This document shows positions 1 to 57,604 of a stretch of DNA of 57,604 bases, one piece after another (within the stretch, counting starts at the first letter, position 1; each line of letters opens with the position of its first letter). The translations under genes and the position numbers were made by a program. The notes under the pieces are model-generated. The model saw only the letters and a program-made list of their open reading frames with translations, was not told where the DNA came from and searched no databases. The stretch comes from Clostridiales bacterium UBA4821 (lineage in GTDB: Bacteria; Bacillota; Clostridia; Acetivibrionales; UBA4821): contig DHFP01000270.1 of NCBI GenBank assembly GCA_002402315.1, forward strand, positions 1 through 57,604. The letters are read 5' to 3'.

Positions 1-1
1 A

Positions 2-358
2 AACATTCATGATTTTGCCGTGGAAGAAACAAGGGCTGCAGTTGCCTGGACTTACGTTCCTACATTATACTTGTCTGTAGCTTCACTACTTTTAACTATC
101 CTATTATTTTTGACATTCAAGCTAGATATGCTTGAATTATCAATGTCATTATCCATGTTAGTTTCAGTTGTATTCGGTTTAATAAAATTTGCTGTATCCA
201 TATGGATTCTTATTATTGCGTCAAAAACTTTGGGCGAAGCGCATAGATTTTCGGCATGGACAGGTTTTGGAACTATCATTTTAAGTGGGATACTCCTTGT
301 AATTCCTTTTATTTTTATAGCTAACGCCGCTAGTTTTCTGACAGCTGGGCTGCTATAA
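2..358 (+). CDS. polytopic membrane protein, C-terminal part (gene probably starts left of the window)
   Basis: ORF track 20..358. The same frame has no stop back to base 2. The translation is a run of hydrophobic helices with no family-specific motif recognised. Confidence 0.4.
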   Translation, partial: NIHDFAVEETRAAVAWTYVPTLYLSVASLLLTILLFLTFKLDMLELSMSLSMLVSVVFGLIKFAVSIWILIIASKTLGEAHRFSAWTGFGTIILSGILLVIPFIFIANAASFLTAGLL

Positions 359-387
359 ACCATGGCTTAAAAACAGCTTGTTAAAAA

Positions 388-429
388 TAATGATTATAGG
401 GCAGTACATGTACTGCCCTATAATCATTA
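388..429. terminator. perfect palindrome with 21-nt arms between convergent genes (bidirectional terminator candidate)
   Basis: taatgattatagggcagtaca/tgtactgccctataatcatta read directly. Lies between the + stop at 358 and the - stop at 439, with A/T-rich flanks. Confidence 0.6.
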
Positions 430-438
430 ACTATTTTA

Positions 439-1458
439 TTATCTCAATCCCAGCTTGAGTCCTGGATCTGCATTTAAATCCAGATTGCTGACGTTCCCCT
501 CAAGGTAGTTATAATATGCAGCACAGCCAATCATAGCTGCATTATCGGTACATAATATGGGTGGAGGATAGCTTAATCTGATGCCTAGTTTGTTAGTGCC
601 AGCCTCTAACTGCTGTCTAAGGTATGAATTAGCTGCCACCCCTCCTGCAATCGCAAGCTTATCAACTTTTAGCTGCTCTACAGCCTTTATTGAATTCTCC
701 ATCAGGATATCTACAACGGCAGACTGGAAGCTTGCTGCTAAATCAGCAATATTAAATTCCTCTCCGGCCATCTTTAGCCTGTTCATGTAGTTTAATACAG
801 CAGTTTTCAGTCCACTGAAACTAAAATCAAGGCTGTCCTGAAACCTGACTCGTGGAAATACATATGCATTTTTATTGCCGTATTTAGCCATCTTATCTAT
901 CAGCGGGCCCCCTGGATAACCTAATCCAATTGCCCTTGCTATCTTGTCAAAAGCTTCACCTGCAGCATCATCCCTTGTCTTTCCTAATACCTCAAACCCA
1001 AGATATGATTTTACATAGATGAGCTCGGTATGACCTCCGGAAACAACCAAACAGACAAATGGAGGCTCCAGCCAATCATTGGTCAAGTAATTGGCTGCAA
1101 TATGACCCTCAATATGGTGAACCCCTACCAAAGGCTTATCTAATGCAAAAGCAATGCCTTTGGCAGTTGAGAGGCCCACTAGAAGAGCACCTACCAACCC
1201 TGGACCATATGTAGTCCCAACTATATCGATTTCATTGAATGTTATTCCTGCCTCATCTAAAGCCTGTTGGATAACCGGACTGATATTTTCAACGTGATGT
1301 CTGGAAGCAATCTCCGGCACCACTCCCCCATACTTCTTATGCAGGTCTATTTGTGATGAAATTATATTGGAAAGCACCTCCCTGCCGGCAGTCACCGCCG
1401 CAGAGGTTTCATCACAGCTTGTTTCTATAGCTAGACATATAACTCTCTTGTCCATCAT
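439..1458 (-). CDS. tsaD: tRNA N6-adenosine threonylcarbamoyltransferase TsaD (Kae1/Gcp family)
   Basis: N-terminal [14 protein letters not shown] and HHIEGH metal-binding motif. Start moved to the ATG at 1458, which is preceded by GGAGA; the ORF track starts at 1479. Confidence 0.9.
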
Positions 1459-1487
1459 AATCAATTTCTCCATAATCAATAAAAATA

Positions 1488-2126
1488 TTAAGATAATCCA
1501 AACAATCTTAGAATCATTTTAGTTATTTGATCAGCCGGTTCAAAAACAATATATCTCAATGTTTTCGTAAAATATGCTAAAAATAGTATGAAAAGCATAC
1601 CATAAAGCTGTAAAGACATATACTTGTATGCCTGCTCACGGGGGAGCATACTGGCAACAACATGAGATCCATCCAACGGTGGTAAAGGAAGCAGGTTAAA
1701 GAAAAAAAGTATTAGGTTTATATTTATGGCGTTAACCAGAATGCCCACAATTATTTGTCCAGTATGGTCAGAAACAAGGCCAAACACATTTAAGTGGTAG
1801 AGAATAAATATAGTAAATCCGAACGTTAATGCTAAAATAAAATTAGTCAGAGGCCCTGCCAGTGACACTATTATATCGTCCCTTCTGGGGTTTTTAAAAT
1901 TTCTTGGATCTATCTGAACAGGCTTTGCCCAACCAAATCCGGCAATAAGCAAGGTAATAAAACCAAATATATCAATATGAGGCCAAGGCTCTATGGTAAG
2001 CCTTCCCTGCTGTCTTGGAGTAGGATCTCCAAGCTTATCTGCCGCTAAAGCATGAGCAAATTCATGTAAGGCAAATCCAATGACAAAGCCAGGCACTAAC
2101 AATAATGTTTCTTCTAGACTTCTCAT
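1488..2126 (-). CDS. site-2 protease family (M50) membrane zinc metalloprotease
   Basis: HEFAHALAA (HExxH) inside a hydrophobic helix; multiple TM segments; LPPLDGSH motif. Confidence 0.8.
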
Positions 2127-2482
2127 TATCTAACTCCTTCTTTTGCAGTAGTAATTATATCCGAATCTTTGTAAAAATTGTGTTTTATTTCTATTGCATA
2201 GTATATTATAACACAACAACAGGATTTATTACCGGCTTAACAAACAAAAATCAATCTATTCTTTATACAAATGATTGAAAAAATATTTTGTATTATATAA
2301 AATATTTGATATAATATAAGTAATTAAAGTAGATAACAAGCTCCCTTTTTACCTCATTAATCATATACATTAAATATAGTACCTGTAAATACCTAATTAA
2401 TTTTTTAAACTATTCTCTTCTTTGAGCACATGGATAGTCAACGGATAATAAGTATTGAATAAAATTGTAAGGAGAGATTTTT

Positions 2483-2683
2483 ATGAATCAAGGTAAACTG
2501 AAAACCATTCTTGTATTAATTGCCCTGTTAGTCCTAGCCATAGTTATTATTAAACTTCTATTTAACTTTATTGTACAAGTGATTCAAATAGCTATTACGT
2601 TAGCAATAATCGCAGGAGTTGTCTATCTTGCTTATATACTTCTCAAAAAATACAATAGTTCTTCTCGTAGAAATTTAAAATAA
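2483..2683 (+). CDS. small two-helix membrane protein, unknown function
   Basis: 66-aa ORF with GGAGAG 8 nt upstream of the ATG. Two hydrophobic helices and a basic tail. A strong terminator follows. Confidence 0.55.
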   Translation: MNQGKLKTILVLIALLVLAIVIIKLLFNFIVQVIQIAITLAIIAGVVYLAYILLKKYNSSSRRNLK

Positions 2684-2716
2684 GTCAAGGAGTTTCAACT
2701 CCTTGACTTATTTTTA
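2682..2716 (+). terminator. rho-independent terminator
   Basis: 12-bp stem aagtcaaggagt/actccttgactt with a 4-nt loop, followed by atttttac. Confidence 0.8.
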
Positions 2717-2845
2717 CTAGTCTCTTGGCTTCATTGTAGGGAATAAAAGTACATCTCTTATTCTAGCATTTCGTTATTTTCATTTACGTTATCTATATGT
2801 AAACCTCCTTATTGTTTGTCGAAAAACCTAAAGCCTTTTTATTAT

Positions 2846-2884
2846 ACAAAATGAACAGTTTACTGAATGGTCAGTAAACTTGTT
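2846..2884 (-). terminator. terminator downstream of greA
   Basis: 10-bp stem agtttactga/tcagtaaact with loop atgg. On the minus strand it is followed by gttcattttgtat. Confidence 0.55.
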
Positions 2885-2904
2885 CTATAGAAATATTAAT
2901 ATAT

Positions 2905-3381
2905 TTATTTATGGATTTCAACAACCTTGAGATTAATAATCCCATCGGGAACAGTTACTTTAATTTCACTTCCTACTGCTTTACCTACTAAAGCACTGCC
3001 GACCGGAGACTCATTGGATATCTTATAGCTGTTTGGATCGGCCTCTGCAGATCCAACTATTGTATACTCAACTTCTTCATTATCATCCATGTCAAGAACT
3101 TTTACCTTAGCACCCAAACTGACCACATCCGTATTGATTTCATCTTCATCAATAACCTTTGCATGTCTGAGCATGTTTTCGATATGTGCAATCCTTGCTT
3201 CGACGTAAGCCTGATCATTCTTTGCTTCATCATACTCGGCATTCTCCGAAATGTCTCCAAACGAAAGCGCCGATTTTATTCTCTCTGCTATTTCTCTTCG
3301 TTTTACGCTTTTTAAATTCTCCAGTTCATCTTCCAGCTTTTTTAAACCTTCATAGGTTAATATAACTTCCTTTCCAACCAT
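2905..3381 (-). CDS. greA: transcription elongation factor GreA
   Basis: [17 protein letters not shown] coiled-coil N-terminus, [13 protein letters not shown], and a C-terminal FKBP-like domain. Start placed at the ATG at 3381 behind AAAGGAGAG; the ORF track begins at 3435. Confidence 0.9.
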
Positions 3382-3484
3382 CCTATGACTCTCCTTTTGA
3401 AATAGTATCATTCTGAAAATATAAATGCACTGCAATCATCTTTAGACAGCACCTTATAGTGCAAATTACCCCTTAATTCACTTC

Positions 3485-3513
3485 ATTATAGAATACAATA
3501 AAAATATTGTCAA
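3485..3513 (-). promoter_or_regulatory. consensus sigma-A promoter for greA
   Basis: The minus strand reads TTGACA, a 17-nt spacer, then TATAAT (cttgacaatatttttattgtattctataatg). This implies a leader of about 100 nt. Confidence 0.6.
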
Positions 3514-3540
3514 GAATTTAGATATTTTAGATATTAAACC

Positions 3541-4560
3541 TTAAATTATATTCTTACGTCTATATTCTTTTGCTATGATATCAAACTCCGACATATTTAT
3601 ATTTCCGTTCCTTCCAATAAAACCTGCTATTCTATAACCCAATCCTTTAAGTTCATTAATATAATTGGATTGCAGCCGGTCTAGATCAAAACTATCATCT
3701 GTATCTTCCCCCTTTAGACCCAGAATTGCCTCACAAAAGCTTAAGCGCTTAGACCATGGATGACACTTAATTGATGTTTTATTATTATGCATATTCAGGT
3801 CATTAATTATAATCCCGCTGAAATTCTTTTTAAGAACTTCACAACCATAATTAATTATTACTGAATTGTCAGGAATCCTGCAAGAATTAACAAACTTGGA
3901 GTCTTTACTGAAGTTTATTATAACATTACATTCTTTAAGCAGATCCGTATTGGTACTGCTAAGTCTAACCACCAGTCCTGTGTCCTGGTAAATATTTTCT
4001 ACCATTTTTGATAGATTACTATGCTCTAAAGAAAGTATGCTTAAAAACCTGATTCCTTCTGATAATCTCGTTATTATTGAAATTATTCCTGCATTTATAC
4101 CATCAACAATTAGTCCTACCCTGAGGTGAGTTATACTGACTTTCAACAGTTTACAGATAGTTTTAAAGATTTCTTCAATATATAAAATAAATAGTTTATC
4201 TCCATTAAATATCTTGAATGCCTCTTTTGAATTAAAATAACCAGTTATTACTTCACTCTCATTAAGTACATCATCTAATAGAACTCTATCAACTTTTAGT
4301 TCCTGTAAAAGCAAATCAATCTGCTCACACCATTTCAATACTTTATCATGATCAGCCAGACTTAATGCTTCTGCCACTGTGGGAAACTGGATTTCATATA
4401 CATCACAATTCATTTCACTGAATATTATATAATGCCAGTAAGGTAACATTCTTTCTAAAAAAAGCTTTCTAAGCCTGGCAGGAATAAATCTATGTAAACT
4501 TCCCTTTAATAATATTTCTTTTAATCCTGATGGGCAATAAATAACAGCTATAGTCTTCAC
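3541..4560 (-). CDS. hypothetical cytoplasmic protein, 339 aa, no family recognised
   Basis: Long uninterrupted ORF with the codon and amino-acid bias of the neighbouring genes; no motif I can name. Confidence 0.6.
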   Translation of the reverse strand: MKTIAVIYCPSGLKEILLKGSLHRFIPARLRKLFLERMLPYWHYIIFSEMNCDVYEIQFPTVAEALSLADHDKVLKWCEQIDLLLQELKVDRVLLDDVLNESEVITGYFNSKEAFKIFNGDKLFILYIEEIFKTICKLLKVSITHLRVGLIVDGINAGIISIITRLSEGIRFLSILSLEHSNLSKMVENIYQDTGLVVRLSSTNTDLLKECNVIINFSKDSKFVNSCRIPDNSVIINYGCEVLKKNFSGIIINDLNMHNNKTSIKCHPWSKRLSFCEAILGLKGEDTDDSFDLDRLQSNYINELKGLGYRIAGFIGRNGNINMSEFDIIAKEYRRKNII

Positions 4561-4653
4561 ATTTAACCTGCCTATTATGTGTTTCTATGTATATATATTT
4601 ATATTTATAATAATTATTCCTGTTAAACAAAGTAATTTAAAAAGGCAAGTGGG

Positions 4654-4719
4654 GGCAAGTGGGGACGGTTCTTGACTTGCTAGTTCTGGCTAGCAAGTCA
4701 AGAACCGTCCCCACTTGCC
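4654..4719. repeat. perfect palindrome with 30-bp arms and a 6-nt spacer (REP/foldback-like element)
   Basis: ggcaagtggggacggttcttgacttgctag ttctgg ctagcaagtcaagaaccgtccccacttgcc. Sits in a divergent promoter region, so it is not a terminator for either neighbour. An extra tandem ggcaagtgggg lies at 4644-4654. Confidence 0.85.
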
Positions 4720-4804
4720 TTAAATCTTTTGAAAATTAGTCTGGACATCAAGTAAAATCATTGATATTATATTAATGAATGTATTGTGCAGTAGGAGGTT
4801 AATA

Positions 4805-5269
4805 ATGTTTCAAAGGAATTTGAATTCAGGTACTTCTAATTTTAATACTCTGGTAGGAAGCGGCGCCACCTTGGACGGAGACTTTAATGCTGATGGTAAG
4901 GTAAGGATTGATGGGAAAATAAAAGGCCATGTCAGAATAAACGGTGATTTAATCATAGGTGAAACTGCATTAATTCTTGGTAATATATCAGCCGGCAATG
5001 TTGACCTGGCAGGTACTGTTGAAGGTAATATGTACTGCAAAGGCCAGCTTAAACTTGCCACGACGGCAAAACTTACCGGCGATATCCAGGTAAAAGGACT
5101 CTCTATTGAAGAGGGCGCACAGTTTCAAGGTATATGCAGCATGTCCAATCTTGAAAAGGTTTGTAAGGTTAGCAGTACACTTCCGGTGGACTCAGACGAA
5201 ACTGCCAACCGTTTGAAAAAGAAACCTATTATTAGTAGACCTCAATTTAAAGACTCAACTAACTTGTAG
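4805..5269 (+). CDS. bactofilin-family polymer-forming cytoskeletal protein
   Basis: Repetitive beta-helix sequence (DGKVRIDGKIKGHVRINGDLIIGE..GNVDLAGTVEGNMYCKGQLKL..TGDIQV). Start at the ATG at 4805 behind AGGAGG. Confidence 0.8.
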   Translation: MFQRNLNSGTSNFNTLVGSGATLDGDFNADGKVRIDGKIKGHVRINGDLIIGETALILGNISAGNVDLAGTVEGNMYCKGQLKLATTAKLTGDIQVKGLSIEEGAQFQGICSMSNLEKVCKVSSTLPVDSDETANRLKKKPIISRPQFKDSTNL

Positions 5270-5823
5270 TTTAAATTTTTCCAGACCATTAAACCCCTCG
5301 AATTATCCGGTGGGTTAATTGTTTCTTGTTTTTTTTAATAAAATATACTGCAGAATCTCTCTTTCAATATTTGTTGAATTTTGTCTTATTTTGTCGTAAA
5401 ATAACTTTGTTTGTCGATTTGCTTGCGGCTACGGCTCTAGTTAGATATAATGCATACTGTAATAATATGAATAATGTTAATTGAGTAGTATCGATCAAGT
5501 AATCTTATCCATGAAAACTATATTTTCTTTAGATGTTACACATAATTGCACCTATTCTAGTAATATTTATCCAATTTAAATTATTCTCTATTGTTTAGGA
5601 TTACATTAAACTTGGACAAGCTGCTGCCTTTTCGGTAGTATACCTTTGGCTGCAAATTATTAAATCGACTTATTGTACGTTAAGACTATTCTATAACCTT
5701 ACAAATAATTGAAGTGTCGTTCTCCAAATTGTATAACTTTAAAAACACAACAGGAGGTGACAGTGGCATATTAAAATTTATTCTTTCAAAGAAGAAACTT
5801 AAATTTATGGGGGGTATTAGAAA

Positions 5824-7578
5824 GTGAAATTGAAAATCAGTACCAAAATTATTAGCTTGATCATTTTGGCAATTCTGGTGACAGCTCTTGTTGGAATCAT
5901 AGGAATAAGGCAGCTGGGATTGGTTAATGATGAAATTAAAGACATTGATGTAGCTTACATGCCGACAACGGAAGCTCTTTCAGAAATCGAGTACAATGTA
6001 CTTCAACAGGAATTGGTTCTCGAAAAAATCGCAATGAGCAATACTGAGTATGTATCCGTACAAGGTGAAAAAAAAGCCGAGCTAATAAAGCTCTTTAGAG
6101 AAGAAGGAAAGCAGATTGACGAAGAAATAATCACACTTGATAATGCGATTAAAAAGGAAATATCCACAATAACCATAGCAGAGGACAAGAAGAAATTCCA
6201 AGAATTTGAAAAAGCCTTGGAAGAAATAGATGTGGAATACAAGAATTACGAAAAAGAAGTGGAAACCTTGTTTGAAGGTCATGAAACCGTTGCAGGAACA
6301 GAGGTTGAAAGGGTTGTCAACGAAGCAGATAAGATTGGCAAGGAAATTGAAGACCTTGTCGTGCTTGTGGAAAAAGCTATGGAAGAAGCAGTTACGACTG
6401 CTGAAAAGCTTGAAGGTGAAGCAGTATGGATGGTTACAGCTACAACTTCTATTGCCGGTCTTATTCTTTTGGTATTAGGCAGTCTGATAAGCTATGGAAT
6501 AATCCGTGCCCTTGCAAAAATCATTCGCGTGCTTAAAGAAATGGCCCAGGGCAGGGGAGACCTTACTCAAAGGATAGACATTAACTCAGGCGATGAAATC
6601 GAAGAAATGGCAATGTGGTTCAACCAGTTCATCGGTAAACTCCGGGAAATAGTTTCAGATGTAAAACAAGCCTCTCAAGTGGTGTTAAGCTCAACACAGC
6701 AGCTTTCGGGTGCGGTTGAAGAATCCAATGCCGCAATGTCCAGCATATCTAATACAGTTACTGAAATAGCTACAAGTATGCAGGAAAATGCATCTGCCGT
6801 TGAAGAGACTTCCGCTTCTGTTGAAGAGGTTGCAGGAAGTGCTGAATCGGTGGCGCGTACCAGCCAGCAGACAGTGGAAGATACCATAAATGCTCAGAAG
6901 AATGCTGAAAAGGGCAGTGAAGCAGTAAAAGAAATAATGGCTTCTATCAATGATGTATCCAAGTCTTCTGTTGAGGTTGGCAAAACCATATCTGAGCTTG
7001 AGTCATCTTCTAATGAAATAGGTAATATATTGGATATTATCTCCGGCATAGCCGCCCAAACCAATTTGCTGGCTTTGAACGCAGCAATTGAGGCAGCGAG
7101 AGCCGGGGAGCACGGAAGAGGTTTTGCAGTTGTAGCTGAAGAAATAAGGAAGCTCGCTGAACAAAGCAGCACCTCTGCAAAAGAAATATCGACACTTGTA
7201 AATGGAATCCAGCAAAAAACCACTCAGGTTGTTAATACGGTCGGAAGCCAGGAAAAGAAAATCAATCTCTCTGTCGATAAGGCTAAACTAATAGACGTAA
7301 GCATTAGAGAAATTCTCCAGTCAGTTAATAATGTTGTTTTCAAAATAAACGACATAGCATCTTCATCAGAAGAGCAGGCTGCAGCGACAGAACAAATGAC
7401 AAAATCAATGGACAGCGTGTCCACAGCTACTGACCAAGCAGCTAGAAATGCTTCGGAAATCGGCAGTTCAGTACAAGAGCAGGTCAGCACATTAGAAGAA
7501 ATCGGTGCAACCACTGAAGAAATTGCAGCTATGGCAAAAATGCTTGATGAAAAAGTTAATCAGTTTAAAATAGAATAA
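5824..7578 (+). CDS. methyl-accepting chemotaxis protein (two TM segments, HAMP, MA domain)
   Basis: Signalling hairpin [33 protein letters not shown]; N-terminal TM, a second TM near residue 200, then HAMP. GTG start behind GGGGGG. Confidence 0.9.
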
Positions 7579-7587
7579 ATATTTCTT

Positions 7588-7622
7588 AAATAGGCGTTGC
7601 TTATAAGCAACGCCTATTTTTT
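7588..7622. terminator. bidirectional rho-independent terminator (MCP / gpr)
   Basis: 13-bp stem aaataggcgttgc/gcaacgcctattt with loop ttataa. A-run on one side and T-run on the other; lies between convergent stops at 7578 and 7621. Confidence 0.8.
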
Positions 7623-8592
7623 AATGGAAATACTTCTCAGCATTCTCCATCGTATCATATACAGCTATGTTTATACCGTTTGAAACCACCTCAGAAACAT
7701 TTGAAATTATAGAATCAATTTCTTTGGGCGTAACCACTAAATCACCAACATAAGGCGATAGCACCTCCCTTATTAAGGCACTCTTTTCCTCTCCGCTCAT
7801 CCTTTGTAACATCTTATAGAATTCGGTTCCTGCATCAGCTTGCTTTATCATAGTATCAATCATTAGATCCAGAGTATCATTCGCCATGGTTGATGCATCA
7901 ACAACTGTCGGAACCCCTATTGCTATAACTGGAACCCCAAGAGTTATCTGATTCAACCCCATTCGTTTATTTCCTACTCCTGAACCTGGACTTATTCCGG
8001 TATCGGCTACCTGTATGGTTGTACTAATCCTATCCATCCTTCTGGATGCCAAAGCATCAATTGCTATCACAACATCCGGCTTAACCTTTTCCACTACCCC
8101 TTTTATTATTTCTCCTGTCTCAATACCTGTTATACCTAGAACCCCCGGTGAAAGCGAGCATACTGCCCTTACTCCTTTCTCTATGTATTCCGGAGCATAT
8201 TCTATCAGGTGTCTTGTAACTGCTATACGTGATACTACTTTAGGTCCAAGAGCATCCGGGGTTACATTCCAGTTGCCCAAACCTACTACTAGAACTGTCG
8301 CTTCGTGGGTAAGTTTAGCTACAGAACGTATTTCATTTGCCAGGGAAACTGAAGTTCTATCATTTAAGTCCTTTAAGTTCTCGTTTAAATCTGGTATCTC
8401 AAGTGTTATATAATTACCAATCGGCTTGCCCATAGCCTCTGATCCTTCAAGAGTAGTTATCTTTACTCTTGTAATATTAATATCAGGTAAACTCTGAGTA
8501 TCAGCTTCAACTCCTGGAACTTCGGCTGCATTACTTTGTTTGTACAGTTCCCTGCTCTCAAGTGCTAAATCTGTTCTTATGCCTTTAGGCAT
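7621..8592 (-). CDS. gpr: germination protease GPR (spore endopeptidase)
   Basis: N-terminal IRTDLALESRE, characteristic of GPR; length about 320 aa; VVGLGNWNVTPDALGP motif. Confidence 0.85.
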   Translation of the reverse strand: MPKGIRTDLALESRELYKQSNAAEVPGVEADTQSLPDINITRVKITTLEGSEAMGKPIGNYITLEIPDLNENLKDLNDRTSVSLANEIRSVAKLTHEATVLVVGLGNWNVTPDALGPKVVSRIAVTRHLIEYAPEYIEKGVRAVCSLSPGVLGITGIETGEIIKGVVEKVKPDVVIAIDALASRRMDRISTTIQVADTGISPGSGVGNKRMGLNQITLGVPVIAIGVPTVVDASTMANDTLDLMIDTMIKQADAGTEFYKMLQRMSGEEKSALIREVLSPYVGDLVVTPKEIDSIISNVSEVVSNGINIAVYDTMENAEKYFH

Positions 8593-8656
8593 ATTCTGTT
8601 CCCTCCTTTATTAAAATAGTCTCCAATTATTATTTCTACAGCATACGCAAATTATT

Positions 8657-8715
8657 AATAAAAATAATTTTACCCTTATTCATGTCCAATCTTTAGAACT
8701 TTGAAATAAGGGTAA
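8657..8715 (-). terminator. possible terminator after holA
   Basis: 11-bp stem ttacccttatt/aataagggtaa, but with a 24-nt loop. On the minus strand it is followed by aattatttttatt. Confidence 0.3.
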
Positions 8716-8742
8716 TTATACTTTGGTAAATTATGCTATTTA

Positions 8743-9762
8743 CTATGCAGAATACTTTGAAATTATAGACTCTAATGCCATTCTCGAATCCATTAATCCG
8801 GTTTTTACTCTCCTATCTGCATCCAAGCAGTCCCTCATTGCTTCCTTCAGTTTATTTACATCATAGTTTTCACACTGTCTGATATACTTATTTACAATAA
8901 ATGGCTGTAAACTAATCTGGTTAGCAATTCTTTCAGTCGAGTAACCCCGTAATTTCATGTGCTTTATAAAGAACATTATCTTAAAATGCCGTGCAACCAG
9001 AACGCTTATCTTTTGTAAAGGTTCTTTAAGAACCAACATGTCATCCAAAAGTTTATAAGCCTTACCCGGGTTCTTCTGAGTTATTGCATCCAACATTTCA
9101 AACACTTTCCCCTGAATAGACTTAACACATACCGCTTCAATGTGGCCAGCCGTCACAGTATTTCCTTCTCCCACAAACTCTCTGAGCTTCCTAATCTCAT
9201 TAAGGATATCTGTCATACCTGGACTGCACATACCAACTAAATGCACTGCCTCAGTCTTGTTAATTCTAACTTTATATGAGTTGAGTATCTTGGTAACCCA
9301 CCTGGTTAGTTCATCAACCCCCTGGTAACCAAATTCTACACAAATTCCTTTTGACCTAACAGCACGGTACATCTTACTATTTTTATTCACTTCACTTTCA
9401 ACGAAAATAACATGTACTCCTTGGGGCAAATTATTCAGGTATTCTGCAATTGTATCCGGTAAATTCTTTTCTATTTTTTCTTCTTTACTTTTAGAATCAG
9501 TACTAAATAGCCCAGACTCCTTGATAATTACCAATTTTTTATCAGACTTGATTGGAACTGTTTCACAACTGCCTATTACATTCCTAGTGCTATCTTTCCC
9601 TTCCAGGATACTAAGATTAAAACTCCTATACATAGGCTCTATAAGCATAAATTCAATTTCTTTTACGTAATGGTTGATTAAATAAATTTCCGGACCAAAA
9701 AAAAGGTACACTTGCTGAAGGGTACCTTTTTTTATATCATTTTTCAAAATCTCCATTGACAT
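8743..9762 (-). CDS. holA: DNA polymerase III delta subunit
   Basis: VYLFFGPE N-terminal clamp-loader motif; about 340 aa; delta C-terminal helical domain. Confidence 0.8.
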   Translation of the reverse strand: MSMEILKNDIKKGTLQQVYLFFGPEIYLINHYVKEIEFMLIEPMYRSFNLSILEGKDSTRNVIGSCETVPIKSDKKLVIIKESGLFSTDSKSKEEKIEKNLPDTIAEYLNNLPQGVHVIFVESEVNKNSKMYRAVRSKGICVEFGYQGVDELTRWVTKILNSYKVRINKTEAVHLVGMCSPGMTDILNEIRKLREFVGEGNTVTAGHIEAVCVKSIQGKVFEMLDAITQKNPGKAYKLLDDMLVLKEPLQKISVLVARHFKIMFFIKHMKLRGYSTERIANQISLQPFIVNKYIRQCENYDVNKLKEAMRDCLDADRRVKTGLMDSRMALESIISKYSA

Positions 9763-9781
9763 ACAATCAACTTCTCCTTTT

Positions 9782-11047
9782 TCAAGCTAGCTTAACTAAT
9801 GAGGCCAGATCAATATCATTATTTATATTTCCAACAACTGATGCACTTATATCTTTTTTGTTAAAAACCATTTCTATGACCTGGTCAACCATTTCCTTGC
9901 TAACGTTATCTACTTTTTTTAGTATCTCTTCAGGAGTATAGATCTTTCCTAGAATCAGTTCCGATTTTCCGATACTATTCATTCTGCTTGAAGTACTTTC
10001 AAGCCCCAGTATATAATTACCTTTCAGCTGTTCCTTTGATTTGGCTATCTCTTCGTCCGAAAGACCTTTCTTACATAATATATTGATTTCATTTATTATT
10101 AGCTTTAATACTTCTTTTAAATTTGCCGGATTCATGCCTGCATAAATGGTAAACAATCCCGCTTCTTTGTATGATGTAGGGTAGGAGTATATTGAATAAA
10201 CCAATCCCTTATTTTCTCTTATCTTTTGAAAGAGCCTGGAACTCATGCCTCCTCCAAAGATATTATTAATTACAATTGACGCATATAGCCTTTCATCCCC
10301 ATGTTCCAAGGCATTTAGCCCTAAGCACAGGTGAACCTGCTCGGTTTCCTTTTCTTTTACCTTTATATTAGGCAAAAACTTTGCTTTTTCAAAGCTAACT
10401 TGGTTACTGCCTGAATTCCAGCCTCCAAAATAATTTTCCACCAGATTTATTAAATGGTTTGTATCGAAGTTACCTGCTACAGAAATTACTGCATTACTTG
10501 CCACATAATTCCTCGCCATATATTCAACGATACTATTTCTGTTAATATTTTTCACGCTTTCATGAGTCCCGAGTATTGGATAACCAAGCGCATTATCCTG
10601 CCAGATAGTAGAAGAGAGCAGGTCATGGACTAAATCTTCAGGTGAATCTTCATACATGCCAATCTCCTCAAGTACCACCCTCTTCTCAAGCTTTATATCC
10701 TTCTCAGAAAACTTGGAATTAAACACCATATCAGTCAAAACTTCAACAGCCGTATCAAGATGACTGTCTAATGTCCTTGCATAAAAACATGTAGCCTCTT
10801 TGCCCGTAAATGCATTTAATTGTCCCCCCAGGCTGTCAATACTTTCTGCTATTTCCTTGGCTGTTCTTTTTTGTGTACCTTTGAAAAGCATATGCTCAAT
10901 AAAGTGTGATATTCCATTGTTTTGACTATCCTCATTTCTCGAACCGGTTCCTACCCAAATCCCAATTGAAACTGACTTCACATGAGGTATCTTTTCATAA
11001 ACCAACTTTAAACCATTCTTTAAAACGAATTTTTCAAACATATTCAA
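9782..11047 (-). CDS. M16 (pitrilysin/insulinase) family zinc peptidase
   Basis: Inverted zincin motif HFIEHMLFKGT; about 420 aa with a two-domain layout. The start is either TTG at 11047 or ATG at 11041. Confidence 0.85.
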   Translation of the reverse strand: MNMFEKFVLKNGLKLVYEKIPHVKSVSIGIWVGTGSRNEDSQNNGISHFIEHMLFKGTQKRTAKEIAESIDSLGGQLNAFTGKEATCFYARTLDSHLDTAVEVLTDMVFNSKFSEKDIKLEKRVVLEEIGMYEDSPEDLVHDLLSSTIWQDNALGYPILGTHESVKNINRNSIVEYMARNYVASNAVISVAGNFDTNHLINLVENYFGGWNSGSNQVSFEKAKFLPNIKVKEKETEQVHLCLGLNALEHGDERLYASIVINNIFGGGMSSRLFQKIRENKGLVYSIYSYPTSYKEAGLFTIYAGMNPANLKEVLKLIINEINILCKKGLSDEEIAKSKEQLKGNYILGLESTSSRMNSIGKSELILGKIYTPEEILKKVDNVSKEMVDQVIEMVFNKKDISASVVGNINNDIDLASLVKLA

Positions 11048-11084
11048 TTTTTCCTCTCTAAGTTGACCTTATTCTTTCTTAGGT

Positions 11085-11113
11085 ATTATAATTTATACCT
11101 GTTGCGTTTCCAA
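11085..11113 (-). promoter_or_regulatory. sigma-A promoter for the M16 peptidase gene
   Basis: The minus strand reads TTGGAA, a 17-nt spacer, then TATAAT. It lies immediately downstream of a terminator. Confidence 0.55.
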
Positions 11114-11117
11114 GCAC

Positions 11118-11144
11118 AAAAAACTTCCTAATTTTCTTAGGAAG
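11118..11144 (-). terminator. rho-independent terminator ending the flagellar-associated gene block
   Basis: 7-bp stem cttccta/taggaag that overlaps the stop codon, followed on the minus strand by tttttt. Confidence 0.6.
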
Positions 11145-11751
11145 CTGTACCATTCCTCATACCCAATACCAACTGTATCTCTCCCCTGCCAACGTTTAAC
11201 TTTCTTGCAATCTCAGTCTCGCTAAGGCCTTTTTCAGCTAATGATATTATTTGTTTTGATTTTATATTGGAATTTATAATATTATCTACAGCCCCATTTT
11301 CCGGAAGGAATGCACTTGAATAGCTTGAATATGAGTAAATTTTGTTAGCATTAAACGCTATGCCCTTATTTGAAAACGGTACTATAGTCTTAGAAATATT
11401 TCTTACATTCTGATTGTTCTTCTCGTAACATCGATGGCTGCCACCTTGTTGAGTGACTACTGTTTTCTCAGCCAACGCAGATTTACTGTCATCCACCTTT
11501 ACATCAATTTTTACAATCATACTTTCGATTTCACGAACCTTATCTTCAATGTGTGTTACCATGTAATCTGAAAATCTATTTAGCTCGTCAAGCATCTGAT
11601 CAGCTGAACTAAGTATCTCTTCTATTTCCTCCTTCTTCTTTTCTATCCTCTGAATCTCACGTATACTCCACTTTCTTGTGGTAGTAAAGAATAATATTGA
11701 GGCAATAAGAACTAAAATTGCGAGAATGTTAAAGAATATTACCATGCCCAT
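11137..11751 (-). CDS. hypothetical protein: N-terminal TM helix, coiled coil, C-terminal helix-turn-helix-like segment
   Basis: GAGGAGAA RBS. Hydrophobic N-terminus, EKKKEEIEEIL coiled coil, and C-terminal LSETEIARKLNVGRGEIQLVLGM. Confidence 0.6.
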   Translation of the reverse strand: MGMVIFFNILAILVLIASILFFTTTRKWSIREIQRIEKKKEEIEEILSSADQMLDELNRFSDYMVTHIEDKVREIESMIVKIDVKVDDSKSALAEKTVVTQQGGSHRCYEKNNQNVRNISKTIVPFSNKGIAFNANKIYSYSSYSSAFLPENGAVDNIINSNIKSKQIISLAEKGLSETEIARKLNVGRGEIQLVLGMRNGTAS

Positions 11752-11811
11752 AGAGCATTCTCCTCTTCCTACGTTATATGTACAATCTTTGGCAGAAACA
11801 CTTAAGTCCAG

Positions 11812-11840
11812 AAAATAAAAAAACTTATATAAATAAGTTT
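11812..11840 (-). terminator. weak AT-only hairpin plus U-run
   Basis: aaacttat/ataagttt stem followed on the minus strand by ttttattttc. Confidence 0.3.
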
Positions 11841-11878
11841 TCTCATATCATTATAAACTAATATTTGAAACCTTTCAA

Positions 11879-12199
11879 CTATATTTTGACATCAATAAAG
11901 CTGCTTTTGCTTGTTTCGACACCTTTCTTAGCTTGTTGGTTTTCTTCTTTCTTATTGTGGTTACTTGATTGTTGTTTCTTCTCTTTATTCCTCTCATTTT
12001 CTTGTTTTTTTCTTATTTTTACTTCTTCTGCCTGCGTTCTCTTCTGAACCTGTTTTAAGCTGCTCTCAGCCTGCTGCTGTATAGCAGTGGACTGATTCTG
12101 CTGCTGCGCATGCTCCTTTTGATTTTCAGCTCCTCTAATTTTAGAAGCCTCATTGGCTCTGGGAATCGACATCTGAAAGTCAATGGGTTTAATGGACAT
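11879..12199 (-). CDS. hypothetical Lys/Glu/Gln-rich small protein
   Basis: GAGGTGA RBS 6 nt upstream of the ATG. 106 aa, low-complexity and charged; located directly after the FapA-like gene. Confidence 0.55.
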   Translation of the reverse strand: MSIKPIDFQMSIPRANEASKIRGAENQKEHAQQQNQSTAIQQQAESSLKQVQKRTQAEEVKIRKKQENERNKEKKQQSSNHNKKEENQQAKKGVETSKSSFIDVKI

Positions 12200-12221
12200 A
12201 ACATCTCACCTCTTTTTCGCC

Positions 12222-13853
12222 CTACTTATTATATGGGCCAACCCTAACATCCGCACCATCTTTGTACAACGTGCAGTACTGAAGATTCTCCCGGACATTC
12301 ATCATAACCGTACCAATTGCAACCTTGGTCCCTGGATAAATAATGTTTTGCGCCAGAATCCTTCCATTTGACTCTTGTTCCAGGATCTCATCCAGCTTCA
12401 TCAACTCTTCTTTCAGTTCACCTAATGTACTTGTATAATGTGTCTTTGTTCTGATACTTCTATCAAGCATCTCCTGCTTTTCAGGAGTTAGCTTGCCTAC
12501 CTGTTCCAGCTTCTTAAGTAATTCTATAACTTGTTCAGCCTTCTTTATATCAGTTTCAGCCGTCCTTATCTCATCTTTTACATCCTTATACCTTTCCCTT
12601 AAAGTTGGATCCACCCCAACCTCTATATCAGTTAATGTAGACATTGGAGAACCTATAACCTTTACTGACAATTCTTTTCCAATCTTTGCCGACCCTCCAA
12701 CCAGTAATCCTTTTTTACCTGATAACTCAAGTCTATTCCCACATTTAACATTTGAGTGCATGACGGCCTCAGCTCTAATATCTCCTCTAGCCTGGATATT
12801 GCTATGTTCAATGTACCTGGCCACAATATCTCCCTCACTAATCAGAACCCCTTTGCCCAGGCCCTGCATACCTCTTCGGAGTATTATGCTTCCACCGGCT
12901 TTTATTATCGCTCCCTCAACCACTCCGTATACTTCAACACTGCCGCCCGCCTCAATTGTAAACCCTGAAAGGACATTTCCCCGGACTACCACATTTCCGA
13001 CAAAATATATATTCCCTGTAGAGTTGTCTACGTCAGCAGGAACTTCATATAAAGAAAATACGCTTACCTTTCCATCTATAAAATCGACAAGTCCATCAAA
13101 TGCTGCTAATAAAGCTTGACCATCAGGAGATACCTCAACGTTTTTCCCTCTGGGAAGTACCGCGGGCTTTCCATCAAGTGCAGGTATATCTATACCCAAA
13201 ATATTCTTTCCCGGTTGGCCTGGTGTTGGTGGAATAGACGTTACAAGAACCTGTCCTCTCGTTACATTCTCAATTAGGTGTAACTCCCTGAAATTCACAC
13301 GGCCATCTTCCATTATAGTAGGCTTCGCATCTTTGTTAATATCAAAAAGAAACTGAAGCTTTCCATTAACACCAAATACCGGCTCAGTTCCCTCAGCAAT
13401 CAAGATTTGTTGGTTGTAAGCCGGGTTTATGGCTAGGGTTGTTATTACGTCTCTTTTTATACCGTATGTTATTCCACTTTCGTTAATCTGCTTCATAATT
13501 TCGTCGAATGTAAGCATCCGTCCACCTTCAGGAGGCATAATTATAACATAAGCCTTCATTTTGTCAGGTGACACAATTGTATTCATAGAGGCATTTATTT
13601 TTACTTCTTCCTGAGACTCTGCTATTCTCTCGGGTATTTGTTTAGCTTTCATTATCGCTAACTCTACGGCAGCCCTATCGAAGTTTCTTAACTGTTTTTT
13701 AGCCATCTTGTTTAATACATCGTTAACCGTTACCTTCTTACCACTCCCCATAGGAGGATGTACCTTAAGGTAAACCCCGTCTGCTTGATATAATAACTCA
13801 AAGAATCCATCATGTATTCTGTTGCCGCTATTGTTATCTGATTGTGAAATCAT
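12222..13853 (-). CDS. FapA-family (DUF342) flagellar-assembly-associated protein
   Basis: Size, a central beta-helix repeat region (GNIYFVGNVVVRGNVLSGFTIEAGGSVEVYGVVEG..) and a C-terminal coiled coil. Position is directly downstream of fliA. Start taken at the second ATG (13853) behind AAGGGCGG. Confidence 0.7.
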   Translation of the reverse strand: MISQSDNNSGNRIHDGFFELLYQADGVYLKVHPPMGSGKKVTVNDVLNKMAKKQLRNFDRAAVELAIMKAKQIPERIAESQEEVKINASMNTIVSPDKMKAYVIIMPPEGGRMLTFDEIMKQINESGITYGIKRDVITTLAINPAYNQQILIAEGTEPVFGVNGKLQFLFDINKDAKPTIMEDGRVNFRELHLIENVTRGQVLVTSIPPTPGQPGKNILGIDIPALDGKPAVLPRGKNVEVSPDGQALLAAFDGLVDFIDGKVSVFSLYEVPADVDNSTGNIYFVGNVVVRGNVLSGFTIEAGGSVEVYGVVEGAIIKAGGSIILRRGMQGLGKGVLISEGDIVARYIEHSNIQARGDIRAEAVMHSNVKCGNRLELSGKKGLLVGGSAKIGKELSVKVIGSPMSTLTDIEVGVDPTLRERYKDVKDEIRTAETDIKKAEQVIELLKKLEQVGKLTPEKQEMLDRSIRTKTHYTSTLGELKEELMKLDEILEQESNGRILAQNIIYPGTKVAIGTVMMNVRENLQYCTLYKDGADVRVGPYNK

Positions 13854-13890
13854 ACTACCGCCCTTCTTATACATAATAAGTCATAATATA

Positions 13891-14661
13891 TCAATCTATT
13901 AATGTAGATTTTAGTCTGCTTAGTTTTCCTTTCAACCGTAATATGGCTTTTGTGTGTAGTTGTGATACTCTTGATTCCGACACACCCATTATAGCGCTAA
14001 TTTCTTTCAATGTAAGTTCCTCATAATAATAGAGTGAAACAACCATCTTCTCCTTATCGAGCAGCTTATTAATAGCGTCCGCCAATATCTCTTTTAATTC
14101 GTTAACTTCAATATAGTTTTCGGGTATTCCGTCTTTTAAAACATTATTACTCTCTACACCTATTTCATAGTTTTGTTCTAAGAATTCATCTAATGACATC
14201 ATGGTTGAAACATTTACCTCATTTAAAAGTTTGGTAAAGTCTTCAACCGAAATTCCAAGCTTATCTGCAATTTCTTTATCAGAAGCTGCATGTCCAAATT
14301 CATTTTCTACCTCAGAATATACTTTTTCAATTTCTTTGCTCTTCTGACGCAAAGAACGTGGAACCCAATCCATCTCCCTTATACTGTCAATTATCGAACC
14401 TCTGATTCGTAAGGAAGCATATGTCTCGAATTTTACGCCTTTCGATATATCAAATTTATCAATGGCATCAATCAGTCCAAAAACTCCAAAGCTCACAAGA
14501 TCATCATATTCCACATGAGAACCGAAATATATACTTAGCCTTCCAGCGACATATTTAACCAAAGGGGAATATTCAACAATCAACTTCTCCCTGATGGCAG
14601 GGCTTTTGGTTTCACTATACTGTTTCCATTGCTCTGATTGTTTTTCCGGAGTTGCAGTCAT
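13891..14661 (-). CDS. fliA: flagellar sigma factor sigma-28 (FliA/SigD)
   Basis: Sigma-70 regions 2-4; C-terminal LTLKEISAIMGVSESRVSQLHTKAILRLK; located at the end of the che block. Confidence 0.9.
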   Translation of the reverse strand: MTATPEKQSEQWKQYSETKSPAIREKLIVEYSPLVKYVAGRLSIYFGSHVEYDDLVSFGVFGLIDAIDKFDISKGVKFETYASLRIRGSIIDSIREMDWVPRSLRQKSKEIEKVYSEVENEFGHAASDKEIADKLGISVEDFTKLLNEVNVSTMMSLDEFLEQNYEIGVESNNVLKDGIPENYIEVNELKEILADAINKLLDKEKMVVSLYYYEELTLKEISAIMGVSESRVSQLHTKAILRLKGKLSRLKSTLID

Positions 14662-14696
14662 TTTGAATCCCCCTAAAGTTGTTGATTATTCGGAGT

Positions 14697-14984
14697 TTAA
14701 CCCTTTATTGGTTGACCGGTTTCTACTTTACTTCCCCTGTTTGCCTGTTCTTTCTTTGTGATGCGTTTCTTTTCTTCCAGTAAGTATTTCCTTACTAAAG
14801 CTTCTTTTATCATTTTAATCAATATTTTTTTCAACACCCATCCCAGCATATATGAAACCGTAATTGCAACAGATACCCGTACGGCCATCTGTTGCAAGTT
14901 GACTCCATATACTACTGCTGATATTCCTGTAATTATACCAAATATTATTGCTAAGAAGACAGGCAGCTTATTAATATACTCCAT
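14697..14984 (-). CDS. small two-TM membrane protein with a basic tail, unknown function
   Basis: GAGGGG RBS; 95 aa; sits between cheD and fliA. Confidence 0.55.
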   Translation of the reverse strand: MEYINKLPVFLAIIFGIITGISAVVYGVNLQQMAVRVSVAITVSYMLGWVLKKILIKMIKEALVRKYLLEEKKRITKKEQANRGSKVETGQPIKG

Positions 14985-15001
14985 AAAGTTCCCCTCTTCA
15001 A

Positions 15002-15487
15002 CTATATATGCTTGACTCCAAATCCTATTGTCTTTATCTGGAGTTTCCCGTCTACTGCACTCAACTCAATAGTTCTACCAAAATTTCCACCTGTATCTTC
15101 AGCAACAATTTTTATATTAAATTTCTCAAGCATTTCTTTGCATGCTTGAATATTTTTCTGACCTATTTTGATTATATCATTTTCCTGCTTAAACTGGAAC
15201 ATCTGCGCTCCACCTGCCAGCTTAGCTATCAGGCGGGATTTCATTGCTCCTTTTTTTGCCATCTCTTCTATAAGCAAGGTAATACCTGTATCAGCATACT
15301 TAGCTGGATTTATCTCACCTTTATTCTGAACACTATAGGGCAGCATAATATGAGCCATACCGGCCACTTTGGTTATTGAGTCATACAAGCATACCCCTAC
15401 ACACGATCCTAATCCCAATGTTGTTAATACAAATGGGCTTACAGCTACATTTAAATCTGCCATGCCCACTTTAATGACATTTTCCAT
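15002..15487 (-). CDS. cheD: chemoreceptor glutamine deamidase CheD
   Basis: LGLGSCVGVCLYD catalytic-Cys region; about 160 aa; TAATG overlap with cheC. Confidence 0.9.
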   Translation of the reverse strand: MENVIKVGMADLNVAVSPFVLTTLGLGSCVGVCLYDSITKVAGMAHIMLPYSVQNKGEINPAKYADTGITLLIEEMAKKGAMKSRLIAKLAGGAQMFQFKQENDIIKIGQKNIQACKEMLEKFNIKIVAEDTGGNFGRTIELSAVDGKLQIKTIGFGVKHI

Positions 15488-16110
15488 TAACCGATTACCC
15501 CTAAAGCTTTTAATAGTATATCATATGAATCTACGTCAGGTATTAAAAAGAATTCTCCGGCAACCTTTTCGGCTCCATCTGTAAACTGCGTTTCAATGTA
15601 GAGTACTGTTTCACCTACACTTCCAAACCCTATGGCAGGAACACTTAATATTGCTCCTGCCATATCTACGCATAAATCCGGAACTGATGGCAGTATATTT
15701 AAATTTGTCAGCATTGAAAGAGCGGATAAATATGAACCAGCCAAAATATTCCCCATCTCCTTTAATGCGGATACTTCTATTTCATTAAATTCCGATTCTT
15801 GTGAGAGATCTTGCCTTCCCATTAAAATATTTACTAGTACGTGCGCTGAAGCAAGGTCTAACACAAACAGTATGTTTCCTTTTAGATCTCCCGTTACCCC
15901 AAGTAAGATTCCAGCTATAAGAGCCTCACTGTTACCAAGAATATCCGGTATATCCTTAAAATTAAGGATTTTTATCTTAGGTACTGCCATATCTACCCTT
16001 TTATTTAACATCTTGGCTAGAGCTGTTACCGCATTTCCAGCCCCTATGTTTCCTATTTCTCTTAGAACATCCAGCTGGTTCGTGTTTAATTCATCAATAC
16101 CAATAGGCAT
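15487..16110 (-). CDS. cheC: CheY-P phosphatase CheC
   Basis: DVLREIGNIGAGNAVTAL and a second EMGNILAGSYL repeat, typical of CheC. Confidence 0.9.
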   Translation of the reverse strand: MPIGIDELNTNQLDVLREIGNIGAGNAVTALAKMLNKRVDMAVPKIKILNFKDIPDILGNSEALIAGILLGVTGDLKGNILFVLDLASAHVLVNILMGRQDLSQESEFNEIEVSALKEMGNILAGSYLSALSMLTNLNILPSVPDLCVDMAGAILSVPAIGFGSVGETVLYIETQFTDGAEKVAGEFFLIPDVDSYDILLKALGVIG

Positions 16111-16127
16111 ATAAACACCTCAATACA

Positions 16128-16571
16128 TTATTTTAAAACTATCAGTTTATCAAGATTGAGCAGCGTGACAATCCTATCATTTACCTTTCCTATACCATAG
16201 ATATAATCCAGTGACACATCTGATGATACCTGTAAAACGTTTTCTATCTGTTCATCAGGAATAGTTAATACTTCTACTACTTCATCAACTATGAACCCTA
16301 CTGATACATCATCAATCTTGAATATTATTATTCTGGTATCATCTGTTGGCGTAGTTACTCCCATTTTTAGCTTCTTTGATAATTCAATTACAGAAATAAT
16401 TTCTCCTCTTAGATTTACTACTCCTTTAATTGCTGCAGATGCCTGTGGTACACGTGTAATGTTGAGCAGTTTCTCTATGGTTGTAATCTTCTGAATATCT
16501 ATACCGTATTCTTCTTGATTCATATTAAATATTACGAACTGGTTTACGCTTCCTTGTACCTGCGCTTCCAT
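16128..16571 (-). CDS. cheW: chemotaxis coupling protein CheW
   Basis: About 147 aa CheW fold (VVNLRGEIISVIEL, IGFIVDEV). Confidence 0.9.
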   Translation of the reverse strand: MEAQVQGSVNQFVIFNMNQEEYGIDIQKITTIEKLLNITRVPQASAAIKGVVNLRGEIISVIELSKKLKMGVTTPTDDTRIIIFKIDDVSVGFIVDEVVEVLTIPDEQIENVLQVSSDVSLDYIYGIGKVNDRIVTLLNLDKLIVLK

Positions 16572-16583
16572 TGTTACCCCCCC

Positions 16584-18743
16584 TTATGCTAATGAATTAA
16601 CATCAATTATGAGTGCAACTTGTCCATCACCGAGTATAGTAGCTCCTGCAATAGACTTGATACCTCCCAGGAGTTTACCTAGAGACTTAATTACAATTTC
16701 CTGTTGTCCTATGAGGTTGTCCACTACAAATCCGGATAATTTGTCACCTTTTCTAACCACAACAACTGTAACCTGCGAAGAGTCTGACGCTGCCTCGGGT
16801 ACATCCAGAACCTTATTTAGACGGATTATTGGTATTACACTCTTTCTCAGTATAATTACTTCTTGCTTCTGCACCATCTTTATATTTTTTTGATCGATAT
16901 TTATTATTTCTCTAATTGAACTTAGCGGTATAGCAAATTTTTCTTCCCCTATTAGAACTAACAGCGCTTGAATTATTGCAAGTGTTAACGGCAATCTGAT
17001 TATGAACTTACTTCCTTTTCCAATCTCTGTTTCTACCTCGATTACGCCGCCAAGAGCTTCAATCTTTGTCTTAACTACATCTAATCCTACTCCTCTGCCC
17101 GATATGTCGGTAACCTTTTCGGCTGTACTAAAGCTTGGCTTAAATAAGAAATCTATTATCTCTTTCTTGGATAGCGTATTGATAGAATCCTTTGTGGCAA
17201 AACCCAGTTCTAATATTTTCTTCTTAACCTTTTCTAAATTTATTCCGCCACCATCATCTTCAGATTCAATTACAACGTTATTACCATCTTGGTAAGCTCT
17301 AAGGTTTATTGTTCCTGCAACAGGTTTGCCAAGTTCTTTTCTCTTTCCGGGATTCTCTATACCATGGTCTACAGAGTTCCTCAATAAATGGATTAACGGA
17401 TCACCAATTTCATCAATAACTGTTCTATCAAGTTCAGTTTCTTCACCGGACATAACCAGATTAATTTCTTTTCCTGTTTCTCTTGACAGATCTCTGATCA
17501 TTCTTGGGAACCTGTTAAATACCATCTCGATTGGTACCATTCGCACCTTCATAACTGCATCGTGAAGATTTGTTGTAATTCTCTCCAGATATTCAACTGC
17601 TTCATTGTAGTTTTGTGTACGCTGTACCCCTTCAATTCCTTCCAGTCTTGTCTTGATAATAATAAGCTCACTTACCAGGTTCATCAAGACATCAAGCCTA
17701 TCAATATCAACTCTTACCGTTTTCCCTGTCTTTGAAATCTTGGATGCATGCGCTCCCTTTAAATCACTTTGGGTTTTCTCCATAATAATGTCGGTCTCTA
17801 ACTCGTTAGGAACTTCAAAAATTGGCTTTTGCAGCTCCTCCAGCTTCCTTAACTCTTCACTCATTTGTGCCGCCTCCTTTATTGATACTGGCGCAGGTTC
17901 TATAGGTTTTTCAGCTGCCTCTTTCTTGTGTCCAGCTACGGGGGCTTCATTTTCATCAATTGGTTTTGCATCCATTGGACTTGTCAACACCTTATCAACC
18001 TCCGCTATAGAATTAAGTTCTTTTTGTAAGAACTGTTGAGACTCCTTCGATACTACTACAACTGTAAACTCCAGTTCAAATTTCTCGTCTTCTATATCTT
18101 CAACATGCGGAACTGACTTAATAATCTCTGAATACCTCTCTAATGTCTGGAATATTATGAATGCCCTTGCTGACTTTAATACACACCCTTTATTTATTAC
18201 AACTGTTACCTTATACGCATTAATCCCCATCTCCAAAGCCTTATTTATTACATTCTGCTCATAAATATTGGGAACAAACACTCCCGTGTATCCAACGTCT
18301 TTAAGGTCAGGCTCAACCGGCCTTGGACATTTTACAATTTGAACTTCTTCATCAATAGTCTTGTCTTTGATAATCTTTCTAAGCATGTTGATTATTTCTT
18401 CACAGTGGAAATCTCCCTCATTACCTGCATTAATTATTGAGTTGAGGTATATCTCAAGTGCATCAAGACACTTGAACAGTATATCTACCAACTTGGTATT
18501 TATCTTTATTTCTCCATTTCTTATTGCCTGTAATACATCTTCCATATCATGAGTTAATGTAGTCATCTTTGAGAATCCCATTGTCCCAGCCATACCTTTA
18601 AGTGTATGCGCTACTCTGAATATTTCATTTAAGATGACCATATCACTTGGATTTTTTTCTAGCTGTAAGAGACTCTGATTTAAGTTCTGTACATGTTCTT
18701 TAGTCTCTTCAATAAAAATCTCAATGTATTGACTCATATCCAT
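16584..18743 (-). CDS. cheA: chemotaxis histidine kinase CheA
   Basis: Hpt HTLKGMAGTMGF, kinase boxes DDGGGI and GRGVGLDVV, C-terminal CheW-like domain. Start at the ATG at 18743 behind GGGGG, overlapping the cheB end. Confidence 0.92.
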   Translation of the reverse strand: MDMSQYIEIFIEETKEHVQNLNQSLLQLEKNPSDMVILNEIFRVAHTLKGMAGTMGFSKMTTLTHDMEDVLQAIRNGEIKINTKLVDILFKCLDALEIYLNSIINAGNEGDFHCEEIINMLRKIIKDKTIDEEVQIVKCPRPVEPDLKDVGYTGVFVPNIYEQNVINKALEMGINAYKVTVVINKGCVLKSARAFIIFQTLERYSEIIKSVPHVEDIEDEKFELEFTVVVVSKESQQFLQKELNSIAEVDKVLTSPMDAKPIDENEAPVAGHKKEAAEKPIEPAPVSIKEAAQMSEELRKLEELQKPIFEVPNELETDIIMEKTQSDLKGAHASKISKTGKTVRVDIDRLDVLMNLVSELIIIKTRLEGIEGVQRTQNYNEAVEYLERITTNLHDAVMKVRMVPIEMVFNRFPRMIRDLSRETGKEINLVMSGEETELDRTVIDEIGDPLIHLLRNSVDHGIENPGKRKELGKPVAGTINLRAYQDGNNVVIESEDDGGGINLEKVKKKILELGFATKDSINTLSKKEIIDFLFKPSFSTAEKVTDISGRGVGLDVVKTKIEALGGVIEVETEIGKGSKFIIRLPLTLAIIQALLVLIGEEKFAIPLSSIREIINIDQKNIKMVQKQEVIILRKSVIPIIRLNKVLDVPEAASDSSQVTVVVVRKGDKLSGFVVDNLIGQQEIVIKSLGKLLGGIKSIAGATILGDGQVALIIDVNSLA

Positions 18744-19851
18744 TTCTATGCACCCCCACATAATTTAAAATTTCATTTGTAATTTCTGCTACAGGAATTA
18801 CTTTGTCGGCTATTCCTGCATTTATCACAGCCTTCGGCATTCCAAAAATTACGCAAGATTCTTCACTTTCAGCTATGATATGGGCTTTGTTCCTCTGCTT
18901 CATATTTATTAAACCTTCACAGCCATCATATCCCATCCCAGTCATTATCACTCCAATTAAATTGTCGAGATCCGTTTCAGCCAGGGAATTAAACAGTACG
19001 TTGGCAGATGGTCTAAGTCTATTTACCGGAGGCATGTCAGATAATTTTATGGTTAGCTCTCCACTCAGTCTATTTCTGTTAACTAACATGTGATATCCTC
19101 CTGGGGCTATATATGCTACTCCAGCTTTTAGTATATCATTGTCCTCTGCTTCTTTTACAGTAATATCACTTAAATTATTAAGCCTGTCCGCAAGAGACTT
19201 GGTAAAGCCTGGAGGCATATGCTGAACTATTAAGTATGATGCCGGTAAATCCTTGGGAATAAATGGTATTACACTTTGAAGAGCCCGTGGCCCTCCGGTA
19301 GATGTTCCGATCGCAACAATATTCTTTATTTTAATTTTATCATTGTACAGGCAGTGGTTGAACTTTTTCTGATTAAGTTGCGTATTGTAATCTAAATGAT
19401 GTGGTAAGTGATATACATTCTCACTATGATTATACTTTAAACTTTTTGCTATGTGAACCTTTTTAATCAAATCTTTTTTTACTAAATCGTTTTTTAAACT
19501 TAATAGATTATCCGGCTTACTTATAAAATCACTTGCCCCAAGACTTAACGCTTCATATTTTAAGCTTTCATAGCGCTCATTTAAATTGCTAAACATTATA
19601 ACCGGCAGCGGACTGCTAGTCATTATCTTCTTTAGACATTCCAAACCACCCTTATCCGGAATCTCTGCATCAACAGTTACAACGTCAGGCTTATGCAATT
19701 TTATTTTCTCAATAATATCTAAACCATCTCTTGACACATCAACCACTTTTATTCTCGGATCACTTTCTAATGTATCAGTAATCATTACTCTTGACAATGC
19801 CGAATGGTCTACTATGAGAACTCTTATGTCCCTGTTGTCCTGTCTAACCAA
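18721..19851 (-). CDS. cheB: chemotaxis methylesterase CheB (receiver plus esterase domains)
   Basis: GTSTGGPRAL, HMPPGFT and GMGYDG esterase motifs; N-terminal receiver domain. See the finding on VDHS. Confidence 0.9.
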   Translation of the reverse strand: MVRQDNRDIRVLIVDHSALSRVMITDTLESDPRIKVVDVSRDGLDIIEKIKLHKPDVVTVDAEIPDKGGLECLKKIMTSSPLPVIMFSNLNERYESLKYEALSLGASDFISKPDNLLSLKNDLVKKDLIKKVHIAKSLKYNHSENVYHLPHHLDYNTQLNQKKFNHCLYNDKIKIKNIVAIGTSTGGPRALQSVIPFIPKDLPASYLIVQHMPPGFTKSLADRLNNLSDITVKEAEDNDILKAGVAYIAPGGYHMLVNRNRLSGELTIKLSDMPPVNRLRPSANVLFNSLAETDLDNLIGVIMTGMGYDGCEGLINMKQRNKAHIIAESEESCVIFGMPKAVINAGIADKVIPVAEITNEILNYVGVHRNGYESIH

Positions 19852-19852
19852 C

Positions 19853-20545
19853 TTATACCAACCCTCTTCTCCGAAGTTTTAATTGCTCTTGAAATATAAA
19901 ATTAATAACTCTTTCCCGTGCCTTTTCAGAAATTCTTTGAAACTGAATACCTACTTTCCAATTGTTCGACTGAACTGTATCATCTTTCTTAACACTTACG
20001 ACTTTACCAATTGCACTAATCTCGACATCTTTCTCCAATATTATAACACATTCTAAAAAATTAGTCTTATCAATTTTCTCTTTACTCAACATACACATCC
20101 CCCCCCCACTGAGATCAATAGTTCTTGTGGTCTTGAACGGGTCTTCATTGGTCCCGAATATGGGAAGTTTATATGGTCTATACCTAACAATACAACTACA
20201 TTCCAACCTATAATATGACCTTCTTTGTATCTTAATGATTTCACTCTCTCGGTTTAGTACCACTACTGGAATATTATCATTATTTACCGCTAAAACCCTT
20301 GCATTGAACGAATGAATGCCTTCCTTAGAAATTATTACAACCTGTACCAGGGTTTGCTTCCTAAAATATACCGATTGAGCATTGATCATAGGTACATCAA
20401 TTTCAATAGTATCATTATCATTTATGTGCTGCAGTTTAACCGGGTAATACGGACTGAGGTTCTTCCCTGAATTATCAATTACTGAAACCTCTAACTTTTC
20501 ACCAAGTTTTAAATCCTTAATTTGCACCTGGGATACCTCCAACAA
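19853..20545 (-). CDS. PilZ-domain flagellar brake-type protein (YcgR/MotI-like)
   Basis: RRSYYR ... DLSGGG, i.e. the RxxxR and D/NxSxxG c-di-GMP binding signature, preceded by a YcgR-N-like beta-barrel region. Confidence 0.8.
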   Translation of the reverse strand: MLEVSQVQIKDLKLGEKLEVSVIDNSGKNLSPYYPVKLQHINDNDTIEIDVPMINAQSVYFRKQTLVQVVIISKEGIHSFNARVLAVNNDNIPVVVLNRESEIIKIQRRSYYRLECSCIVRYRPYKLPIFGTNEDPFKTTRTIDLSGGGMCMLSKEKIDKTNFLECVIILEKDVEISAIGKVVSVKKDDTVQSNNWKVGIQFQRISEKARERVINFIFQEQLKLRRRGLV

Positions 20546-20553
20546 TTCTAGAT

Positions 20554-21456
20554 CTAATTGTTTAAGAAACTTACCAGCCTATTTACAAACGACTTTACGC
20601 CCCCATGGTTCCTATCTACTCTTATTTGCACCATTCTCTTGCATATATCTCTAATATGTTTAGCTGCATTACTTTTAGGATATGCGATTGCAAAGGGCTG
20701 CTGCATTCTAACAGACTTAGGTACCACCTCATCGTTCAGTACATAACCTAAGGGTGATAACTTTACTGATAAGAACTTTTCTGCAACCAGCGAAAGTTTT
20801 TTAAGTATATTTTCCGCCTCAGTTTGGGTCTCTGCCCTGTTAACTATTAGTTTAATAGGTTTTGTTTTATTCCTGTTTGATACCATCTTTATCAGAGCGT
20901 ATGCATCAGTTATTGATGTCGGTTCAGGTGTTGTCACAAGAAGTACTTCATCAGCTGCCATTACAAAGCTGATTACATTTTCAGAAACCCCTGCCCCTGT
21001 ATCAATTATTATATAATCTGCCAGCTTATCTAATAAGCTTATATTTTCAACAAATTTATCCAGTTGGGATTTATCAAGTTTAGCAAGCTGTTCAACTCCT
21101 GAACCTCCGGAAATAAACTTTAGGTTTCTAGGTCCTTCGGTTAATATTTCCAGTATGTTCTTTCTGTTATTAATAACATCAACCAGTGTAAACTGTGGTA
21201 CAATTCCAAATATGACATCTATATTCGCAAGACCAAAATCAGCATCTAAAATTATTACTTTAAAACCATATTCACTTAGGCTAACTGCCAGATTCACTGC
21301 TACATTTGTTTTGCCTACCCCACCCTTACCACTTGTTACAGTAATAACTCTCGAACTTCTCCTTGGGATATCCTTCTCAGAATCAACCTGATTTGGCACA
21401 TGGCGGTTTTTTAAATTTGCTATTATTTGTCTCAGTTTATCTGCCTGATCCTTCAT
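20554..21456 (-). CDS. flhG: MinD-type ATPase FlhG (YlxH)
   Basis: Deviant Walker A SGKGGVGKT; 4-nt overlap with flhF. Confidence 0.9.
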   Translation of the reverse strand: MKDQADKLRQIIANLKNRHVPNQVDSEKDIPRRSSRVITVTSGKGGVGKTNVAVNLAVSLSEYGFKVIILDADFGLANIDVIFGIVPQFTLVDVINNRKNILEILTEGPRNLKFISGGSGVEQLAKLDKSQLDKFVENISLLDKLADYIIIDTGAGVSENVISFVMAADEVLLVTTPEPTSITDAYALIKMVSNRNKTKPIKLIVNRAETQTEAENILKKLSLVAEKFLSVKLSPLGYVLNDEVVPKSVRMQQPFAIAYPKSNAAKHIRDICKRMVQIRVDRNHGGVKSFVNRLVSFLNN

Positions 21457-22613
21457 GCAGGTATACTCCCTAATAATATTTTGGATATCTTATCTATATT
21501 AATAATCTCTATATCATCCGGCACACTCTGGCCGGTAGTTACATACGATAACGGCTTACCGGTTAAATCTTTTATATTCATTATAATCCCATATGAAGAT
21601 GTTTCATCGAGTTTGGTGAACAGTAATTTATAGTTATCTACGAAACTATAGCTATTTATTATATCACGGCAATCTTTAATTCCTGTAGTAGCTCCAATAA
21701 GAAGATATGTCTCATCGGCCTGGCTATGGGATACCAATGTCTTGAGCTCTTCAAACTGAGCTTTATTTCTATGGCTCCTGCCAGGAGTATCAATTAGTAT
21801 CACATCTTTATCAGCATAGCTATTTATCGCTTCACTTATGTCACCAGGCGAGTAGACTATATTCACCGGCATACCTAATATCTCTGCATAAGTTTTTAAT
21901 TGTTCGACTGCAGCAATCCTAAATGTATCTGCAGTAATTAATCCTGCACTTTTCTTTTGATTTAATGCAAAATCTGCTGCTATCTTGGCTAAAGTTGTAG
22001 TTTTTCCCACACCGGTTGGTCCAAGAAAAATTATTACATAGGGTTTTTTATCGCCGGTTAACTGTATAGGCTCCGGCCTGCCTAAGAAACTTTGTATTGT
22101 GGTGTATAGTGTTGAAGCAACCTCACTTACATTTACACTCCCCCCTACTTTTTCTTTAAGTTTATTAATAATTTTTTTTGCTAATTCCGGCTCTACTTCG
22201 TTTTTTAATAAATTGTTGGTAAACAATTGATAAACCTTTGTATTCAAATCCTGGCCGGCTTCAGTATTCGGTTTGTGTCCAAACTGCACTTGATTATTTA
22301 TTTTCTGCAAAAGTGCTTCTATACTGTTAACTTTAGCTTCAAGCTGATTCAGCTTTTTGTCTTTAACTATTGATTCTTCTTCAAATTTAACTTTATCTTC
22401 GATTTGTGTATCTTCTGTTCTGGCTGCGGCTGCCTTCTTACTAGTATCGTCCAAGGTAGCTACTACCTCAATTAACGGCTTGCTGAAAAAACCCAAAATG
22501 CCTTTTTGTCTAACTCTTCGGGTACTTATGATTACTGCATCATTACCTAAATCCATCTTAACTTTTAGCATAGCTTCATGTGCATCTTTTCCAATATATC
22601 TTCGTATTTTCAT
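21453..22613 (-). CDS. flhF: SRP-type GTPase FlhF
   Basis: GPTGVGKTTT, DTPGR and TKLDE G-boxes. Start at the ATG at 22613 behind GGTGG. Confidence 0.9.
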   Translation of the reverse strand: MKIRRYIGKDAHEAMLKVKMDLGNDAVIISTRRVRQKGILGFFSKPLIEVVATLDDTSKKAAAARTEDTQIEDKVKFEEESIVKDKKLNQLEAKVNSIEALLQKINNQVQFGHKPNTEAGQDLNTKVYQLFTNNLLKNEVEPELAKKIINKLKEKVGGSVNVSEVASTLYTTIQSFLGRPEPIQLTGDKKPYVIIFLGPTGVGKTTTLAKIAADFALNQKKSAGLITADTFRIAAVEQLKTYAEILGMPVNIVYSPGDISEAINSYADKDVILIDTPGRSHRNKAQFEELKTLVSHSQADETYLLIGATTGIKDCRDIINSYSFVDNYKLLFTKLDETSSYGIIMNIKDLTGKPLSYVTTGQSVPDDIEIINIDKISKILLGSIPA

Positions 22614-22632
22614 TACTACCACCTATGATATT

Positions 22633-24660
22633 TTATGCGCTTATCATGCCAATCGACTGTACTTCCAAATTTGGGTCAAGCTCATTATATGACAGTACTA
22701 TTAGCTCTGGAAGTGCTTGCTCGGTTATCTTCTTAAAGTATGGCCTTACACCGGGAGATGCAATTACTATAGGCTGCTGCCCCATTGATGCAAGATTTTG
22801 AACATGTTCGTACAGTTTATTGATTATTCCTTGGGTAATATTTGGTTCTAGTGATACAAAGGAACCAAACTCAGTGCGTTGAACCGAGTCGGCAATTCTC
22901 TGCTCAAGCTGTGGGTCTATTGTAATGACGCTTGATCTGTTGTTACCAATAAATCTTTTACATATTGCCCTCCCCAATGCTTGCCTTACATACTCTGTCA
23001 GCATATCGGTATCATGAGTAAGTGGTGCATAATCAGCTAACGTTTCCAATATAGTAACCATATCCCTGATACTAACATTCTCCCTCAGGAGGTTAGCCAG
23101 TACTTTTTGAACTTCTCCCAGATTCAATACTTTAGGAATAAGTTCTTCAACTATTGCTGGATAATTTATCTTTACATTGTCAATCAGCGTCTGTACTTCT
23201 TGTCTTCCAAGTAATTCATGTGCATATCTCTTTATTATTTCTGTAAGGTGAGTTGCTATTATCGATGGTGGATCAACTACAGTGTACCCAAGCATCTCTG
23301 CTCTTTCCCTTTGGTTGTCTGTTATCCATTTCGCCGGTAATCCAAATGCCGGTTCGGTAGTTGGCTCTCCATCTATCTCCTGTTCTACTCCTCCTGGGTT
23401 CATTGCCAGAAAATGATCAAACATTAGTTCACCTTTTGATACTTCAACTCCTTTAACCCTTATTACATATTCATTTGAATTTAGCTGTATATTATCTCTA
23501 AGCCTGATCATCGGGACTATCATCCCGAGTTCCAATGCCAGTTGTCTTCTTATCATTACTACTCTATCAAGCAAATCTCCACCTTGATTTACATCCGCCA
23601 GAGGAATTATTCCATATCCAAACTCCAATTCTATTGGATCCACTTGTAACAAGGATACTACATTTTCCGGCTTTCTTATCTCCTCTACCTCGGTCTCCTG
23701 GACCTTTACCTCTTCTTCCTTCTGCTGCAGCTTAATCTCTCTTTGTAATCTGAAGCCAACTACAGCCAATATAGCCGCTATTATAACAAAGGGTAACGTT
23801 GGCAGCCCAAACATTACAAGGAGTACGCACACTACTGCAGTAATCATCATAACCTTGGGGTTTTGGAAAATCTGCCTTATCAAGCCCTGACTCAAATTTG
23901 AATCAGAAGCAGCTCTTGTTACTATAATACCTGTCGCTGTCGAAATAAGCAAGGCCGGAATCTGGCTTACCAGGCCATCTCCTACAGTAAGTATGGTGTA
24001 GTCATTGAATGCCTGGGTTAATTCTTCACCTCTCATTAAAACCCCAATAATCAATCCGCCAATTACATTTATAAAAGTAATTATTATACCTGCAATTGCA
24101 TCACCCTTTACAAACTTGCTGGCACCATCCATTGCTCCATAGAAGTCAGCCTCACGTTGAATATTCTTTCTTCTTTCCTTTGCTTCTTCTTCACTAATCA
24201 GCCCACTGTTTAAATCAGCATCTATTGCCATCTGCTTACCCGGCATAGCGTCCAGTGTAAATCTTGCAGCAACTTCAGATACCCTTTCAGATCCTTTGGT
24301 AATTACCAGGAACTGAACTATCATAATTATTAAGTATATAATGAATCCTACCACTATATTATCTGCAGTAACAAACCTACCAAAAGCATTTATTACAGAA
24401 CCGGCTTCACCTTGGCCTAGAACTAACTTTGTTGCCGATATATTGAGTGACAACCGGTATATAGTCGTAATTAGCAATAGTGAAGGAAATATTGACATCT
24501 GTAATGCATCTTTAGCATAAACACTGTTCAGTAATATAAGTAATGAAACTGAAATATTTATTGCTAAGAGTATATCAAGCAGTTGATGAGGGATGGGAAT
24601 AATTATTATCAATACAATGGCTACTATTATGGCTGCTACACTAATATCCCCAAGTTTCAT
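22633..24660 (-). CDS. flhA: flagellar export gate protein FlhA
   Basis: N-terminal polytopic domain, FHIPEP-region GASKFVKGDAIAGII, large cytoplasmic C-domain; 675 aa. Confidence 0.95.
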   Translation of the reverse strand: MKLGDISVAAIIVAIVLIIIIPIPHQLLDILLAINISVSLLILLNSVYAKDALQMSIFPSLLLITTIYRLSLNISATKLVLGQGEAGSVINAFGRFVTADNIVVGFIIYLIIMIVQFLVITKGSERVSEVAARFTLDAMPGKQMAIDADLNSGLISEEEAKERRKNIQREADFYGAMDGASKFVKGDAIAGIIITFINVIGGLIIGVLMRGEELTQAFNDYTILTVGDGLVSQIPALLISTATGIIVTRAASDSNLSQGLIRQIFQNPKVMMITAVVCVLLVMFGLPTLPFVIIAAILAVVGFRLQREIKLQQKEEEVKVQETEVEEIRKPENVVSLLQVDPIELEFGYGIIPLADVNQGGDLLDRVVMIRRQLALELGMIVPMIRLRDNIQLNSNEYVIRVKGVEVSKGELMFDHFLAMNPGGVEQEIDGEPTTEPAFGLPAKWITDNQRERAEMLGYTVVDPPSIIATHLTEIIKRYAHELLGRQEVQTLIDNVKINYPAIVEELIPKVLNLGEVQKVLANLLRENVSIRDMVTILETLADYAPLTHDTDMLTEYVRQALGRAICKRFIGNNRSSVITIDPQLEQRIADSVQRTEFGSFVSLEPNITQGIINKLYEHVQNLASMGQQPIVIASPGVRPYFKKITEQALPELIVLSYNELDPNLEVQSIGMISA

Positions 24661-24757
24661 TTAAACTTCCCTACTCTCTTTTTATTTACACACTCTCTAT
24701 CTTCTCCCTTCTCCAAAGCTTGGGAGAAGCGCTGGGGATAAGGGTTGTGCATATTCT

Positions 24758-25927
24758 TTAACCTGCCACATGCTTTTCCTTAAGATTGTATACAAATGCA
24801 AGTACTTCTGCCACTGCCTGGTATAGTTCCTCCGGTATAGGGTCTCCAATTTCTGCTGAACTGTATAGTGTTCTGGCAAGTTCTTTATTTTCAACAACTT
24901 CAACCTTATTTTCTTTTGCAATCTCTTTTATTCTCTGTGCAATATAGTCCTGCCCTTTTGCTATAACAACCGGCGCTGAATTTTCTTCGGCGTCATATTT
25001 TATAGCTACAGCAAAATGAGTAGGGTTTGTAATAACAACATCTGCCTTGGGTATATCCTTCATCATTCTGCTTGCAGCCATCTGACGCTGCTTTTGCTTT
25101 ATCTTGGCCTTAATTTGAGGATTACCTTCAGTTTGCTTATATTCTTCCTTCGTCTCATGCTTGCTCATTTTTAGATTTCTCTCGTATTCCCACCATTGAA
25201 AGATGTAATCAAATACAGCTAATATAATAAGCACAATAGTTATGGCTATTGAAACATTTAACGCTACGTTTCCAATGTATATGAATATATTCAAAACATC
25301 CATATCCATAATGTTTATTACACTATTAACTTCATCCTTTAGATAAAGGTAAGATATATACAATGATATTGCTATTTTTATTATTGATTTTACTAATTCA
25401 ATCGCTGCTTGTCTCGAAAATATCCTCTTAAACCCATTAATCGGATTCAATTTTTCCGGCTTGAACTGTAAAGTCTCCACTGTAAACAAAAACCCTACTT
25501 GTGCATACCCGCTTATTAATCCTGCTAACAACGATACTGCTAGAATGGGAGCCATTATCTTAAGGAAGACTAGTGTTGTATCGGTTAAAAACTTCATCAT
25601 GACATTGACTGTAAACAAGTCTTCCATCTTCATATAGTTGTTAAATATATTTTCAAAGTACTTTTCAATCTCATTATAGATAAATGGGCAGCTAAATTTT
25701 ATTGTCAGGAACATAGCGAGAAGTAATACTGCTGAGTTTATCTCTTTACTTTGTAAAACCTGACCTTTCTTTCTTGCCTGTTCTCTTTTTCTTGGTGTAG
25801 CCTTCTCTGTCTTTTCCTCATCAGCAAATAGCTGAAGGTCTATCTCAAAAAACTGGCTTTGGGCTTTTGGCTCTTGGCTATTAGTTCCTAAAAATATTCG
25901 TTGTATCCAATATATAATAGCCATCAC
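24758..25927 (-). CDS. flhB: flagellar export switch protein FlhB
   Basis: DLQLFADEEKTEKATPRKR N-terminus, four TM segments, NPTH autocleavage site (VVITNPTHFAVAI). ATGA overlap with fliR. Confidence 0.92.
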   Translation of the reverse strand: MMAIIYWIQRIFLGTNSQEPKAQSQFFEIDLQLFADEEKTEKATPRKREQARKKGQVLQSKEINSAVLLLAMFLTIKFSCPFIYNEIEKYFENIFNNYMKMEDLFTVNVMMKFLTDTTLVFLKIMAPILAVSLLAGLISGYAQVGFLFTVETLQFKPEKLNPINGFKRIFSRQAAIELVKSIIKIAISLYISYLYLKDEVNSVINIMDMDVLNIFIYIGNVALNVSIAITIVLIILAVFDYIFQWWEYERNLKMSKHETKEEYKQTEGNPQIKAKIKQKQRQMAASRMMKDIPKADVVITNPTHFAVAIKYDAEENSAPVVIAKGQDYIAQRIKEIAKENKVEVVENKELARTLYSSAEIGDPIPEELYQAVAEVLAFVYNLKEKHVAG

Positions 25928-26712
25928 TTGGGTACCATTTCTTTCATCACTGTCATAGTCTGTTCATTGATTGTATCTATCATAAAACCTAGAATCATAA
26001 TGAATGCGGGTATTGTTATCATCATTACTACCAAACCAAGTATTATTTTAAGTGGCAGTCCAACCATAAATATGTTCATCTGCGGCATTGTTCTGGATAG
26101 TATTCCAAGTGCTACATCACATACAAGAATTGCTGCAATTACAGGTGCACTTATTTTAAACCCTATAACAAACATGTATCCCATAAGTTTTATCAGCTGC
26201 GGTATCATATTATTATTCAGTACTGCTGTACCTATCGGAAGCAAATTATAACTATTAACCAGTGCTTCGATTAACATATGGTGTCCATTTATTGTTAGGA
26301 AAATTACCATTGCCAGTGTATAATAAAAGTTTGCAGTTATTGGAACCTGAATATTACTCACAGGATCAATTACGCTTACTATACCAAATCCGATTTGAGT
26401 ATCAATTAATTGTCCTGCCAGGTATATTGCTGAAAATATCAGGAAGCTTACATACCCCAATATTACTCCTATCATGAATTCCCTGAGAGCTACAATTGTA
26501 AACTCATACATCCCACTAAGATTTACGGCTGCCGGTACACTAACTACATTTACCAGTATGACAGCTACCATCAGTGAAAAACCTATTTTAAAAATTGTTG
26601 GTAGACTTCTCCTCCCGAATAATGGCGAGATTACAAAGAGGGAACTGATTCTGATCAGAATAAATATAAAAACTTCTATCTTGGTTAAAAAACTTCCGAC
26701 AAGTAGTTCCAA
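25924..26712 (-). CDS. fliR: flagellar export apparatus protein FliR
   Basis: 262-aa polytopic protein in the canonical fliPQR-flhB position. Confidence 0.88.
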   Translation of the reverse strand: MELLVGSFLTKIEVFIFILIRISSLFVISPLFGRRSLPTIFKIGFSLMVAVILVNVVSVPAAVNLSGMYEFTIVALREFMIGVILGYVSFLIFSAIYLAGQLIDTQIGFGIVSVIDPVSNIQVPITANFYYTLAMVIFLTINGHHMLIEALVNSYNLLPIGTAVLNNNMIPQLIKLMGYMFVIGFKISAPVIAAILVCDVALGILSRTMPQMNIFMVGLPLKIILGLVVMMITIPAFIMILGFMIDTINEQTMTVMKEMVPK

Positions 26713-26736
26713 AGTTTTATCCCTCTCTTAAGTCTA

Positions 26737-27006
26737 TCACCTAATATAGTTATTTATATTCTGGAAAAGGTTTTGAGTAAATTCTTTCATAACAGTCAGC
26801 ATCCAAGGGCCAAACAATACCATACCCCCTAAAATTGCAATTATCTTTGGTATAAATGTAAGCGTTTGCTCTTGAATCTGTGTGGTTGCTTGAAATATAC
26901 TAACTGCTAAACCTACTACAAGTCCAAGCAGTAGCATGGGACCGGCTACATATAGTATAATTAATAATGATCTTGTTGCTAATTCAATTACTGCCCCCTG
27001 CTCCAT
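26737..27006 (-). CDS. fliQ: flagellar export apparatus protein FliQ
   Basis: 89 aa, two TM segments, canonical position. Confidence 0.9.
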   Translation of the reverse strand: MEQGAVIELATRSLLIILYVAGPMLLLGLVVGLAVSIFQATTQIQEQTLTFIPKIIAILGGMVLFGPWMLTVMKEFTQNLFQNINNYIR

Positions 27007-27083
27007 ATGCTGTTCTCCTCCTTGACTACTTAACTTTTATTTAAGCCTTTGTTACCAAAAAAGTCTGACTTCTGACATCTATA

Positions 27084-27875
27084 CTACCTAAATCCCATTA
27101 CTATTGACTGGGTTATTAAATTCCAGCCATCAACCATTATAAATAAAAGAATCTTAAATGGGAGAGAAATCATTATCGGTGGAAGCATCATCATTCCCAT
27201 TGACATTAAGGTACTTGAAACCACCATATCAATTATCAAAAACGGAATAAATATTAAAAAACCAATTTGAAAAGCAACTTTCAATTCATTTATCATAAAC
27301 GCTGGTATTACAATTGTTAATGGCAGCTTCTCTTTTTCAACTTTTTGGGGATCCATTTTAGCCATTTTTACAAATAACAATAAATCTTTTTCGCTTCTAA
27401 TTTGGTTTAGCATAAATTCCCTTATTGGATCAGCTGCTTTAGTAAAAGCTTGTTCTTGTGTAATCTGCCCTTTCATAAAAGGCTGAAATGCTTCATTATT
27501 TATTTGGGTTAGAACTGGTGACATTATAAAAAAAGTCAGAAACATTGCAAACCCTATCAAAACCTGATTAGGAGGCATTTGTTGTGTTCCGAGAGCATTT
27601 CTTAAAAAAGAGAGGACTATAATTATCCTGGTGAACGAGGTCATCATGATTAGGATAGCGGGAGCAATTGATAGAACAGTTAATAACAGTATTATTTGAA
27701 TAGTTGCAGCTGCCTCCTGGGGCTGTTGTGCCGGACCAATATCTACTCCAATTCGCGGTATTGGGAATGCAGGCTCAGCACTTGCGGAAATGGTCCAGGA
27801 AAGCACAACTATAAGTGTTAACAGCAAAACATACGTGCCTTTTAACCTGCTATTCATTTGGTTTTTCATCCCCAT
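27084..27875 (-). CDS. fliP: flagellar export apparatus protein FliP
   Basis: Signal-like N-terminus, then the conserved FTRIIIVLSFLRNALGTQQMPPNQVLIG region. The start among three in-frame ATGs (27875/27869/27857) is uncertain. Confidence 0.9.
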   Translation of the reverse strand: MGMKNQMNSRLKGTYVLLLTLIVVLSWTISASAEPAFPIPRIGVDIGPAQQPQEAAATIQIILLLTVLSIAPAILIMMTSFTRIIIVLSFLRNALGTQQMPPNQVLIGFAMFLTFFIMSPVLTQINNEAFQPFMKGQITQEQAFTKAADPIREFMLNQIRSEKDLLLFVKMAKMDPQKVEKEKLPLTIVIPAFMINELKVAFQIGFLIFIPFLIIDMVVSSTLMSMGMMMLPPIMISLPFKILLFIMVDGWNLITQSIVMGFR

Positions 27876-28350
27876 TTTTTTCAGAATTTATTTTGGAAAA
27901 GATGCCTTTTAGCTTGTTTAGATTTTGATTAAATCTTGCCTCATTAGGATTATTTGCTTCTAACGAAGTATTACCCTCTTTTTTTGGGGAAAGATTACGG
28001 AACATTTCAAAATAGTTTTTAAATACTGTATTAGCACTTATTTGCTGTTCATGCTCCAACTCTTTTAGATCTTCCTCTGTTAATCTTACCTGGCTGCTAT
28101 CCAGAAGTGTCATAAACTTAATACTTTTATTTGAAAATGATACTAGCAGAAACTGATCTCCAACCTTTATCAAATATATTTGCCTGTCAAAGCCAAGGAC
28201 AATCGTATCAACTACTTTTAGATGCCTTCCCCTCATACCCCTGACTGCTTTAGCACCAAGTAATTTCGTTGAAACATATGCCAAAAATAATATTGCGGCA
28301 AATAGTACTAAGTAAAATAATCCGTAAAAGAATACACCAATATCTGGCAT
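27850..28350 (-). CDS. fliO: FliO/FliZ flagellar biosynthesis protein
   Basis: Single N-terminal TM helix, about 160 aa, located between cheY and fliP as in B. subtilis fliZ. Confidence 0.75.
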   Translation of the reverse strand: MPDIGVFFYGLFYLVLFAAILFLAYVSTKLLGAKAVRGMRGRHLKVVDTIVLGFDRQIYLIKVGDQFLLVSFSNKSIKFMTLLDSSQVRLTEEDLKELEHEQQISANTVFKNYFEMFRNLSPKKEGNTSLEANNPNEARFNQNLNKLKGIFSKINSEKNGDEKPNE

Positions 28351-28364
28351 TAAATCATCTCCAT

Positions 28365-28727
28365 TTATCCAAGGACCTTTCTAACAGCCTCAACAACCCT
28401 ATCAGCTTGGAAAGGTTTAACAATAAAGTCTCTTGCACCAGCCTGAATGGATTCAATAACCATAGCTTGCTGCCCCATAGCTGAACACATAATAATTTTT
28501 GAATCATAATTTATCTTCTTTATTTCCTTTACTGCCTGTATACCGTCTAATTCCGGCATTGTTATATCCATTATTACTAAGTCAGGTAAGAGTTCACGGT
28601 ACTTTTCAATTGCTCTCATACCGTTTTCAGCTTCACCTGCTACATCGTAGCCATTCTTAGTCAGGATATCTTTAATCATCATCCTCATAAAAGCTGCATC
28701 ATCAACAATTAAAATCTTTTTCCCCAT
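28365..28727 (-). CDS. cheY: chemotaxis response regulator CheY
   Basis: ILIVDDAAFMR, MDITMPELDG and KPF; 120 aa. Confidence 0.95.
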   Translation of the reverse strand: MGKKILIVDDAAFMRMMIKDILTKNGYDVAGEAENGMRAIEKYRELLPDLVIMDITMPELDGIQAVKEIKKINYDSKIIMCSAMGQQAMVIESIQAGARDFIVKPFQADRVVEAVRKVLG

Positions 28728-28766
28728 GTTAATCCCTCTCCTTAAAATTTTTTTAAAAAGTTTCTT

Positions 28767-30035
28767 CTATAGTCTCTTTGATGGTTGGACAATGTCCGTT
28801 AGCCTTACGCCAAAACTTTCATCAATTATTACAACCTCACCTTTTGCAATTATCTTTCCGTTTACTAATATATCAACCAGATCTCCCGCTAATTTATCAA
28901 GCTCTATTATTGAGCCTGGTGCAAACTCTAATATTTCGCGTATTAGTTTTTGTGTTCTTCCAAGCTCTACAGTAATCTGCAGAGGTACTTCCATAAGTAA
29001 ATTAATGTTTTCTTTTTGTGCTGAATTCCTCCCCTCATCAAATGACTGGAATTGTATAGGTTGAATATTTACTGGAGCCTGTGGTGAACTATTTGAAGTC
29101 ATATGTACCGGATTATGCATAGGTGCCTGTTGTTGGTATGATTGCTGCTGGCTCTGCTGAACGTATCCTCCCATTGGCTGTGTCTGAGGTATTGTCATAT
29201 TAGATATCTGTTGAGTAGGCGCATTATAAGGCTCCTGTTCCCGATACATCTGCTGAGCAGTCTGCTGATTTGCTGCTGCGCTCTGTCCCATATTGTCTAA
29301 ATAACCATAATTTTGTTCGCTATTATTATCACTTGGGCTGATTGAGGACGCTGATGATCCTGCCTCACCTTCAATGTTAAGCAGTCCGGTAACCATTTCT
29401 TTTGCAAAATCAATGGGCAAAAGCTGCATAATATGGCTGTTAATCAGGCTGCCTATCTCCATTTTGAATGAAATTTTCACTACTTTTTCTGAAGAGTTAA
29501 AGTCTACGAAATCATTCTCAGCTAAGTTTGTACGGAATGATTTAGGCGGAGAAATATCTATTCTCTTATTTATCATTGAAGCCATAGACGTAGCTGCAGA
29601 ACCAACCATCTGATTCATTGCTTCACTTATAGCACTTAGGTGCAAGTCGGTAATATCCCCACCTGTATTGCTGCCATCCCCTCCCATCATCAGGTCGGTG
29701 ATGATCTTAACATCTTCTTCTTTTAATAATAACAGATTGGTTCCTGTAAGTCCTTGTATAAATTCTGCTTTCACTGCAATGAAAGAGCCGCTTGTGTTCT
29801 TGGTCAACTCTCTCCATGTAGTAACTTCTACTGTTGGTGTTGTAATCAAGACTTTTTGCCCTAGCAAAGTAAACAGAGTTGTTGAGGCAGTCCCCATGCT
29901 AATATTCCCGATTTCACCCAAGGCATCAATTTCTTGAGGGTTTAGTTCCATATCCCCGCCGCCTGAGCTACTTTCGTTAAAGGACCCACCACTAAGTAAA
30001 GCATCTATTTCGGCTTGAGAAAGTAGATCATCCAT
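28767..30035 (-). CDS. fliY: flagellar switch protein FliY (CheC-like N-domain plus FliN C-domain)
   Basis: EIDALGEIGNISMGTA CheC-like repeats; C-terminal SpoA/FliN domain VELGRT..IIELDKLAGDLVDILVNGKIIAKGEVVIIDE. Confidence 0.9.
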   Translation of the reverse strand: MDDLLSQAEIDALLSGGSFNESSSGGGDMELNPQEIDALGEIGNISMGTASTTLFTLLGQKVLITTPTVEVTTWRELTKNTSGSFIAVKAEFIQGLTGTNLLLLKEEDVKIITDLMMGGDGSNTGGDITDLHLSAISEAMNQMVGSAATSMASMINKRIDISPPKSFRTNLAENDFVDFNSSEKVVKISFKMEIGSLINSHIMQLLPIDFAKEMVTGLLNIEGEAGSSASSISPSDNNSEQNYGYLDNMGQSAAANQQTAQQMYREQEPYNAPTQQISNMTIPQTQPMGGYVQQSQQQSYQQQAPMHNPVHMTSNSSPQAPVNIQPIQFQSFDEGRNSAQKENINLLMEVPLQITVELGRTQKLIREILEFAPGSIIELDKLAGDLVDILVNGKIIAKGEVVIIDESFGVRLTDIVQPSKRL

Positions 30036-31020
30036 TTTCTTCCTCCTCTCTTATAACACCCATTATCTTGATTGACACCCTATTTTTCTTTACACCTGGA
30101 CGGGCTTTAAATTTAAATATATCTCCAACATATACCTTCAGATCCTTATTGATATTTGTGTCTAGCTGTATTACATCTCCTACCTGGAGTTCAACTACAT
30201 CTGCTACTGTCAAAACTGCACCTCCTAGTACTGCCCTTACCGGAATCAATGTTCCTTCAATTTTCTTTTGAAGTGCTTGCTTACTATCCTCTGTAAACGC
30301 TTTTTCTCTCATTGCAAACCAGTACTTGGTGCTGAGTTTGGGTAAAATGGTCTCTACAACAGGATAGGGAATACAGAGGTTTATCATCCCTTCAACCTCA
30401 CCTATTTTTGCACTTAGGGTTATTAAAGCAGTCATCTCGTTGGGTGATATCACCTGTGCAAATTGTGCATTAGTCTCTATTTTTTCAAGTCTTGGTTTTA
30501 TCTGAGTTACATTCTCCCATGGTTCCCTCATGAGGTTAAGCAGTTGGGCAATAATCCTTTCTATAATAGCTAACTCTATTTCTGTATATTCCCTAACCTT
30601 CTGGTTGGATAAACCCTTTCCACCTAATATCCTGTCAATAAGAGAAAACACTATATTGGGGGCTATTTCCATTACTACTGTTCCTTGTAATGGAGTAAAA
30701 TCAACTATTCCTAGTACTGCAGGATTAGAAATGGAGTTATTAAACTCATAGTATGTCAATTCTTCAACTGAAATTACCTCTACCTGTGTTAATGTCCTCA
30801 AATAACCTGAAAGGAAGTTTGTTATCAACCTCGAATAATTTTCATGTATAATTTCAAGAGTCCTCAAGTGGTCTTTAGCAAACTTGTTTGGTTTTCTGAA
30901 GTCATGATTCTTTATTTTCTTTTCTTCGGTAGTGGTCTGCATCTGACGGACATCAATTTCGCCTGTATTTAGCGCCTTAAGCAATTCATCTATTTCATTT
31001 TGAGATAGAATGTCCCCCAT
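30028..31020 (-). CDS. fliM: flagellar switch protein FliM
   Basis: N-terminal CheY-P binding motif LSQNEIDELL; about 330 aa; 8-nt overlap with fliY. Confidence 0.93.
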   Translation of the reverse strand: MGDILSQNEIDELLKALNTGEIDVRQMQTTTEEKKIKNHDFRKPNKFAKDHLRTLEIIHENYSRLITNFLSGYLRTLTQVEVISVEELTYYEFNNSISNPAVLGIVDFTPLQGTVVMEIAPNIVFSLIDRILGGKGLSNQKVREYTEIELAIIERIIAQLLNLMREPWENVTQIKPRLEKIETNAQFAQVISPNEMTALITLSAKIGEVEGMINLCIPYPVVETILPKLSTKYWFAMREKAFTEDSKQALQKKIEGTLIPVRAVLGGAVLTVADVVELQVGDVIQLDTNINKDLKVYVGDIFKFKARPGVKKNRVSIKIMGVIREEEENG

Positions 31021-31097
31021 TAAACCACTCCCTTCATAAATGGAATAAAATAATCTAAAATAGTTCGCTGATTAGAACTAATGAATTAACCATGCTG

Positions 31098-31601
31098 CTA
31101 GTTCAACTCAGTTATATAGGTATCAGGGAAGAATACTTCTAATACCTTAGCCGCCTCTTTAGGCTCTTTATACATTTCTTTTAATTTGTGCAGGAGTTCT
31201 TCCTTGACCTTATCAATCTTTTCACCTTCAAGTTCTTCAGCAGTCTTATTATTAAAGGTTGATCTTATTATATCTTTTACTTCGGCTTCTCTCTTTTTAA
31301 ACTCTTCCTCAAACTTAGAATCTGCTAGCGTAATGCTGACCGATATTTTAATAATTGCTTTTTTATTATCTTTATTTGGCTTTATATTGATTACCATCTC
31401 GGATACAGGAAAACCCACTGCCTTTTTGTGGTCAATCTCTACTTTTTTCTCTGCCTTTGTATCTTCCTTGTTTCCTATACCCAAGTTATTAATATTTCCT
31501 CCTGTTATTAGCAGCAATACCACTATTAATGCAACTGCCACAGATAAAAAAGCTATTATTATAATGAGGAATAAATTAAGTTTGCTTTCTTTACCTTCCA
31601 T
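31098..31601 (-). CDS. fliL: flagellar basal-body-associated protein FliL
   Basis: Single TM helix, then a FliL-like periplasmic domain. Start at the ATG at 31601 behind GGGAGGCGG; the ORF track starts at 31649. Confidence 0.8.
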   Translation of the reverse strand: MEGKESKLNLFLIIIIAFLSVAVALIVVLLLITGGNINNLGIGNKEDTKAEKKVEIDHKKAVGFPVSEMVINIKPNKDNKKAIIKISVSITLADSKFEEEFKKREAEVKDIIRSTFNNKTAEELEGEKIDKVKEELLHKLKEMYKEPKEAAKVLEVFFPDTYITELN

Positions 31602-31838
31602 AAAACTGCCGCCTCCCGTTTTAAAGGCCAGAGACCAGTATAATAGCATAGTTTAAGCTTATGTAACCAATACGTTAGTTGTATTTTGGGGTTTAATTTG
31701 TGTGAACCATAAGAACACTTTTATATATTCATCTATATAAAGACTAGCTTTTATTAACTTTCTTTCTAGTAGATGTGTATTTTCAAAATACAAAAGAATA
31801 ATAGTACTTCATTATTATCCTATTTTTCGTCACAGGTT

Positions 31839-32057
31839 TCAAGTGGAACTTTCTTTCATTTGATATTTTATTGTTGAATAAATGCTTCTTTTATATTCTA
31901 CCACTTTATTTATAACTTCATCAATAGTATCAGTAACAATAACCTTATTACCGGTGGTCATCTTAATTACTGTATCCGGCGTGCTTTCAATAAATTCTAT
32001 CAAATCACAATTAATGACAAATTCTTTCCCATTTAATCTTTTTAATCTAATCATAAT
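31839..32057 (-). CDS. flbD: flagellar protein FlbD
   Basis: MIRLKRLNGKEFVINCDLIEFIESTPDTVI is typical of FlbD. Start at the ATG at 32057 behind GAGGGA. Confidence 0.85.
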   Translation of the reverse strand: MMIRLKRLNGKEFVINCDLIEFIESTPDTVIKMTTGNKVIVTDTIDEVINKVVEYKRSIYSTIKYQMKESST

Positions 32058-32081
32058 ATTTTTCCCTCGAAAATACAATAG

Positions 32082-32133
32082 GGGGCTGAAATCTAATTTT
32101 TAAATCTAATTTTTAAATTTAATTTCAGCTCCC
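32082..32133 (-). other. inter-cistronic hairpin between flgE and flbD whose loop is a perfect 13-nt tandem duplication
   Basis: ggggctgaaat / atttcagctccc stem with one A bulge. The loop carries ctaatttttaaat twice (32093-32105 and 32106-32118). Confidence 0.6.
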
Positions 32134-32191
32134 GCTTGTAATATTAAGATTTGGCCGTATTTCTTACGAAATTCTAGTAAATATTACCTCT

Positions 32192-33520
32192 CTAACGTTT
32201 GATATTAACCAGCTCATTCAACATTTCATCTGTCGTGGTAATAATTCTGCTGTTTGCCTGGAACCCTCTCTGAGTTGTTATCATTTCGGTAAATTCTTTA
32301 GAAAGGTCAACATTCGACATTTCAAGGGTGCCGGGATTCAATGTTCCAAGTCCTTCTCCCCCCGGCCTGGTTGGCTTTTTGAAATCTCCAGAGTTGGATG
32401 TAGCTATGTACATGTTTTCTCCTACTTTTTGAAGACCTGCAGAATTTTCAAAGCTTGCCAGTGCCACAAGACCTAAAGGCTGCTGCTGTCCATTGCTGTA
32501 TATACCTGTTATTACACCATCTGTTCCGATATTAAATGTTACAAGTGTTCCGCTGTTATAGCCGTTAGCACTGTAAACCTTGGCTGAGCTGTCGGTTGCA
32601 TACTGGGTAATTTTGCTTAAGTCCAGGTCAAAGTTTATATCGGTAAGTGCGGAATCTATGGTACTAAGATCCAGGGTTATATCTCTTACAAGTCCGGCGC
32701 CAGCCGCCCCTCCTGTTGCATCAATTGCCTTACCTTCATTACCAGGCGTATCATCAAATGTTATTGTTCCGGGAACATCAGTAAATCTGTTGATTCCATC
32801 AGCTTCTGTTATGGTATAGTTCCAAACATGGTCTACCCCTGATTGTTGGAACTGAACCTCAATTTTGTATTCGTTTCCGAAGGCGTCAAACACTGTCAAA
32901 GGTAGTATTACAGGTGGATCGGCTACAGCGTCATTCAGATTAAGGTTACCGGAAAGAGCAACCTGATCTGTAGAGTGGGGAGCAATAATCTTTTTGTTCC
33001 CATTATACGAATCGGCGTAAATGTTTATCGGCTCGACATTTCTTTCAGTATCAAATATTCTGGCTCCAGGATTATTCGGGTCGGCCTCGTGATACTGCCA
33101 GCCATATACGCTCATACCGTTGGATGCAACAAGGTTACCCATCTTATCCACGGTAAAGTTTCCTGCTCTTGTAAACCTATATGCATCGGCGCTGCCGCCT
33201 CTTACAATAAACATTCCCTCTCCTTCAATTGACAGGTCGGTCGGATTATCGGTTCTTTGCACACTTCCCCGGGTAAACTGCATGTCGACAGAAGCTACTC
33301 CCATACCCAATCCAATCTGCATCGGGTTGGTACCTCCTCTGCCGGTAGATGTATCGGGCGCTCCAGAACCTCTCAATGTCTGGCTGAATACTTCCTGGAA
33401 TGTTACCCTGGATGCTTTGTAACCAACGGTATTAACATTGGCAATATTGTTACCTATAACATCCAGCCTTGCCTGGTGGGCCCTAAGTCCCGACACACCA
33501 GAAAACATGGATCTCATCAT
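32192..33520 (-). CDS. flgE: flagellar hook protein FlgE
   Basis: MRSMFSGVSGLRAHQARLDVIGNNIANVNTVGYK N-terminus; C-terminal EMSNVDLSKEFTEMITTQRGFQANSR. Confidence 0.95.
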   Translation of the reverse strand: MMRSMFSGVSGLRAHQARLDVIGNNIANVNTVGYKASRVTFQEVFSQTLRGSGAPDTSTGRGGTNPMQIGLGMGVASVDMQFTRGSVQRTDNPTDLSIEGEGMFIVRGGSADAYRFTRAGNFTVDKMGNLVASNGMSVYGWQYHEADPNNPGARIFDTERNVEPINIYADSYNGNKKIIAPHSTDQVALSGNLNLNDAVADPPVILPLTVFDAFGNEYKIEVQFQQSGVDHVWNYTITEADGINRFTDVPGTITFDDTPGNEGKAIDATGGAAGAGLVRDITLDLSTIDSALTDINFDLDLSKITQYATDSSAKVYSANGYNSGTLVTFNIGTDGVITGIYSNGQQQPLGLVALASFENSAGLQKVGENMYIATSNSGDFKKPTRPGGEGLGTLNPGTLEMSNVDLSKEFTEMITTQRGFQANSRIITTTDEMLNELVNIKR

Positions 33521-33595
33521 AATAAATACCCCCTTCTGGGTACAGTCACCTCATCAGTCGTTCCGAGGTGTTATAGCTTCCTCTTTGAGGGCCGG

Positions 33596-33985
33596 CTAAA
33601 CAATAACTGCACCATCAATATTTGTAAAAATGTTTTCTTTAAGATCATTTGTACTGGCTGCTGTTACTACTGTCTTATTCTTGACATTTACTACCAACGC
33701 CAGATTATCAACCAGTATCAGCGAATCTTTTACACCCTTTTCTTCTGCCTTGCTTACTCCGTCTTTTATCCTCTCCATCTGATTGGAACTTAATTGGATA
33801 TTTCTTGACTGAAGCCTTAACTCTGCATGTTTAGAAAACTTGACTTCGGTCTTCTCCTGAATCTTTTCCTTCAGAACAGTTCCAAAATTGGATTGGATAT
33901 TTTGAATACCCGGCTTCTGCGTCGGCTGAGGAGAACTTGTAGGCTTATTATTGGGGCCGGCTATTGGTCTATTGTTAATTATCAT
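33596..33985 (-). CDS. small flagellar operon protein, the type found between flgD and flgE in Clostridia and spirochetes
   Basis: Position, plus the FSKHAELRLQSRNIQL motif that I recall from the TIGR02530-type family. Start at the ATG at 33985 behind GGTGGG. Confidence 0.6.
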   Translation of the reverse strand: MIINNRPIAGPNNKPTSSPQPTQKPGIQNIQSNFGTVLKEKIQEKTEVKFSKHAELRLQSRNIQLSSNQMERIKDGVSKAEEKGVKDSLILVDNLALVVNVKNKTVVTAASTNDLKENIFTNIDGAVIV

Positions 33986-34002
33986 GCTTATACCCACCTA
34001 TA

Positions 34003-34803
34003 CTAATCCTGTGCTATTCCTCTTATATTGTCAATCGGAACTTCTACTCCACCCATCTTTACGTCAAATTTATCACCGTTTTCAGTCATTTCTTTTAGAA
34101 TACCTTTTACATGGATCTTGCCTCCAGCGCTATCTGTTGCTATAACAATGACTTCTTTTCCGATGTTTCGAGTCATGTAGTCCTTTTTATACTCTACAAT
34201 CCCGTCCGGCAAGAGTACATCTACCTCATTCAACTGTATCTCGTCCATGACTGCATAATCTATGCCGCCGGATTTCTTTACGCTGCTCACTCGTCCTATT
34301 ATGTCTATAATTCCTCCCTCTTCCTCTGCTATCTTACCGTCCACCTTCTTGCCTATCAGAGGCATCAGGTCGGTTAACTTGGTTACATTCTGGTTGGAGA
34401 TATCGGTAATCTCGTCAATTGGAATATCCTTCTCTCCTACACTTACATAAACCTTTCCTTTCTCAATCTTTACCTTTTCTACTATCCCGTAGACATCAGT
34501 CTGTTCTCCTGTCTGAGAATCCTGAAATGTAGCAGCTATGTTCTTACCCATCAATGAAAATGCTTTCATAGCCGAAAAGTTTGAATTAAGATTCTGCATC
34601 TGCTCCAGGGAACTAAACTGAGCCATCTGTGATATAAACTCCTTATCTTCCATGGGCTTCATTGGGTCCTGGTACTTTAACTGTGTTACTAGAAGTTTCA
34701 GAAACTGGTCTTTACCCATTTCGCCAACATTTCTGGCCGTATCATTGCTTCCGGTTGAAGTTTGACTAACCGTACTTGAGTCTGTAACAGAACTTATGCT
34801 CAT
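34003..34803 (-). CDS. flgD: flagellar hook assembly/capping protein FlgD
   Basis: LGKDQFLKLLVTQLKYQDPMKPMEDKEFISQMAQFSSLEQ. Confidence 0.92.
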   Translation of the reverse strand: MSISSVTDSSTVSQTSTGSNDTARNVGEMGKDQFLKLLVTQLKYQDPMKPMEDKEFISQMAQFSSLEQMQNLNSNFSAMKAFSLMGKNIAATFQDSQTGEQTDVYGIVEKVKIEKGKVYVSVGEKDIPIDEITDISNQNVTKLTDLMPLIGKKVDGKIAEEEGGIIDIIGRVSSVKKSGGIDYAVMDEIQLNEVDVLLPDGIVEYKKDYMTRNIGKEVIVIATDSAGGKIHVKGILKEMTENGDKFDVKMGGVEVPIDNIRGIAQD

Positions 34804-34815
34804 TTTGCACCTCCA

Positions 34816-36432
34816 CTATGCAGTATAGTTAACTGTACTGTCAGGCCACATGTAAGCTTGCTTTGACTGTTCTCCACCCTGATAGCCGAAATTGCTTACT
34901 GCTATACCTGTAATACCTTGATTTTTGTTATAACTCTTTGTGAAATTTCTTTGGGCTTCCTGACCGAAATTCTTATTCCATGAATCCTGTCCTACAGATA
35001 CACTGAACTGCTGCACTGTAATGCCTTGTTTTTCTAACGCATCTCTCAATACATTAAAGTTTGATTCGATAATTTGTTTCACCTGTTGATTCTCAGCCAT
35101 AATCTGTGCTGTCATAATACCTCTCTCTGTTACTACCTTAAGTGAGAGTTTCCCCAAGTGGTCCGGTTTAAGGTCAACAATCATTTCAGCTTTATCTTTA
35201 GATAACACTACCGAAGCTTTGTCAACAATCTGCTTTAATATCTCATCCCTATTGGTATGTACAACATTGTTAGCTTTAGTTTCCATCCTGATTTCCTTAA
35301 CTTCATTAGCGTTCTGTAAAGCTTGCGGTACATTTTCCTGTGTTGTTTTAAAATTTGAATCCATTTTGTCAGCTTTAATATTAATAACCTTAACCTTGTC
35401 TGTCCAGCTTTCGCTCTGCTGCTCTTCTGCTCCCCATTCCTGACCGTTTTGTTCTTGCTCTCCTTTTGCTTCTTTATTTTCTTTGATTCCCTCCCGAACT
35501 GCTTTTTCTTGGCTTAATGTTTTACTTATCTCGGTAGTATGAGGCTTTTTTGTACTTTCATCTTGCACTTTATTGCCAAATCTGCGGTTGGATTGTTCAA
35601 CATCCCTGATTATTTCATTCTTCTGTTTACTTTCTTCTGCCTGCTTGTTATCGGTTCCTCCTACTCTGTTATTTTGTTCCTTCAATGAATTTTCAATTTT
35701 CTGATTGCTGCTTCCGCTTTGCTCAGGTTGGCTGCCTTCTGGTATATTTTGTACTTCATCGCTTACCTGGTTTTCTATCTGCTTAATGTGTCCAACCTTT
35801 ATTGTTGCCTTTGCTCCTATCTCCTCAAGTATATCTTTAATTTGTCCGAGGAGTTGATCCTTGTTTTCTATACCTTGCCCAACCAGTCCTGATATTTTAT
35901 TTATAAGTTCATCCAGCTTGAAGTTTACTGAACCATTAGGTGAGGCACCGTGAAGTTTCAGAAGATAATCCAAATCTTCAACAGTTATTCCTAACTTCTC
36001 CAGAACATCTTTCAGCTTTTCTTTAAGCTCCTTATCCTGTTCTTGCCTTTCCCCTTGATTAGTTGAGGTTCCTTCAGTCTCTTTTGTACCTTTTTCCTTT
36101 CTTTCACTCTTTACTTCCTTATTCCTTACTGCATCTTCCTTTCTTATATCTGCATCATCATCTCTTTTTATATCTTCGTTTTTACTATTCTCGGTTACAT
36201 TTTTTCTGATATCCTTGTTTCTCTCACTTCCTTCCAGAACCTCTCTCCTTGTATGATTAGTTCTCTCTGCGTGTTCGTTACGTCTTTCAGACTTTGAACT
36301 TATCTCCGGTCTGTCTCTTTCTGCCTTAAACAAGTTCTCAAATGATTTCTGCTGACCTTTATTTTGTACCTTAAATCCCGTATTTTCTACTGACGCTGAT
36401 GTTAAAGAACTTATTAGTAAACCATAATTCAT
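34816..36432 (-). CDS. fliK: flagellar hook-length control protein FliK
   Basis: Long charged low-complexity region, then a C-terminal Flg_hook domain (VDLKPDHLGKLSLKVVTERGIMTAQIMAENQQVK). Confidence 0.85.
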   Translation of the reverse strand: MNYGLLISSLTSASVENTGFKVQNKGQQKSFENLFKAERDRPEISSKSERRNEHAERTNHTRREVLEGSERNKDIRKNVTENSKNEDIKRDDDADIRKEDAVRNKEVKSERKEKGTKETEGTSTNQGERQEQDKELKEKLKDVLEKLGITVEDLDYLLKLHGASPNGSVNFKLDELINKISGLVGQGIENKDQLLGQIKDILEEIGAKATIKVGHIKQIENQVSDEVQNIPEGSQPEQSGSSNQKIENSLKEQNNRVGGTDNKQAEESKQKNEIIRDVEQSNRRFGNKVQDESTKKPHTTEISKTLSQEKAVREGIKENKEAKGEQEQNGQEWGAEEQQSESWTDKVKVINIKADKMDSNFKTTQENVPQALQNANEVKEIRMETKANNVVHTNRDEILKQIVDKASVVLSKDKAEMIVDLKPDHLGKLSLKVVTERGIMTAQIMAENQQVKQIIESNFNVLRDALEKQGITVQQFSVSVGQDSWNKNFGQEAQRNFTKSYNKNQGITGIAVSNFGYQGGEQSKQAYMWPDSTVNYTA

Positions 36433-36465
36433 TCTTCTTTCACCTCCTTTCAGTTGTACCTTTCA

Positions 36466-37314
36466 TTACTCCTCTGGATATATAGGGTACTCCACCGCCA
36501 TTCTGTCTGCCAGGTTTGCAGCAAATACCGGATCCATATTCCCCATTATTTCTGCTGCGGCTTGCCTCTTCAACAGTTTCATAATATTGGCTACCAGATC
36601 TATATTTCCAAAACCCATATTTTCTAAAACTTTTGCAGCATTAGCAGATTCCATGTTTTCAAATGTCTTAACGAAATTAGTAACCTCTTCGTCAACTTGC
36701 TTTTCTCTCATTATTTTCTCATATATCTGCGCTGCTATATCTTTGTCCATATTTTCAAAGTACTCTGTGAATCCCTTTTCATCCTGCTGTTTTATTTGTT
36801 GTGCAAATTTCAGTTTCTCCTGCTCAAGCTTTTTTCTTTCCTCTTTGATCTTTTTCTTCTCTTGTTCATTACTTGCTTTTTGCTGAGATGTCTCATTTCC
36901 CATTTTCTGCTCATTGTCCTTATATTTCTGCAGTTCACCTATTGTCTTTTGTTGTTCTTCTACCTTCTTGCCAAGCTCTTTGACCTTTGCTCTGAACTCT
37001 TCATACTTCTCAGCAAGTTGGTCTTCAGACATATATTCTGCTGATTCAGGATCCGGATTGGGTGGTAATACCATTCTCACAACAGGTATATTCTTCAAAC
37101 TTCCCCGAAACCTCTCGCCCAACCCGAATTTATTGGCTTTTATGAAATAAGCCCATAAACCGAAAATTATTGATACTACCAGTAGGATGGGAAATAGAAA
37201 AGAAAACAGTCCTGATCCTTTTTTCTTTTTTTGTGGTACCTTATTATTACTATTGGTTGGCTGCTCTCTATCATCTATAGGTCTATTGACTCTCGATGTC
37301 TGTCTATCTGCCAT
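36466..37314 (-). CDS. MotE/FlbB-like protein (YlxF position): TM helix, coiled coil, MgtE_N-like C-terminus
   Basis: N-terminal TM, E/K coiled coil, C-terminal AAKVLENM..AAEIMGNMDP..AANL repeats. Located between fliJ and fliK, as B. subtilis ylxF is. Confidence 0.7.
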   Translation of the reverse strand: MADRQTSRVNRPIDDREQPTNSNNKVPQKKKKGSGLFSFLFPILLVVSIIFGLWAYFIKANKFGLGERFRGSLKNIPVVRMVLPPNPDPESAEYMSEDQLAEKYEEFRAKVKELGKKVEEQQKTIGELQKYKDNEQKMGNETSQQKASNEQEKKKIKEERKKLEQEKLKFAQQIKQQDEKGFTEYFENMDKDIAAQIYEKIMREKQVDEEVTNFVKTFENMESANAAKVLENMGFGNIDLVANIMKLLKRQAAAEIMGNMDPVFAANLADRMAVEYPIYPEE

Positions 37315-37320
37315 ATGTTA

Positions 37321-37776
37321 TCACCTATTTATCTTCTTGTTAGTACTTTCCTTATAACTAATAACTTCATCTATCAATTTTTGTTCCTTCTTATGCTCTT
37401 CTTTAAGGTATTCTGAGTATTGTTTTTCCTTAAGTGTTTCCAGCATCTTTCGTTCCTTAACAGCTTCAATCAACTCTTCTCTATATTTATCGACAATTTG
37501 TCCTGCAGATTTAACCCTTTCCGATTGATTTATAATTTTTTGTTTAATAAAAGAAATGTATGCATTGTAGTTCCGCAGTTTATCAATGGTTACGCCCCCC
37601 GAAACCTTGGTACTGACTTCTGACATACATTTCTTTTTTTGATTCTTTAGTTCCTCAAGAATTATTTTCTCAGCCTCAAGAACCTGAATAGCTTCTCCAA
37701 GCTTAGTTTTAATACTATCCTCCATTTGCTTTTTTATATTAAGCATAGGCTGCAGCTTAAAAACAAACTTGGCCAC
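37321..37776 (-). CDS. fliJ: flagellar export chaperone FliJ
   Basis: About 150-aa all-helical protein (FKLQPMLNIKKQMED..). GTG start behind GGAGGAGAG. Confidence 0.8.
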   Translation of the reverse strand: MAKFVFKLQPMLNIKKQMEDSIKTKLGEAIQVLEAEKIILEELKNQKKKCMSEVSTKVSGGVTIDKLRNYNAYISFIKQKIINQSERVKSAGQIVDKYREELIEAVKERKMLETLKEKQYSEYLKEEHKKEQKLIDEVISYKESTNKKINR

Positions 37777-37808
37777 TAATACTCTCCTCCGATAGATTTA
37801 TTACCGTT

Positions 37809-38008
37809 ATTAATACTACTTTTCAGATTAGTTAATCTGTAGAAGGAAAATAATTTCTGGAGGATAGTTTCATTTGACCCGTAAGGAATACATCTGAGGA
37901 AAATGCCGATAGACTACCCTAGAGACGTTTCCTCATAAGGCACTTTTCCGATGCTATTTGAAACTATCCGGAAGACATTATTTTCCTGAGTAACATAGTA
38001 GTATTAAT
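37809..38008 (-). repeat. 200-nt imperfect rod-like inverted repeat (MITE-like element or structured intercistronic RNA) between fliI and fliJ
   Basis: Perfect paired segments: 37809-20/37997-38008 (12 bp), 37844-54/37977-87 (11 bp), 37862-72/37959-69 (11 bp), plus inner 4+6+4 bp pairs around 37891-37953. No ORF longer than 11 codons found by eye on either strand. Confidence 0.75.
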
Positions 38009-38029
38009 TCATGTTCAAAAAGAGCTGGA

Positions 38030-39364
38030 TTAGGTTAAAATAGAACCCATTAGTTCCAAAACCTCTGCATACGTAACCGGCTCGTGTACTTCCTGTTGCA
38101 GGAATTCATTTATTCTATCAATTACGTCAATAGCATAATCTATTTTAGGATTGCTCCCCTTAACATATGCACCTATATTTATTAAGTCTTCGGATTCTTT
38201 ATATATAGCCATGACCTTCTTAATCTGATTTGCCAGAGTCTTGTGCTCCTGTGTGATAATATCAGGCATTACCCTGCTTATACTGCTCAATATATCAATT
38301 GCAGGAAAGTGGTTTTTATTTGCCAGACTTCGTGAAAGTACGATATGCCCGTCCAGAATTCCCCTTGCTGCATCAGTCACCGGTTCGGTAAGGTCATCTC
38401 CATCCACAAGTACCGTGTAAAGCCCTGTAATGGAACCCCGTTCCGAATTCCCTGCTCTTTCAAGAAGCTTGGGTAACAATGCAAAGACTGATGGGGTATA
38501 ACCCCGTGAAACGGGGGGCTCGCCTACCGCCAGACCCACTTCCCTTTGGGCCATGGCAAATCTGGTAAGTGAATCCATAAGAAGCAATACATCTTTGCCC
38601 TGGTTCCTGAAATATTCAGCAATCGCCGTAGCAACAAAAGCCCCTTTCAGCCGAATCAAGGCAGGTTGGTCTGAAGTAGCTACAATTACTATAGATCTTT
38701 TTAATCCTTCTTCCTTAAGATCCTTCTCAAGAAACTCCCTTACCTCTCTTCCACGTTCTCCGATTAATGCTATAATATTTATATCAGCCTTTGTATTACG
38801 GGCAATCATTCCCATAAGAGTACTCTTTCCTACACCGCTGCCGGCAAATATTCCAATTCTCTGACCCTTACCAATGGTCAAAAACCCATCAATAGCCTTT
38901 ACACCTAATTCAAGAGGCTCCATAATCCTTTTTCTTGTAAGTGGATGGGGAGGTTTGTTAAATACCGGGTATTTCTCGTTTGATAAAGACAAAAAAGACT
39001 GGTCTATAGGCTGGCCAAGTCCATTTAATACCTTTCCCTTCAGTTCAGCCCCAACACTAATGGTCAGTGTTTCGTTTAAAGCAGTCACCTTACTGCCGGG
39101 AGCTATCCCGCTCATTTCTCCAAGCGGCATAAGAAGTACCTTATTGTCCTTAAACCCGACAACTTCACATAATAGTTCTGCACTATTATTGGTACTGACT
39201 GAACATAATTCTCCAATGCTGACAGAAGGCCCAACTGCTTCAATTGTAAGGCCTACTACCTGTGATATCTTCCCGTAACGTACAATAAAATCCGAGCTGC
39301 TTAATGCTTCATGATATTTACTTAAGCTAAACGATAACAATTGTCCCCCTCCCTGCAAAATCAC
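38030..39364 (-). CDS. fliI: flagellum-specific ATPase FliI
   Basis: Walker A GSGVGKST, Walker B VLLLMDS. ATGA overlap with fliH. Confidence 0.95.
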   Translation of the reverse strand: MILQGGGQLLSFSLSKYHEALSSSDFIVRYGKISQVVGLTIEAVGPSVSIGELCSVSTNNSAELLCEVVGFKDNKVLLMPLGEMSGIAPGSKVTALNETLTISVGAELKGKVLNGLGQPIDQSFLSLSNEKYPVFNKPPHPLTRKRIMEPLELGVKAIDGFLTIGKGQRIGIFAGSGVGKSTLMGMIARNTKADINIIALIGERGREVREFLEKDLKEEGLKRSIVIVATSDQPALIRLKGAFVATAIAEYFRNQGKDVLLLMDSLTRFAMAQREVGLAVGEPPVSRGYTPSVFALLPKLLERAGNSERGSITGLYTVLVDGDDLTEPVTDAARGILDGHIVLSRSLANKNHFPAIDILSSISRVMPDIITQEHKTLANQIKKVMAIYKESEDLINIGAYVKGSNPKIDYAIDVIDRINEFLQQEVHEPVTYAEVLELMGSILT

Positions 39365-40107
39365 TCCTTGCCGACCAGTCCTTTAAACACCTTCTCTATT
39401 TCATTCAGCCTGGTATTTGCACTTGCATCGACAGCACCGTATGGTGTTTCCAAAAGACATCTGCCTGATTCAAGAGAATGATCAACCTTTATCTCTATTT
39501 CACCCACTCCCTGTATCATAGCCAGCAGTTTATTTTTTGACTCAACAATATAGTCATAGTCATTTTCAGAAACCTTTAATACAACATACTCTTTTTGTGT
39601 GCAGCTTTCAAATGCATCTCTAACTATATGAAGAATATCTTCAGGGTTAAAACTTAGTTCTACACCCACAACTTTTCTGGATATATCAAAAATAATAGAT
39701 ACAACTTCATTTTCTATATTACTCAAAAAAACCTCTGCATCCTGTAAAGCTTGATGTTTTACCATGCCGGCTTCCTGGATTATGTCTTCACACCTGCGTA
39801 CAGCCTGATCATAGCCCTCCTCAAATCCGTTTTTCTTTGCCTGTTCCAGTATAATTTCCCGCTCCTCATCGATCTTTACCATTGCTTCATCAATTATTCT
39901 TTTAGCTTCTGCCTTAGCTTTCTTTATAATATCCTCAGACTTTGCCCTTAAATGGTTCGATGCTTCCTCTTCAGTAAGGCTTTCAATCTCAATATCCAAA
40001 GTATCGTCTTGAGTTTCACATTCAACATCATCTAAATTTAAAATGGGTGCTTCTACCTTGGCAGGTTCACCCATATATACGTTAAAGGACTTAATTACCT
40101 TAGACAA
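39361..40107 (-). CDS. fliH: flagellar assembly protein FliH
   Basis: Acidic N-terminus, coiled coil (AKAEAKRIIDEA..), FliH C-domain; canonical position. Confidence 0.85.
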   Translation of the reverse strand: MSKVIKSFNVYMGEPAKVEAPILNLDDVECETQDDTLDIEIESLTEEEASNHLRAKSEDIIKKAKAEAKRIIDEAMVKIDEEREIILEQAKKNGFEEGYDQAVRRCEDIIQEAGMVKHQALQDAEVFLSNIENEVVSIIFDISRKVVGVELSFNPEDILHIVRDAFESCTQKEYVVLKVSENDYDYIVESKNKLLAMIQGVGEIEIKVDHSLESGRCLLETPYGAVDASANTRLNEIEKVFKGLVGKE

Positions 40108-41122
40108 TTATTTCATCTCCTCCGCCTCTAGAAATTACAATTTCTCCAGCGTCCTCGAGTTTCCTTATAACATTGACTATCTTCTGCTGGGCTTCTTCTA
40201 CATCCCTTAACCTTACAGGTCCCATGTACTCAATATCTTCCTTTATCATATCCTGTAATCTCTTAGACATGTTGTTAAATATCACCTTCTGCACCTCTTC
40301 ACTTGCTCCTTTAAGCGCAAGCGCAAGTTGGTTATTATCAACTTCACGCAGAAATCTCTGAATTGACCTGTTGTCCAGAGTAATAATGTCATCAAATACA
40401 AACATTCTTTTCTTTATTTCAGATGCAAGGTCAGTATCTTCAATCTCAAGGGTTTCCATTATATATTTCTCTGTACCTCTGTCAACAGAATTTAGTATAT
40501 CAACAATTGATGCTATTCCGCCTGCGGACGTGTAATCTTCAACTACAAGTGATGATAACTTCTTCTCCAGAACCCTTTCTATTTCCTTTATAACCTCAGG
40601 AGAGGTCCTATCCATCACTGCAATTCTCCTGGTAACATCAGCTTGCTTGTCCTGAGGAAGTGCAGATAACACTACCGCTGCTTGAGCAGGTTTTAGGTAT
40701 GCCAGGATCAATGCAATAGTCTGCGGGTGTTCTCCCTGAATAAAATTGAGCAGCTGGCTTGGGTCAGCCTTTCGTACAAAGTCAAAAGGTCTAACCTGAA
40801 GTGAAACCGTAAGTTTATTAATGATCTCCAAAGCTTTTTGGGTACCCAGTGCTTTTTCAAGTACATCTTTAGCATATGTTATCCCACCCTCGGCAATATA
40901 TTCTTGAGCTAAGCATATCTGGTAAAAATCTTCAAGAACCCGTTCTTTATCCTCGGGTGTCACGGTTCTAATATTTGCAATTTCCAACGTAAGTTGCTCA
41001 ATTTCTTCTTCTTTAAGATGCTTAAATATCTCTGCCGATTTCTCCGGACCCAGTGCAATTAATAGCATTGCAGCCTTTTGCTTGCCTCCTATATCTGACC
41101 TTCCCCTTGACATCAAATTCAC
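40100..41122 (-). CDS. fliG: flagellar motor switch protein FliG
   Basis: KAAMLLIALGPEKSAEIFKHL and MFVFDDI motifs, 340 aa. Confidence 0.95.
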   Translation of the reverse strand: MNLMSRGRSDIGGKQKAAMLLIALGPEKSAEIFKHLKEEEIEQLTLEIANIRTVTPEDKERVLEDFYQICLAQEYIAEGGITYAKDVLEKALGTQKALEIINKLTVSLQVRPFDFVRKADPSQLLNFIQGEHPQTIALILAYLKPAQAAVVLSALPQDKQADVTRRIAVMDRTSPEVIKEIERVLEKKLSSLVVEDYTSAGGIASIVDILNSVDRGTEKYIMETLEIEDTDLASEIKKRMFVFDDIITLDNRSIQRFLREVDNNQLALALKGASEEVQKVIFNNMSKRLQDMIKEDIEYMGPVRLRDVEEAQQKIVNVIRKLEDAGEIVISRGGGDEIIV

Positions 41123-41125
41123 TCC

Positions 41126-42685
41126 CTAATCCCAGTCATCTGCCAACCAGTTTCTTAATAATTGCGCTACTGCCTCAGGCTTATGTTTGATGAATTTATC
41201 TATTTGTTTTTTCACTTCCGACTTCTCTTCAATATCTATTTCAGGAAGATCATCTTCACTTACAATACTTGCGGAAAGTGATGTATTCATTCCTGATCCT
41301 TGAACAGCCAAGCCCCTGTCCAAAGCTGCTCCTCTTCTCATAACACCTATTGCTAATAGTAGTATGAGTATACCTACTATCGCAATTGGACCTATCTTCC
41401 CAAGCAAACTCATCCAATCTGTTTTTGGCGCTTCAACCTTAGCAGGGTTAAGCTTGAAACTTGTTATTGCAATATTTTTCTCCGGAATACCTGTTGCTTT
41501 TGATATTGCATTTAGGGCCTCATCAATTTCCGGTTGCGCAGGAGCATTGGGTGTATTTGTACCATAAAGAAAACTTACTGTAATGGAGGATTTTTCTGTA
41601 TCCAGCATCCCAATGGCCTTATTTGTCTCAATATTCTTTTGGTTTATCTCATAGTTATTAATTACGTCTGACTTCTTATATGATGAATCAGATCCATCTC
41701 CGGACGTATATGACGGTGTGGTGCTATTCCCTCCATTTGAGTCAGTCCCAGGTACCCCGCCTGTAGATCCGTTCTGGACTTCTTCCTTGTGCGTTTCTGA
41801 ACTTCTTAGAATACCACTATCCCCTCCAACAACAGGTGTATATTGTACTTCCTTGGTGGTTTCGGTACTAAAGTCACAGACAACATTTGCTGCAACCCGT
41901 ATACCATCATACCTGTTGCTGAATAGGTTGGTTACTTTGTTCTCTATATCTTTCTTATTGATATCCATTATCTCATACTGGCTTGACGTGATACCTGTTG
42001 TGTCATCATCACTGGCAGAATTAAGCAATTTGCCCGTGTATTTGTCAATAACCTTTACATTTTTGGGCTCCAGCCCTTCAACACTGGCTGCTACGAACCT
42101 TACTATCCCATCTACCTGCTTTTTTGACAAATCTTCCCTGGATTCAATCATTACAGCTGCAGTAGGCATTTGTGCTTCAGGGTCACCAAGAAATACATCC
42201 TTCTCAGGCAAACTAAGATTTACAACTGCATCTTTTATATTATCTATTTTCTTTAAACCGACTGCTATCTTTTGCTCATCGTACTCCTTGAATATTTTCT
42301 TCTTATCACTTTCGGTTGTGGAAAGCTTGATTGAACTAAGGGCATCCTTGAAGGTCATACCTCCTCTTGGATATCCAGCCTGGGCCAAGGCTATCTGAGC
42401 CATATCCTTATCCTTAGATTTAACTTCTATAGAAGTTCCACCGTCAGTAAGTTTGTGTTCTATATTATTTTCCTTAAGAATTGTACTCATTTCCCCAACT
42501 TCTTTAGAGTCAATTCTACCACTAAAGAGGTTTTCATAATTGGGTCTTGTAACAATAAATATGGCAACAGTAATACTCGCAATAACCAGAATAGCTATAA
42601 GTATCATTCTGGTCTTTTGCGACTTGTCCATATCGTTCCAGATTTCTAGTGCCTGCTGTTGTAATCTTGCCAACGCTTCAGGCAT
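41126..42685 (-). CDS. fliF: flagellar MS-ring protein FliF
   Basis: N- and C-terminal TM helices, ring-building motifs, C-terminal FliG-binding tail LLRNWLADD. Confidence 0.93.
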   Translation of the reverse strand: MPEALARLQQQALEIWNDMDKSQKTRMILIAILVIASITVAIFIVTRPNYENLFSGRIDSKEVGEMSTILKENNIEHKLTDGGTSIEVKSKDKDMAQIALAQAGYPRGGMTFKDALSSIKLSTTESDKKKIFKEYDEQKIAVGLKKIDNIKDAVVNLSLPEKDVFLGDPEAQMPTAAVMIESREDLSKKQVDGIVRFVAASVEGLEPKNVKVIDKYTGKLLNSASDDDTTGITSSQYEIMDINKKDIENKVTNLFSNRYDGIRVAANVVCDFSTETTKEVQYTPVVGGDSGILRSSETHKEEVQNGSTGGVPGTDSNGGNSTTPSYTSGDGSDSSYKKSDVINNYEINQKNIETNKAIGMLDTEKSSITVSFLYGTNTPNAPAQPEIDEALNAISKATGIPEKNIAITSFKLNPAKVEAPKTDWMSLLGKIGPIAIVGILILLLAIGVMRRGAALDRGLAVQGSGMNTSLSASIVSEDDLPEIDIEEKSEVKKQIDKFIKHKPEAVAQLLRNWLADDWD

Positions 42686-42725
42686 TATGTATTCACTCCC
42701 TCTCTAGTAGTTTCTCTTTAGTGGA

Positions 42726-43031
42726 TTAAATCTGCATCCTCATTATCTCGTTATATGCATCAAGAATCTTGTTTCTAACCTGTAAAGTAAATTGCAAAGC
42801 CAAATCAGCCTTTTCACCTGCTATCATTACTGAATGAAGGTCGTCAATTTTGCCTGCCGCCATAAGCTCGGCCATCCGGCTTGCTTCATTCTGCATCTGA
42901 CTAACAGAGTTTAATGCTTGGTTTAGCACATTCCCAAAATTTACTTTTCCTTCATCAGATGGAGTATTCGAGCCAGGAACAGCTGGTATAGGCTTAATGC
43001 CAGAAACTATATTTGACACCGATTTTACCAT
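42726..43031 (-). CDS. fliE: flagellar hook-basal body protein FliE
   Basis: About 100 aa; C-terminal LALQFTLQVRNKILDAYNEIMRMQI. Confidence 0.9.
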   Translation of the reverse strand: MVKSVSNIVSGIKPIPAVPGSNTPSDEGKVNFGNVLNQALNSVSQMQNEASRMAELMAAGKIDDLHSVMIAGEKADLALQFTLQVRNKILDAYNEIMRMQI

Positions 43032-43091
43032 TAAAACTCATCTCCATTTTGTTAGTTTGCATTTTACAATTATTTGACTTATTTGCCTTTT

Positions 43092-43119
43092 AACTGTCAG
43101 CTGCTAACTGTAAACTGAC
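43092..43119. repeat. four tandem heptamers AACTGTC AGCTGCT AACTGTA AACTGAC
   Basis: Read directly; lies in the flgC-fliE spacer, 3 nt from the flgC stop. Confidence 0.7.
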
Positions 43120-43122
43120 TTA

Positions 43123-43566
43123 CTACCTTCCTATCTCCAATGCTTTCATAGCCATATTTTTGGTTGCATTCAGCGCAGAAACATTAGCTTCATAAGATCT
43201 GGTTGCTGAAATCATATTAACCATTTCGGCAGTAATATCCACATTGGGCATAAGTACATATCCATCCTTATCTGCGTCCGGGTTCCCAGGGTCATATATT
43301 TTTTTCAAAGGACTCTGGTCTTCAGCAATTCTTAAGACTCTTACCCCTCCGGTACCAATAATAGACTTACTAGCCTCTGTAAGATAGGAAGAAAATGGCC
43401 TGTCACCACCACGTTGTTGAAAAACCAATACTTTCCTCCTATAAGGAGTACCATCCTCAGTCCTGGTTGTGTTAGCATTTGCAATATTTTGAGAAATCAG
43501 ATCCATTCTCAGTCGTTGTGCAGTTAATCCCGAAGCACTAATATCCAGAGAACTGAAATATGACAT
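43123..43566 (-). CDS. flgC: flagellar basal-body rod protein FlgC
   Basis: DISASGLTAQRLRMDLISQNIANANTT. Confidence 0.95.
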   Translation of the reverse strand: MSYFSSLDISASGLTAQRLRMDLISQNIANANTTRTEDGTPYRRKVLVFQQRGGDRPFSSYLTEASKSIIGTGGVRVLRIAEDQSPLKKIYDPGNPDADKDGYVLMPNVDITAEMVNMISATRSYEANVSALNATKNMAMKALEIGR

Positions 43567-43568
43567 AA

Positions 43569-43976
43569 CTACCTCCTACCTTCACTAATGGCTGTTTGAA
43601 TCTTTTTAAACTCACCTGAAACCTTTTGTATCAACGCATTGTACATTATGTTGTTCTTTGCCATTTGAGCCATTTCATTTTCTATATCTACGTTATTTCC
43701 ATCCAAACGCATGTTTGCAGCATTATCCTCTCTGATATTGATTTTTACTGCATTTATATTACTTGCTCCAATTGGAATATGCCGTTCATTTGTAATCATC
43801 CCTCTAGCTTTATTAGCAATAGCCTCGGAAAGAAACTGCTCAAATTCAACCTTCTGCCTTTTATAACCCGGGGTATCTGCGTTTGCAATGTTATTAGAAA
43901 TGACTTTGTTTCTAAGCCAGGATGCATCGAGAGCCCGTTCCAATATATATGTACTTTTAAACATATCATTTATCAT
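43569..43976 (-). CDS. flgB: flagellar basal-body rod protein FlgB
   Basis: LRNKVISNNIANADTPGYKR; first gene of the operon. Confidence 0.93.
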   Translation of the reverse strand: MINDMFKSTYILERALDASWLRNKVISNNIANADTPGYKRQKVEFEQFLSEAIANKARGMITNERHIPIGASNINAVKINIREDNAANMRLDGNNVDIENEMAQMAKNNIMYNALIQKVSGEFKKIQTAISEGRR

Positions 43977-44151
43977 GCTTTAGCCCCCAATTTCAAAAAT
44001 ATCTCACAATATATTTCGACATAATCATATGTTTTCCTTCACACATTTTTTTCTAAAATATTGTTAAATTCTTAATAAGCAGGTTATATTAAGCTTTTTA
44101 AAATGAAAATTATATGAAAGTTGAAGAGTAGTTTTGAATTTATCTTAAACT

Positions 44152-44180
44152 ATTATATCATTATTATTTTTATATGCCAA
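44152..44180 (-). promoter_or_regulatory. candidate sigma-A promoter of the fla/che operon
   Basis: The minus strand reads TTGGCA, a 17-nt spacer, then TATAAT, about 170 nt upstream of the flgB ATG and just downstream of the codY terminator. Confidence 0.5.
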
Positions 44181-44225
44181 TTAAATTAACTATTATGTAA
44201 TTAATTTAAAATATTTTATCACTTT

Positions 44226-44263
44226 TTGCAAAAATTAAGCCTGCTTTAGTCTAAAGCAGGCTT
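44226..44263 (-). terminator. rho-independent terminator after codY
   Basis: 12-bp stem aagcctgcttta/taaagcaggctt with a 3-nt loop, followed on the minus strand by aatttttgc. Confidence 0.8.
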
Positions 44264-44266
44264 TTA

Positions 44267-45049
44267 TTATTTCTGAGATATTTTTTCAAGTTCTTCCAGC
44301 AGCTTTTCATTTAGTATCTTGATGTGTGTTCCCTTCATTCCTAATGACCGTGACTCTATCACACCGGCACTCTCAAACTTTCTTAGTGCATTGACTATAA
44401 CAGATCTTGTGATTCCAACCTTATCAGCTATCTTGCTTGCTACCAGCAACCCCTCTGTCCCTTCTAATTCTTTAAAGATATTGACTATTGCTTCCATTTC
44501 TGAATAGGATAGACTTCCTAGTGCAAGTTGAACAACCGCTTTTTTCCTTATTTCAGTTTCATTCTCAATGTTTATTGATCTGAGAATCTCCATGCCGACC
44601 ACCGTAGCTCCATACTCGGCAAGCACAAGATCATCATCTGTAAACTGTCCGTCGTCCTTGTTTAAGAGAAGTGTTCCTAACCTTTCCCCACCACTGCTTA
44701 TAGGCACTATAGTTATACTAATATTTTTTCCTGCGCCTGCAGCTGTCTTGAAGTTTTCAAGTTCACCAGCCTTTAGGTTTGCCCTTGTTTCTTTTACATA
44801 TAATAGTTCTTCATTCTGTTGACCGGAAATTTGTTTTCCTATTTCCACATCGTTAACAATATTCCCTTTACTCATGGCTCCATCTTGGTGAAGGCCAAGT
44901 ATCTTCCCCTTTTTACTAATTACATAAACATTTGATGCAAGTAACTCTCCCAGAATTTCACACATATCTGAAAACCTCATTGACTGTGAACCGGTAGTCT
45001 GTAGAAGTCTGGTAACCTTTCTAGTTTTATCTAGCAATTTGCTAGTCAT
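44267..45049 (-). CDS. codY: GTP/BCAA-sensing global regulator CodY
   Basis: GAF-like N-domain and the w[41 protein letters not shown]. Confidence 0.95.
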
Positions 45050-45169
45050 AGCCTTCCTCCTATTTCTCTAAAATATGTTTAAAATAGAAATTTTGTCATT
45101 AATAGCTTAAACTTGCTTATTTTTTCTCTAATAAAGATAACACAATAATTTGATTAATACAAGAATTCA

Positions 45170-46474
45170 TTAAATTTCATTTTTTAATTTATTTATATAC
45201 TTTATTGATATTTCTGCTATTAAGCTGTTCCTTTTATCTTTGCCAACCTTTAACTCCGGCTTCGGCACAATACCAAAGTTAGCATTCATAGGCTGAAACT
45301 TAGAAATTGCATCTGAAGAAACATATGAAGCCAACGCTCCTGCAACCGTCTGTCTAGGAAAAGCTGACATTTCTTGCCCATTGAAAGCTTTAACGGCATT
45401 AATACCGGCAATCAAACCGGATGATACTGATTCTACATATCCTTCTACCCCCGTAATCTGTCCTGCAAAGAATACTCTAGGTTCATGTTTAAGATTAAAA
45501 ACCGGAGATAGCAGCCCTGGCGAATTAATGTATGTATTTCTATGCATTACCCCGTATCTTACAAATTCCGCATTTTGGAGTCCCGGTATTAAGCTGAATA
45601 TTTTCTTTTGTTCTCCCCATTTGAGATTGGTCTGAAAACCAACCATATTGTATAAAGTCCCCTCAGTATTGTCCTGTCTGAGCTGTACTACTGCAAACGG
45701 TTGTTTTCCAGTGTGGGAATTTATCAGTCCTACCGGCTTCAGAGGACCAAATACCAATGTTTGTTTCCCCCTCTTCGCCATAACCTCAACCGGCATGCAT
45801 CCTTCAAACACTTTTCTATCTTCGGAGCCGTGCAGTTCAGTCACTTCCGCTGTTATTAGAGAATCATAAAATTTATCATACTCATCCTTCTCCATAGGGC
45901 AGTTTAAATAATCAGCATCTCCTTTGCCATATCTATCTGCTTTAAATATTATGCTCATATCCAATGATTCTGATGTAACTACAGGAGCAGCAGCATCAAA
46001 AAAATACAAATAGTCCTGCCCCAACATTGACTGAATGTTTTTTGATAAACTCTCTGATGTAAGCGGACCGGTTGCAATCACTACAATACCCTCAGCAGGT
46101 ATCTTGGTAACCTCTTGCCTTATTAACTGAATTAAGGGGTTATTTGAAATCCTTTCGGTCACACCGCATGAGAATTTCTCCCTGTCTACAGCCAATGCTT
46201 GCCCGGCAGGAACCTTATTGTAATCTGCATACTCAATAATTATTGACTCCATCAATCTTAATTCTTGTTTTAACAAACCTGCTGCGTTTTCAATGGAGTT
46301 TGACTTAAAAGAATTGCTGCAAACTATCTCGGCAAGGTCAGGTGAACTATGAGCCGGCGAATACTTCTCCGGCTTCATCTCATAAAGCTTAACCTTTATT
46401 CCTCTTTGGGCGATCTGCCAGGCTGCCTCACACCCTGCCAGTCCGCCGCCAATTACAGTAATATAATCTATCAT
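45170..46474 (-). CDS. trmFO: methylenetetrahydrofolate-tRNA-(uracil-5)-methyltransferase TrmFO (Gid)
   Basis: VIGGGLAGCEAAWQIA FAD fold; about 435 aa. Start at the ATG at 46474, just after the topA stop; the alternative is 46492. Confidence 0.9.
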   Translation of the reverse strand: MIDYITVIGGGLAGCEAAWQIAQRGIKVKLYEMKPEKYSPAHSSPDLAEIVCSNSFKSNSIENAAGLLKQELRLMESIIIEYADYNKVPAGQALAVDREKFSCGVTERISNNPLIQLIRQEVTKIPAEGIVVIATGPLTSESLSKNIQSMLGQDYLYFFDAAAPVVTSESLDMSIIFKADRYGKGDADYLNCPMEKDEYDKFYDSLITAEVTELHGSEDRKVFEGCMPVEVMAKRGKQTLVFGPLKPVGLINSHTGKQPFAVVQLRQDNTEGTLYNMVGFQTNLKWGEQKKIFSLIPGLQNAEFVRYGVMHRNTYINSPGLLSPVFNLKHEPRVFFAGQITGVEGYVESVSSGLIAGINAVKAFNGQEMSAFPRQTVAGALASYVSSDAISKFQPMNANFGIVPKPELKVGKDKRNSLIAEISIKYINKLKNEI

Positions 46475-46475
46475 A

Positions 46476-48551
46476 TTATCCCTTCTTTTCATAGGTACAC
46501 TTGCTATTACTGCAAATTAAATGCTGCTTGCCGCCTTTCTTCTTAAGAAGGAAACTGCTGCACTCGGGGCATTTCTCTTTAGCCGGAATATCCCATGTCA
46601 TAAAGCTGCACGTCGGATTATTTTCACATCCATAATATTTTTTCCCCTTTTTGGTCTTCTTTATTACTACTCTTGCCTTGCACTCCGGACACTCTACTCC
46701 TGCATCCTCAAGTATTGGCTTTGCGTTCCGGCATTCGGGAAACCCGGGGCATGCAAGAAACTTTCCGAACCTCCCGTGCTTTATGACCATCATCCTGCCG
46801 CATTTTTCACATGGTATATCTGATTCCTCATCCTCAATCTTAATATGCTCAACTTCTTTCTCGGCCTGTCTTAGTGTCTGGTTAAAAGAAGGGTAAAACT
46901 CTTCCAATAATTCTACCCAATTTCTCTTCCCTATCTCAATTTCGTCTAATTTTTCTTCCATATGCGCAGTAAACTCAACATCTACTATATCCTGGAAATG
47001 CTCTTTCAATAATAATGTTACCACCCTTCCCAGTTCAGTAGGCACTAGGAGCTTTTTTTCCTTTTCTATATAGTTTCTGGCAATAATAGTCGTTATTGTA
47101 GGAGCATAGGTACTTGGCCTCCCAATTCCCTTCTCCTCCAATGCCTTTACTAGCGTAGCTTCAGTATACCTTGGCGGAGGCTGTGTAAAATGCTGTTTTG
47201 GTTCCAGTTTTTTTAGGTTAACTTCCTGTCCTTCTTTAAGCTCCGGAAGAGTTACATCTTTTTCTTCTTTTTCATCATCCCTACCCTCAACATACACCTT
47301 CATGAAACCTTTGAATCTTATATTGGATCCGTATGCTCTGAATATATACTTCGAAGCACTTATATCTATAGTTAATGTATCATATAAAGCCGATGCCATC
47401 TGGCTTGCAATGAATCTTTCCCATATCAGCTTATACAGTTTATATTGTTCCGGCGTCAAGGAATCCCTAATACTATCCGGTTCAAAATTTATATGCGTTG
47501 GTCTAACAGCTTCATGTGCATCCTGAGCACCGGATTTTGTTTTGTATACCCTTAGTTCTTCGGGAATAAACTTTTCACCATACTTATCCGAAATAAACCT
47601 TCGCGCTTCAGTTTGTGCTTCTTTTGATATTCTGGCAGAATCAGTCCTCATATATGTTATGAGACCTACCAATCCAGTACCCTTAACATTTATACCCTCA
47701 TATAACTGCTGAGCCACAGACATTGTCCTTTTTAGAGAAAAACCAAGCTTTCTAGCCGCTTCCTGCTGAAGAGTACTAGTCACAAATGGAGGTGATGGAG
47801 CTCTTTTCTTTTCTCCCTTTTTAACCTTAGTTATAACATACCTCGCATCATTTAGGTCTCCTAATATTAAATCCATCTGTTTTTCAGAAGTAACATGCAG
47901 TTTTTCGTCCGACATACCATGCAGCTTGGCTTCAAAAGCAGCAGATGTTTTAGGATCCAACAGCATAGCATCAAGAGTCCAATATTCTTCCGGAACAAAA
48001 CTTTCTATATCTTCCTCCCGGTCAACAACCATTCTAACCGCTACTGATTGCACTCTTCCAGCACTAAGACCTTTACGGACCTTTTTCCACAGGAAAGGGC
48101 TCATCTGATAACCAACAATCCTATCCAACACCCTTCTTGCCTGCTGTGCATCCACAAGGTTCATGTCTACTTGCCTTGGTGATTTTATTGCTGATTTCAC
48201 TGCATTTTTTGTAATTTCATTAAATGAAATTCTGCATTTATCTGTTTGCTCTAATTTTAACAGGTTAGCCAAATGCCAGGAAATCGCTTCGCCCTCCCTA
48301 TCAGGGTCGGTCGCAAGAAATACCTTATCAGCCTGGCTGGCATGTTTCTTTAGTTTCTGTATCAATTCTCCCTTTCCCCTGATAGATATATATTTAGGCT
48401 CAAACCTATTTTCTACATCAACTCCGAGCTGGCTCTTAGGCAAATCCCTTATATGACCCATAGAAGCTTCAACCTTAAAATCTTTTCCTAAAAATTTTCC
48501 TATTGTTTTTGCCTTTGCCGGAGATTCAACTATTACTAGATATTGTACCAT
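46476..48551 (-). CDS. topA: DNA topoisomerase I
   Basis: TOPRIM LVIVESPAKAKTI; C-terminal CxxC zinc ribbons. ATG at 48551 behind GGAGG; the ORF-track GTG is at 48563. Confidence 0.95.
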   Translation of the reverse strand: MVQYLVIVESPAKAKTIGKFLGKDFKVEASMGHIRDLPKSQLGVDVENRFEPKYISIRGKGELIQKLKKHASQADKVFLATDPDREGEAISWHLANLLKLEQTDKCRISFNEITKNAVKSAIKSPRQVDMNLVDAQQARRVLDRIVGYQMSPFLWKKVRKGLSAGRVQSVAVRMVVDREEDIESFVPEEYWTLDAMLLDPKTSAAFEAKLHGMSDEKLHVTSEKQMDLILGDLNDARYVITKVKKGEKKRAPSPPFVTSTLQQEAARKLGFSLKRTMSVAQQLYEGINVKGTGLVGLITYMRTDSARISKEAQTEARRFISDKYGEKFIPEELRVYKTKSGAQDAHEAVRPTHINFEPDSIRDSLTPEQYKLYKLIWERFIASQMASALYDTLTIDISASKYIFRAYGSNIRFKGFMKVYVEGRDDEKEEKDVTLPELKEGQEVNLKKLEPKQHFTQPPPRYTEATLVKALEEKGIGRPSTYAPTITTIIARNYIEKEKKLLVPTELGRVVTLLLKEHFQDIVDVEFTAHMEEKLDEIEIGKRNWVELLEEFYPSFNQTLRQAEKEVEHIKIEDEESDIPCEKCGRMMVIKHGRFGKFLACPGFPECRNAKPILEDAGVECPECKARVVIKKTKKGKKYYGCENNPTCSFMTWDIPAKEKCPECSSFLLKKKGGKQHLICSNSKCTYEKKG

Positions 48552-48606
48552 CACTACCTCCACATTTTAATAACAGATGTAATTTTAGTAGAAAATTTTA
48601 ATTTCA

Positions 48607-49698
48607 TCAAGCCCTTAGAAAAAATTTCCCCGGTAATTGTTTAAGAATACCTTTCAACTCCAACATTGTCAGCACCGAATTTATCTTCTGAATATTATGT
48701 CCCGTTCTCCTTAATAAAATATCTATATGTACAGGCTCAGCGCCTATATTATTTATAATTTTTCTTTCATCCTCGTCAAGATTACTATATTGTTGTTCAT
48801 TTTTCTTTTCTGACACAACCTTGATAGTCCTTAACTCAGCAAATTCTTCCAGGACATCTTCAACGCATGTCACCATTTTTGCACCTTCTTTTATTAGTCT
48901 GTTTGTACCCTTGCTTTCATAACTGGTTGCATTTCCAGGAGCTGCAAACACCTCTTTGCCCTGCTCAAGGGCAAAATCCACAGTAATAAGCGACCCGCTC
49001 CTATCTCCTGCTTCAATTACAACAACGCCCATTGAAAGGCCGCTGATTATCCTGTTCCTCGCAGGGAAATTGCCTGACAGCGGTTTCATTCCTACTGCAA
49101 ATTCTGAGATTACTGAACCAGATTTTGATACCTGGTCTATGATCATCTTATTCTCTGGTGGATAAGGAATGTCTACTCCACATCCTAGTACAGCAATAGT
49201 TCTTCCCCCAGCTTCAAGCGCTCCCCTATGAGCAAAGGTATCTACACCTCTTGCCATGCCGCTTACCACTGTAATACCCCTAATAGCCAGTTCAAAGGCA
49301 ATTTCCTTTGCCATATTCAAACCATATATAGTTGCTTTCCTGGACCCAATAATAGCAACAGCCCTATCATCTGATTTCTCAAGCTTGCCCCGTACGTAGA
49401 GCACTGGAGGAGGGTCATAAATGGCTTTCAGATGAACCGGATAATCATCATCAACCGCCCGCAATACATCTATGCCAATTTCCTTTATTCTATGCATATA
49501 AAATTCAAGGTTATCCCTATATTTTTGGTTAAGTACGGTATATATATTCTTTCCCAGCCCCTGGACTCTAAACAGTTGGTTATAATTTGCATTCCAAACC
49601 TCATACGGTGAACCAAAATACTCAATGAGTTGATTAAACCTGCGTGCACCTATTCCCGGCAGGGAGCTTAGCCATACCCAGTATTTAAGATCGTCCAT
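48607..49698 (-). CDS. dprA: DNA processing protein DprA (Smf)
   Basis: Rossmann-like core GSRKAT..GMARGVDTFAHRGALEAGG..AVLGCG; C-terminal wHTH. Confidence 0.92.
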   Translation of the reverse strand: MDDLKYWVWLSSLPGIGARRFNQLIEYFGSPYEVWNANYNQLFRVQGLGKNIYTVLNQKYRDNLEFYMHRIKEIGIDVLRAVDDDYPVHLKAIYDPPPVLYVRGKLEKSDDRAVAIIGSRKATIYGLNMAKEIAFELAIRGITVVSGMARGVDTFAHRGALEAGGRTIAVLGCGVDIPYPPENKMIIDQVSKSGSVISEFAVGMKPLSGNFPARNRIISGLSMGVVVIEAGDRSGSLITVDFALEQGKEVFAAPGNATSYESKGTNRLIKEGAKMVTCVEDVLEEFAELRTIKVVSEKKNEQQYSNLDEDERKIINNIGAEPVHIDILLRRTGHNIQKINSVLTMLELKGILKQLPGKFFLRA

Positions 49699-49762
49699 AT
49701 ATCCACCACCTTTTTACAAACCTATACTAACAAATAAATTGTTTGTTGTCTATTAGTGAGAT

Positions 49763-50477
49763 AGGAAAAACCTCTTCGGTTTTTCCTGCCACCTTTTCCC
49801 GCTGGTTCCCTATGCTCCTTGATAAGAGCGTCTAGATTGTGCTCCATCCTTCCCGGGGTCGCAATCAATTGCCCTCCTTGGCAAGTGATTGCTAAATTCG
49901 ACGTCCTGTCGAATTTCCCCCTCCAGTCTTCCGCACAATCAAGACGCTCTATATCTCGTCACAACGGGAATATCCCGTAATTCCTTCGGAGTTACTAAAA
50001 AGCAACTTGGAAGATATACTGAATATCCCGTTATTCCGAGCATTAGAGATTCTTATATTTTATGGAGGAGTGAAGGGGGTAACTTGCCAAGGAGGGCAAG
50101 TTAAATGGCTATCAGACATGGAGGTCTGTTAGCCATGACCCCGGAAGGACGGAATAAAATATTAGAAGCTCTTAGCGAGGAATTCAGGGATTAAGCAGAG
50201 AGGATTCCAAAAGGAGTACGAAGGGTGCTCCTTTTGAAGGCTGCTTTGAATACAATTTAAGGAATACAGGATATGATTTGTAGTGTGCACCCTGCACAAT
50301 AGCTTCAAAATTTTTGTGCAACTTGCCAATAGATTTGACCTGTCCAAAGGGTGTATAATAAAAGTATATTAACATTTTTATATTATCACGAACACGCTTT
50401 TCGAGCACTCTCATGGCGAGATGTATGGATAGGAGATTTTTCTCTTACGAGTATATACTCGCTTTTTGCTTTTTTGG
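49763..50477 (+). ncRNA. candidate large structured non-coding RNA or leader, family unknown; strand tentative
   Basis: Locally GC-rich: by hand count 33 of 60 bases at 49801-49860 and 29 of 60 at 49861-49920 are G or C, in an AT-rich genome. Only stop-riddled or atypical ORFs. Helices: 49869-86/50082-99 (18 bp, perfect); 49848-60/50137-48 (12 bp plus a bulge); 49826-42/49933-49 (16 of 17); hairpins at 49763-85, 49894-916, 49964-78, 49984-50013, 50105-36 and 50208-36. Two G-U wobbles fit the plus strand only. Confidence 0.4.
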
Positions 50478-50537
50478 CTCAGGCGCTCGTGTTGAGGATA
50501 TATATTTATATATTATAAACTGAAAGGGGATAAAAAA

Positions 50538-50939
50538 TTGAAAAGGATTAAACCATGGGCGATTCTAACTCTAATTATTCTGGGTGCAGTTATTGGTGCT
50601 TTCGTTACTACTCAAGTCCAAGCTAAGCTAGAGCAAAAAAATCAAATTCAACAAAGAATCCAAACAATCCAGAGTGAGTTAGAAAAAGACCCTAATACGG
50701 TCGCTGTTGACGGCTGTATTATAGTCAGGAAGTTTGGGAGTTCTCTCCAGGCAAGCTATGACCAGCAGCTCTATACGCTGTTTGGTTATCCTGATGGAGA
50801 CCAGAATCCTCAACCTTTGATTAATGCATGCCGTAAGTGGGCCAAGACTAACAATTATCAAGCTGAATTTGATGGACCACCGCCAACAATGGCGTGCAAG
50901 AACCCCGTAGTGTATATGAAACTGTTACCTAAAAAGTAA
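50538..50939 (+). CDS. orphan membrane-anchored or exported protein, 133 aa
   Basis: TTG start with AAAGGGGA 8 nt upstream. N-terminal hydrophobic helix KPWAILTLIILGAVIGAFV, then a Gln-rich coil and a Cys-containing domain. No family recognised. Confidence 0.55.
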   Translation: MKRIKPWAILTLIILGAVIGAFVTTQVQAKLEQKNQIQQRIQTIQSELEKDPNTVAVDGCIIVRKFGSSLQASYDQQLYTLFGYPDGDQNPQPLINACRKWAKTNNYQAEFDGPPPTMACKNPVVYMKLLPKK

Positions 50940-50980
50940 TTACGTTCAAAATAAGGATATAAGAAAGAGAGGTCGTAAAA

Positions 50981-51151
50981 ATGGAAAAATTTTTAGGTCA
51001 AATTGCAAATTGGGCAGTACCCGCAGGTTTGTTTTTTACTATAGGAGTGTTTGTTGTACAACATGCTCCCAAAATAAATTTAGACTATCTTTACATACCT
51101 GCCATAATCGCTGGAGCAATTTGGTTCGGCGGTAAATACTACGGTAAGTAG
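50981..51151 (+). CDS. unlisted 56-aa two-TM peptide (below the ORF-track cutoff)
   Basis: ATG at 50981 behind AGAGAGG. Translation MEKFLGQIANWAVPAGLFFTIGVFVVQHAPKINLDYLYIPAIIAGAIWFGGKYYGK, stop at 51149-51151, with a terminator immediately after. Confidence 0.5.
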   Translation: MEKFLGQIANWAVPAGLFFTIGVFVVQHAPKINLDYLYIPAIIAGAIWFGGKYYGK

Positions 51152-51162
51152 TAGTGTTATTT

Positions 51163-51189
51163 TTACTCCCCTTCAAGGGAGTATTTTTT
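51163..51189 (+). terminator. rho-independent terminator of the two-gene plus-strand unit
   Basis: tactccc/gggagta stem, 6-nt loop, then ttttttt. Confidence 0.7.
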
Positions 51190-51193
51190 TGTT

Positions 51194-51221
51194 GAGTCAG
51201 TGGGCGCTGCCCCACTGACTC
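51194..51221. terminator. second GC-rich hairpin between convergent units
   Basis: 11-bp stem gagtcagtggg/cccactgactc with loop cgctgc, 5 nt from the stop of the minus-strand gene. The U-run is only moderate on the plus side. Confidence 0.4.
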
Positions 51222-51225
51222 TGTT

Positions 51226-51441
51226 CTATTTCACTATTTTCCCAACAATCTCTTCCTGGGAAGTTAACCTATTATCAATATGTAAAATATCACCCCAAAT
51301 ACCCTTTACATCCCTCTTGACTTCCTTGATATCAATCTCGACTTCCTTTATATCCTTTTTCAATTCCTTAACGTCAGTCTCAATAATATCTAACTTTGAT
51401 AATTTTTCAAGAACCAATTTTTGAAATTCTTCGCTGTTCAT
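51226..51441 (-). CDS. orphan 71-aa coiled-coil protein
   Basis: ATG at 51441 behind GGAGG with an 8-nt spacer. Heptad-like repeat sequence DVKELKKDIKEVEIDIKEVKRDVKG. The longer ORF-track start at 51531 lacks an RBS. Confidence 0.55.
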   Translation of the reverse strand: MNSEEFQKLVLEKLSKLDIIETDVKELKKDIKEVEIDIKEVKRDVKGIWGDILHIDNRLTSQEEIVGKIVK

Positions 51442-51811
51442 TTCTGCTACCTCCAAAATGAAACTATTTTTATTATACCCTATTTCTAATTTTAAACAAT
51501 AAGGTAAAATATAAAAAAATACCCACCACAAAGGGTGGAATCAAAAAAAATTTATCGGGATTGATATTAATAATACATCAATCTCATACTTTAATGTTAA
51601 TATCATCGTGAAATGCACTTTTTTGACACTGAACAGCAAGAAATATAATTTTCACATCAAAAAATATGTCGTTTGAAAGAAATCCAACATTTTTCATAGA
51701 ATATATATATAATAGTATATATACTTGTATGTTCTATTTCTATTACAGTTAAGAATTATTCAATTTAAACGATAAAATAAGTTTACATGCTGCAAGAAAG
51801 GAGTAAATGCC

Positions 51812-52117
51812 ATGAGGTATTTCTGCATAACAGAATTAGATAATAAAAAACATTTTTTTCTCTCTAACATTAAACCCGATAACAATAAAATTGAATCTTA
51901 TGAACTTCTGGCCGACATGTCCAAAATCCCTGACCTGCAAAAAAATATAGTTATAATAAATTCATCTGCTTTTGCACCCTCAACACACAATCTATTATTT
52001 GTTTACATGCTTCTTTCAGATTTGTGCGTTGAAGAAACTGCCAAAAAGTATTTCACTGAGAAAGCATCCACTTTAGCTATTGAGCACTTAGATTCTTCCA
52101 TAGGTAATAAAAACTAA
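51812..52117 (+). CDS. orphan 101-aa cytoplasmic protein
   Basis: AAAGGAG RBS 8 nt upstream; no recognised motif; a terminator follows. Confidence 0.5.
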   Translation: MRYFCITELDNKKHFFLSNIKPDNNKIESYELLADMSKIPDLQKNIVIINSSAFAPSTHNLLFVYMLLSDLCVEETAKKYFTEKASTLAIEHLDSSIGNKN

Positions 52118-52145
52118 GTCTTTAATGAACCTAAAGAATGGTTAA

Positions 52146-52170
52146 GAGGGGCTTTGCCCCTCCCTTTTAT
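52146..52170. terminator. bidirectional terminator (orphan gene / comM)
   Basis: gaggggc ttt gcccctc followed by ccttttat; overlaps the comM stop codon. Confidence 0.65.
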
Positions 52171-53702
52171 GTATTCCAGAACTTTCTGTCAAGACTCCTG
52201 TATTGTATAGCCTCGGCAATATGAGGCATCTGAATATTTTCACTCCCCTCAAGGTCGGCAATGGTTCTTGCTACTTTTAGTATCCTATTATGTGCCCTTG
52301 CACTCAAGCCCATCCTTTCAAAAGCATCTCTCAATATATTCTTCTCGCGTTCTCCTAATTTACAGAACATCGATATCTGAGAGGGCTGAAGCTGTGAATT
52401 AAAGAATATTTTCATGCCCTTGTATCTATCCAATTGAATCTTTCTTGCATTATTAACTCTATCCCTTATTACCGCAGAGCTGTCTGTACTGATACCGGAA
52501 TCAAGTTCGCGATATTTTACGGGCGATACCTCCATGTGGATATCAAATCTGTCCAGCAAGGGACCGGAAATCTTGCTAATGTATTGCTGTACCTGGCTTG
52601 GTGTGCATGTACAGTTCTTTGCCGGATCAAGTAAAAATCCGCACTTGCATGGATTCATGGAAGATATCAGCATGAACCGTGAAGGATAGGATAAGCTGGC
52701 ATTTATTCTTGATATTGTTACCATTCCATCCTCCAATGGCTGTCTCATTACCTCCAGTGCAACCTTTTGGAATTCGGTCAGTTCATCAAGAAATAGTACT
52801 CCAAAATGTGCCAAACTGATTTCTCCAGGCTTTGGTATCCGTCCCCCTCCTACCAGGGACACTGCAGATACAGTATGATGGGGTGAACGAAACGGTCTGG
52901 TTGTTATCAGTGAAGTCTTTGGAGGTAATACTCCTGCTATACTGTGTATTTTTGTAACTTCTAAAGCTTCATCAAATGTCATATCCGGAAGAATTGTCGG
53001 AAGTCTCCTTGCCATCATTGTCTTACCAGAGCCCGGTGATCCAATCATAAGACAATTGTGAGCTCCGGCCGCAGAAACCTCAAGTGCCCTCTTGATATTC
53101 TCCTGACCTTTTACATCCGCAAAATCAATATCATACTTGCAATTCGACTTAAATAAGCTGTCTATATCCACAAAATATGGCTGTATAGGATTATCTCCAT
53201 TCAAGTGGTTAACTATATCCAGAACATTTGAGCAAGGTAATACTTCTATGCCCTTTACCACTGCCGCTTCTTTGGCATTTTCAATTGAAATTACCAGCTT
53301 TTCCATTCCAGATTTGAAAGCGGATATTGCCATAGGGAGTACACCTTTTATTGGCTTAATCTTTCCATCTAAAGAGAGCTCCCCTAAAAATACGTACTTA
53401 TCCAAATCTTCAATAGGTATTTGGCCTGTAGCACTCAATATAGCTAATGCAATAGGAAGATCGTATGACGGGCCTTCCTTTTTAGTATTGGCCGGAGCTA
53501 AATTGGCAGTTATTCTTTTTACAGGAAATTCAAACCCGCTGTTCCTTATAGCTGCTCTTACCCTTTCTTTTGATTCCTTGACTGCAGTATCTGGCAGGCC
53601 TACAATATCAAAAGCAGGCAGTCCGGGTGAAATATCAATTTCAACTTCAACTATGTAGCCGTCTAATCCGATTAAACCAGCACTATTTATCTTGCCTAGC
53701 AT
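52167..53702 (-). CDS. comM: YifB/ComM family Mg-chelatase-like AAA+ protein
   Basis: Lon-like N-domain, Walker A GSPGSGKTMMARR, Walker B VLFLDEL, C-terminal Mg-chelatase subunit ChlI-like region. Confidence 0.9.
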   Translation of the reverse strand: MLGKINSAGLIGLDGYIVEVEIDISPGLPAFDIVGLPDTAVKESKERVRAAIRNSGFEFPVKRITANLAPANTKKEGPSYDLPIALAILSATGQIPIEDLDKYVFLGELSLDGKIKPIKGVLPMAISAFKSGMEKLVISIENAKEAAVVKGIEVLPCSNVLDIVNHLNGDNPIQPYFVDIDSLFKSNCKYDIDFADVKGQENIKRALEVSAAGAHNCLMIGSPGSGKTMMARRLPTILPDMTFDEALEVTKIHSIAGVLPPKTSLITTRPFRSPHHTVSAVSLVGGGRIPKPGEISLAHFGVLFLDELTEFQKVALEVMRQPLEDGMVTISRINASLSYPSRFMLISSMNPCKCGFLLDPAKNCTCTPSQVQQYISKISGPLLDRFDIHMEVSPVKYRELDSGISTDSSAVIRDRVNNARKIQLDRYKGMKIFFNSQLQPSQISMFCKLGEREKNILRDAFERMGLSARAHNRILKVARTIADLEGSENIQMPHIAEAIQYRSLDRKFWNT

Positions 53703-53722
53703 CAGTTCCTCCTTTTTTCATC

Positions 53723-53751
53723 AAAAAAAATGGGTAGTGATACTTCTACCC
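53723..53751 (-). terminator. possible terminator after nrdR, just upstream of the comM RBS
   Basis: gggtag/ctaccc 6-bp stem followed on the minus strand by atttttttt. Confidence 0.4.
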
Positions 53752-53960
53752 TAAAAGCAAATAAATTTTATACATATAAATGAAATCAACCAGTATTAAT
53801 GATAAACTACTTTTAAATACTAATGTTAATTAGTTGTTAAAATGCATATTTTAGCTCCTAAACAACAGCTTGTATGTCGTTTAGGCTGAATTTTTTGCTT
53901 TTCGGAAATCAAAAGAGATAATTTAGAAGTAATTGATATAGTTCATAAAAAGAATTAATC

Positions 53961-54428
53961 CTATAATCTATTCTTATTATCTTTTAACAACTTTTGGAGT
54001 TCGCAAATGAATGTGTTTATATCCTTAAACTGCCGATATACTGATGCAAACCTTACATATGCTATTTCATCAAGGTCCTTTAATCTGTCCATGACCATTT
54101 CTCCAAGCTGCTGGCTTGTTATTTCCCTCATTAAGGAATTACATACCTGAGACTCTATATCATCCACCAAAGCTTCGAGCTGTTCAATGGAAACAGGTCT
54201 CTTTTCACATGCTTTTAGAAGGCCGTTTATCAATTTTTCCCTATTAAAAGGTTCCATACTCTTGTCTTTTTTTATAACCATTAAAGGGACATTCTCTACC
54301 CTTTCATAGGTAGTGAATCTCCTCGAACAGCTCATACATTCCCTGCGTCTTCTAATCATGTTGCCTTCATCAGCCGGTCTTGAGTCAATTACCTTACTCT
54401 CATGAAAATTGCAGAAAGGACATCTCAT
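53961..54428 (-). CDS. nrdR: transcriptional repressor NrdR
   Basis: MRCPFC..C..C zinc ribbon plus an ATP-cone; 155 aa. Confidence 0.93.
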
Positions 54429-54445
54429 ACTATGCCTCCATACAT

Positions 54446-54473
54446 TTGGCTATTGGCTGTTGGCCGTTAGCTA
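54446..54473. repeat. four tandem heptamers TTGGCTA TTGGCTG TTGGCCG TTAGCTA
   Basis: Read directly; lies 18-45 nt upstream of the nrdR start on the transcribed strand. Confidence 0.75.
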
Positions 54474-54523
54474 TAATACAATTTAAAATGTACAATTATT
54501 AATATTGTTTGTCTAATTTAATT

Positions 54524-54565
54524 CTAATTGCAAATTGTAAATTGTCAATTGTAAATTGTAAATTA
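54524..54565. repeat. six tandem heptamers CTAATTG CAAATTG TAAATTG TCAATTG TAAATTG TAAATTA
   Basis: Read directly; lies in the ylmC-nrdR spacer. Confidence 0.75.
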
Positions 54566-54616
54566 ATAGTCCAAATGAATAGAAAAATATTTAGATTCTT
54601 TAGAATTGATTATTCC

Positions 54617-54892
54617 TTAATATGACTTAAGTTCTCGATGACGCCTTCTACTATTTCCCTCTTCTAGTTCAACCAATATTGTATCTACACCAATCTTAGC
54701 TATGTTTTCCCAAGGGATAACAGTATCTTCTCCTCCTCCAAATAAACCAAAAAATCTTCCTGGTCCAGGCACAACTATAGCCTTGATAACTCCAGAGTCA
54801 AAGTCTATATCTACGTCACAGATGAATCCTAATCTCTTACCGTCAGATAGGTTAATGACCTCTTTCTGCCTAAAATCCATAGTTCTACCCAT
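54617..54892 (-). CDS. YlmC/YmxH family PRC-barrel sporulation protein
   Basis: KEVINLSDGKRLGFICDVDIDFDSGVIKAIVVPG; about 90 aa; located downstream of sigG as in other endospore formers. Confidence 0.8.
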   Translation of the reverse strand: MGRTMDFRQKEVINLSDGKRLGFICDVDIDFDSGVIKAIVVPGPGRFFGLFGGGEDTVIPWENIAKIGVDTILVELEEGNSRRRHRELKSY

Positions 54893-54912
54893 ACTTTATA
54901 TAACCCCCCTAT

Positions 54913-54940
54913 TTGGCTGCTGGCCTTTAGCTATTGGCTA
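54913..54940. repeat. four tandem heptamers TTGGCTG CTGGCCT TTAGCTA TTGGCTA, the same family as 54446-54473
   Basis: Read directly; lies between the sigG stop (54943) and the ylmC start (54892). Confidence 0.75.
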
Positions 54941-54942
54941 AA

Positions 54943-55716
54943 CTATATATATTTCCTCATATGAAGAAGCGCACTCTTTTCTAATCTTGAAACTTGCGCC
55001 TGAGAAATCCCTATTTCTTCTGCGACCTCCATCTGTGTCCTCCCATCAAAGAATCGCTTGGTAAGAATTAATTTTTCTCTCTCATTTAACTTGGTCATTG
55101 CTTCTTTGAGTGAAATCTCTTCAAGCCAGCTTTCATCATTGTTCTTATCATCACTAACCTGGTCCATTACAAATATTGCATCTCCTCCATCATGATATAC
55201 TGGTTCGAACAATGAAATAGGATCTTGAATTGCATCTAGAGCAAAAACGATTTCCTCTTTCTGTATGCCAAGTTCTTTAGCAATTTCTTCAATAGTAGGC
55301 TCCTTAGATTTCTGGTTTGTAAGCTTTTCCTTAGCCTGGAGAGCCTTATATGCAATATCCCGTAAGGATCTGCTTACTCTTATGGAGTTATTGTCTCTAA
55401 GATATCTTCTAATCTCTCCAATTATCATCGGAACTGCATAGGTCGAAAACTTTACATTCTGGCTGACATCAAAGTTGTCAATAGCCTTTATTAAACCTAT
55501 ACAACCTACCTGAAACAGGTCGTCAACATACTCTCCCCTATTATTAAATTTTTGTATTACACTTAATACTAAACGAAGGTTTCCTTTAATAAATTCTTCT
55601 CTGGCAGCGGTATCGCCCCGATGCATTCTTTCAAACAATTCTTTTTTTTGCTCGTTTGTTAATACTGGTAATTTAGATGTGTTAACTCCACAAATTTCAA
55701 CTTTGTTTAGAAGCAT
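54943..55716 (-). CDS. sigG: forespore sigma factor sigma-G
   Basis: NKVEICGVNTSKLPVL N-terminus and sigma-70 regions 2-4. ATG at 55716 behind GGAGGG. Confidence 0.9.
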   Translation of the reverse strand: MLLNKVEICGVNTSKLPVLTNEQKKELFERMHRGDTAAREEFIKGNLRLVLSVIQKFNNRGEYVDDLFQVGCIGLIKAIDNFDVSQNVKFSTYAVPMIIGEIRRYLRDNNSIRVSRSLRDIAYKALQAKEKLTNQKSKEPTIEEIAKELGIQKEEIVFALDAIQDPISLFEPVYHDGGDAIFVMDQVSDDKNNDESWLEEISLKEAMTKLNEREKLILTKRFFDGRTQMEVAEEIGISQAQVSRLEKSALLHMRKYI

Positions 55717-55776
55717 TCCAAACCCTCCAGACGATAACTTATATATCATTATCATTATTGCCCGAGGGTTAATTTG

Positions 55777-56505
55777 TTATACCATTCTACTGATTTCTTT
55801 TTTTAGCCTGCTTATTATTCTCTTTTCCAGTCTTGAAATATACGACTGTGAAATACCAAGCATGTCAGCAACTTCTTTCTGAGTCTTTTCAACACCACTT
55901 TTAAGACCAAACCTTAATTCTACTATTCTCTTTTCACGTAATGAGAGTTTCTTCATAGCGCTGTTTAGTAATTCCTTATCAATTTCATCCTCAATAGTAC
56001 GGTAAATTATATCATTATCTGTTCCTAAAATATCAGAAAGCAAGAGTTCATTTCCATCCCAGTCAACATTAAGAGGTTCATCAATAGAAACCTCTGTTTT
56101 AATTTTATTATTTCTTCTTAGATACATTAATATTTCATTTTCAATACACCTGGATGCATAAGTCGCTAATTTAATATTTTTATCAGGATTAAAAGTATTT
56201 ATTGATTTAATTAAGCCAATGGTTCCTATTGAAATAAGATCTTCAACGCTTATCCCCGTATTCTCAAATTTCCTTGCTATGTAAACAACTAACCTTAGGT
56301 TTCTTTCAATAAGAATAGACTTAACTGCCACTTCATTACTATTGAGCTTGGATATTAGGTAATTCTCTTCTTCAGTACTAAGGGGCGGAGGCAGTGCCTC
56401 ACTGCCCCCAATATAGTGAACCGGGAACCCCGGGAACAACCCAAGACGAATTAGTATTTTTGAATATAGGATTCTAAAAAACAACTTAACCTTATTTATA
56501 AACAC
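55777..56505 (-). CDS. sigE: mother-cell pro-sigma-E
   Basis: Pro-sequence followed by [16 protein letters not shown] at 56505 behind GAAGGGGGA is preferred; the ATG at 56526 is an alternative. Confidence 0.9.
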
Positions 56506-56530
56506 ATCATTTCCCCCTTCAATCATTTTT

Positions 56531-56566
56531 AGTCCTGAGTCCTAAAGTCCTGAGTGCTGAGTTAAA
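56531..56566. repeat. five tandem 7-8-nt units AGTCCTG AGTCCTA AAGTCCTG AGTGCTG AGTTAAA, plus an inverted copy at 56575-56584
   Basis: Read directly; lies in the spoIIGA-sigE spacer. actcaggact at 56575-84 can pair with either 56531-40 or 56546-55. Confidence 0.75.
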
Positions 56567-56588
56567 AATCTTTTACTCAGGACTGATT

Positions 56589-57482
56589 TCAGCTTACCAG
56601 GTCAAGACCTAATAGGGCCTTATAACTCTGATCATGTGATAGCTTTTTATTGTATATTCCAACTATAACGTTCTGATAATCTCTTTTTTTATCCTGTTCT
56701 CCAACCTCAACTCCATCTGGCTTAAATCCTATTAGCATACCATTTTCTTTACCCAGCGAAGTAAATGGTATCAACCTGAATCGACTTGCCCAGTTTGTGT
56801 TTACTACTGCTTGAGATACTAAATCAAGGTTATCTTCACTGCCTGCAGAGAATACCTTACTTATTTCTTCCGGCAGTATATCTTTTAATACACAATACTC
56901 AACAACCACCACCGGCATGTTTGATATTGGATCCTTAAGAGAATTTCCTGTATCAATAAGCGCTTTAATCGATACTGTCTTTTCCCTAAATTTAATTGAG
57001 ACAGGAATCATAATATTTTCTTTTGTCATCTTGGACTTTACAAAATCCCAGCTAATTCTTGTTACTATGTAGGCAATTATAGAAGATAATAGTAGTGTCC
57101 TTAGCGGAAAATTGTTTATATAAAACACACCATTATATAGCATTTCTTCCGATTCAAGAAAATAAAATAGCCCAAAAGCTGCTCCTCCGAAAACAAATGA
57201 AACTAAGTAAAAAACGCCTGTTAGCCGTATAAAATCTTTAATTTTTTCCGGCCAGAAGGTTACTGCTATAATAGCCAATGAAAGAAAAAGCTTGGCAATC
57301 AGGGTAAAATAAATCTCAAATCCCGGGAGAAATGCAGCCACTACATAAACTGCCCCTATTAAAGCACCTAGAAATAATCTTACTGTGCTGACCTTTACCC
57401 GCGAAAAATGAGAGGTTACAGCAAGAATAATAAAATTAATTGCGATATTTTCCAGCAATAATACATCTACATATACCGTCAC
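56589..57482 (-). CDS. spoIIGA: sigma-E processing aspartic protease SpoIIGA
   Basis: Five N-terminal TM helices and ALIDTGNSLKDP (DTGN active site). GTG at 57482 behind GAGGGG is preferred, because the ATG at 57539 lies upstream of the predicted -10. Confidence 0.88.
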   Translation of the reverse strand: MTVYVDVLLLENIAINFIILAVTSHFSRVKVSTVRLFLGALIGAVYVVAAFLPGFEIYFTLIAKLFLSLAIIAVTFWPEKIKDFIRLTGVFYLVSFVFGGAAFGLFYFLESEEMLYNGVFYINNFPLRTLLLSSIIAYIVTRISWDFVKSKMTKENIMIPVSIKFREKTVSIKALIDTGNSLKDPISNMPVVVVEYCVLKDILPEEISKVFSAGSEDNLDLVSQAVVNTNWASRFRLIPFTSLGKENGMLIGFKPDGVEVGEQDKKRDYQNVIVGIYNKKLSHDQSYKALLGLDLVS

Positions 57483-57516
57483 TTTATACCCCTCAGCTTC
57501 GCTATTGACTATTGCT

Positions 57517-57581
57517 ATTATATATGAAAACTTTTCCAAAATTTGTCATTTTGTCCTGCCGAATAAAAAATATTTTCGACA
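57517..57581 (-). promoter_or_regulatory. spoIIG-type promoter: TATAAT, a 21-nt spacer, ATGACA, plus two Spo0A-box matches
   Basis: -10 at 57517-22, -35-like element at 57544-49, TGCCGAA at 57557-63 (plus strand), TGTCGAA at 57575-81 (minus strand). Confidence 0.5.
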
Positions 57582-57592
57582 TCAGTAGACAG

Positions 57593-57604
57593 GGGGACGG
57601 TTCT
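57593..57604. repeat. edge-truncated second copy of the 4654-4719 palindrome arm
   Basis: ggggacggttct is identical to 4661-4672; the window ends inside it. Confidence 0.4.

Follow-up and report, generated by a model that had tools for sequence, protein, structure and literature searches.

What is the 253-nt sequence that separates fliI from fliJ in the flagellar operon of Clostridiales bacterium UBA4821, and how did it come to lie there? The operon is found on the minus strand of the 57,604-nucleotide stretch of DNA that was analysed (the whole of this stretch is called the window here). It is a flagellar/chemotaxis operon of the kind typical of Firmicutes, located downstream of dprA–topA–trmFO–codY, and its genes follow the order flgB, flgC, fliE, fliF (41126–42685), fliG, fliH, fliI, fliJ, a ylxF-like gene, fliK, flgD and flgE (assignments by Pfam). 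Sporulation genes are found elsewhere in the window (e.g. a germination protease gene); taken with a GC content of 37% and FliJ relatives labelled Clostridia, they assign the organism to the uncultured spore-forming Firmicutes. An earlier note on this DNA had called the operon tightly packed, and at most junctions the genes do overlap or lie <40 nt apart; the description is too strict for a few spacers of 75–97 nt and for two gaps of 371 and 542 nt, which house the small genes fliQ and flbD. The sequence between fliI and fliJ (37777–38029, minus strand) is the largest ORF-less spacer of the operon.

The fliI gene (38030–39364, minus strand) encodes the flagellar export ATPase, with Pfam matches to ATP-synt_ab (1.7e-92) and T3SS_ATPase_C, and ends in a TAA stop codon at 38030–38032 (minus strand). 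The fliJ gene (37321–37776, minus strand) encodes a protein of 151 aa (Pfam FliJ, PF02050, 7.6e-25). It has a ribosome-binding site of its own and a GTG start, as the earlier note had claimed: the Shine–Dalgarno sequence GGAGGAGAG is located at 37782–37790 and the GTG codon at 37774–37776, both on the minus strand. The export ATPase complex has the composition FliI6–FliJ1, and the two proteins are needed at a ratio of about 6:1. The start of fliI itself is ambiguous: a GTG at 39364 gives a protein of 444 aa and overlaps the fliH stop, and an alternative TTG at 39340, preceded by GGGAGGGGGA, a better ribosome-binding site, gives a protein of 436 aa, a length like that in relatives (435–436 aa in most). 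The exact FliI protein, in the form of either 444 or 436 aa, has no record in the public collections, whereas the FliJ protein of the window has one.

Anatomy and folding of the fliI–fliJ spacer

The spacer encodes no ORF of ≥20 aa, which agrees with the claim of the earlier note that the gap is non-coding; the same note had put the longest ORF at 11 codons, and the longest ORFs with a canonical start in fact have 13 codons (minus strand) and 12 codons (plus strand). Within the spacer lies a foldback element of 200 bp (37809–38008), an end-to-end imperfect hairpin with a GC content of 34.5% (37.3% for the window). All six reading frames of the element contain stop codons, and the stop-free stretches inside it do not exceed about 29 codons. 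The two halves of the element align at 64 out of 72 ungapped positions (∼89% identity), with several indels. That one long imperfect hairpin fills these 200 nt had also been read from the sequence before, and it was recovered both by an inverted-repeat search and as a single rod in the predicted fold.

The ends of the element are formed by terminal inverted repeats of 12 bp: the repeat on the fliI side (AGTAGTATTAAT on the plus strand, 37997–38008) is complementary at 12 out of 12 positions to the repeat on the fliJ side (ATTAATACTACT on the plus strand, 37809–37820). Further inside are two inner arms of 29 nt each (37959–37987 on the fliI side and 37844–37872 on the fliJ side), which are 86% complementary and consist of two perfect 11-bp blocks with a partly mismatched segment of 7 nt between them. 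The 12-bp outer arms and the two 11-bp blocks of the earlier note are thus found as described. The inner arms form the longest near-continuous helix of the element (∼25–29 bp; 11+3+11 bp). A side hairpin (CAGATTAGTTAATCTG on the plus strand, 37824–37839), with a 6-bp stem and a 4-nt loop, is present in the fliJ-proximal arm only, and the arms are asymmetric (23 nt versus 9 nt) because this 16-nt hairpin has no equivalent in the other arm. At the tip of the hairpin, an 8-bp pairing had been proposed as an alternative; the pairing exists, but it is more than an alternative, as the minimum-free-energy fold uses it (UGAGGAAA/UUUCCUCA). The terminal repeats end in the palindrome ATTAAT, and because the termini are palindromic, a target duplication (TA, TTAA, ATTAAT or ATTAATA) would be indistinguishable from the inverted repeat.

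The predicted fold of the spacer RNA is very stable: the sense strand folds into a single rod with −73.6 kcal/mol (z −5.9), and none of 200 shuffled sequences folds as well; for the antisense RNA of the spacer the values are −65.4 kcal/mol and z −3.75. For the 200-nt core, the two strands are close (−62.9 kcal/mol for sense versus −61.0 kcal/mol for antisense RNA, with six versus five G–U pairs), and the core folded as single-stranded DNA reaches −34.2 kcal/mol (z −6.6). On either strand, the element is also about 3.8 SD more stable, after adjustment for GC content, than the mean of 575 other 200-nt segments taken from the window. Strand asymmetry in folding, which would be a sign of selection at the RNA level, was not found for the core; equal folding on both strands points to a palindrome at the DNA level rather than to selection acting on the RNA of a single strand. 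The element is the only nested foldback of ∼200 nt in the 57-kb window.

We scanned the surrounding region for signals of transcription. No sigma-70-like promoter or intrinsic terminator was found by consensus scan on the minus strand of 37300–38500, and no promoter- or terminator-like site inside the element on either strand. The sole promoter-like match in 37300–38500 (38014–38041, plus strand, nine out of 12 positions) lies beyond the element and is directed away from it; the scanned region holds fewer promoter-like matches than its shuffled versions. Neither the rod nor the side hairpin is followed by a T-run. A candidate for a sigma-D-type promoter at GCCGATAG (37906–37913, plus strand) was rejected, as inspection by eye found no TAAA at sigma-D-type spacing. 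The Rfam families Termite-flg and Clostridiales-1, which had been named earlier as candidates, do not match even at E≤10, and neither does flg-Rhizobiales; at this threshold, the 501 nt of 37650–38150 gave three noise matches only (NBR2, CRISPR-DR52 and SNORD10). At the gathering score, the whole window has no Rfam match except TwoAYGGAY elsewhere (see below), and a scan for tRNA and tmRNA genes found nothing.

The predicted fold also involves the sequences on either side of the element. The predicted partner of the fliJ Shine–Dalgarno sequence, across the base of the rod, is a CU-rich tract (GCUCUUUUU, 38017–38025, minus strand) that starts 4 nt downstream of the fliI stop: in a prediction that extended 40 nt into fliI and 30 nt into fliJ, the paired probability of GGAGGAGAG with GCUCUUUUU is 0.96 with the element and 0.95 without it, and the partners are unchanged. 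This pairing is not evident in the spacers of relatives.

The junction in relatives, in other assemblies and beyond

A search of 5.8 billion sequences found closest FliJ proteins that are 63–70% identical to that of the window. The presence or absence of the element at fliI–fliJ of relatives, a check already suggested in the earlier note, could be read in seven related organisms: gene order is the same in all of them, the fliI–fliJ gaps are 13, 13, 13, 14, 30, 49 and 102 nt, and the element is found in none. Nor do the seven spacers resemble it in sequence: their local alignment scores stay within the range of shuffled sequences. In the four relatives with gaps of 13–14 nt, the fliJ ribosome-binding site is located right at the fliI stop. 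Removal of 37809–38008 from the window leaves a spacer of 53 nt, which is inside the range of the relatives. Because the element is absent from the seven junctions and its removal leaves a spacer of such length, these comparisons identify it as an apparently clean, lineage-specific insertion. Neither an empty site of the same species nor a same-species contig that reaches over the fliI side of the junction was found, the closest FliJ being 70% identical and the closest FliI C-terminus 77% identical.

Other junctions of the operon carry structured sequences in the relatives. A stretch of 81 nt is common, at 75% identity (E 2e-10), to the ylxF–fliK spacer of one relative (L004) and the fliH–fliI spacer of another (L016); it is a module of two hairpins (…CTAAGATTCAG…CCTGAATC.AAGAAT…) located at L004:4442–4522 and L016:1089–1166. 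In a third relative (L007), the fliH–fliI spacer of 234 nt contains a foldback of ∼159 nt (L007:1468–1626) with 46-nt arms that are 72% complementary, preceded by a perfect 11-bp hairpin (1433–1457). By local alignment, neither the module nor the foldback has sequence kinship to the element of the window. As far as these sequences tell, flagellar operon junctions in this clade do acquire short structured repeats, and their presence at other junctions raises the prior for an insertion origin of the element.

Parts of the same junction were found in two other assemblies of the same species, both encoding a FliJ protein identical to that of the window. One of them (L001; ENA ERZ27315072) covers the fliJ-proximal 170 nt of the spacer and the other (L002; Logan SRR5324138) the fliJ-proximal 99 nt, each with 100% identity to the window, and these perfect matches rule out an artefact of assembly. 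The window assembly alone shows the element in full; its orientation is the same, at 100% identity, in all three assemblies. Both contigs begin inside the element (L001:1 corresponds to 37946 of the window and L002:1 to 37875), and L001, a k=141 contig, extends 138–140 nt into it, i.e. ∼k−1, as is expected of a de Bruijn assembler at the boundary of a repeat. The contig breaks are a weak hint of repeated sequence; low coverage explains them equally well, since each contig is cut short at its opposite end too.

Further copies of the element were searched for in several ways. The earlier note had taken copy number in the genome as an indicator of a MITE; this was followed up in the window, where no second copy exists (blastn with word size 7 gives self and arm-to-arm matches only). 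The inner-arm pattern AGGAAAATAATN7GGATAGTTTCA, which fits both arms of the element, has no match in GTDB representative genomes, JGI metagenomes or IMG/VR, and the pair of terminal repeats with a gap of N{160,190} has none in GTDB representative genomes; these scans demand an exact match at 22–24 specified bases in collections from which the host species is absent, as even the sequence of the window itself gave no match, and are thus a weak test for copies. A pattern of terminal repeat plus block 2 gave eight matches in JGI metagenomes, all of which were rejected as chance matches in AT-rich DNA: there is no similarity beyond the pattern and no foldback, and two distinct sequences account for seven of the eight. 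By blastn, the element has no match in plasmids or phages, and none in 5426 complete Escherichia coli genomes (word size 11, E≤0.01). A Pfam scan of the 30 larger ORFs of the window turned up no gene for a transposase, recombinase or reverse transcriptase, and the window contains no IS with ends that match the element.

Known repeats and the reading of the element

Which known sequences does the element resemble? By a generic definition, prokaryotic MITEs are small (about 50–500 bp), lack coding capacity and have terminal inverted repeats. In published descriptions, bacterial MITEs are ∼100–200 bp long, AT-rich, non-coding and intergenic, with terminal inverted repeats and TA-containing termini, and their transcripts fold end to end (PMC2229807, PMC10969869). 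The element shares with them its size (200 bp), terminal repeats, ATTAAT ends, AT-richness, lack of coding capacity and end-to-end fold. ERIC (or IRU) sequences of Enterobacteria are imperfect palindromes of 127 bp, intergenic and often within operons, and are co-transcribed to form one long stem–loop; in Yersinia their presence alters how stable the adjacent mRNA segments are, and the effect depends on orientation (PMC2229807, PMC10969869). The element is likewise small, non-coding and intergenic, lies within an operon and pairs its 5′ end with its 3′ end. However, ERIC has 127 bp and 30–700 copies per genome in Enterobacteria, and the element has 200 bp and one known copy in a different phylum. 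The possibility that the element is an ERIC by sequence was rejected, as the E. coli genomes in which it has no blastn match carry ERIC.

Correia (or NEMIS) elements of Neisseria have TA termini, are located next to or between genes and are co-transcribed, and the hairpin formed by their inverted repeats is cut by RNase III (PMC2649163, PMC10969869). Foldback structure, terminal repeats, TA at the termini and insertion adjacent to genes are shared with the element. Compared by description, the two differ in that Correia repeats are ∼24–26 bp long and enclose a non-palindromic core with a possible IHF site and promoter elements, whereas the element is palindromic throughout, has perfect termini of 12 bp and contains no promoter-like sequence. 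RUP of pneumococcus (107 bp, 108 copies) has ends that match IS630-Spn1, and RUP and other Firmicute MITEs mobilised by IS630 are, like the element, intergenic, with stops in six frames, short terminal repeats and TA-containing sites (PMC2229807); RUP has an IS partner and many copies, but neither is known for the element. A flagellar comparison is offered by the switch of Clostridium difficile, an invertible element of 154 bp upstream of flgB, which acts via Rho after transcription initiation (PMC7446863). It is flanked by inverted repeats, similar in size and located in an untranslated part of a flagellar operon transcript, as the element is. It differs in being asymmetric inside, located in the operon leader and found in both orientations; the element is palindromic, lies between internal genes and is seen in one orientation.

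The reading that we favour, with about as much doubt as confidence, is that the element is a foldback insertion similar to MITE, ERIC and Correia sequences, co-transcribed with the operon and tolerated there. Of the origins offered in the earlier note, a MITE-like insertion fits best: the junctions of all seven relatives are empty, a spacer of ordinary length remains after removal, and the element is AT-rich and non-coding, with 12-bp repeats and a symmetric fold; the second copy expected of such a repeat has not turned up in the sequences searched. The single copy there, a target duplication that is ambiguous and the lack of a transposase or matching IS in the window are mild points against a MITE. 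An alternative is a local inverted duplication that happened once (e.g. by template switching in replication), was never mobile, and has drifted neutrally since, tolerated by virtue of its self-folding. The divergence of the arms to ∼89% with several indels makes an old event of this kind equally possible on that evidence, and the single copy in all searches and the missing IS partner fit as well. We nevertheless consider such a duplication unlikely: perfect 12-bp termini, clean excision and TA-rich ends are more typical of transposition, and in relatives, movement of other small repeats from one junction to another is clear. Neither arm resembles the spacers of relatives, but non-coding similarity would not survive such a distance. 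Somewhat less unlikely is that the rod, whatever its origin, is now a cis-acting RNA device kept for tuning the operon, either by a cut of a double-strand RNase that would separate the flgB–fliI mRNA from the fliJ–…–sigD mRNA, or by a weaker coupling that would lower FliJ relative to FliI. The very stable structure, with its near-continuous helix of ∼25–29 bp, is consistent with this reading, as are the structured spacers at other junctions of the operon in relatives, the predicted sequestration of the fliJ Shine–Dalgarno sequence by a tract that would be melted by ribosomes finishing the translation of fliI at its stop codon, and the precedent of such effects in ERIC and Correia elements (PMC2229807, PMC10969869). 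However, the rod is not conserved, and its absence from all seven relatives' junctions leaves no covariation to read; its folding lacks strand asymmetry; and the predicted Shine–Dalgarno pairing is identical without the element, which would add nothing there, and is not evident in the relatives.

Two further explanations are very improbable. If a recombinase flipped the 176 bp between the 12-bp repeats, the element could be a phase-variation switch, one orientation of which would lower the expression of fliJ and the genes downstream. Perfect inverted repeats, a size near that of the 154-bp C. difficile switch and a Clostridia-like flagellar operon (PMC7446863) would suit a switch, and so would contigs from two other samples that break inside the element; the breaks, however, do not coincide with the inner repeat edges, and the three assemblies all have one orientation at 100% identity. 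A flip would also achieve little: the interior is quasi-palindromic and would give nearly the same rod and composition (C/G 1.09 versus 0.92), and in neither orientation does a terminator-like T-run follow the stem. The element lies inside the operon and not in its leader, and Pfam found no recombinase gene among the 30 larger ORFs of the window. An independent sRNA gene or an antisense transcript in the spacer, which the earlier note had considered as a cis-antisense/sRNA locus, is as improbable. The region is long, structured and non-coding, as such a locus might be, but the element has no promoter- or terminator-like site on either strand (the nearby plus-strand match points away) and no folding bias towards one strand, and the spacer has no Rfam match, no tRNA or tmRNA and no conservation in relatives; the proposal is thus left unsupported.

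Under the favoured reading of a tolerated foldback insertion, the junction might work as follows. A 200-bp AT-rich foldback with perfect 12-bp termini would have been inserted into a fliI–fliJ spacer of ∼53 nt in the host lineage. With neither a promoter nor a terminator recognisable inside it on the gene strand, it is most likely co-transcribed in the long flagellar operon mRNA, where it would fold up into a closed rod. End-to-end pairing of this rod would hold its flanks (the CU tract after the fliI stop and the fliJ Shine–Dalgarno sequence) side by side. We infer mobility, co-transcription and also the reason for tolerance: an insertion could be accepted at a junction that is coupled in relatives because the local fold near the fliJ start is predicted to be unchanged by the element. 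Effects on expression would be a by-product and not the element's reason to exist; they may include cleavage of the ∼25–29-bp helix by RNase III (the inner-arm helix is a plausible candidate substrate, judging from its predicted fold), protection of fragment ends and weakened coupling between fliI and fliJ. A broader proposal is that junctions of flagellar operons have been colonised repeatedly by small structured repeats, among them this element, the 81-nt module and the ∼159-nt foldback, as a habit of the whole clade. The repeats would be kept because, by way of RNA processing or a change in translational coupling, they set the relative expression of neighbouring genes (an FliI:FliJ ratio of about 6:1, or polarity towards the distal sigD); this we regard as distinctly doubtful, more so than either the one-off duplication or the RNA device.

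What the element means depends on which reading holds. As a MITE-type repeat, it would found a repeat family not described so far, in a poorly sampled group of spore-forming anaerobes. It would also show, in a clean natural case, that a foldback can be accommodated where two genes with products needed in fixed ratios are coupled in translation. If processing or coupling is affected, it would provide a Firmicute case for the ERIC/Correia model, in which repeats tune expression inside operons. A neutral one-off duplication would matter for little more than annotation, where neither 'gene' nor 'regulatory RNA' would be a proper label.

Other structured sequences in the window

Several other structured sequences were observed in the window. 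Two full-length TwoAYGGAY RNAs (RF01731) are encoded at 49812–49964 (minus strand) and 50030–50186 (plus strand), with scores of 66.8 and 63.9 bits (gathering score 43); the pair is divergent, arranged back to back just upstream of dprA. Beside it, the region of 50.2–52.1 kb contains short ORFs only, with no Pfam match, and a very stable segment that flanks the pair (51101–51300; 40% GC) folds with −70 kcal/mol. A perfect inverted repeat of 30 bp with a 6-nt loop (4654–4719) is found in the intergenic region between a divergently oriented ORF (3541–4560, minus strand) and bactofilin gene (4775–5269, plus strand), and a perfect palindrome of 21+21 bp (388–429) is located downstream of tsaD.

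Follow-up and report, generated by a model that had tools for sequence, protein, structure and literature searches.

A probable lineage-specific islet of very small genes between comM and dprA in an uncultured family of Clostridia

The DNA separating comM and dprA was examined in a 57,604-nucleotide stretch from Clostridiales bacterium UBA4821 (GCA_002402315.1 DHFP01000270.1:1-57604), the whole of which is referred to here as the window. The analysis indicates that this spacer is probably a vertically inherited, lineage-specific islet of small genes and not a recently acquired cassette, with a shared control module and with TwoAYGGAY RNAs as separate units. The TwoAYGGAY RNA family is already known; the small genes match no described family, and the promoters, RNA ends and attenuator of the islet are predictions made from the sequence. 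The features of the interval and its flanks are given below, with positions counted from the first letter of the window.

48607-49698, minus strand: dprA, flanking gene (Pfam DNA_processg_A 1.6e-78, DprA_WH 6e-16)
49752-49724: promoter-like site of dprA itself, TAGACA-17-TAGTAT (promoter scan)
49763-49787, minus strand: terminator-like hairpin AGGAAAAACC-GAAGA-GGTTTTTCCT, at the 3' end of the minus TwoAYGGAY unit and at the left boundary of the dispersed repeat (sequence reading)
49812-49964, minus strand: TwoAYGGAY RNA (Rfam RF01731, 66.8 bits, E 4e-10, model 1-168)
49965-50029, no strand assigned: central spacer between the divergent RNAs
50030-50186, plus strand: TwoAYGGAY RNA (RF01731, 63.9 bits, E 1.8e-9, model 1-168)
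50209-50236, plus strand: terminator-like hairpin with a GAAG loop and TTTTG behind it, at the 3' end of the plus TwoAYGGAY unit (sequence reading)
50283-50359, plus strand: operator-promoter module (alignment A1)
50283-99, plus strand: degenerate palindrome GTGTGCACCCTGCACAA within the module
50314-30, plus strand: palindrome TTGTGCAACTTGCCAAT, imperfect in the window, the right half being 1 nt short
50354-59, plus strand: -10 box TATAAT within the module, preceded by TAGATTT
50360-50537, plus strand: predicted 5' leader of the p133-p56 operon
50448-50461, plus strand: terminator-like hairpin followed by a T run, within this leader (terminator scan, folding)
50538-50939, plus strand: p133, single-pass membrane protein of 133 aa (hydropathy)
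50981-51151, plus strand: p56, hairpin membrane protein of 56 aa with two transmembrane segments (hydropathy)
51164-51221, plus strand: tandem terminator hairpins closing the p133-p56 unit, 51164-83 (with a T7 run behind it) and 51194-221 (terminator scan)
51222-51512, minus strand: p71 mini-cassette comprising the gene, a GGAGG ribosome-binding site and its own promoter
51226-51441, minus strand: p71, soluble coiled-coil protein of 71 aa (ATG start behind GGAGG)
51522-51539, minus strand: terminator hairpin followed by a T7 run (terminator scan)
51812-52117, plus strand: p101, soluble protein of 101 aa with a predicted beta3-alpha3 fold, convergent with comM
52146-52162, no strand assigned: hairpin common to the convergent p101 and comM, predicted to be a probable bidirectional terminator (terminator scan)
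52167-53702, minus strand: comM/yifB, flanking gene (Pfam ChlI, Mg_chelatase and Mg_chelatase_C; best match Mg_chelatase 2.2e-92)

The gap between the flanking genes covers positions 49699-52166 (2,468 bp) and contains four small ORFs. This agrees with a preliminary description of the region, which had placed 2.47 kb between comM and dprA at these coordinates and had listed short genes of 133, 56, 71 and 101 aa, all of which were recovered at the same positions using ORF calls and hydropathy. Its view that the four proteins have no recognisable family was also upheld, with no significant match in Pfam, PHROG, PADLOC or NCBIfam. ZapG, LPP, XhlA, Rz-like spanin and JetA were considered as identities and rejected, the matches being sub-threshold, confined to coiled-coil or transmembrane regions and hence compositional. 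Apart from a weak p71-like gene on contig C133, the genome contains no paralogs of the four proteins. The interval gave five terminator-like hairpins compared with 1.9 +/- 1.3 in shuffled sequences. Three of them, at 51164-51183, 51194-51221 and 52146-52162, close small transcription units as previously noted, and a further two are located at 51539-51522 on the minus strand and 50448-50461 on the plus strand. The former would stop comM read-through or p101 antisense transcription before the p71 promoter. Sequence reading and scans place predicted ribosome-binding sites, promoters and terminators at each small-gene unit. ORF calls and Pfam searches revealed no integrase or recombinase-like gene among the ORFs of the interval, no tRNA or tmRNA that could act as an attachment site was detected within it, and a repeat search gave no flanking direct repeats, in line with the earlier account.

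The arrangement of comM and dprA was then compared across the order. The two genes lie on one strand and no more than 70 bp apart in 16 of 36 genomes from outside the window's family, so that the gap represents the derived state. The gap is enlarged in each of the five genomes of the window's family (2.5, 3.3, 13.6 and 16 kb, with one split over two contigs) and is therefore old. Presence or absence of the block as a whole was not seen among the family genomes; each contains an expanded interval with p101 and the operator module, and only sub-parts vary. The label of accessory insertion given to the region is thus appropriate in that comM and dprA are split relative to the order and the content varies among relatives, but not in the sense of a discrete, recently acquired cassette. 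The possibility, raised at the same time, that the block is conserved in relatives and hence core holds for the 101-aa gene and the regulatory module, and in part for the remainder.

Homologs of p71, p56 and p133 are found within the same interval of relatives L064, L062 and L068, with E-values from 2e-21 to 1e-7 and with a different order and orientation, and the ComM proteins of these relatives are merely 77-80% identical to that of the window. The more closely related L057, with a ComM 95% identical, does not contain positions 51222-51512, and its 51196-51221 hairpin joins directly to 51513. The intervals of G001 and G003 contain 11-13 kb of ordinary transport and metabolic genes, and an identical copy of the block was found in two other samples. 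The related intervals number approximately nine and all derive from metagenome assemblies, so that any statement of a gene being always in this interval is a small-sample statement. The three genes p133, p56 and p71 occur together only in the window and L064, and conservation is patchy outside p101; an accessory pool circulating within the family fits this pattern as well as vertical descent with loss.

The most widely retained gene of the interval is p101, homologs of which (46-53% identity) were identified in all four family relatives. Residues C5, H14 and C72 never vary and H59 hardly ever does, and a predicted structure was obtained with a pLDDT of 89.4 and a pTM of 0.79. A word-indexed search of 5.8 billion protein clusters gave a family of 18 clusters only, the gene is carried by only 4 of 185,579 species genomes, and every context examined falls within the comM-dprA interval. 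The dN/dS of p101 was 0.23 at a dS of 0.31, compared with 0.08 for comM on the same pair, and p101 is under purifying selection. These genomes point to p101 as a core gene that is restricted to the window's family and fixed in the comM-dprA interval. Structure searches with the p101 model gave no neighbour in the PDB or BFVD, with nothing below an E-value of 0.2.

The hydropathy profile of p133 contains a single N-terminal hydrophobic, transmembrane segment at residues 4-27. The AlphaFold2 model (pLDDT 80.7) has a stalk helix extending to approximately residue 50, followed by a small alpha/beta domain in which the motif A-x-(R/K)-K-W is conserved. Among 1.8 billion representatives, P0020 was the single clear homolog (38% identity, E 1e-21), the protein is also matched by L062:4581-5003 (E 1e-7), and no structural neighbour was found in the PDB, with nothing below an E-value of 0.2. 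Following a spacer of 41 bp, p56 is co-oriented with p133 and has transmembrane segments at approximately residues 11-29 and 36-51; its homolog in the same interval of L064 (L064:2909-3115) is 41% identical (E 2e-10). The predicted promoter of p71 has a -10 box around 51465-85, and the gene holds three 21-nt tandem repeats at 51303-65 (repeats D1 and I7). Its length of 71 aa is the same in the calls of other assemblies, and a homolog with 50% identity is present at L064:2359-2595 (E 2e-21), with p71 being absent from G001-G004.

The structured non-coding block of the preliminary description can be placed in a known family. It holds two TwoAYGGAY RNAs (Rfam RF01731), and both units can be assigned to the family on full-length covariance matches above the gathering score of 43 bits. 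The loops are AAGGAG and AUGGAG on the plus strand and AGGAC and AAGGAG on the minus strand, all containing GGA without strictly following AYGGAY. Each outer stem is 18-19 bp long, 89-94% complementary and encloses two inner hairpins, with the 18-bp stem of the minus copy formed by 49825-42 and 49933-50 (inverted repeat I5). The spacer contains a direct repeat, GAATATCCCGTWATTCC, at 49968-84 and 50021-37 (repeat D7), and a weak promoter-like TTACTA-17-TATACT that would serve the plus-strand RNA. The divergent pair sits within an imperfect palindrome of approximately 490 bp. An inverton reading of the perfect 18-bp inverted repeats at 49869-86 and 50082-99 was set aside, the repeats being explained as the same GGA-loop hairpin, present once in each divergent RNA. 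The gene for CsrA, a candidate partner of the GGA loops, occurs in all five family genomes, including G001, which is without TwoAYGGAY, and its distribution therefore does not discriminate CsrA as the partner.

The pair forms part of a dispersed repeat found at six or more loci in this genome, with a right end at approximately 50253. It is 82% identical over 450 bp to the copy on C231, and it coincides exactly with a break in the assembly of another sample. The hairpin at 49763-49787 is conserved in the copies on C231, C89 and C175, and that at 50209-50236 is kept in all repeat copies and in L062. Copies of TwoAYGGAY in four family genomes number 0, 5, 30 and 31; the pair is MITE-like in having multiple dispersed copies and a varying copy number. 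When judged by eye in alignment A2, the ends of the C89 and C175 copies look inverted (TTCTAAAGYAGTTTC / GAAAACTGCTTTAGAA). No target-site duplication was seen, and no transposase associated with the repeat was found. TwoAYGGAY is absent from the dprA-proximal position of relatives, whose divergence is too great for an exact empty site to be delimited. In L062 an ortholog of the plus copy precedes the p133-family gene, with compensatory changes in the hairpins (alignment A6), and the complete unit of plus-strand TwoAYGGAY, operator, promoter and p133 aligns with L062 and is syntenic across genera. The plus-strand copy is an old resident of the comM-dprA locus. Two other TwoAYGGAY loci in the genome lie among type II toxin-antitoxin genes; that on C133 is accompanied by PIN (1.4e-7), an MqsA-like zinc ribbon (3.6e-7), MazE (3e-5) and MazF (3e-30), and on C114 a PIN-like gene is located inside the repeat copy.

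Alignment of the operator-promoter module across relatives gave a consensus 17-bp palindrome, TTGTGCAAnTTGyACAA, immediately 5' of a weak -35 position. TAGATTT comes next, and a TATAAT box lies approximately 24 nt further on. A second palindrome is often present 31-32 bp upstream. The palindrome and -10 box are found in every related interval, with one to four modules per interval that precede genes for small membrane proteins by 200-290 nt. This arrangement is suggestive of a single common regulator. A genome-wide scan for the palindrome gave 12 sites compared with 3 in a reversed-sequence control, without a clear functional theme, and the palindrome also occurs in other contexts of the genome, including the inside of a terminator-like hairpin at C172. 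To our knowledge, none of the Rex, CRP/FNR, TnrA/GlnR, LexA or GntR-type operators fits its 8-1-8 geometry. Between promoter and gene, the leader hairpin at 50448-50461 may provide attenuation. In relatives, the homologous small membrane genes are preceded by leaders of approximately 125 nt in which a long 5'-3' closing helix surrounds two hairpins, with 9 pairs showing compensatory change among four sequences. These leaders were used to build covariance model R1, which gave no hit to the leader of the window with filters off, and membership of the latter in the relatives' leader-RNA family was rejected.

The preliminary description had regarded the block as an accessory insertion and had speculated that toxin-antitoxin, abortive-infection or phage-remnant functions might hide in it. 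In its full form, this reading makes the block a cassette gained by horizontal transfer that serves in defence, for instance as a toxin-antitoxin or abortive-infection system, or that is what remains of the lysis genes of a prophage. Interval content does differ among relatives, with p71 giving a clean presence/absence, comM is a prophage target in related strains, type II toxin-antitoxin genes surround the TwoAYGGAY loci of C133 and C114, and p71 weakly resembles XhlA (E 0.03-0.06) and p133 an Rz-like spanin (E 0.007), in both cases below threshold. However, these weak matches reflect coiled-coil and transmembrane composition and are all far below curated cut-offs. PADLOC gave one match to a known defence family, JetA, on the coiled coil at an E-value of 0.021, which was treated as noise, and the prophage matches in PHROGs had E-values of at least 4e-4 and covered coiled coil only. 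PADLOC, PHROG, Pfam and NCBIfam contain no significant match to any of the four proteins, searches of 50,697 phage records, of 72,556 plasmids and of IMG/VR gave no hit for either DNA or protein, and the PDB (p133, p101) and BFVD (p101) provided no structural neighbour. The proposed functions thus receive no support from any of these collections or fold searches, integrase, tRNA and direct repeats are lacking, and p101 and the control module are kept at the locus across the family, making a recent horizontal origin unlikely. A type I toxin-antitoxin-like arrangement, in which p56 and the 66-100-aa membrane proteins of relatives are toxins, structured 5' leaders silence their mRNAs and an antisense RNA or TwoAYGGAY acts as antitoxin, is considered improbable. 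The size and hydrophobicity of p56, with two transmembrane segments in 56 aa, would suit a toxin, the structured leaders of approximately 125 nt in relatives resemble those of type I toxin mRNAs, and the units are small and are gained and lost individually. Against this, p56 is second in an operon behind a 133-aa protein, which is atypical of type I toxins, no antisense promoter was identified, the leader of the window does not match R1, several intervals have small genes without TwoAYGGAY, and the conserved operator suggests protein-mediated transcriptional control.

We likewise give little weight to the interval being a passive dumping ground, a tolerant spacer expanded by a MITE-like TwoAYGGAY repeat and debris in which most small ORFs are functionless. 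The repeat is dispersed, as seen from the range of 0 to 31 copies among family genomes, the C231 copy and the assembly break in another sample, but the homologs of the ORFs are conserved with E-values down to 2e-21, p101 is under purifying selection, p101 and p133 both fold confidently in predicted models, each unit has its predicted ribosome-binding site, promoter and terminator, and the non-coding control module is conserved across genera. It is also doubtful that the interval is a cassette array, without a recombinase or with one not yet known, in which hairpin-bounded units of promoter, leader, gene and terminator are swapped, inverted, gained and lost singly at a fixed hotspot, with TwoAYGGAY or the terminator hairpins as joints. 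Traces of such a process would be the presence or absence of the 291-bp p71 segment between two inverted terminator hairpins, the shuffled order of L064 and L062, and the PIN toxin-antitoxin module of C114 inside a TwoAYGGAY pair.

The favoured explanation of an inherited islet would begin with an ancestor of this uncultured Clostridia family that lost the tight comM-dprA linkage usual in the order. The interval would since then have held the family-core p101 together with a shifting set of very small genes, reordered, gained and lost singly, each forming an independent unit with its own promoter and terminator hairpin. A single dimeric DNA-binding regulator encoded elsewhere in the genome would switch the membrane-protein genes together, and the leader hairpin with its U run (50448-75) would add attenuation. 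The TwoAYGGAY RNAs would form separate, divergent small-RNA units with a GAAG-loop hairpin at the end of each, and would belong to a proliferating dispersed repeat. These RNAs may bind proteins by way of their two GGA loops and so work in trans. The hairpins at their ends may protect dprA, which has a promoter of its own, against transcription arising in the islet. As for what the proteins do in the cell, the best guess is an envelope-associated role peculiar to the window's family.

Recognition of the apparent insertion as an old, family-specific locus removes a false lead for the mining of defence and toxin-antitoxin systems. The locus provides a compact natural setting for the orphan TwoAYGGAY RNA, with one copy conserved in position and sister copies proliferating elsewhere (0 to 31 per genome). 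Two protein families without known relatives, p101 and p133, are defined, with confident predicted folds and no structural neighbours, as is a conserved operator whose regulator could be identified. The wider impact is likely to be modest, with the lineage being uncultured and the conclusions predicted from sequence.

The TwoAYGGAY motif is not fixed upstream of any gene class, and the taxa listed for it include Clostridia (Weinberg et al., 2010, PMC2864571). The RNAs of the window resemble the family (RF01731) in having a long outer stem around two hairpins with GGA loops, in not being tied to one gene class and in their Clostridia host. They differ in forming a divergent pair within the imperfect palindrome of approximately 490 bp, with their own GAAG-loop hairpin ends, and in being a dispersed repeat of varying copy number of which one copy is syntenic across genera with a promoter-gene unit. 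REP/BIME and MITE repeats are likewise short, non-coding, structured, multi-copy and intergenic, often lie beside terminators or in inverted pairs and differ sharply in copy number. In contrast, the unit described here is larger (approximately 155 nt per arm), belongs to a curated RNA family and has no target-site duplication or transposase that could be found; the conservation in position of one copy across genera does not suggest recent transposition. The comM gene is an integration hotspot for prophages and genomic islands, and comM is truncated or split by inserted DNA in L067, L068 and G028. The neighbourhood is similarly prone to rearrangement in relatives of the window, however here comM is intact and the extra DNA lies downstream of it, without integrase or phage genes. 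Firmicutes have regulons of small membrane proteins under one operator, and the islet is comparable in having several genes of 56-140 aa, mostly encoding membrane-anchored proteins, each behind the same palindromic operator-promoter. It differs from these regulons in that its proteins belong to no described family or fold, and in its fixed position between comM and dprA within a single uncultured family.

The comM-dprA interval lies in a 2.98 Mb metagenome assembly of 271 contigs that is 92.6% complete. The two genes are separated by 2,468 bp, and the features located in and beside this spacing are given below.

Features of the comM-dprA interval and its flanking genes
48607-49698, minus strand: dprA (Pfam, 1.6e-78)
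49812-49964, minus strand: TwoAYGGAY RNA (Rfam RF01731, full-length, 66.8 bits)
50030-50186, plus strand: TwoAYGGAY RNA (Rfam RF01731, full-length, 63.9 bits)
50314-30: palindrome, right half 1 nt short; upstream partner at 50283-99
50538-50939, plus strand: p133, one N-terminal transmembrane segment
50981-51151, plus strand: p56, two transmembrane segments
51226-51441, minus strand: p71, soluble, heptad-repeat-rich
51812-52117, plus strand: p101, soluble
52167-53702, minus strand: comM/yifB (Pfam, 2.2e-92), intact in the window

ORF and hydropathy analysis matched the four small genes of the preliminary description (p133, p56, p71 and p101, named by length), and gene callers run on other assemblies also reported proteins of 133, 56, 71 and 101 aa. 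The block also occurs, unchanged, in the samples SRR5324138 and ERZ27315072. No significant hit to any of the four proteins was found in Pfam, PHROGs, PADLOC or NCBIfam, in agreement with the claim that they lack a recognisable family. The terminator scan recovered the three terminators cited earlier and two more, the interval containing 5 terminator-like hairpins compared with 1.9 +/- 1.3 in shuffles. As had been stated, tRNA, flanking direct repeats and integrase-like ORFs are all absent from the interval. The structured non-coding block is present, and the family that Rfam recognises in it is that of the TwoAYGGAY pair. Between the p71 unit and p101, a 270 bp stretch (51540-51811) is strongly AT-rich (GC 24-25%); several promoter-like sites lie within it, as does an AT palindrome (51696-51743). 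Its identity to the close relative L057 is approximately 89%, comparable to adjacent coding DNA.

The age of the gap was examined by comparison with a small number of relatives, all of them metagenome assemblies. Among 36 genomes of the order outside the family, comM and dprA are at most 70 bp apart on one strand in 16 and within 160 bp in 2 more; the gap measures 0.4-11 kb in a few others, and in the remainder the genes are distant or on separate contigs, or comM was not found. The gap is therefore an insertion relative to the order, as the preliminary description had proposed. The recent gain implied by an accessory insertion did not hold, since the interval is enlarged in all five family genomes (2.5, 3.3, 13.6 and 16.0 kb, and one across two contigs), and the split is accordingly old. 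The intervals of two family genomes (G001 and G003) hold ordinary genes, including ABC transporter, asparaginase-like and cyanophycin genes. In several relatives comM is truncated or split (L067:2059-4931; L068:1222-1854; G028, C41:289504-290664 and C27:54760-55200), and comM appears to be an integration hotspot among these relatives. In L067, what comes after the C-terminal 129 aa of comM (an HTH_3 gene, an Amidase_3 gene and small ORFs) looks like a prophage end.

The p101 gene is a family-core gene. Homologs with 46-53% identity are encoded by all four family relatives, which are the only 4 of 185,579 species representatives to encode it, and among 5.8 billion protein clusters a profile search recovered only 18, all unnamed and without a Pfam domain. 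In all four metagenomic contexts examined (five contigs) p101 has dprA on one side and, on the other, comM or cargo adjoining comM. Comparison with L057, whose ComM is 95% identical, gave a dN/dS of 0.23 at a dS of 0.31, the value for comM in the same pair being 0.08. The AlphaFold2 model (pLDDT 89.4, pTM 0.79) contains three strands and three helices, and searches of the PDB (best E 1.5) and BFVD (best E 0.55) gave it no structural neighbour. Residues C5, H14 and C72 are invariant, with H59 nearly invariant, a pattern of conservation that hints at metal binding. Two of the contigs with a comM-dprA-p101 locus, L071 and L072 (JBLNBO010000022.1 and JBLMYQ010000048.1), are publicly labelled 'Ignavibacteriales bacterium' and 'Deltaproteobacteria bacterium'; they have this locus in common with the 'Clostridia bacterium' genomes, with which the genome collection groups them in one family, and their public labels look wrong.

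The other three small genes are conserved at the comM-dprA locus, patchily. When p133 was searched exhaustively with phmmer against 1.8 billion representatives, one clear homolog emerged (P0020; 38% identity, E 1e-21), located 760 bp from a truncated comM, and a 140-aa relative (E 1e-7) occurs in the L062 interval. The p133 model (pLDDT 80.7) combines a helix (residues 6-50) with an alpha/beta domain, and the PDB search gave no structural neighbour. The L064 interval, whose ComM is 77% identical to that of the window, holds homologs of p71 (50%, 2e-21) and p56 (41%, 2e-10) in an order and orientation unlike the window, and a 123-aa protein of p133-like architecture with a KKW motif in common. 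In L057, which is a contig end, hairpin 51196-51221 is joined straight to 51513, so that the 291-bp p71 unit is missing; p71 was not found in the other four family genomes. Turnover of small genes in the interval involves one gene each time. Within the p71 coding region, a 21-nt (7-aa) unit is repeated three times in tandem at 76% identity (51303-51365), and as these repeats are of heptad length the coiled coil may gain or lose whole heptads.

The sole DNA-level similarity to the family relatives is a module of approximately 100 bp upstream of p133, comprising a 17-bp palindrome, TTGTGCAAnTTGyACAA, followed by TAGATTT, with TATAAT approximately 24 nt past the palindrome. It was found in all related comM-dprA intervals in 1-4 copies, each followed 200-290 nt downstream by the gene for a small membrane protein, either p133-type, p56-type or another protein of 66-100 aa with at least two transmembrane segments. 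At the p133-type promoters a further palindrome is located 31-32 bp upstream, and the p71 promoter has only the -10 region in common with the module (repeat I7). Because the palindrome ends immediately before a weak -35 position, a putative dimeric regulator acting on it is the natural reading. Elsewhere in the genome the palindrome TTGTGCAAnTTGCACAA is perfect at C51:6662, C153:22366 and C166:6094, has one mismatch at C172:14047, and also occurs at C260:49 and 9089. The C51 site lies upstream of four membrane-protein genes of approximately 125 aa, the C166 site upstream of a 559-aa gene that is helicase-like by eye, and the C172 site upstream of the gene for a 70-aa protein that has two transmembrane segments; these sites suggest a wider candidate regulon.

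In the relatives, the predicted module transcripts start with a structure of approximately 125 nt, in which three nested helices, the closing one being AAACGCC/GGCGUUU, surround two hairpins, with nine pairs compensatory among four sequences. A covariance model built from these leaders (R1) detected two more, scoring 37.5 bits (E 3e-7) and 20.7 bits (E 0.0075), and found one copy per genome, solely at the comM-dprA locus, in three of the five family genomes. The model did not match the window's own leader, in which a terminator-like hairpin and its U run occupy 50448-75. The leader of the relatives has no Rfam entry and lies downstream of the operator-promoter module and ahead of the small membrane-protein genes; it is a candidate new cis-regulatory RNA. 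The copies are as follows.

Copies of the leader RNA
L047:1427-1549
L051:371-493
L064:2796-2918
L066:4013-4135
L049:16353-16475
L062:3471-3587

The two TwoAYGGAY RNAs, well over the RF01731 gathering score of 43 bits, are divergent about a 65-bp centre, the direction of transcription being predicted from sequence. Downstream of each RNA stand AGGGA and a GAAG-loop hairpin (49763-49787; 50209-50236), and with these end hairpins the pair forms an imperfect palindrome of approximately 490 bp; a perfect 18-bp inverted repeat, which might be taken for an inverton, corresponds to one GGA-loop hairpin, present once per RNA. The block (approximately 49762-50253) is a dispersed repeat in the genome. 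C231 contains a complete pair (82% identity across 450 bp), C89 and C175 contain the left-end hairpin and a plus-type RNA, and in C114 the pair is split by approximately 800 bp carrying a PIN-like gene. In this C114 copy (5283-6512) the break falls between the pair centre and the plus-strand RNA, the insert encoding the 164-aa PIN-like protein and a 73-aa ORF. Copy numbers in the family genomes are 6-7 (own), 30, 31, 5 and 0, a spread typical of a proliferating element. TwoAYGGAY RNAs occur in four of nine related intervals (G002, G004, L062 and the window's species) and are absent from five (G001, G003, L060, L064 and L066). From 50020 to 50545 the window aligns with L062 over the RNA, terminator hairpin, both palindromes, -10 box and part of the leader, with 73% column identity and compensatory changes in the RNA hairpins. 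As the DprA proteins of these genomes are only 57% identical, the plus-strand copy is a long-term resident of the locus.

When described in 2010, TwoAYGGAY was considered a probable RNA that was not cis-regulatory, and no function was assigned (PMC2864571). In the present genome, fragments of it occur in C133, a 3.9-kb contig, amid PIN (1.4e-7), MqsA-like zinc-ribbon (3.6e-7) and MazE/MazF genes (PemK 3e-30) at 763-3584, together with a weak p71-like coiled-coil gene with the promoter ATAGGGTATAAT in common; C133 looks like a small toxin-antitoxin islet around the repeat. The association of two TwoAYGGAY loci outside the interval, C133 and C114, with surrounding type II toxin-antitoxin genes is the sole positive hint for the defence or toxin-antitoxin function suggested earlier for the interval. 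The four proteins matched no family in the collections searched, and the islet is probably no cassette of either kind. The proposed phage remnant or mobile element likewise found no match in DNA, in protein (phage, plasmid and IMG/VR collections) or in structure. The GGA loops bring to mind CsrA, the classic GGA-loop binder; a csrA gene (C64:1715-1873 in this genome) is present throughout the five family genomes, even in the one free of TwoAYGGAY, a distribution that speaks neither for nor against a CsrA-sponge role.

The observations of the preliminary description were confirmed and its interpretation was partly supported. With moderate confidence, the interval is read as an old small-gene islet limited to one family, which would contain the core gene p101, shuffled small envelope-protein units with an operator in common, and resident copies of the known TwoAYGGAY repeat. 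The results add members to a known RNA family and define two protein families without known relatives.

Follow-up and report, generated by a model that had tools for sequence, protein, structure and literature searches.

The intergenic block between dprA (start codon at 49698, minus strand; identified by Pfam, E = 1.6e-78) and a plus-strand gene for a 133-aa protein with a TTG start contains two copies of TwoAYGGAY, a structured RNA family listed in Rfam as RF01731. Within the window, by which we mean the whole 57.6-kb stretch of DNA analyzed, RF01731 gave two matches, both full-length (model positions 1–168 of 168) and both to be read against a curated gathering score of 43 bits: copy A on the minus strand at 49812–49964 (66.8 bits) and copy B on the plus strand at 50030–50186 (63.9 bits). 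Our own core model of the family, R1, scored the same copies at 51.6 and 53.0 bits, respectively, and these were the only two found in the window by either model. A 65-nt spacer (49965–50029) separates their facing 5' ends, and transcripts of the two would point outward. We are thus highly confident that the block at 49763–50240 is a head-to-head pair of TwoAYGGAY elements on opposite strands and not one large RNA, a confidence that covers identity and architecture only. The initial annotation had proposed a large ornate RNA or a very long regulatory leader. Its non-coding character and conserved structure stand, whereas the architecture, strand, and novelty do not: the block (49763–50477) is an already catalogued RNA, present as two units of ∼155 nt and represented by an Rfam family since 2010. 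The annotation itself had allowed that a confident Rfam hit would make this a known RNA, and both RF01731 matches are confident.

Each arm consists of a long closing stem (P1), an inner stem of 4–5 bp, and two adjacent hairpins with GGA-centered loops. In copy A, P1 pairs 49825–49842 with 49933–49950 (17 of 18 bp), and the first and second hairpins, in RNA order, lie at 49894–49916 (loop A-GGA-C) and 49861–49892 (loop AAGGAG). In copy B, P1 pairs 50045–50063 with 50154–50172 (17 of 19 bp), and the hairpins lie at 50080–50103 (loop AAGGAG) and 50105–50136 (loop AUGGAG). Both closing stems appear in the minimum-energy folds. Several of these helices had been noticed before under a different scheme: the 9-bp hairpin at 49894–49916 is present, the 13-bp hairpin at 50105–50136 is complementary at 12 of 13 positions, and the 17-nt helix thought to cross the others exists, but it is actually the closing stem of the minus-strand copy. 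An 18-bp perfect inverted repeat does connect 49869–49886 with 50082–50099, while a second long-range helix, between 49848–49860 and 50137–50148, is weaker than claimed (77% complementary over 22 nt). It is the homology and inverted arrangement of the two copies that produces such long-range helices. The 17-nt direct repeat reported earlier is likewise real (16 of 17 positions identical), with one occurrence inside the spacer (49968–49984) and the other extending into copy B (50021–50037).

A hairpin follows each copy. On the minus strand, a weak terminator-like hairpin lies 25 nt past the 3' end of copy A (49763–49787; AGGAAAAACC GAAGA GGUUUUUCCU) and forms a perfect 10-bp inverted repeat; on the plus strand, a terminator-like hairpin lies 22 nt past copy B (50208–50236; CAAAAGGAGUAC GAAGG GUGCUCCUUUUG) and forms a 12-nt inverted repeat with 92% complementarity. 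Both are present in the predicted folds of their copies, occupy mirrored positions, and have U-rich 3' sides. We infer that they may serve as terminators; a standard terminator scan called neither of the two. The hairpin after copy B includes a G·U pair that can form on the plus strand only. This is the wobble T50217–G50227 of the initial annotation, a real pair that belongs to the hairpin after the plus-strand copy, whereas the other wobble cited there, G49889–T50008, depends on a helix absent from the family structure.

A promoter scan identified a dprA promoter-like site on the minus strand at 49724–49752 (TAGACA, 17 nt, TAGTAT, with TG before the latter), past the 3' hairpin of copy A and upstream of the dprA start codon. 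With independent transcription of the two copies, both outward promoters would be expected in the spacer at 49965–50029. A sigma-70 consensus scan of these 65 nt called no promoter; candidates found by eye are a shared hexamer, TTACTA/TAGTAA, at 49992–49997, and the −10 candidates TATACT (50015–50020, plus strand) and GATATT (49969–49974, minus strand). The remainder of the block on the plus strand, 50237–50537, lies outside both RNAs. This AT-rich sequence (GC 0.33–0.37), the promoter or leader of the 133-aa gene, has no Rfam match at E ≤ 1 and contains TATAAT at 50354–50359 as well as a hairpin with a T-run at 50448–50477 that the scan called terminator-like. This TATAAT and a TTGAGG-16-TATAAA at 50492–50519, both found by eye and neither called by the consensus scan, cast doubt on the earlier remark that no promoter was visible here.

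Pfam matched none of the eight ORFs within the block at E ≤ 0.1, in line with the earlier statement that it holds no plausible coding sequence, and a pseudogene remnant, considered as a candidate, was rejected as far as Pfam shows. GC content is 0.51 at 49760–49939 and 0.47 at 50060–50239, compared to 0.33–0.42 in the surroundings; the core had been called much more GC-rich, which holds in direction but is overstated, as parts of dprA reach 0.49. GC skew changes sign near position 50000, which fits two G-rich RNAs on opposite strands. A BLASTN search of 49790–50260 against phages and plasmids gave no match, and a search of both strands of 49600–50650 against Rfam at E ≤ 1 gave nothing beyond the two RF01731 matches, with no match to OLE, ROOL, GOLLD, raiA, HEARO/omega RNA, group I or II introns, or retron RNAs.

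The two arms fold separately, copy A alone reaching −104.6 kcal/mol (z = −9.9) and copy B alone −92.5 kcal/mol (z = −7.0). The left half of the block, copy A, matches the family model on the minus strand only, and its minus-strand RNA is 17 kcal/mol more stable than its plus-strand counterpart. Across the family, the sense fold is better than the antisense fold in 14 of 16 copies, and the called strand of 20 copies holds 94 G·U pairs versus 7 A·C mismatches. When 150 family copies were aligned to the core model, 91.6% of cells paired (66.2% in shuffles), the covariation score was 0.565 (0.131 shuffled, ≤ 0.098 with partners slid), and both-sided changes occurred in 21 of 23 pairs; this alignment is fitted to the model, and a sequence-only alignment gave 79.9% paired versus 55.2%. 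The core helices covary across the family, and covariation and G·U asymmetry together support RNAs on the called strands.

We then considered the family more broadly with model R1, which recovered 151 copies in 100 sources. Neighbors within 1.2 kb were arranged head to head in 45 cases, tail to tail in one, and in tandem in four, a count that makes the paired layout a family trait. Head to head is the usual arrangement, seen in Lachnospiraceae, Ruminiclostridium, and Pseudomonas; such pairs include 90 of the 151 copies, and ∼40% of copies are single. The core-to-core distance inside pairs ranges from 146 to 884 nt, the window pair being the shortest (146 nt). Among 36 copies outside the search-pattern selection, the apical loops are penta- or hexaloops of the form C-A-(N)-GGA-N-G, with GGA in all loops but one, and the loops are the same in Clostridia and gamma-proteobacteria.

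The window copies share with described TwoAYGGAY RNAs (RF01731; PMC2864571) the full-model match, the long P1, the inner stem, and the two adjacent GGA-loop hairpins, and their clostridial host belongs to one of the taxa named for the family. They differ in their loops, A-GGA-C, AAGGAG, AAGGAG, and AUGGAG rather than AYGGAY, keeping GGA in four of four but not the flanking Y; these flanking positions also vary in other family members found with the model (A-(N)-GGA-N). Their scores of 64–67 bits are lower than the 95–138 bits of Lachnospiraceae copies, whose long outer stem and terminal repeat are absent from the window copies.

No protein partner emerged from the surroundings. An all-against-all BLASTP comparison of ORFs from 11 Firmicutes loci and the window found no family common around the RNAs, and the neighbors in those 11 loci are unrelated housekeeping genes. 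At 22 distant dprA loci no copy has been kept beside the gene, metagenome contigs scanned with DprA gave nothing above 50% identity and none carries the motif, and two short contigs encoding the neighboring 133-aa protein are identical to the window. In viral contigs, a first loop pattern gave 120 matches, nearly all coding and mostly terminase-like, with five real Pseudomonas prophage-border loci, and a stricter pattern gave 16 matches, mostly to the same Pseudomonas prophage-border locus; the family is thus not mainly phage-borne. In Pseudomonas prophage or tailocin regions, the C4 antisense RNA of P1/P7-type phages (RF01695) lies 650–800 nt upstream of TwoAYGGAY on the same strand. C4 acts, as TwoAYGGAY may, through two hairpin loops, but the two belong to different Rfam clans (CL00128 and CL00106), their co-occurrence is limited to one conserved Pseudomonas locus, and near the window pair there is neither a C4 match nor any phage gene.

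Because both loops keep C-A-(N)-GGA-N-G, the likeliest action, which we advance only tentatively from sequence and predicted structure, would be that of a decoy for a dimeric CsrA/Rsm-type protein. Transcription of each arm would start in the 65-nt spacer, run outward, and stop at the hairpin 22–25 nt past the motif (49763–49787 or 50208–50236), giving RNAs of roughly 200 nt that would belong to neither the dprA nor the small-protein transcription unit. In each such RNA, the two GGA loops would together offer the dimer a double docking site, and the RNAs would act in trans, holding the regulator off its mRNA targets. The Rsm/CsrA consensus is A/U-CANGGANG-U/A, usually in penta- or hexaloops (PMC6849547, PMC4353343), and both conserved loops match CANGGANG. 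Like CsrB, RsmX, RsmY, and RsmZ, the elements present GGA in C-G-closed penta-/hexaloops conforming to this consensus, their adjacent pair of hairpins fits a dimer that offers two binding faces, and the window copies carry 8–9 mostly unpaired GGA triplets (copy A nine, eight unpaired; copy B eight, seven unpaired; antisense zero and one). They differ from these RNAs in lacking sequence homology or an Rfam match to them and in having just two sites conserved across TwoAYGGAY, and the known Csr/Rsm RNAs have neither long closing stems nor head-to-head pairs nor a dispersed multi-copy distribution.

Gamma-proteobacteria and Clostridia, the named hosts of TwoAYGGAY, generally encode CsrA; no csrA-like ORF was found in the 57.6-kb window. 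As a possible sponge signature, GGA enrichment is only modest over 21 copies (104 observed vs 70 expected), reaches p ∼0.10 and ∼0.16 for the two window copies against dinucleotide shuffles, and is not clear outside the two loops, with several gamma-proteobacterial copies having only 2–3 GGA. Outward transcription of separate RNAs also has points against it: the scans called neither a sigma-70 promoter in the spacer nor a terminator at the two 3' hairpins, and inspection by eye of the conserved ∼340-nt repeat unit in Pseudomonas gave no obvious promoter. Binding of CsrA leaves several family features unexplained, namely the long P1, the 25–33 bp outer stems of Lachnospiraceae copies, the head-to-head layout, and the many dispersed copies in Pseudomonas.

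Two other readings would tie the block to a plus-strand transcript or to its flanking genes. One is the closed multi-branch RNA first proposed, a single plus-strand transcript of ∼480–700 nt held together by the long-range helices and acting as an ornate RNA or a small-protein leader. The whole plus strand (49763–50240) does fold far from chance, at −221.3 kcal/mol (z = −13.3), using those helices and falling below the sum of the two separate arms; such an energy, however, arises from any large inverted repeat and cannot decide between one fold and two. The comparative data speak against a single molecule: the left half fits the family model as a minus strand only, G·U pairs favor opposite strands for the two halves, complementarity between copies in four other head-to-head pairs is 70–84% compared to 89–100% in the flanking stems closing each individual copy, the distance between paired copies varies several-fold while many copies have no partner, and no large-RNA family matches at E ≤ 1. 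On this comparative sequence evidence the single large RNA is already contradicted, and we regard it as highly improbable. Nor does copy B look like the leader of the downstream small-protein genes, since 350 nt separate its end from the TTG start and it has its own downstream hairpin. A related reading makes each copy a separate leader or attenuator, A for dprA and B for the 133-aa gene, with loops bound by, e.g. an ANTAR-type antiterminator. The ANTAR antiterminator studied by Ramesh and colleagues in 2012 reportedly recognizes a pair of hexaloops whose first base is A and whose fourth base is G, and of the four window loops three are hexaloops showing this A1 and G4 pattern; in addition, copy A precedes dprA by 114 nt in the same orientation, one Pseudomonas copy precedes mutS by ∼200 nt, also in the same orientation, a hairpin whose 3' side is U-rich comes after each window copy, and Rfam labels RF01731 as 'Cis-reg'. 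Against this, the invariant G3 and A5 exceed the ANTAR rule, no ANTAR-domain gene occurs among the seven neighbors scanned, the second hairpin sits within P1 without overlapping a terminator, and below the hairpin of copy A lies a separate promoter-like site for dprA. The gene downstream of a copy is co-oriented in eight cases and convergent in seven (Firmicutes ORF lists), and Weinberg et al. 2010 judged the motif not to be cis-regulatory (PMC2864571). We consider a leader function improbable.

The main rival to the CsrA decoy is a self-propagating repeat comparable to REPIN, BIME, or MITE elements, in which the folded strand or the inverted pair would be recognized by an enzyme encoded elsewhere, with no dedicated cellular role at this locus; we rate it as possible, at well below even probability. 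As in REPINs and BIMEs (REP inverted doublets mobilized by RAYT transposases) and MITEs, the units are small, non-coding, intergenic hairpin elements, many per genome, occurring for the most part in inverted doublets of varying spacer length, and the 45-to-1 predominance of such doublets resembles that of REP. Pseudomonas genomes hold many dispersed copies (at least six in four 8-kb stretches of Pseudomonas sp. R1-7), copies in related species occupy non-orthologous sites at 85–97% identity, and many copies lie at contig ends or on contigs of 233–394 bp. The repeat unit in Pseudomonas measures ∼300–340 nt, exceeding the Rfam motif. In Lachnospiraceae, a conserved terminal inverted repeat, GGTGTCAAAA...TTTTGACACC, marks both ends of several copies; the window copies do not have it. 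The variable gene surroundings, both across the 11 Firmicutes loci and at dprA, also fit a mobile element, and strand-specific G·T tolerance would equally suit one that moves as single-stranded DNA. Yet inspection by eye revealed no target-site duplication, no empty site was found, TwoAYGGAY has no linked RAYT or other transposase (none among the seven neighboring proteins scanned), the units are 4–8 times larger than REP, and an apical domain conserved across phyla, with identical loops in Clostridia and gamma-proteobacteria, is unusual for a MITE. The window copies have diverged from one another through compensated changes, pointing to long-term selection on the fold and not to recent copying, and in Pseudomonas the mutS-adjacent copy keeps its site across 14 prophage or tailocin contigs.

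By term counts, a September 2026 preprint (10.64898/2026.09.22.753630) uses AYGGAY 56 times and antitoxin and prophage three times each; 'transpos' occurs there just twice, which counts against a mobile repeat. The same text contains none of the terms CsrA, RsmA, recombinase, integrase, repressor, ribozyme, Shine-Dalgarno, kissing, RNA-binding protein, DNA-binding, or RNase III, and the absence of CsrA and RsmA from it suggests that the preprint probably proposes something other than a decoy. A wider version of the decoy proposal, in which TwoAYGGAY elements generally would be outward twin RNAs docking a CsrA/Rsm dimer and the head-to-head doublet would be the functional, perhaps replicating, unit, is more speculative still, and we think it rather unlikely.

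For the window, the outcome is a correction, a catalogued motif present twice in place of a new large RNA. For the family, the doublet form, the C-A-(N)-GGA-N-G loops, and the ∼340-nt repeat core in Pseudomonas make the question of TwoAYGGAY function testable. To our knowledge, the protein FliW is the only CsrA antagonist described in Clostridia. If the wider version of the decoy reading is true, these elements would be the first case in Clostridia of CsrA being antagonized by RNA, and in Pseudomonas they would add a further layer of Rsm titration that is dispersed and possibly mobile.

The block at 49763-50477, which the initial annotation took for one large structured RNA or leader, consists instead of two small RNAs of a known family, one on each strand. 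An Rfam 15 scan returned exactly two above-threshold matches in the whole window, both to full-length TwoAYGGAY (RF01731; family threshold 43 bits): copy A on the minus strand (49812-49964, 66.8 bits) and copy B on the plus strand (50030-50186, 63.9 bits). The copies are divergent, with 5′ ends 65 nt apart. A permissive scan (E ≤ 1) of 49600-50650 added nothing to these two matches; among the families that had been suggested for comparison, OLE, ROOL, GOLLD, raiA, HEARO, introns, and retron RNAs are excluded there as far as Rfam goes, and only RF01731 matched. The original observation is thus partly confirmed and its interpretation partly supported, in that the block is non-coding and does hold RNA structure, though not as a single new RNA. 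From the start codon of dprA (49698, minus strand) to a TTG start at 50538 there is no credible gene, and Pfam (E ≤ 0.1) matches none of the eight ORFs inside the block (41-76 aa). GC content is indeed raised over the two structured parts (0.47-0.51 vs 0.33-0.42 nearby), but dprA reaches 0.49, so that the contrast is moderate.

The pairings first read as one closed fold find their places within or between the two copies. The 18-bp inverted repeat (49869-86 with 50082-99) is perfect and looked like a long-range helix because the copies are inverted and contain the same hairpin, ACUUGCC AAGGAG GGCAAGU in RNA, second in order in the minus copy and first in the plus copy. The second long-range helix (49848-60 with 50137-48) is present, although with complementarity of only 77%, and represents the homologous 3′ junction of copies A and B. 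The helix thought to cross these two (49826-42 with 49933-49) is the long closing stem, P1, of the minus copy, with 17 of 18 positions paired over 49825-42 and 49933-50. The 13-bp hairpin at 50105-50136 is equally real and, together with that at 49894-49916, belongs to the terminal hairpins of the two copies; the 17-nt direct repeat (49968-84 and 50021-37) exists as described.

Folding energy cannot choose between one fold and two, because any large inverted repeat behaves alike: the predicted fold of the whole plus strand at 49763-50240 reaches -221.3 kcal/mol with the long-range helices formed, and the separate arms fold to -104.6 kcal/mol (z = -9.9, copy A) and -92.5 kcal/mol (z = -7.0, copy B). 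Comparative data do separate the two models, in favor of two RNAs. The left arm matches the family model on the minus strand only, folding favors its sense strand over its antisense by 17 kcal/mol, and GC skew flips sign at ∼50000. In four other pairs, copy-to-copy complementarity is 70-84%, compared with 89-100% in the flanking stems closing individual copies. Core-to-core distance varies from 146 to 884 nt, and ∼40% of copies in the core-model census are single. A single large plus-strand RNA is therefore very improbable.

A consensus two-loop pattern retrieved 120 stretches from GTDB species genomes, mostly from Pseudomonas but also from other gamma-proteobacteria, Lachnospiraceae, and other Clostridia, and nearly all of these pattern-selected stretches contain the expected hairpins. 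Rfam confirmed 15 copies in nine Firmicutes loci, five of which have a head-to-head pair. Searching 100 sources with a 77-position core model yielded 151 copies, whose neighbors within 1.2 kb are arranged head to head in 45 cases, tail to tail in one, and in tandem in four; copy density is biased since loci were fetched for containing the motif, but the orientation bias is unaffected. Head-to-head pairs account for 90 of the 151 copies, and the window pair is the tightest. Exceptions to this rule are three to four same-strand copies in Pseudomonas sp. Bc-h (L170 4797-5982, minus), including a partial duplication 70 nt apart, and two tandem copies 1.1 kb apart in Pseudoalteromonas neustonica (L241 5000-5076 and 6122-6198, minus). 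In a Luteimonas genome, a single copy and the RNase P RNA gene are divergent and ∼100 nt apart (L131 4593-4968, minus, and 5066-5141, plus).

When 150 copies are aligned by fitting to the core model, 91.6% of cells are paired (66.2% in shuffles), and the covariation score is 0.565, against 0.131 when shuffled and ≤ 0.098 with partners slid. A sequence-only alignment of 42 copies gave 79.9% paired vs 55.2%, and on the called strand, 20 copies folded with 45-nt flanks have 94 G·U pairs vs seven isolated A·C mismatches. Pairing, covariation, and G·U excess indicate that selection acts on the called strand, as RNA or possibly as single-stranded DNA.

Hairpins lie 22-25 nt past the 3′ end of both window copies (49763-49787, minus; 50208-50236, plus), each A-rich on its 5′ side and U-rich on its 3′ side; neither is called by a standard terminator scan, and their symmetry suggests that they mark the end of each unit. 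A consensus scan found no consensus promoter in the 65-nt spacer, where candidates were read by eye. Below the minus-copy hairpin, dprA (Pfam DNA_processg_A, E = 1.6e-78) has its own promoter-like site in a promoter scan (TAGACA, 17 nt, TAGTAT, with TG) and so need not be read through from the copy A RNA. No protein family recurs beside TwoAYGGAY at 11 Firmicutes loci, the downstream gene is co-oriented eight times and convergent seven times (hand count from ORF lists), and 22 of 22 distant dprA loci lack a copy; a cis-regulatory or ANTAR-type leader is unlikely. Weinberg et al. 2010 (PMC2864571) describe the motif's shape only and judge it probably RNA and not cis-regulatory.

The AT-rich stretch 50237-50537 has no RNA-family match, and we treat it as the promoter/leader of a 133-aa gene, outside both RNAs. 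It contains TATAAT (50354-50359), followed ∼90 nt on by a hairpin and T-run (50448-50477) upstream of the TTG start, which could belong to a separate short transcript or to an attenuated leader of that gene. From a second promoter-like pair (TTGAGG, 16 nt, TATAAA; 50492-50519), transcription would start almost on the ribosome-binding site. Four small genes (50538-52117) separate dprA from a Mg-chelatase/ComM-like gene (52167-53702); they encode a 133-aa protein that has an N-terminal membrane anchor, a 56-aa one with two hydrophobic stretches, and two of 101 aa, the first of these on the minus strand. The same four are called on the identical metagenome contig L001 (the minus-strand gene as 71 aa), none exceeds the threshold of any Pfam family, and they may form a small inserted island. 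Downstream of dprA and topA, a long co-oriented row (12000-46500, minus) resembles, from ORF order, the Bacillus arrangement of trmFO, codY, and a flagellar/chemotaxis operon (Pfam covered topA, dprA, and the L001 genes); with sigE, sigG, and spoIIGA-type genes upstream of the region on L001, the host is probably a motile, spore-forming member of Clostridia.

In Pseudomonas prophage/tailocin contigs, TwoAYGGAY lies ∼200 nt upstream of mutS, and a C4 antisense RNA (RF01695, 77-83 bits) lies 650-800 nt upstream of it on the same strand (L014 2832-2951 and 3723-3809, minus; likewise L011, L023, L040, L086, and L243-L249). A 119-aa ORF and REP-like repeats occur between the two RNAs, and a gene for a LexA/PrtR-like repressor runs divergently.

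Hairpin units in inverted doublets are a hallmark of REPINs and BIMEs; TwoAYGGAY shares this arrangement, and a selfish structured repeat is one possible identity. The Pseudomonas motif forms the core of a multi-copy unit of ∼300-340 nt whose copies are 85-97% identical at non-orthologous sites, often breaking assemblies. Aligned units (L161 6600-7600, L213 4900-5800, and L129 1260-2230) have further conserved 3′-side hairpins and a third A(U/C)GGAUA, with a variable hexanucleotide run (TTGCTC/TTGCTG)n directly upstream; the unit beyond the motif matches no Rfam family. Lachnospiraceae copies (L125 5207-5443 and 5509-5758; L200 1368-1600, 1740-1967, and ∼4280-4520; L212 5348-5581 and 5740-5990; L135; L167) extend P1 outward as a 25-33 bp stem, perfect or nearly so, whose sequence varies by copy, so both sides have changed together, whether kept matched by RNA selection or by DNA-level copying. 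Several are flanked by GGTGTCAAAA...TTTTGACACC, in full GGTGTCAAAA(N)TGC ... GCA(N)TTTTGACACC, which looks like a terminal inverted repeat with outward-facing TTGACA.

The loops are the most telling feature. In 36 copies outside search-pattern selection, both are penta- or hexaloops of the form C-A-(N)-GGA-N-G, with GGA retained in all loops but one (listing read by eye); the window loops are consistent with this (CA-GGACG, CAAGGAGG twice, and CAUGGAGG). CsrA and RsmE form dimers that bind RNA on two faces, so two adjacent TwoAYGGAY hairpins would suit one dimer, and in each RNA the two GGA loops would dock one CsrA/Rsm dimer. The loops match the Rsm/CsrA recognition consensus A/U-CANGGANG-U/A, normally found in penta- or hexaloops (PMC6849547, PMC4353343). 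Given the loop match and dimer fit, we rank first, tentatively, the proposal that TwoAYGGAY RNAs might be trans-acting decoys for CsrA/Rsm. Against it, GGA outside the two loops is weakly enriched, promoters are not evident, and long stems, doublets, and multi-copy spread are not accounted for. The selfish-repeat reading, the main rival and about equally probable, and the decoy reading are not mutually exclusive.

No function is assigned to TwoAYGGAY in the literature read, to which does not belong a preprint posted on bioRxiv on 24 September 2026, 'Coevolutionary mining of prokaryotic non-coding elements with a genome language model' (10.64898/2026.09.22.753630). By term counts, it contains AYGGAY 56 times, abstract included, 'transpos' twice, and antitoxin and prophage three times each, whereas CsrA, RsmA, recombinase, integrase, repressor, ribozyme, DNA-binding, and RNase III are absent; the preprint could already assign a function unlike the decoy and repeat ideas. 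The window pair are new, somewhat divergent members of this known orphan family, in which the head-to-head layout and the CsrA-type loops offer the leads that deserve pursuit.
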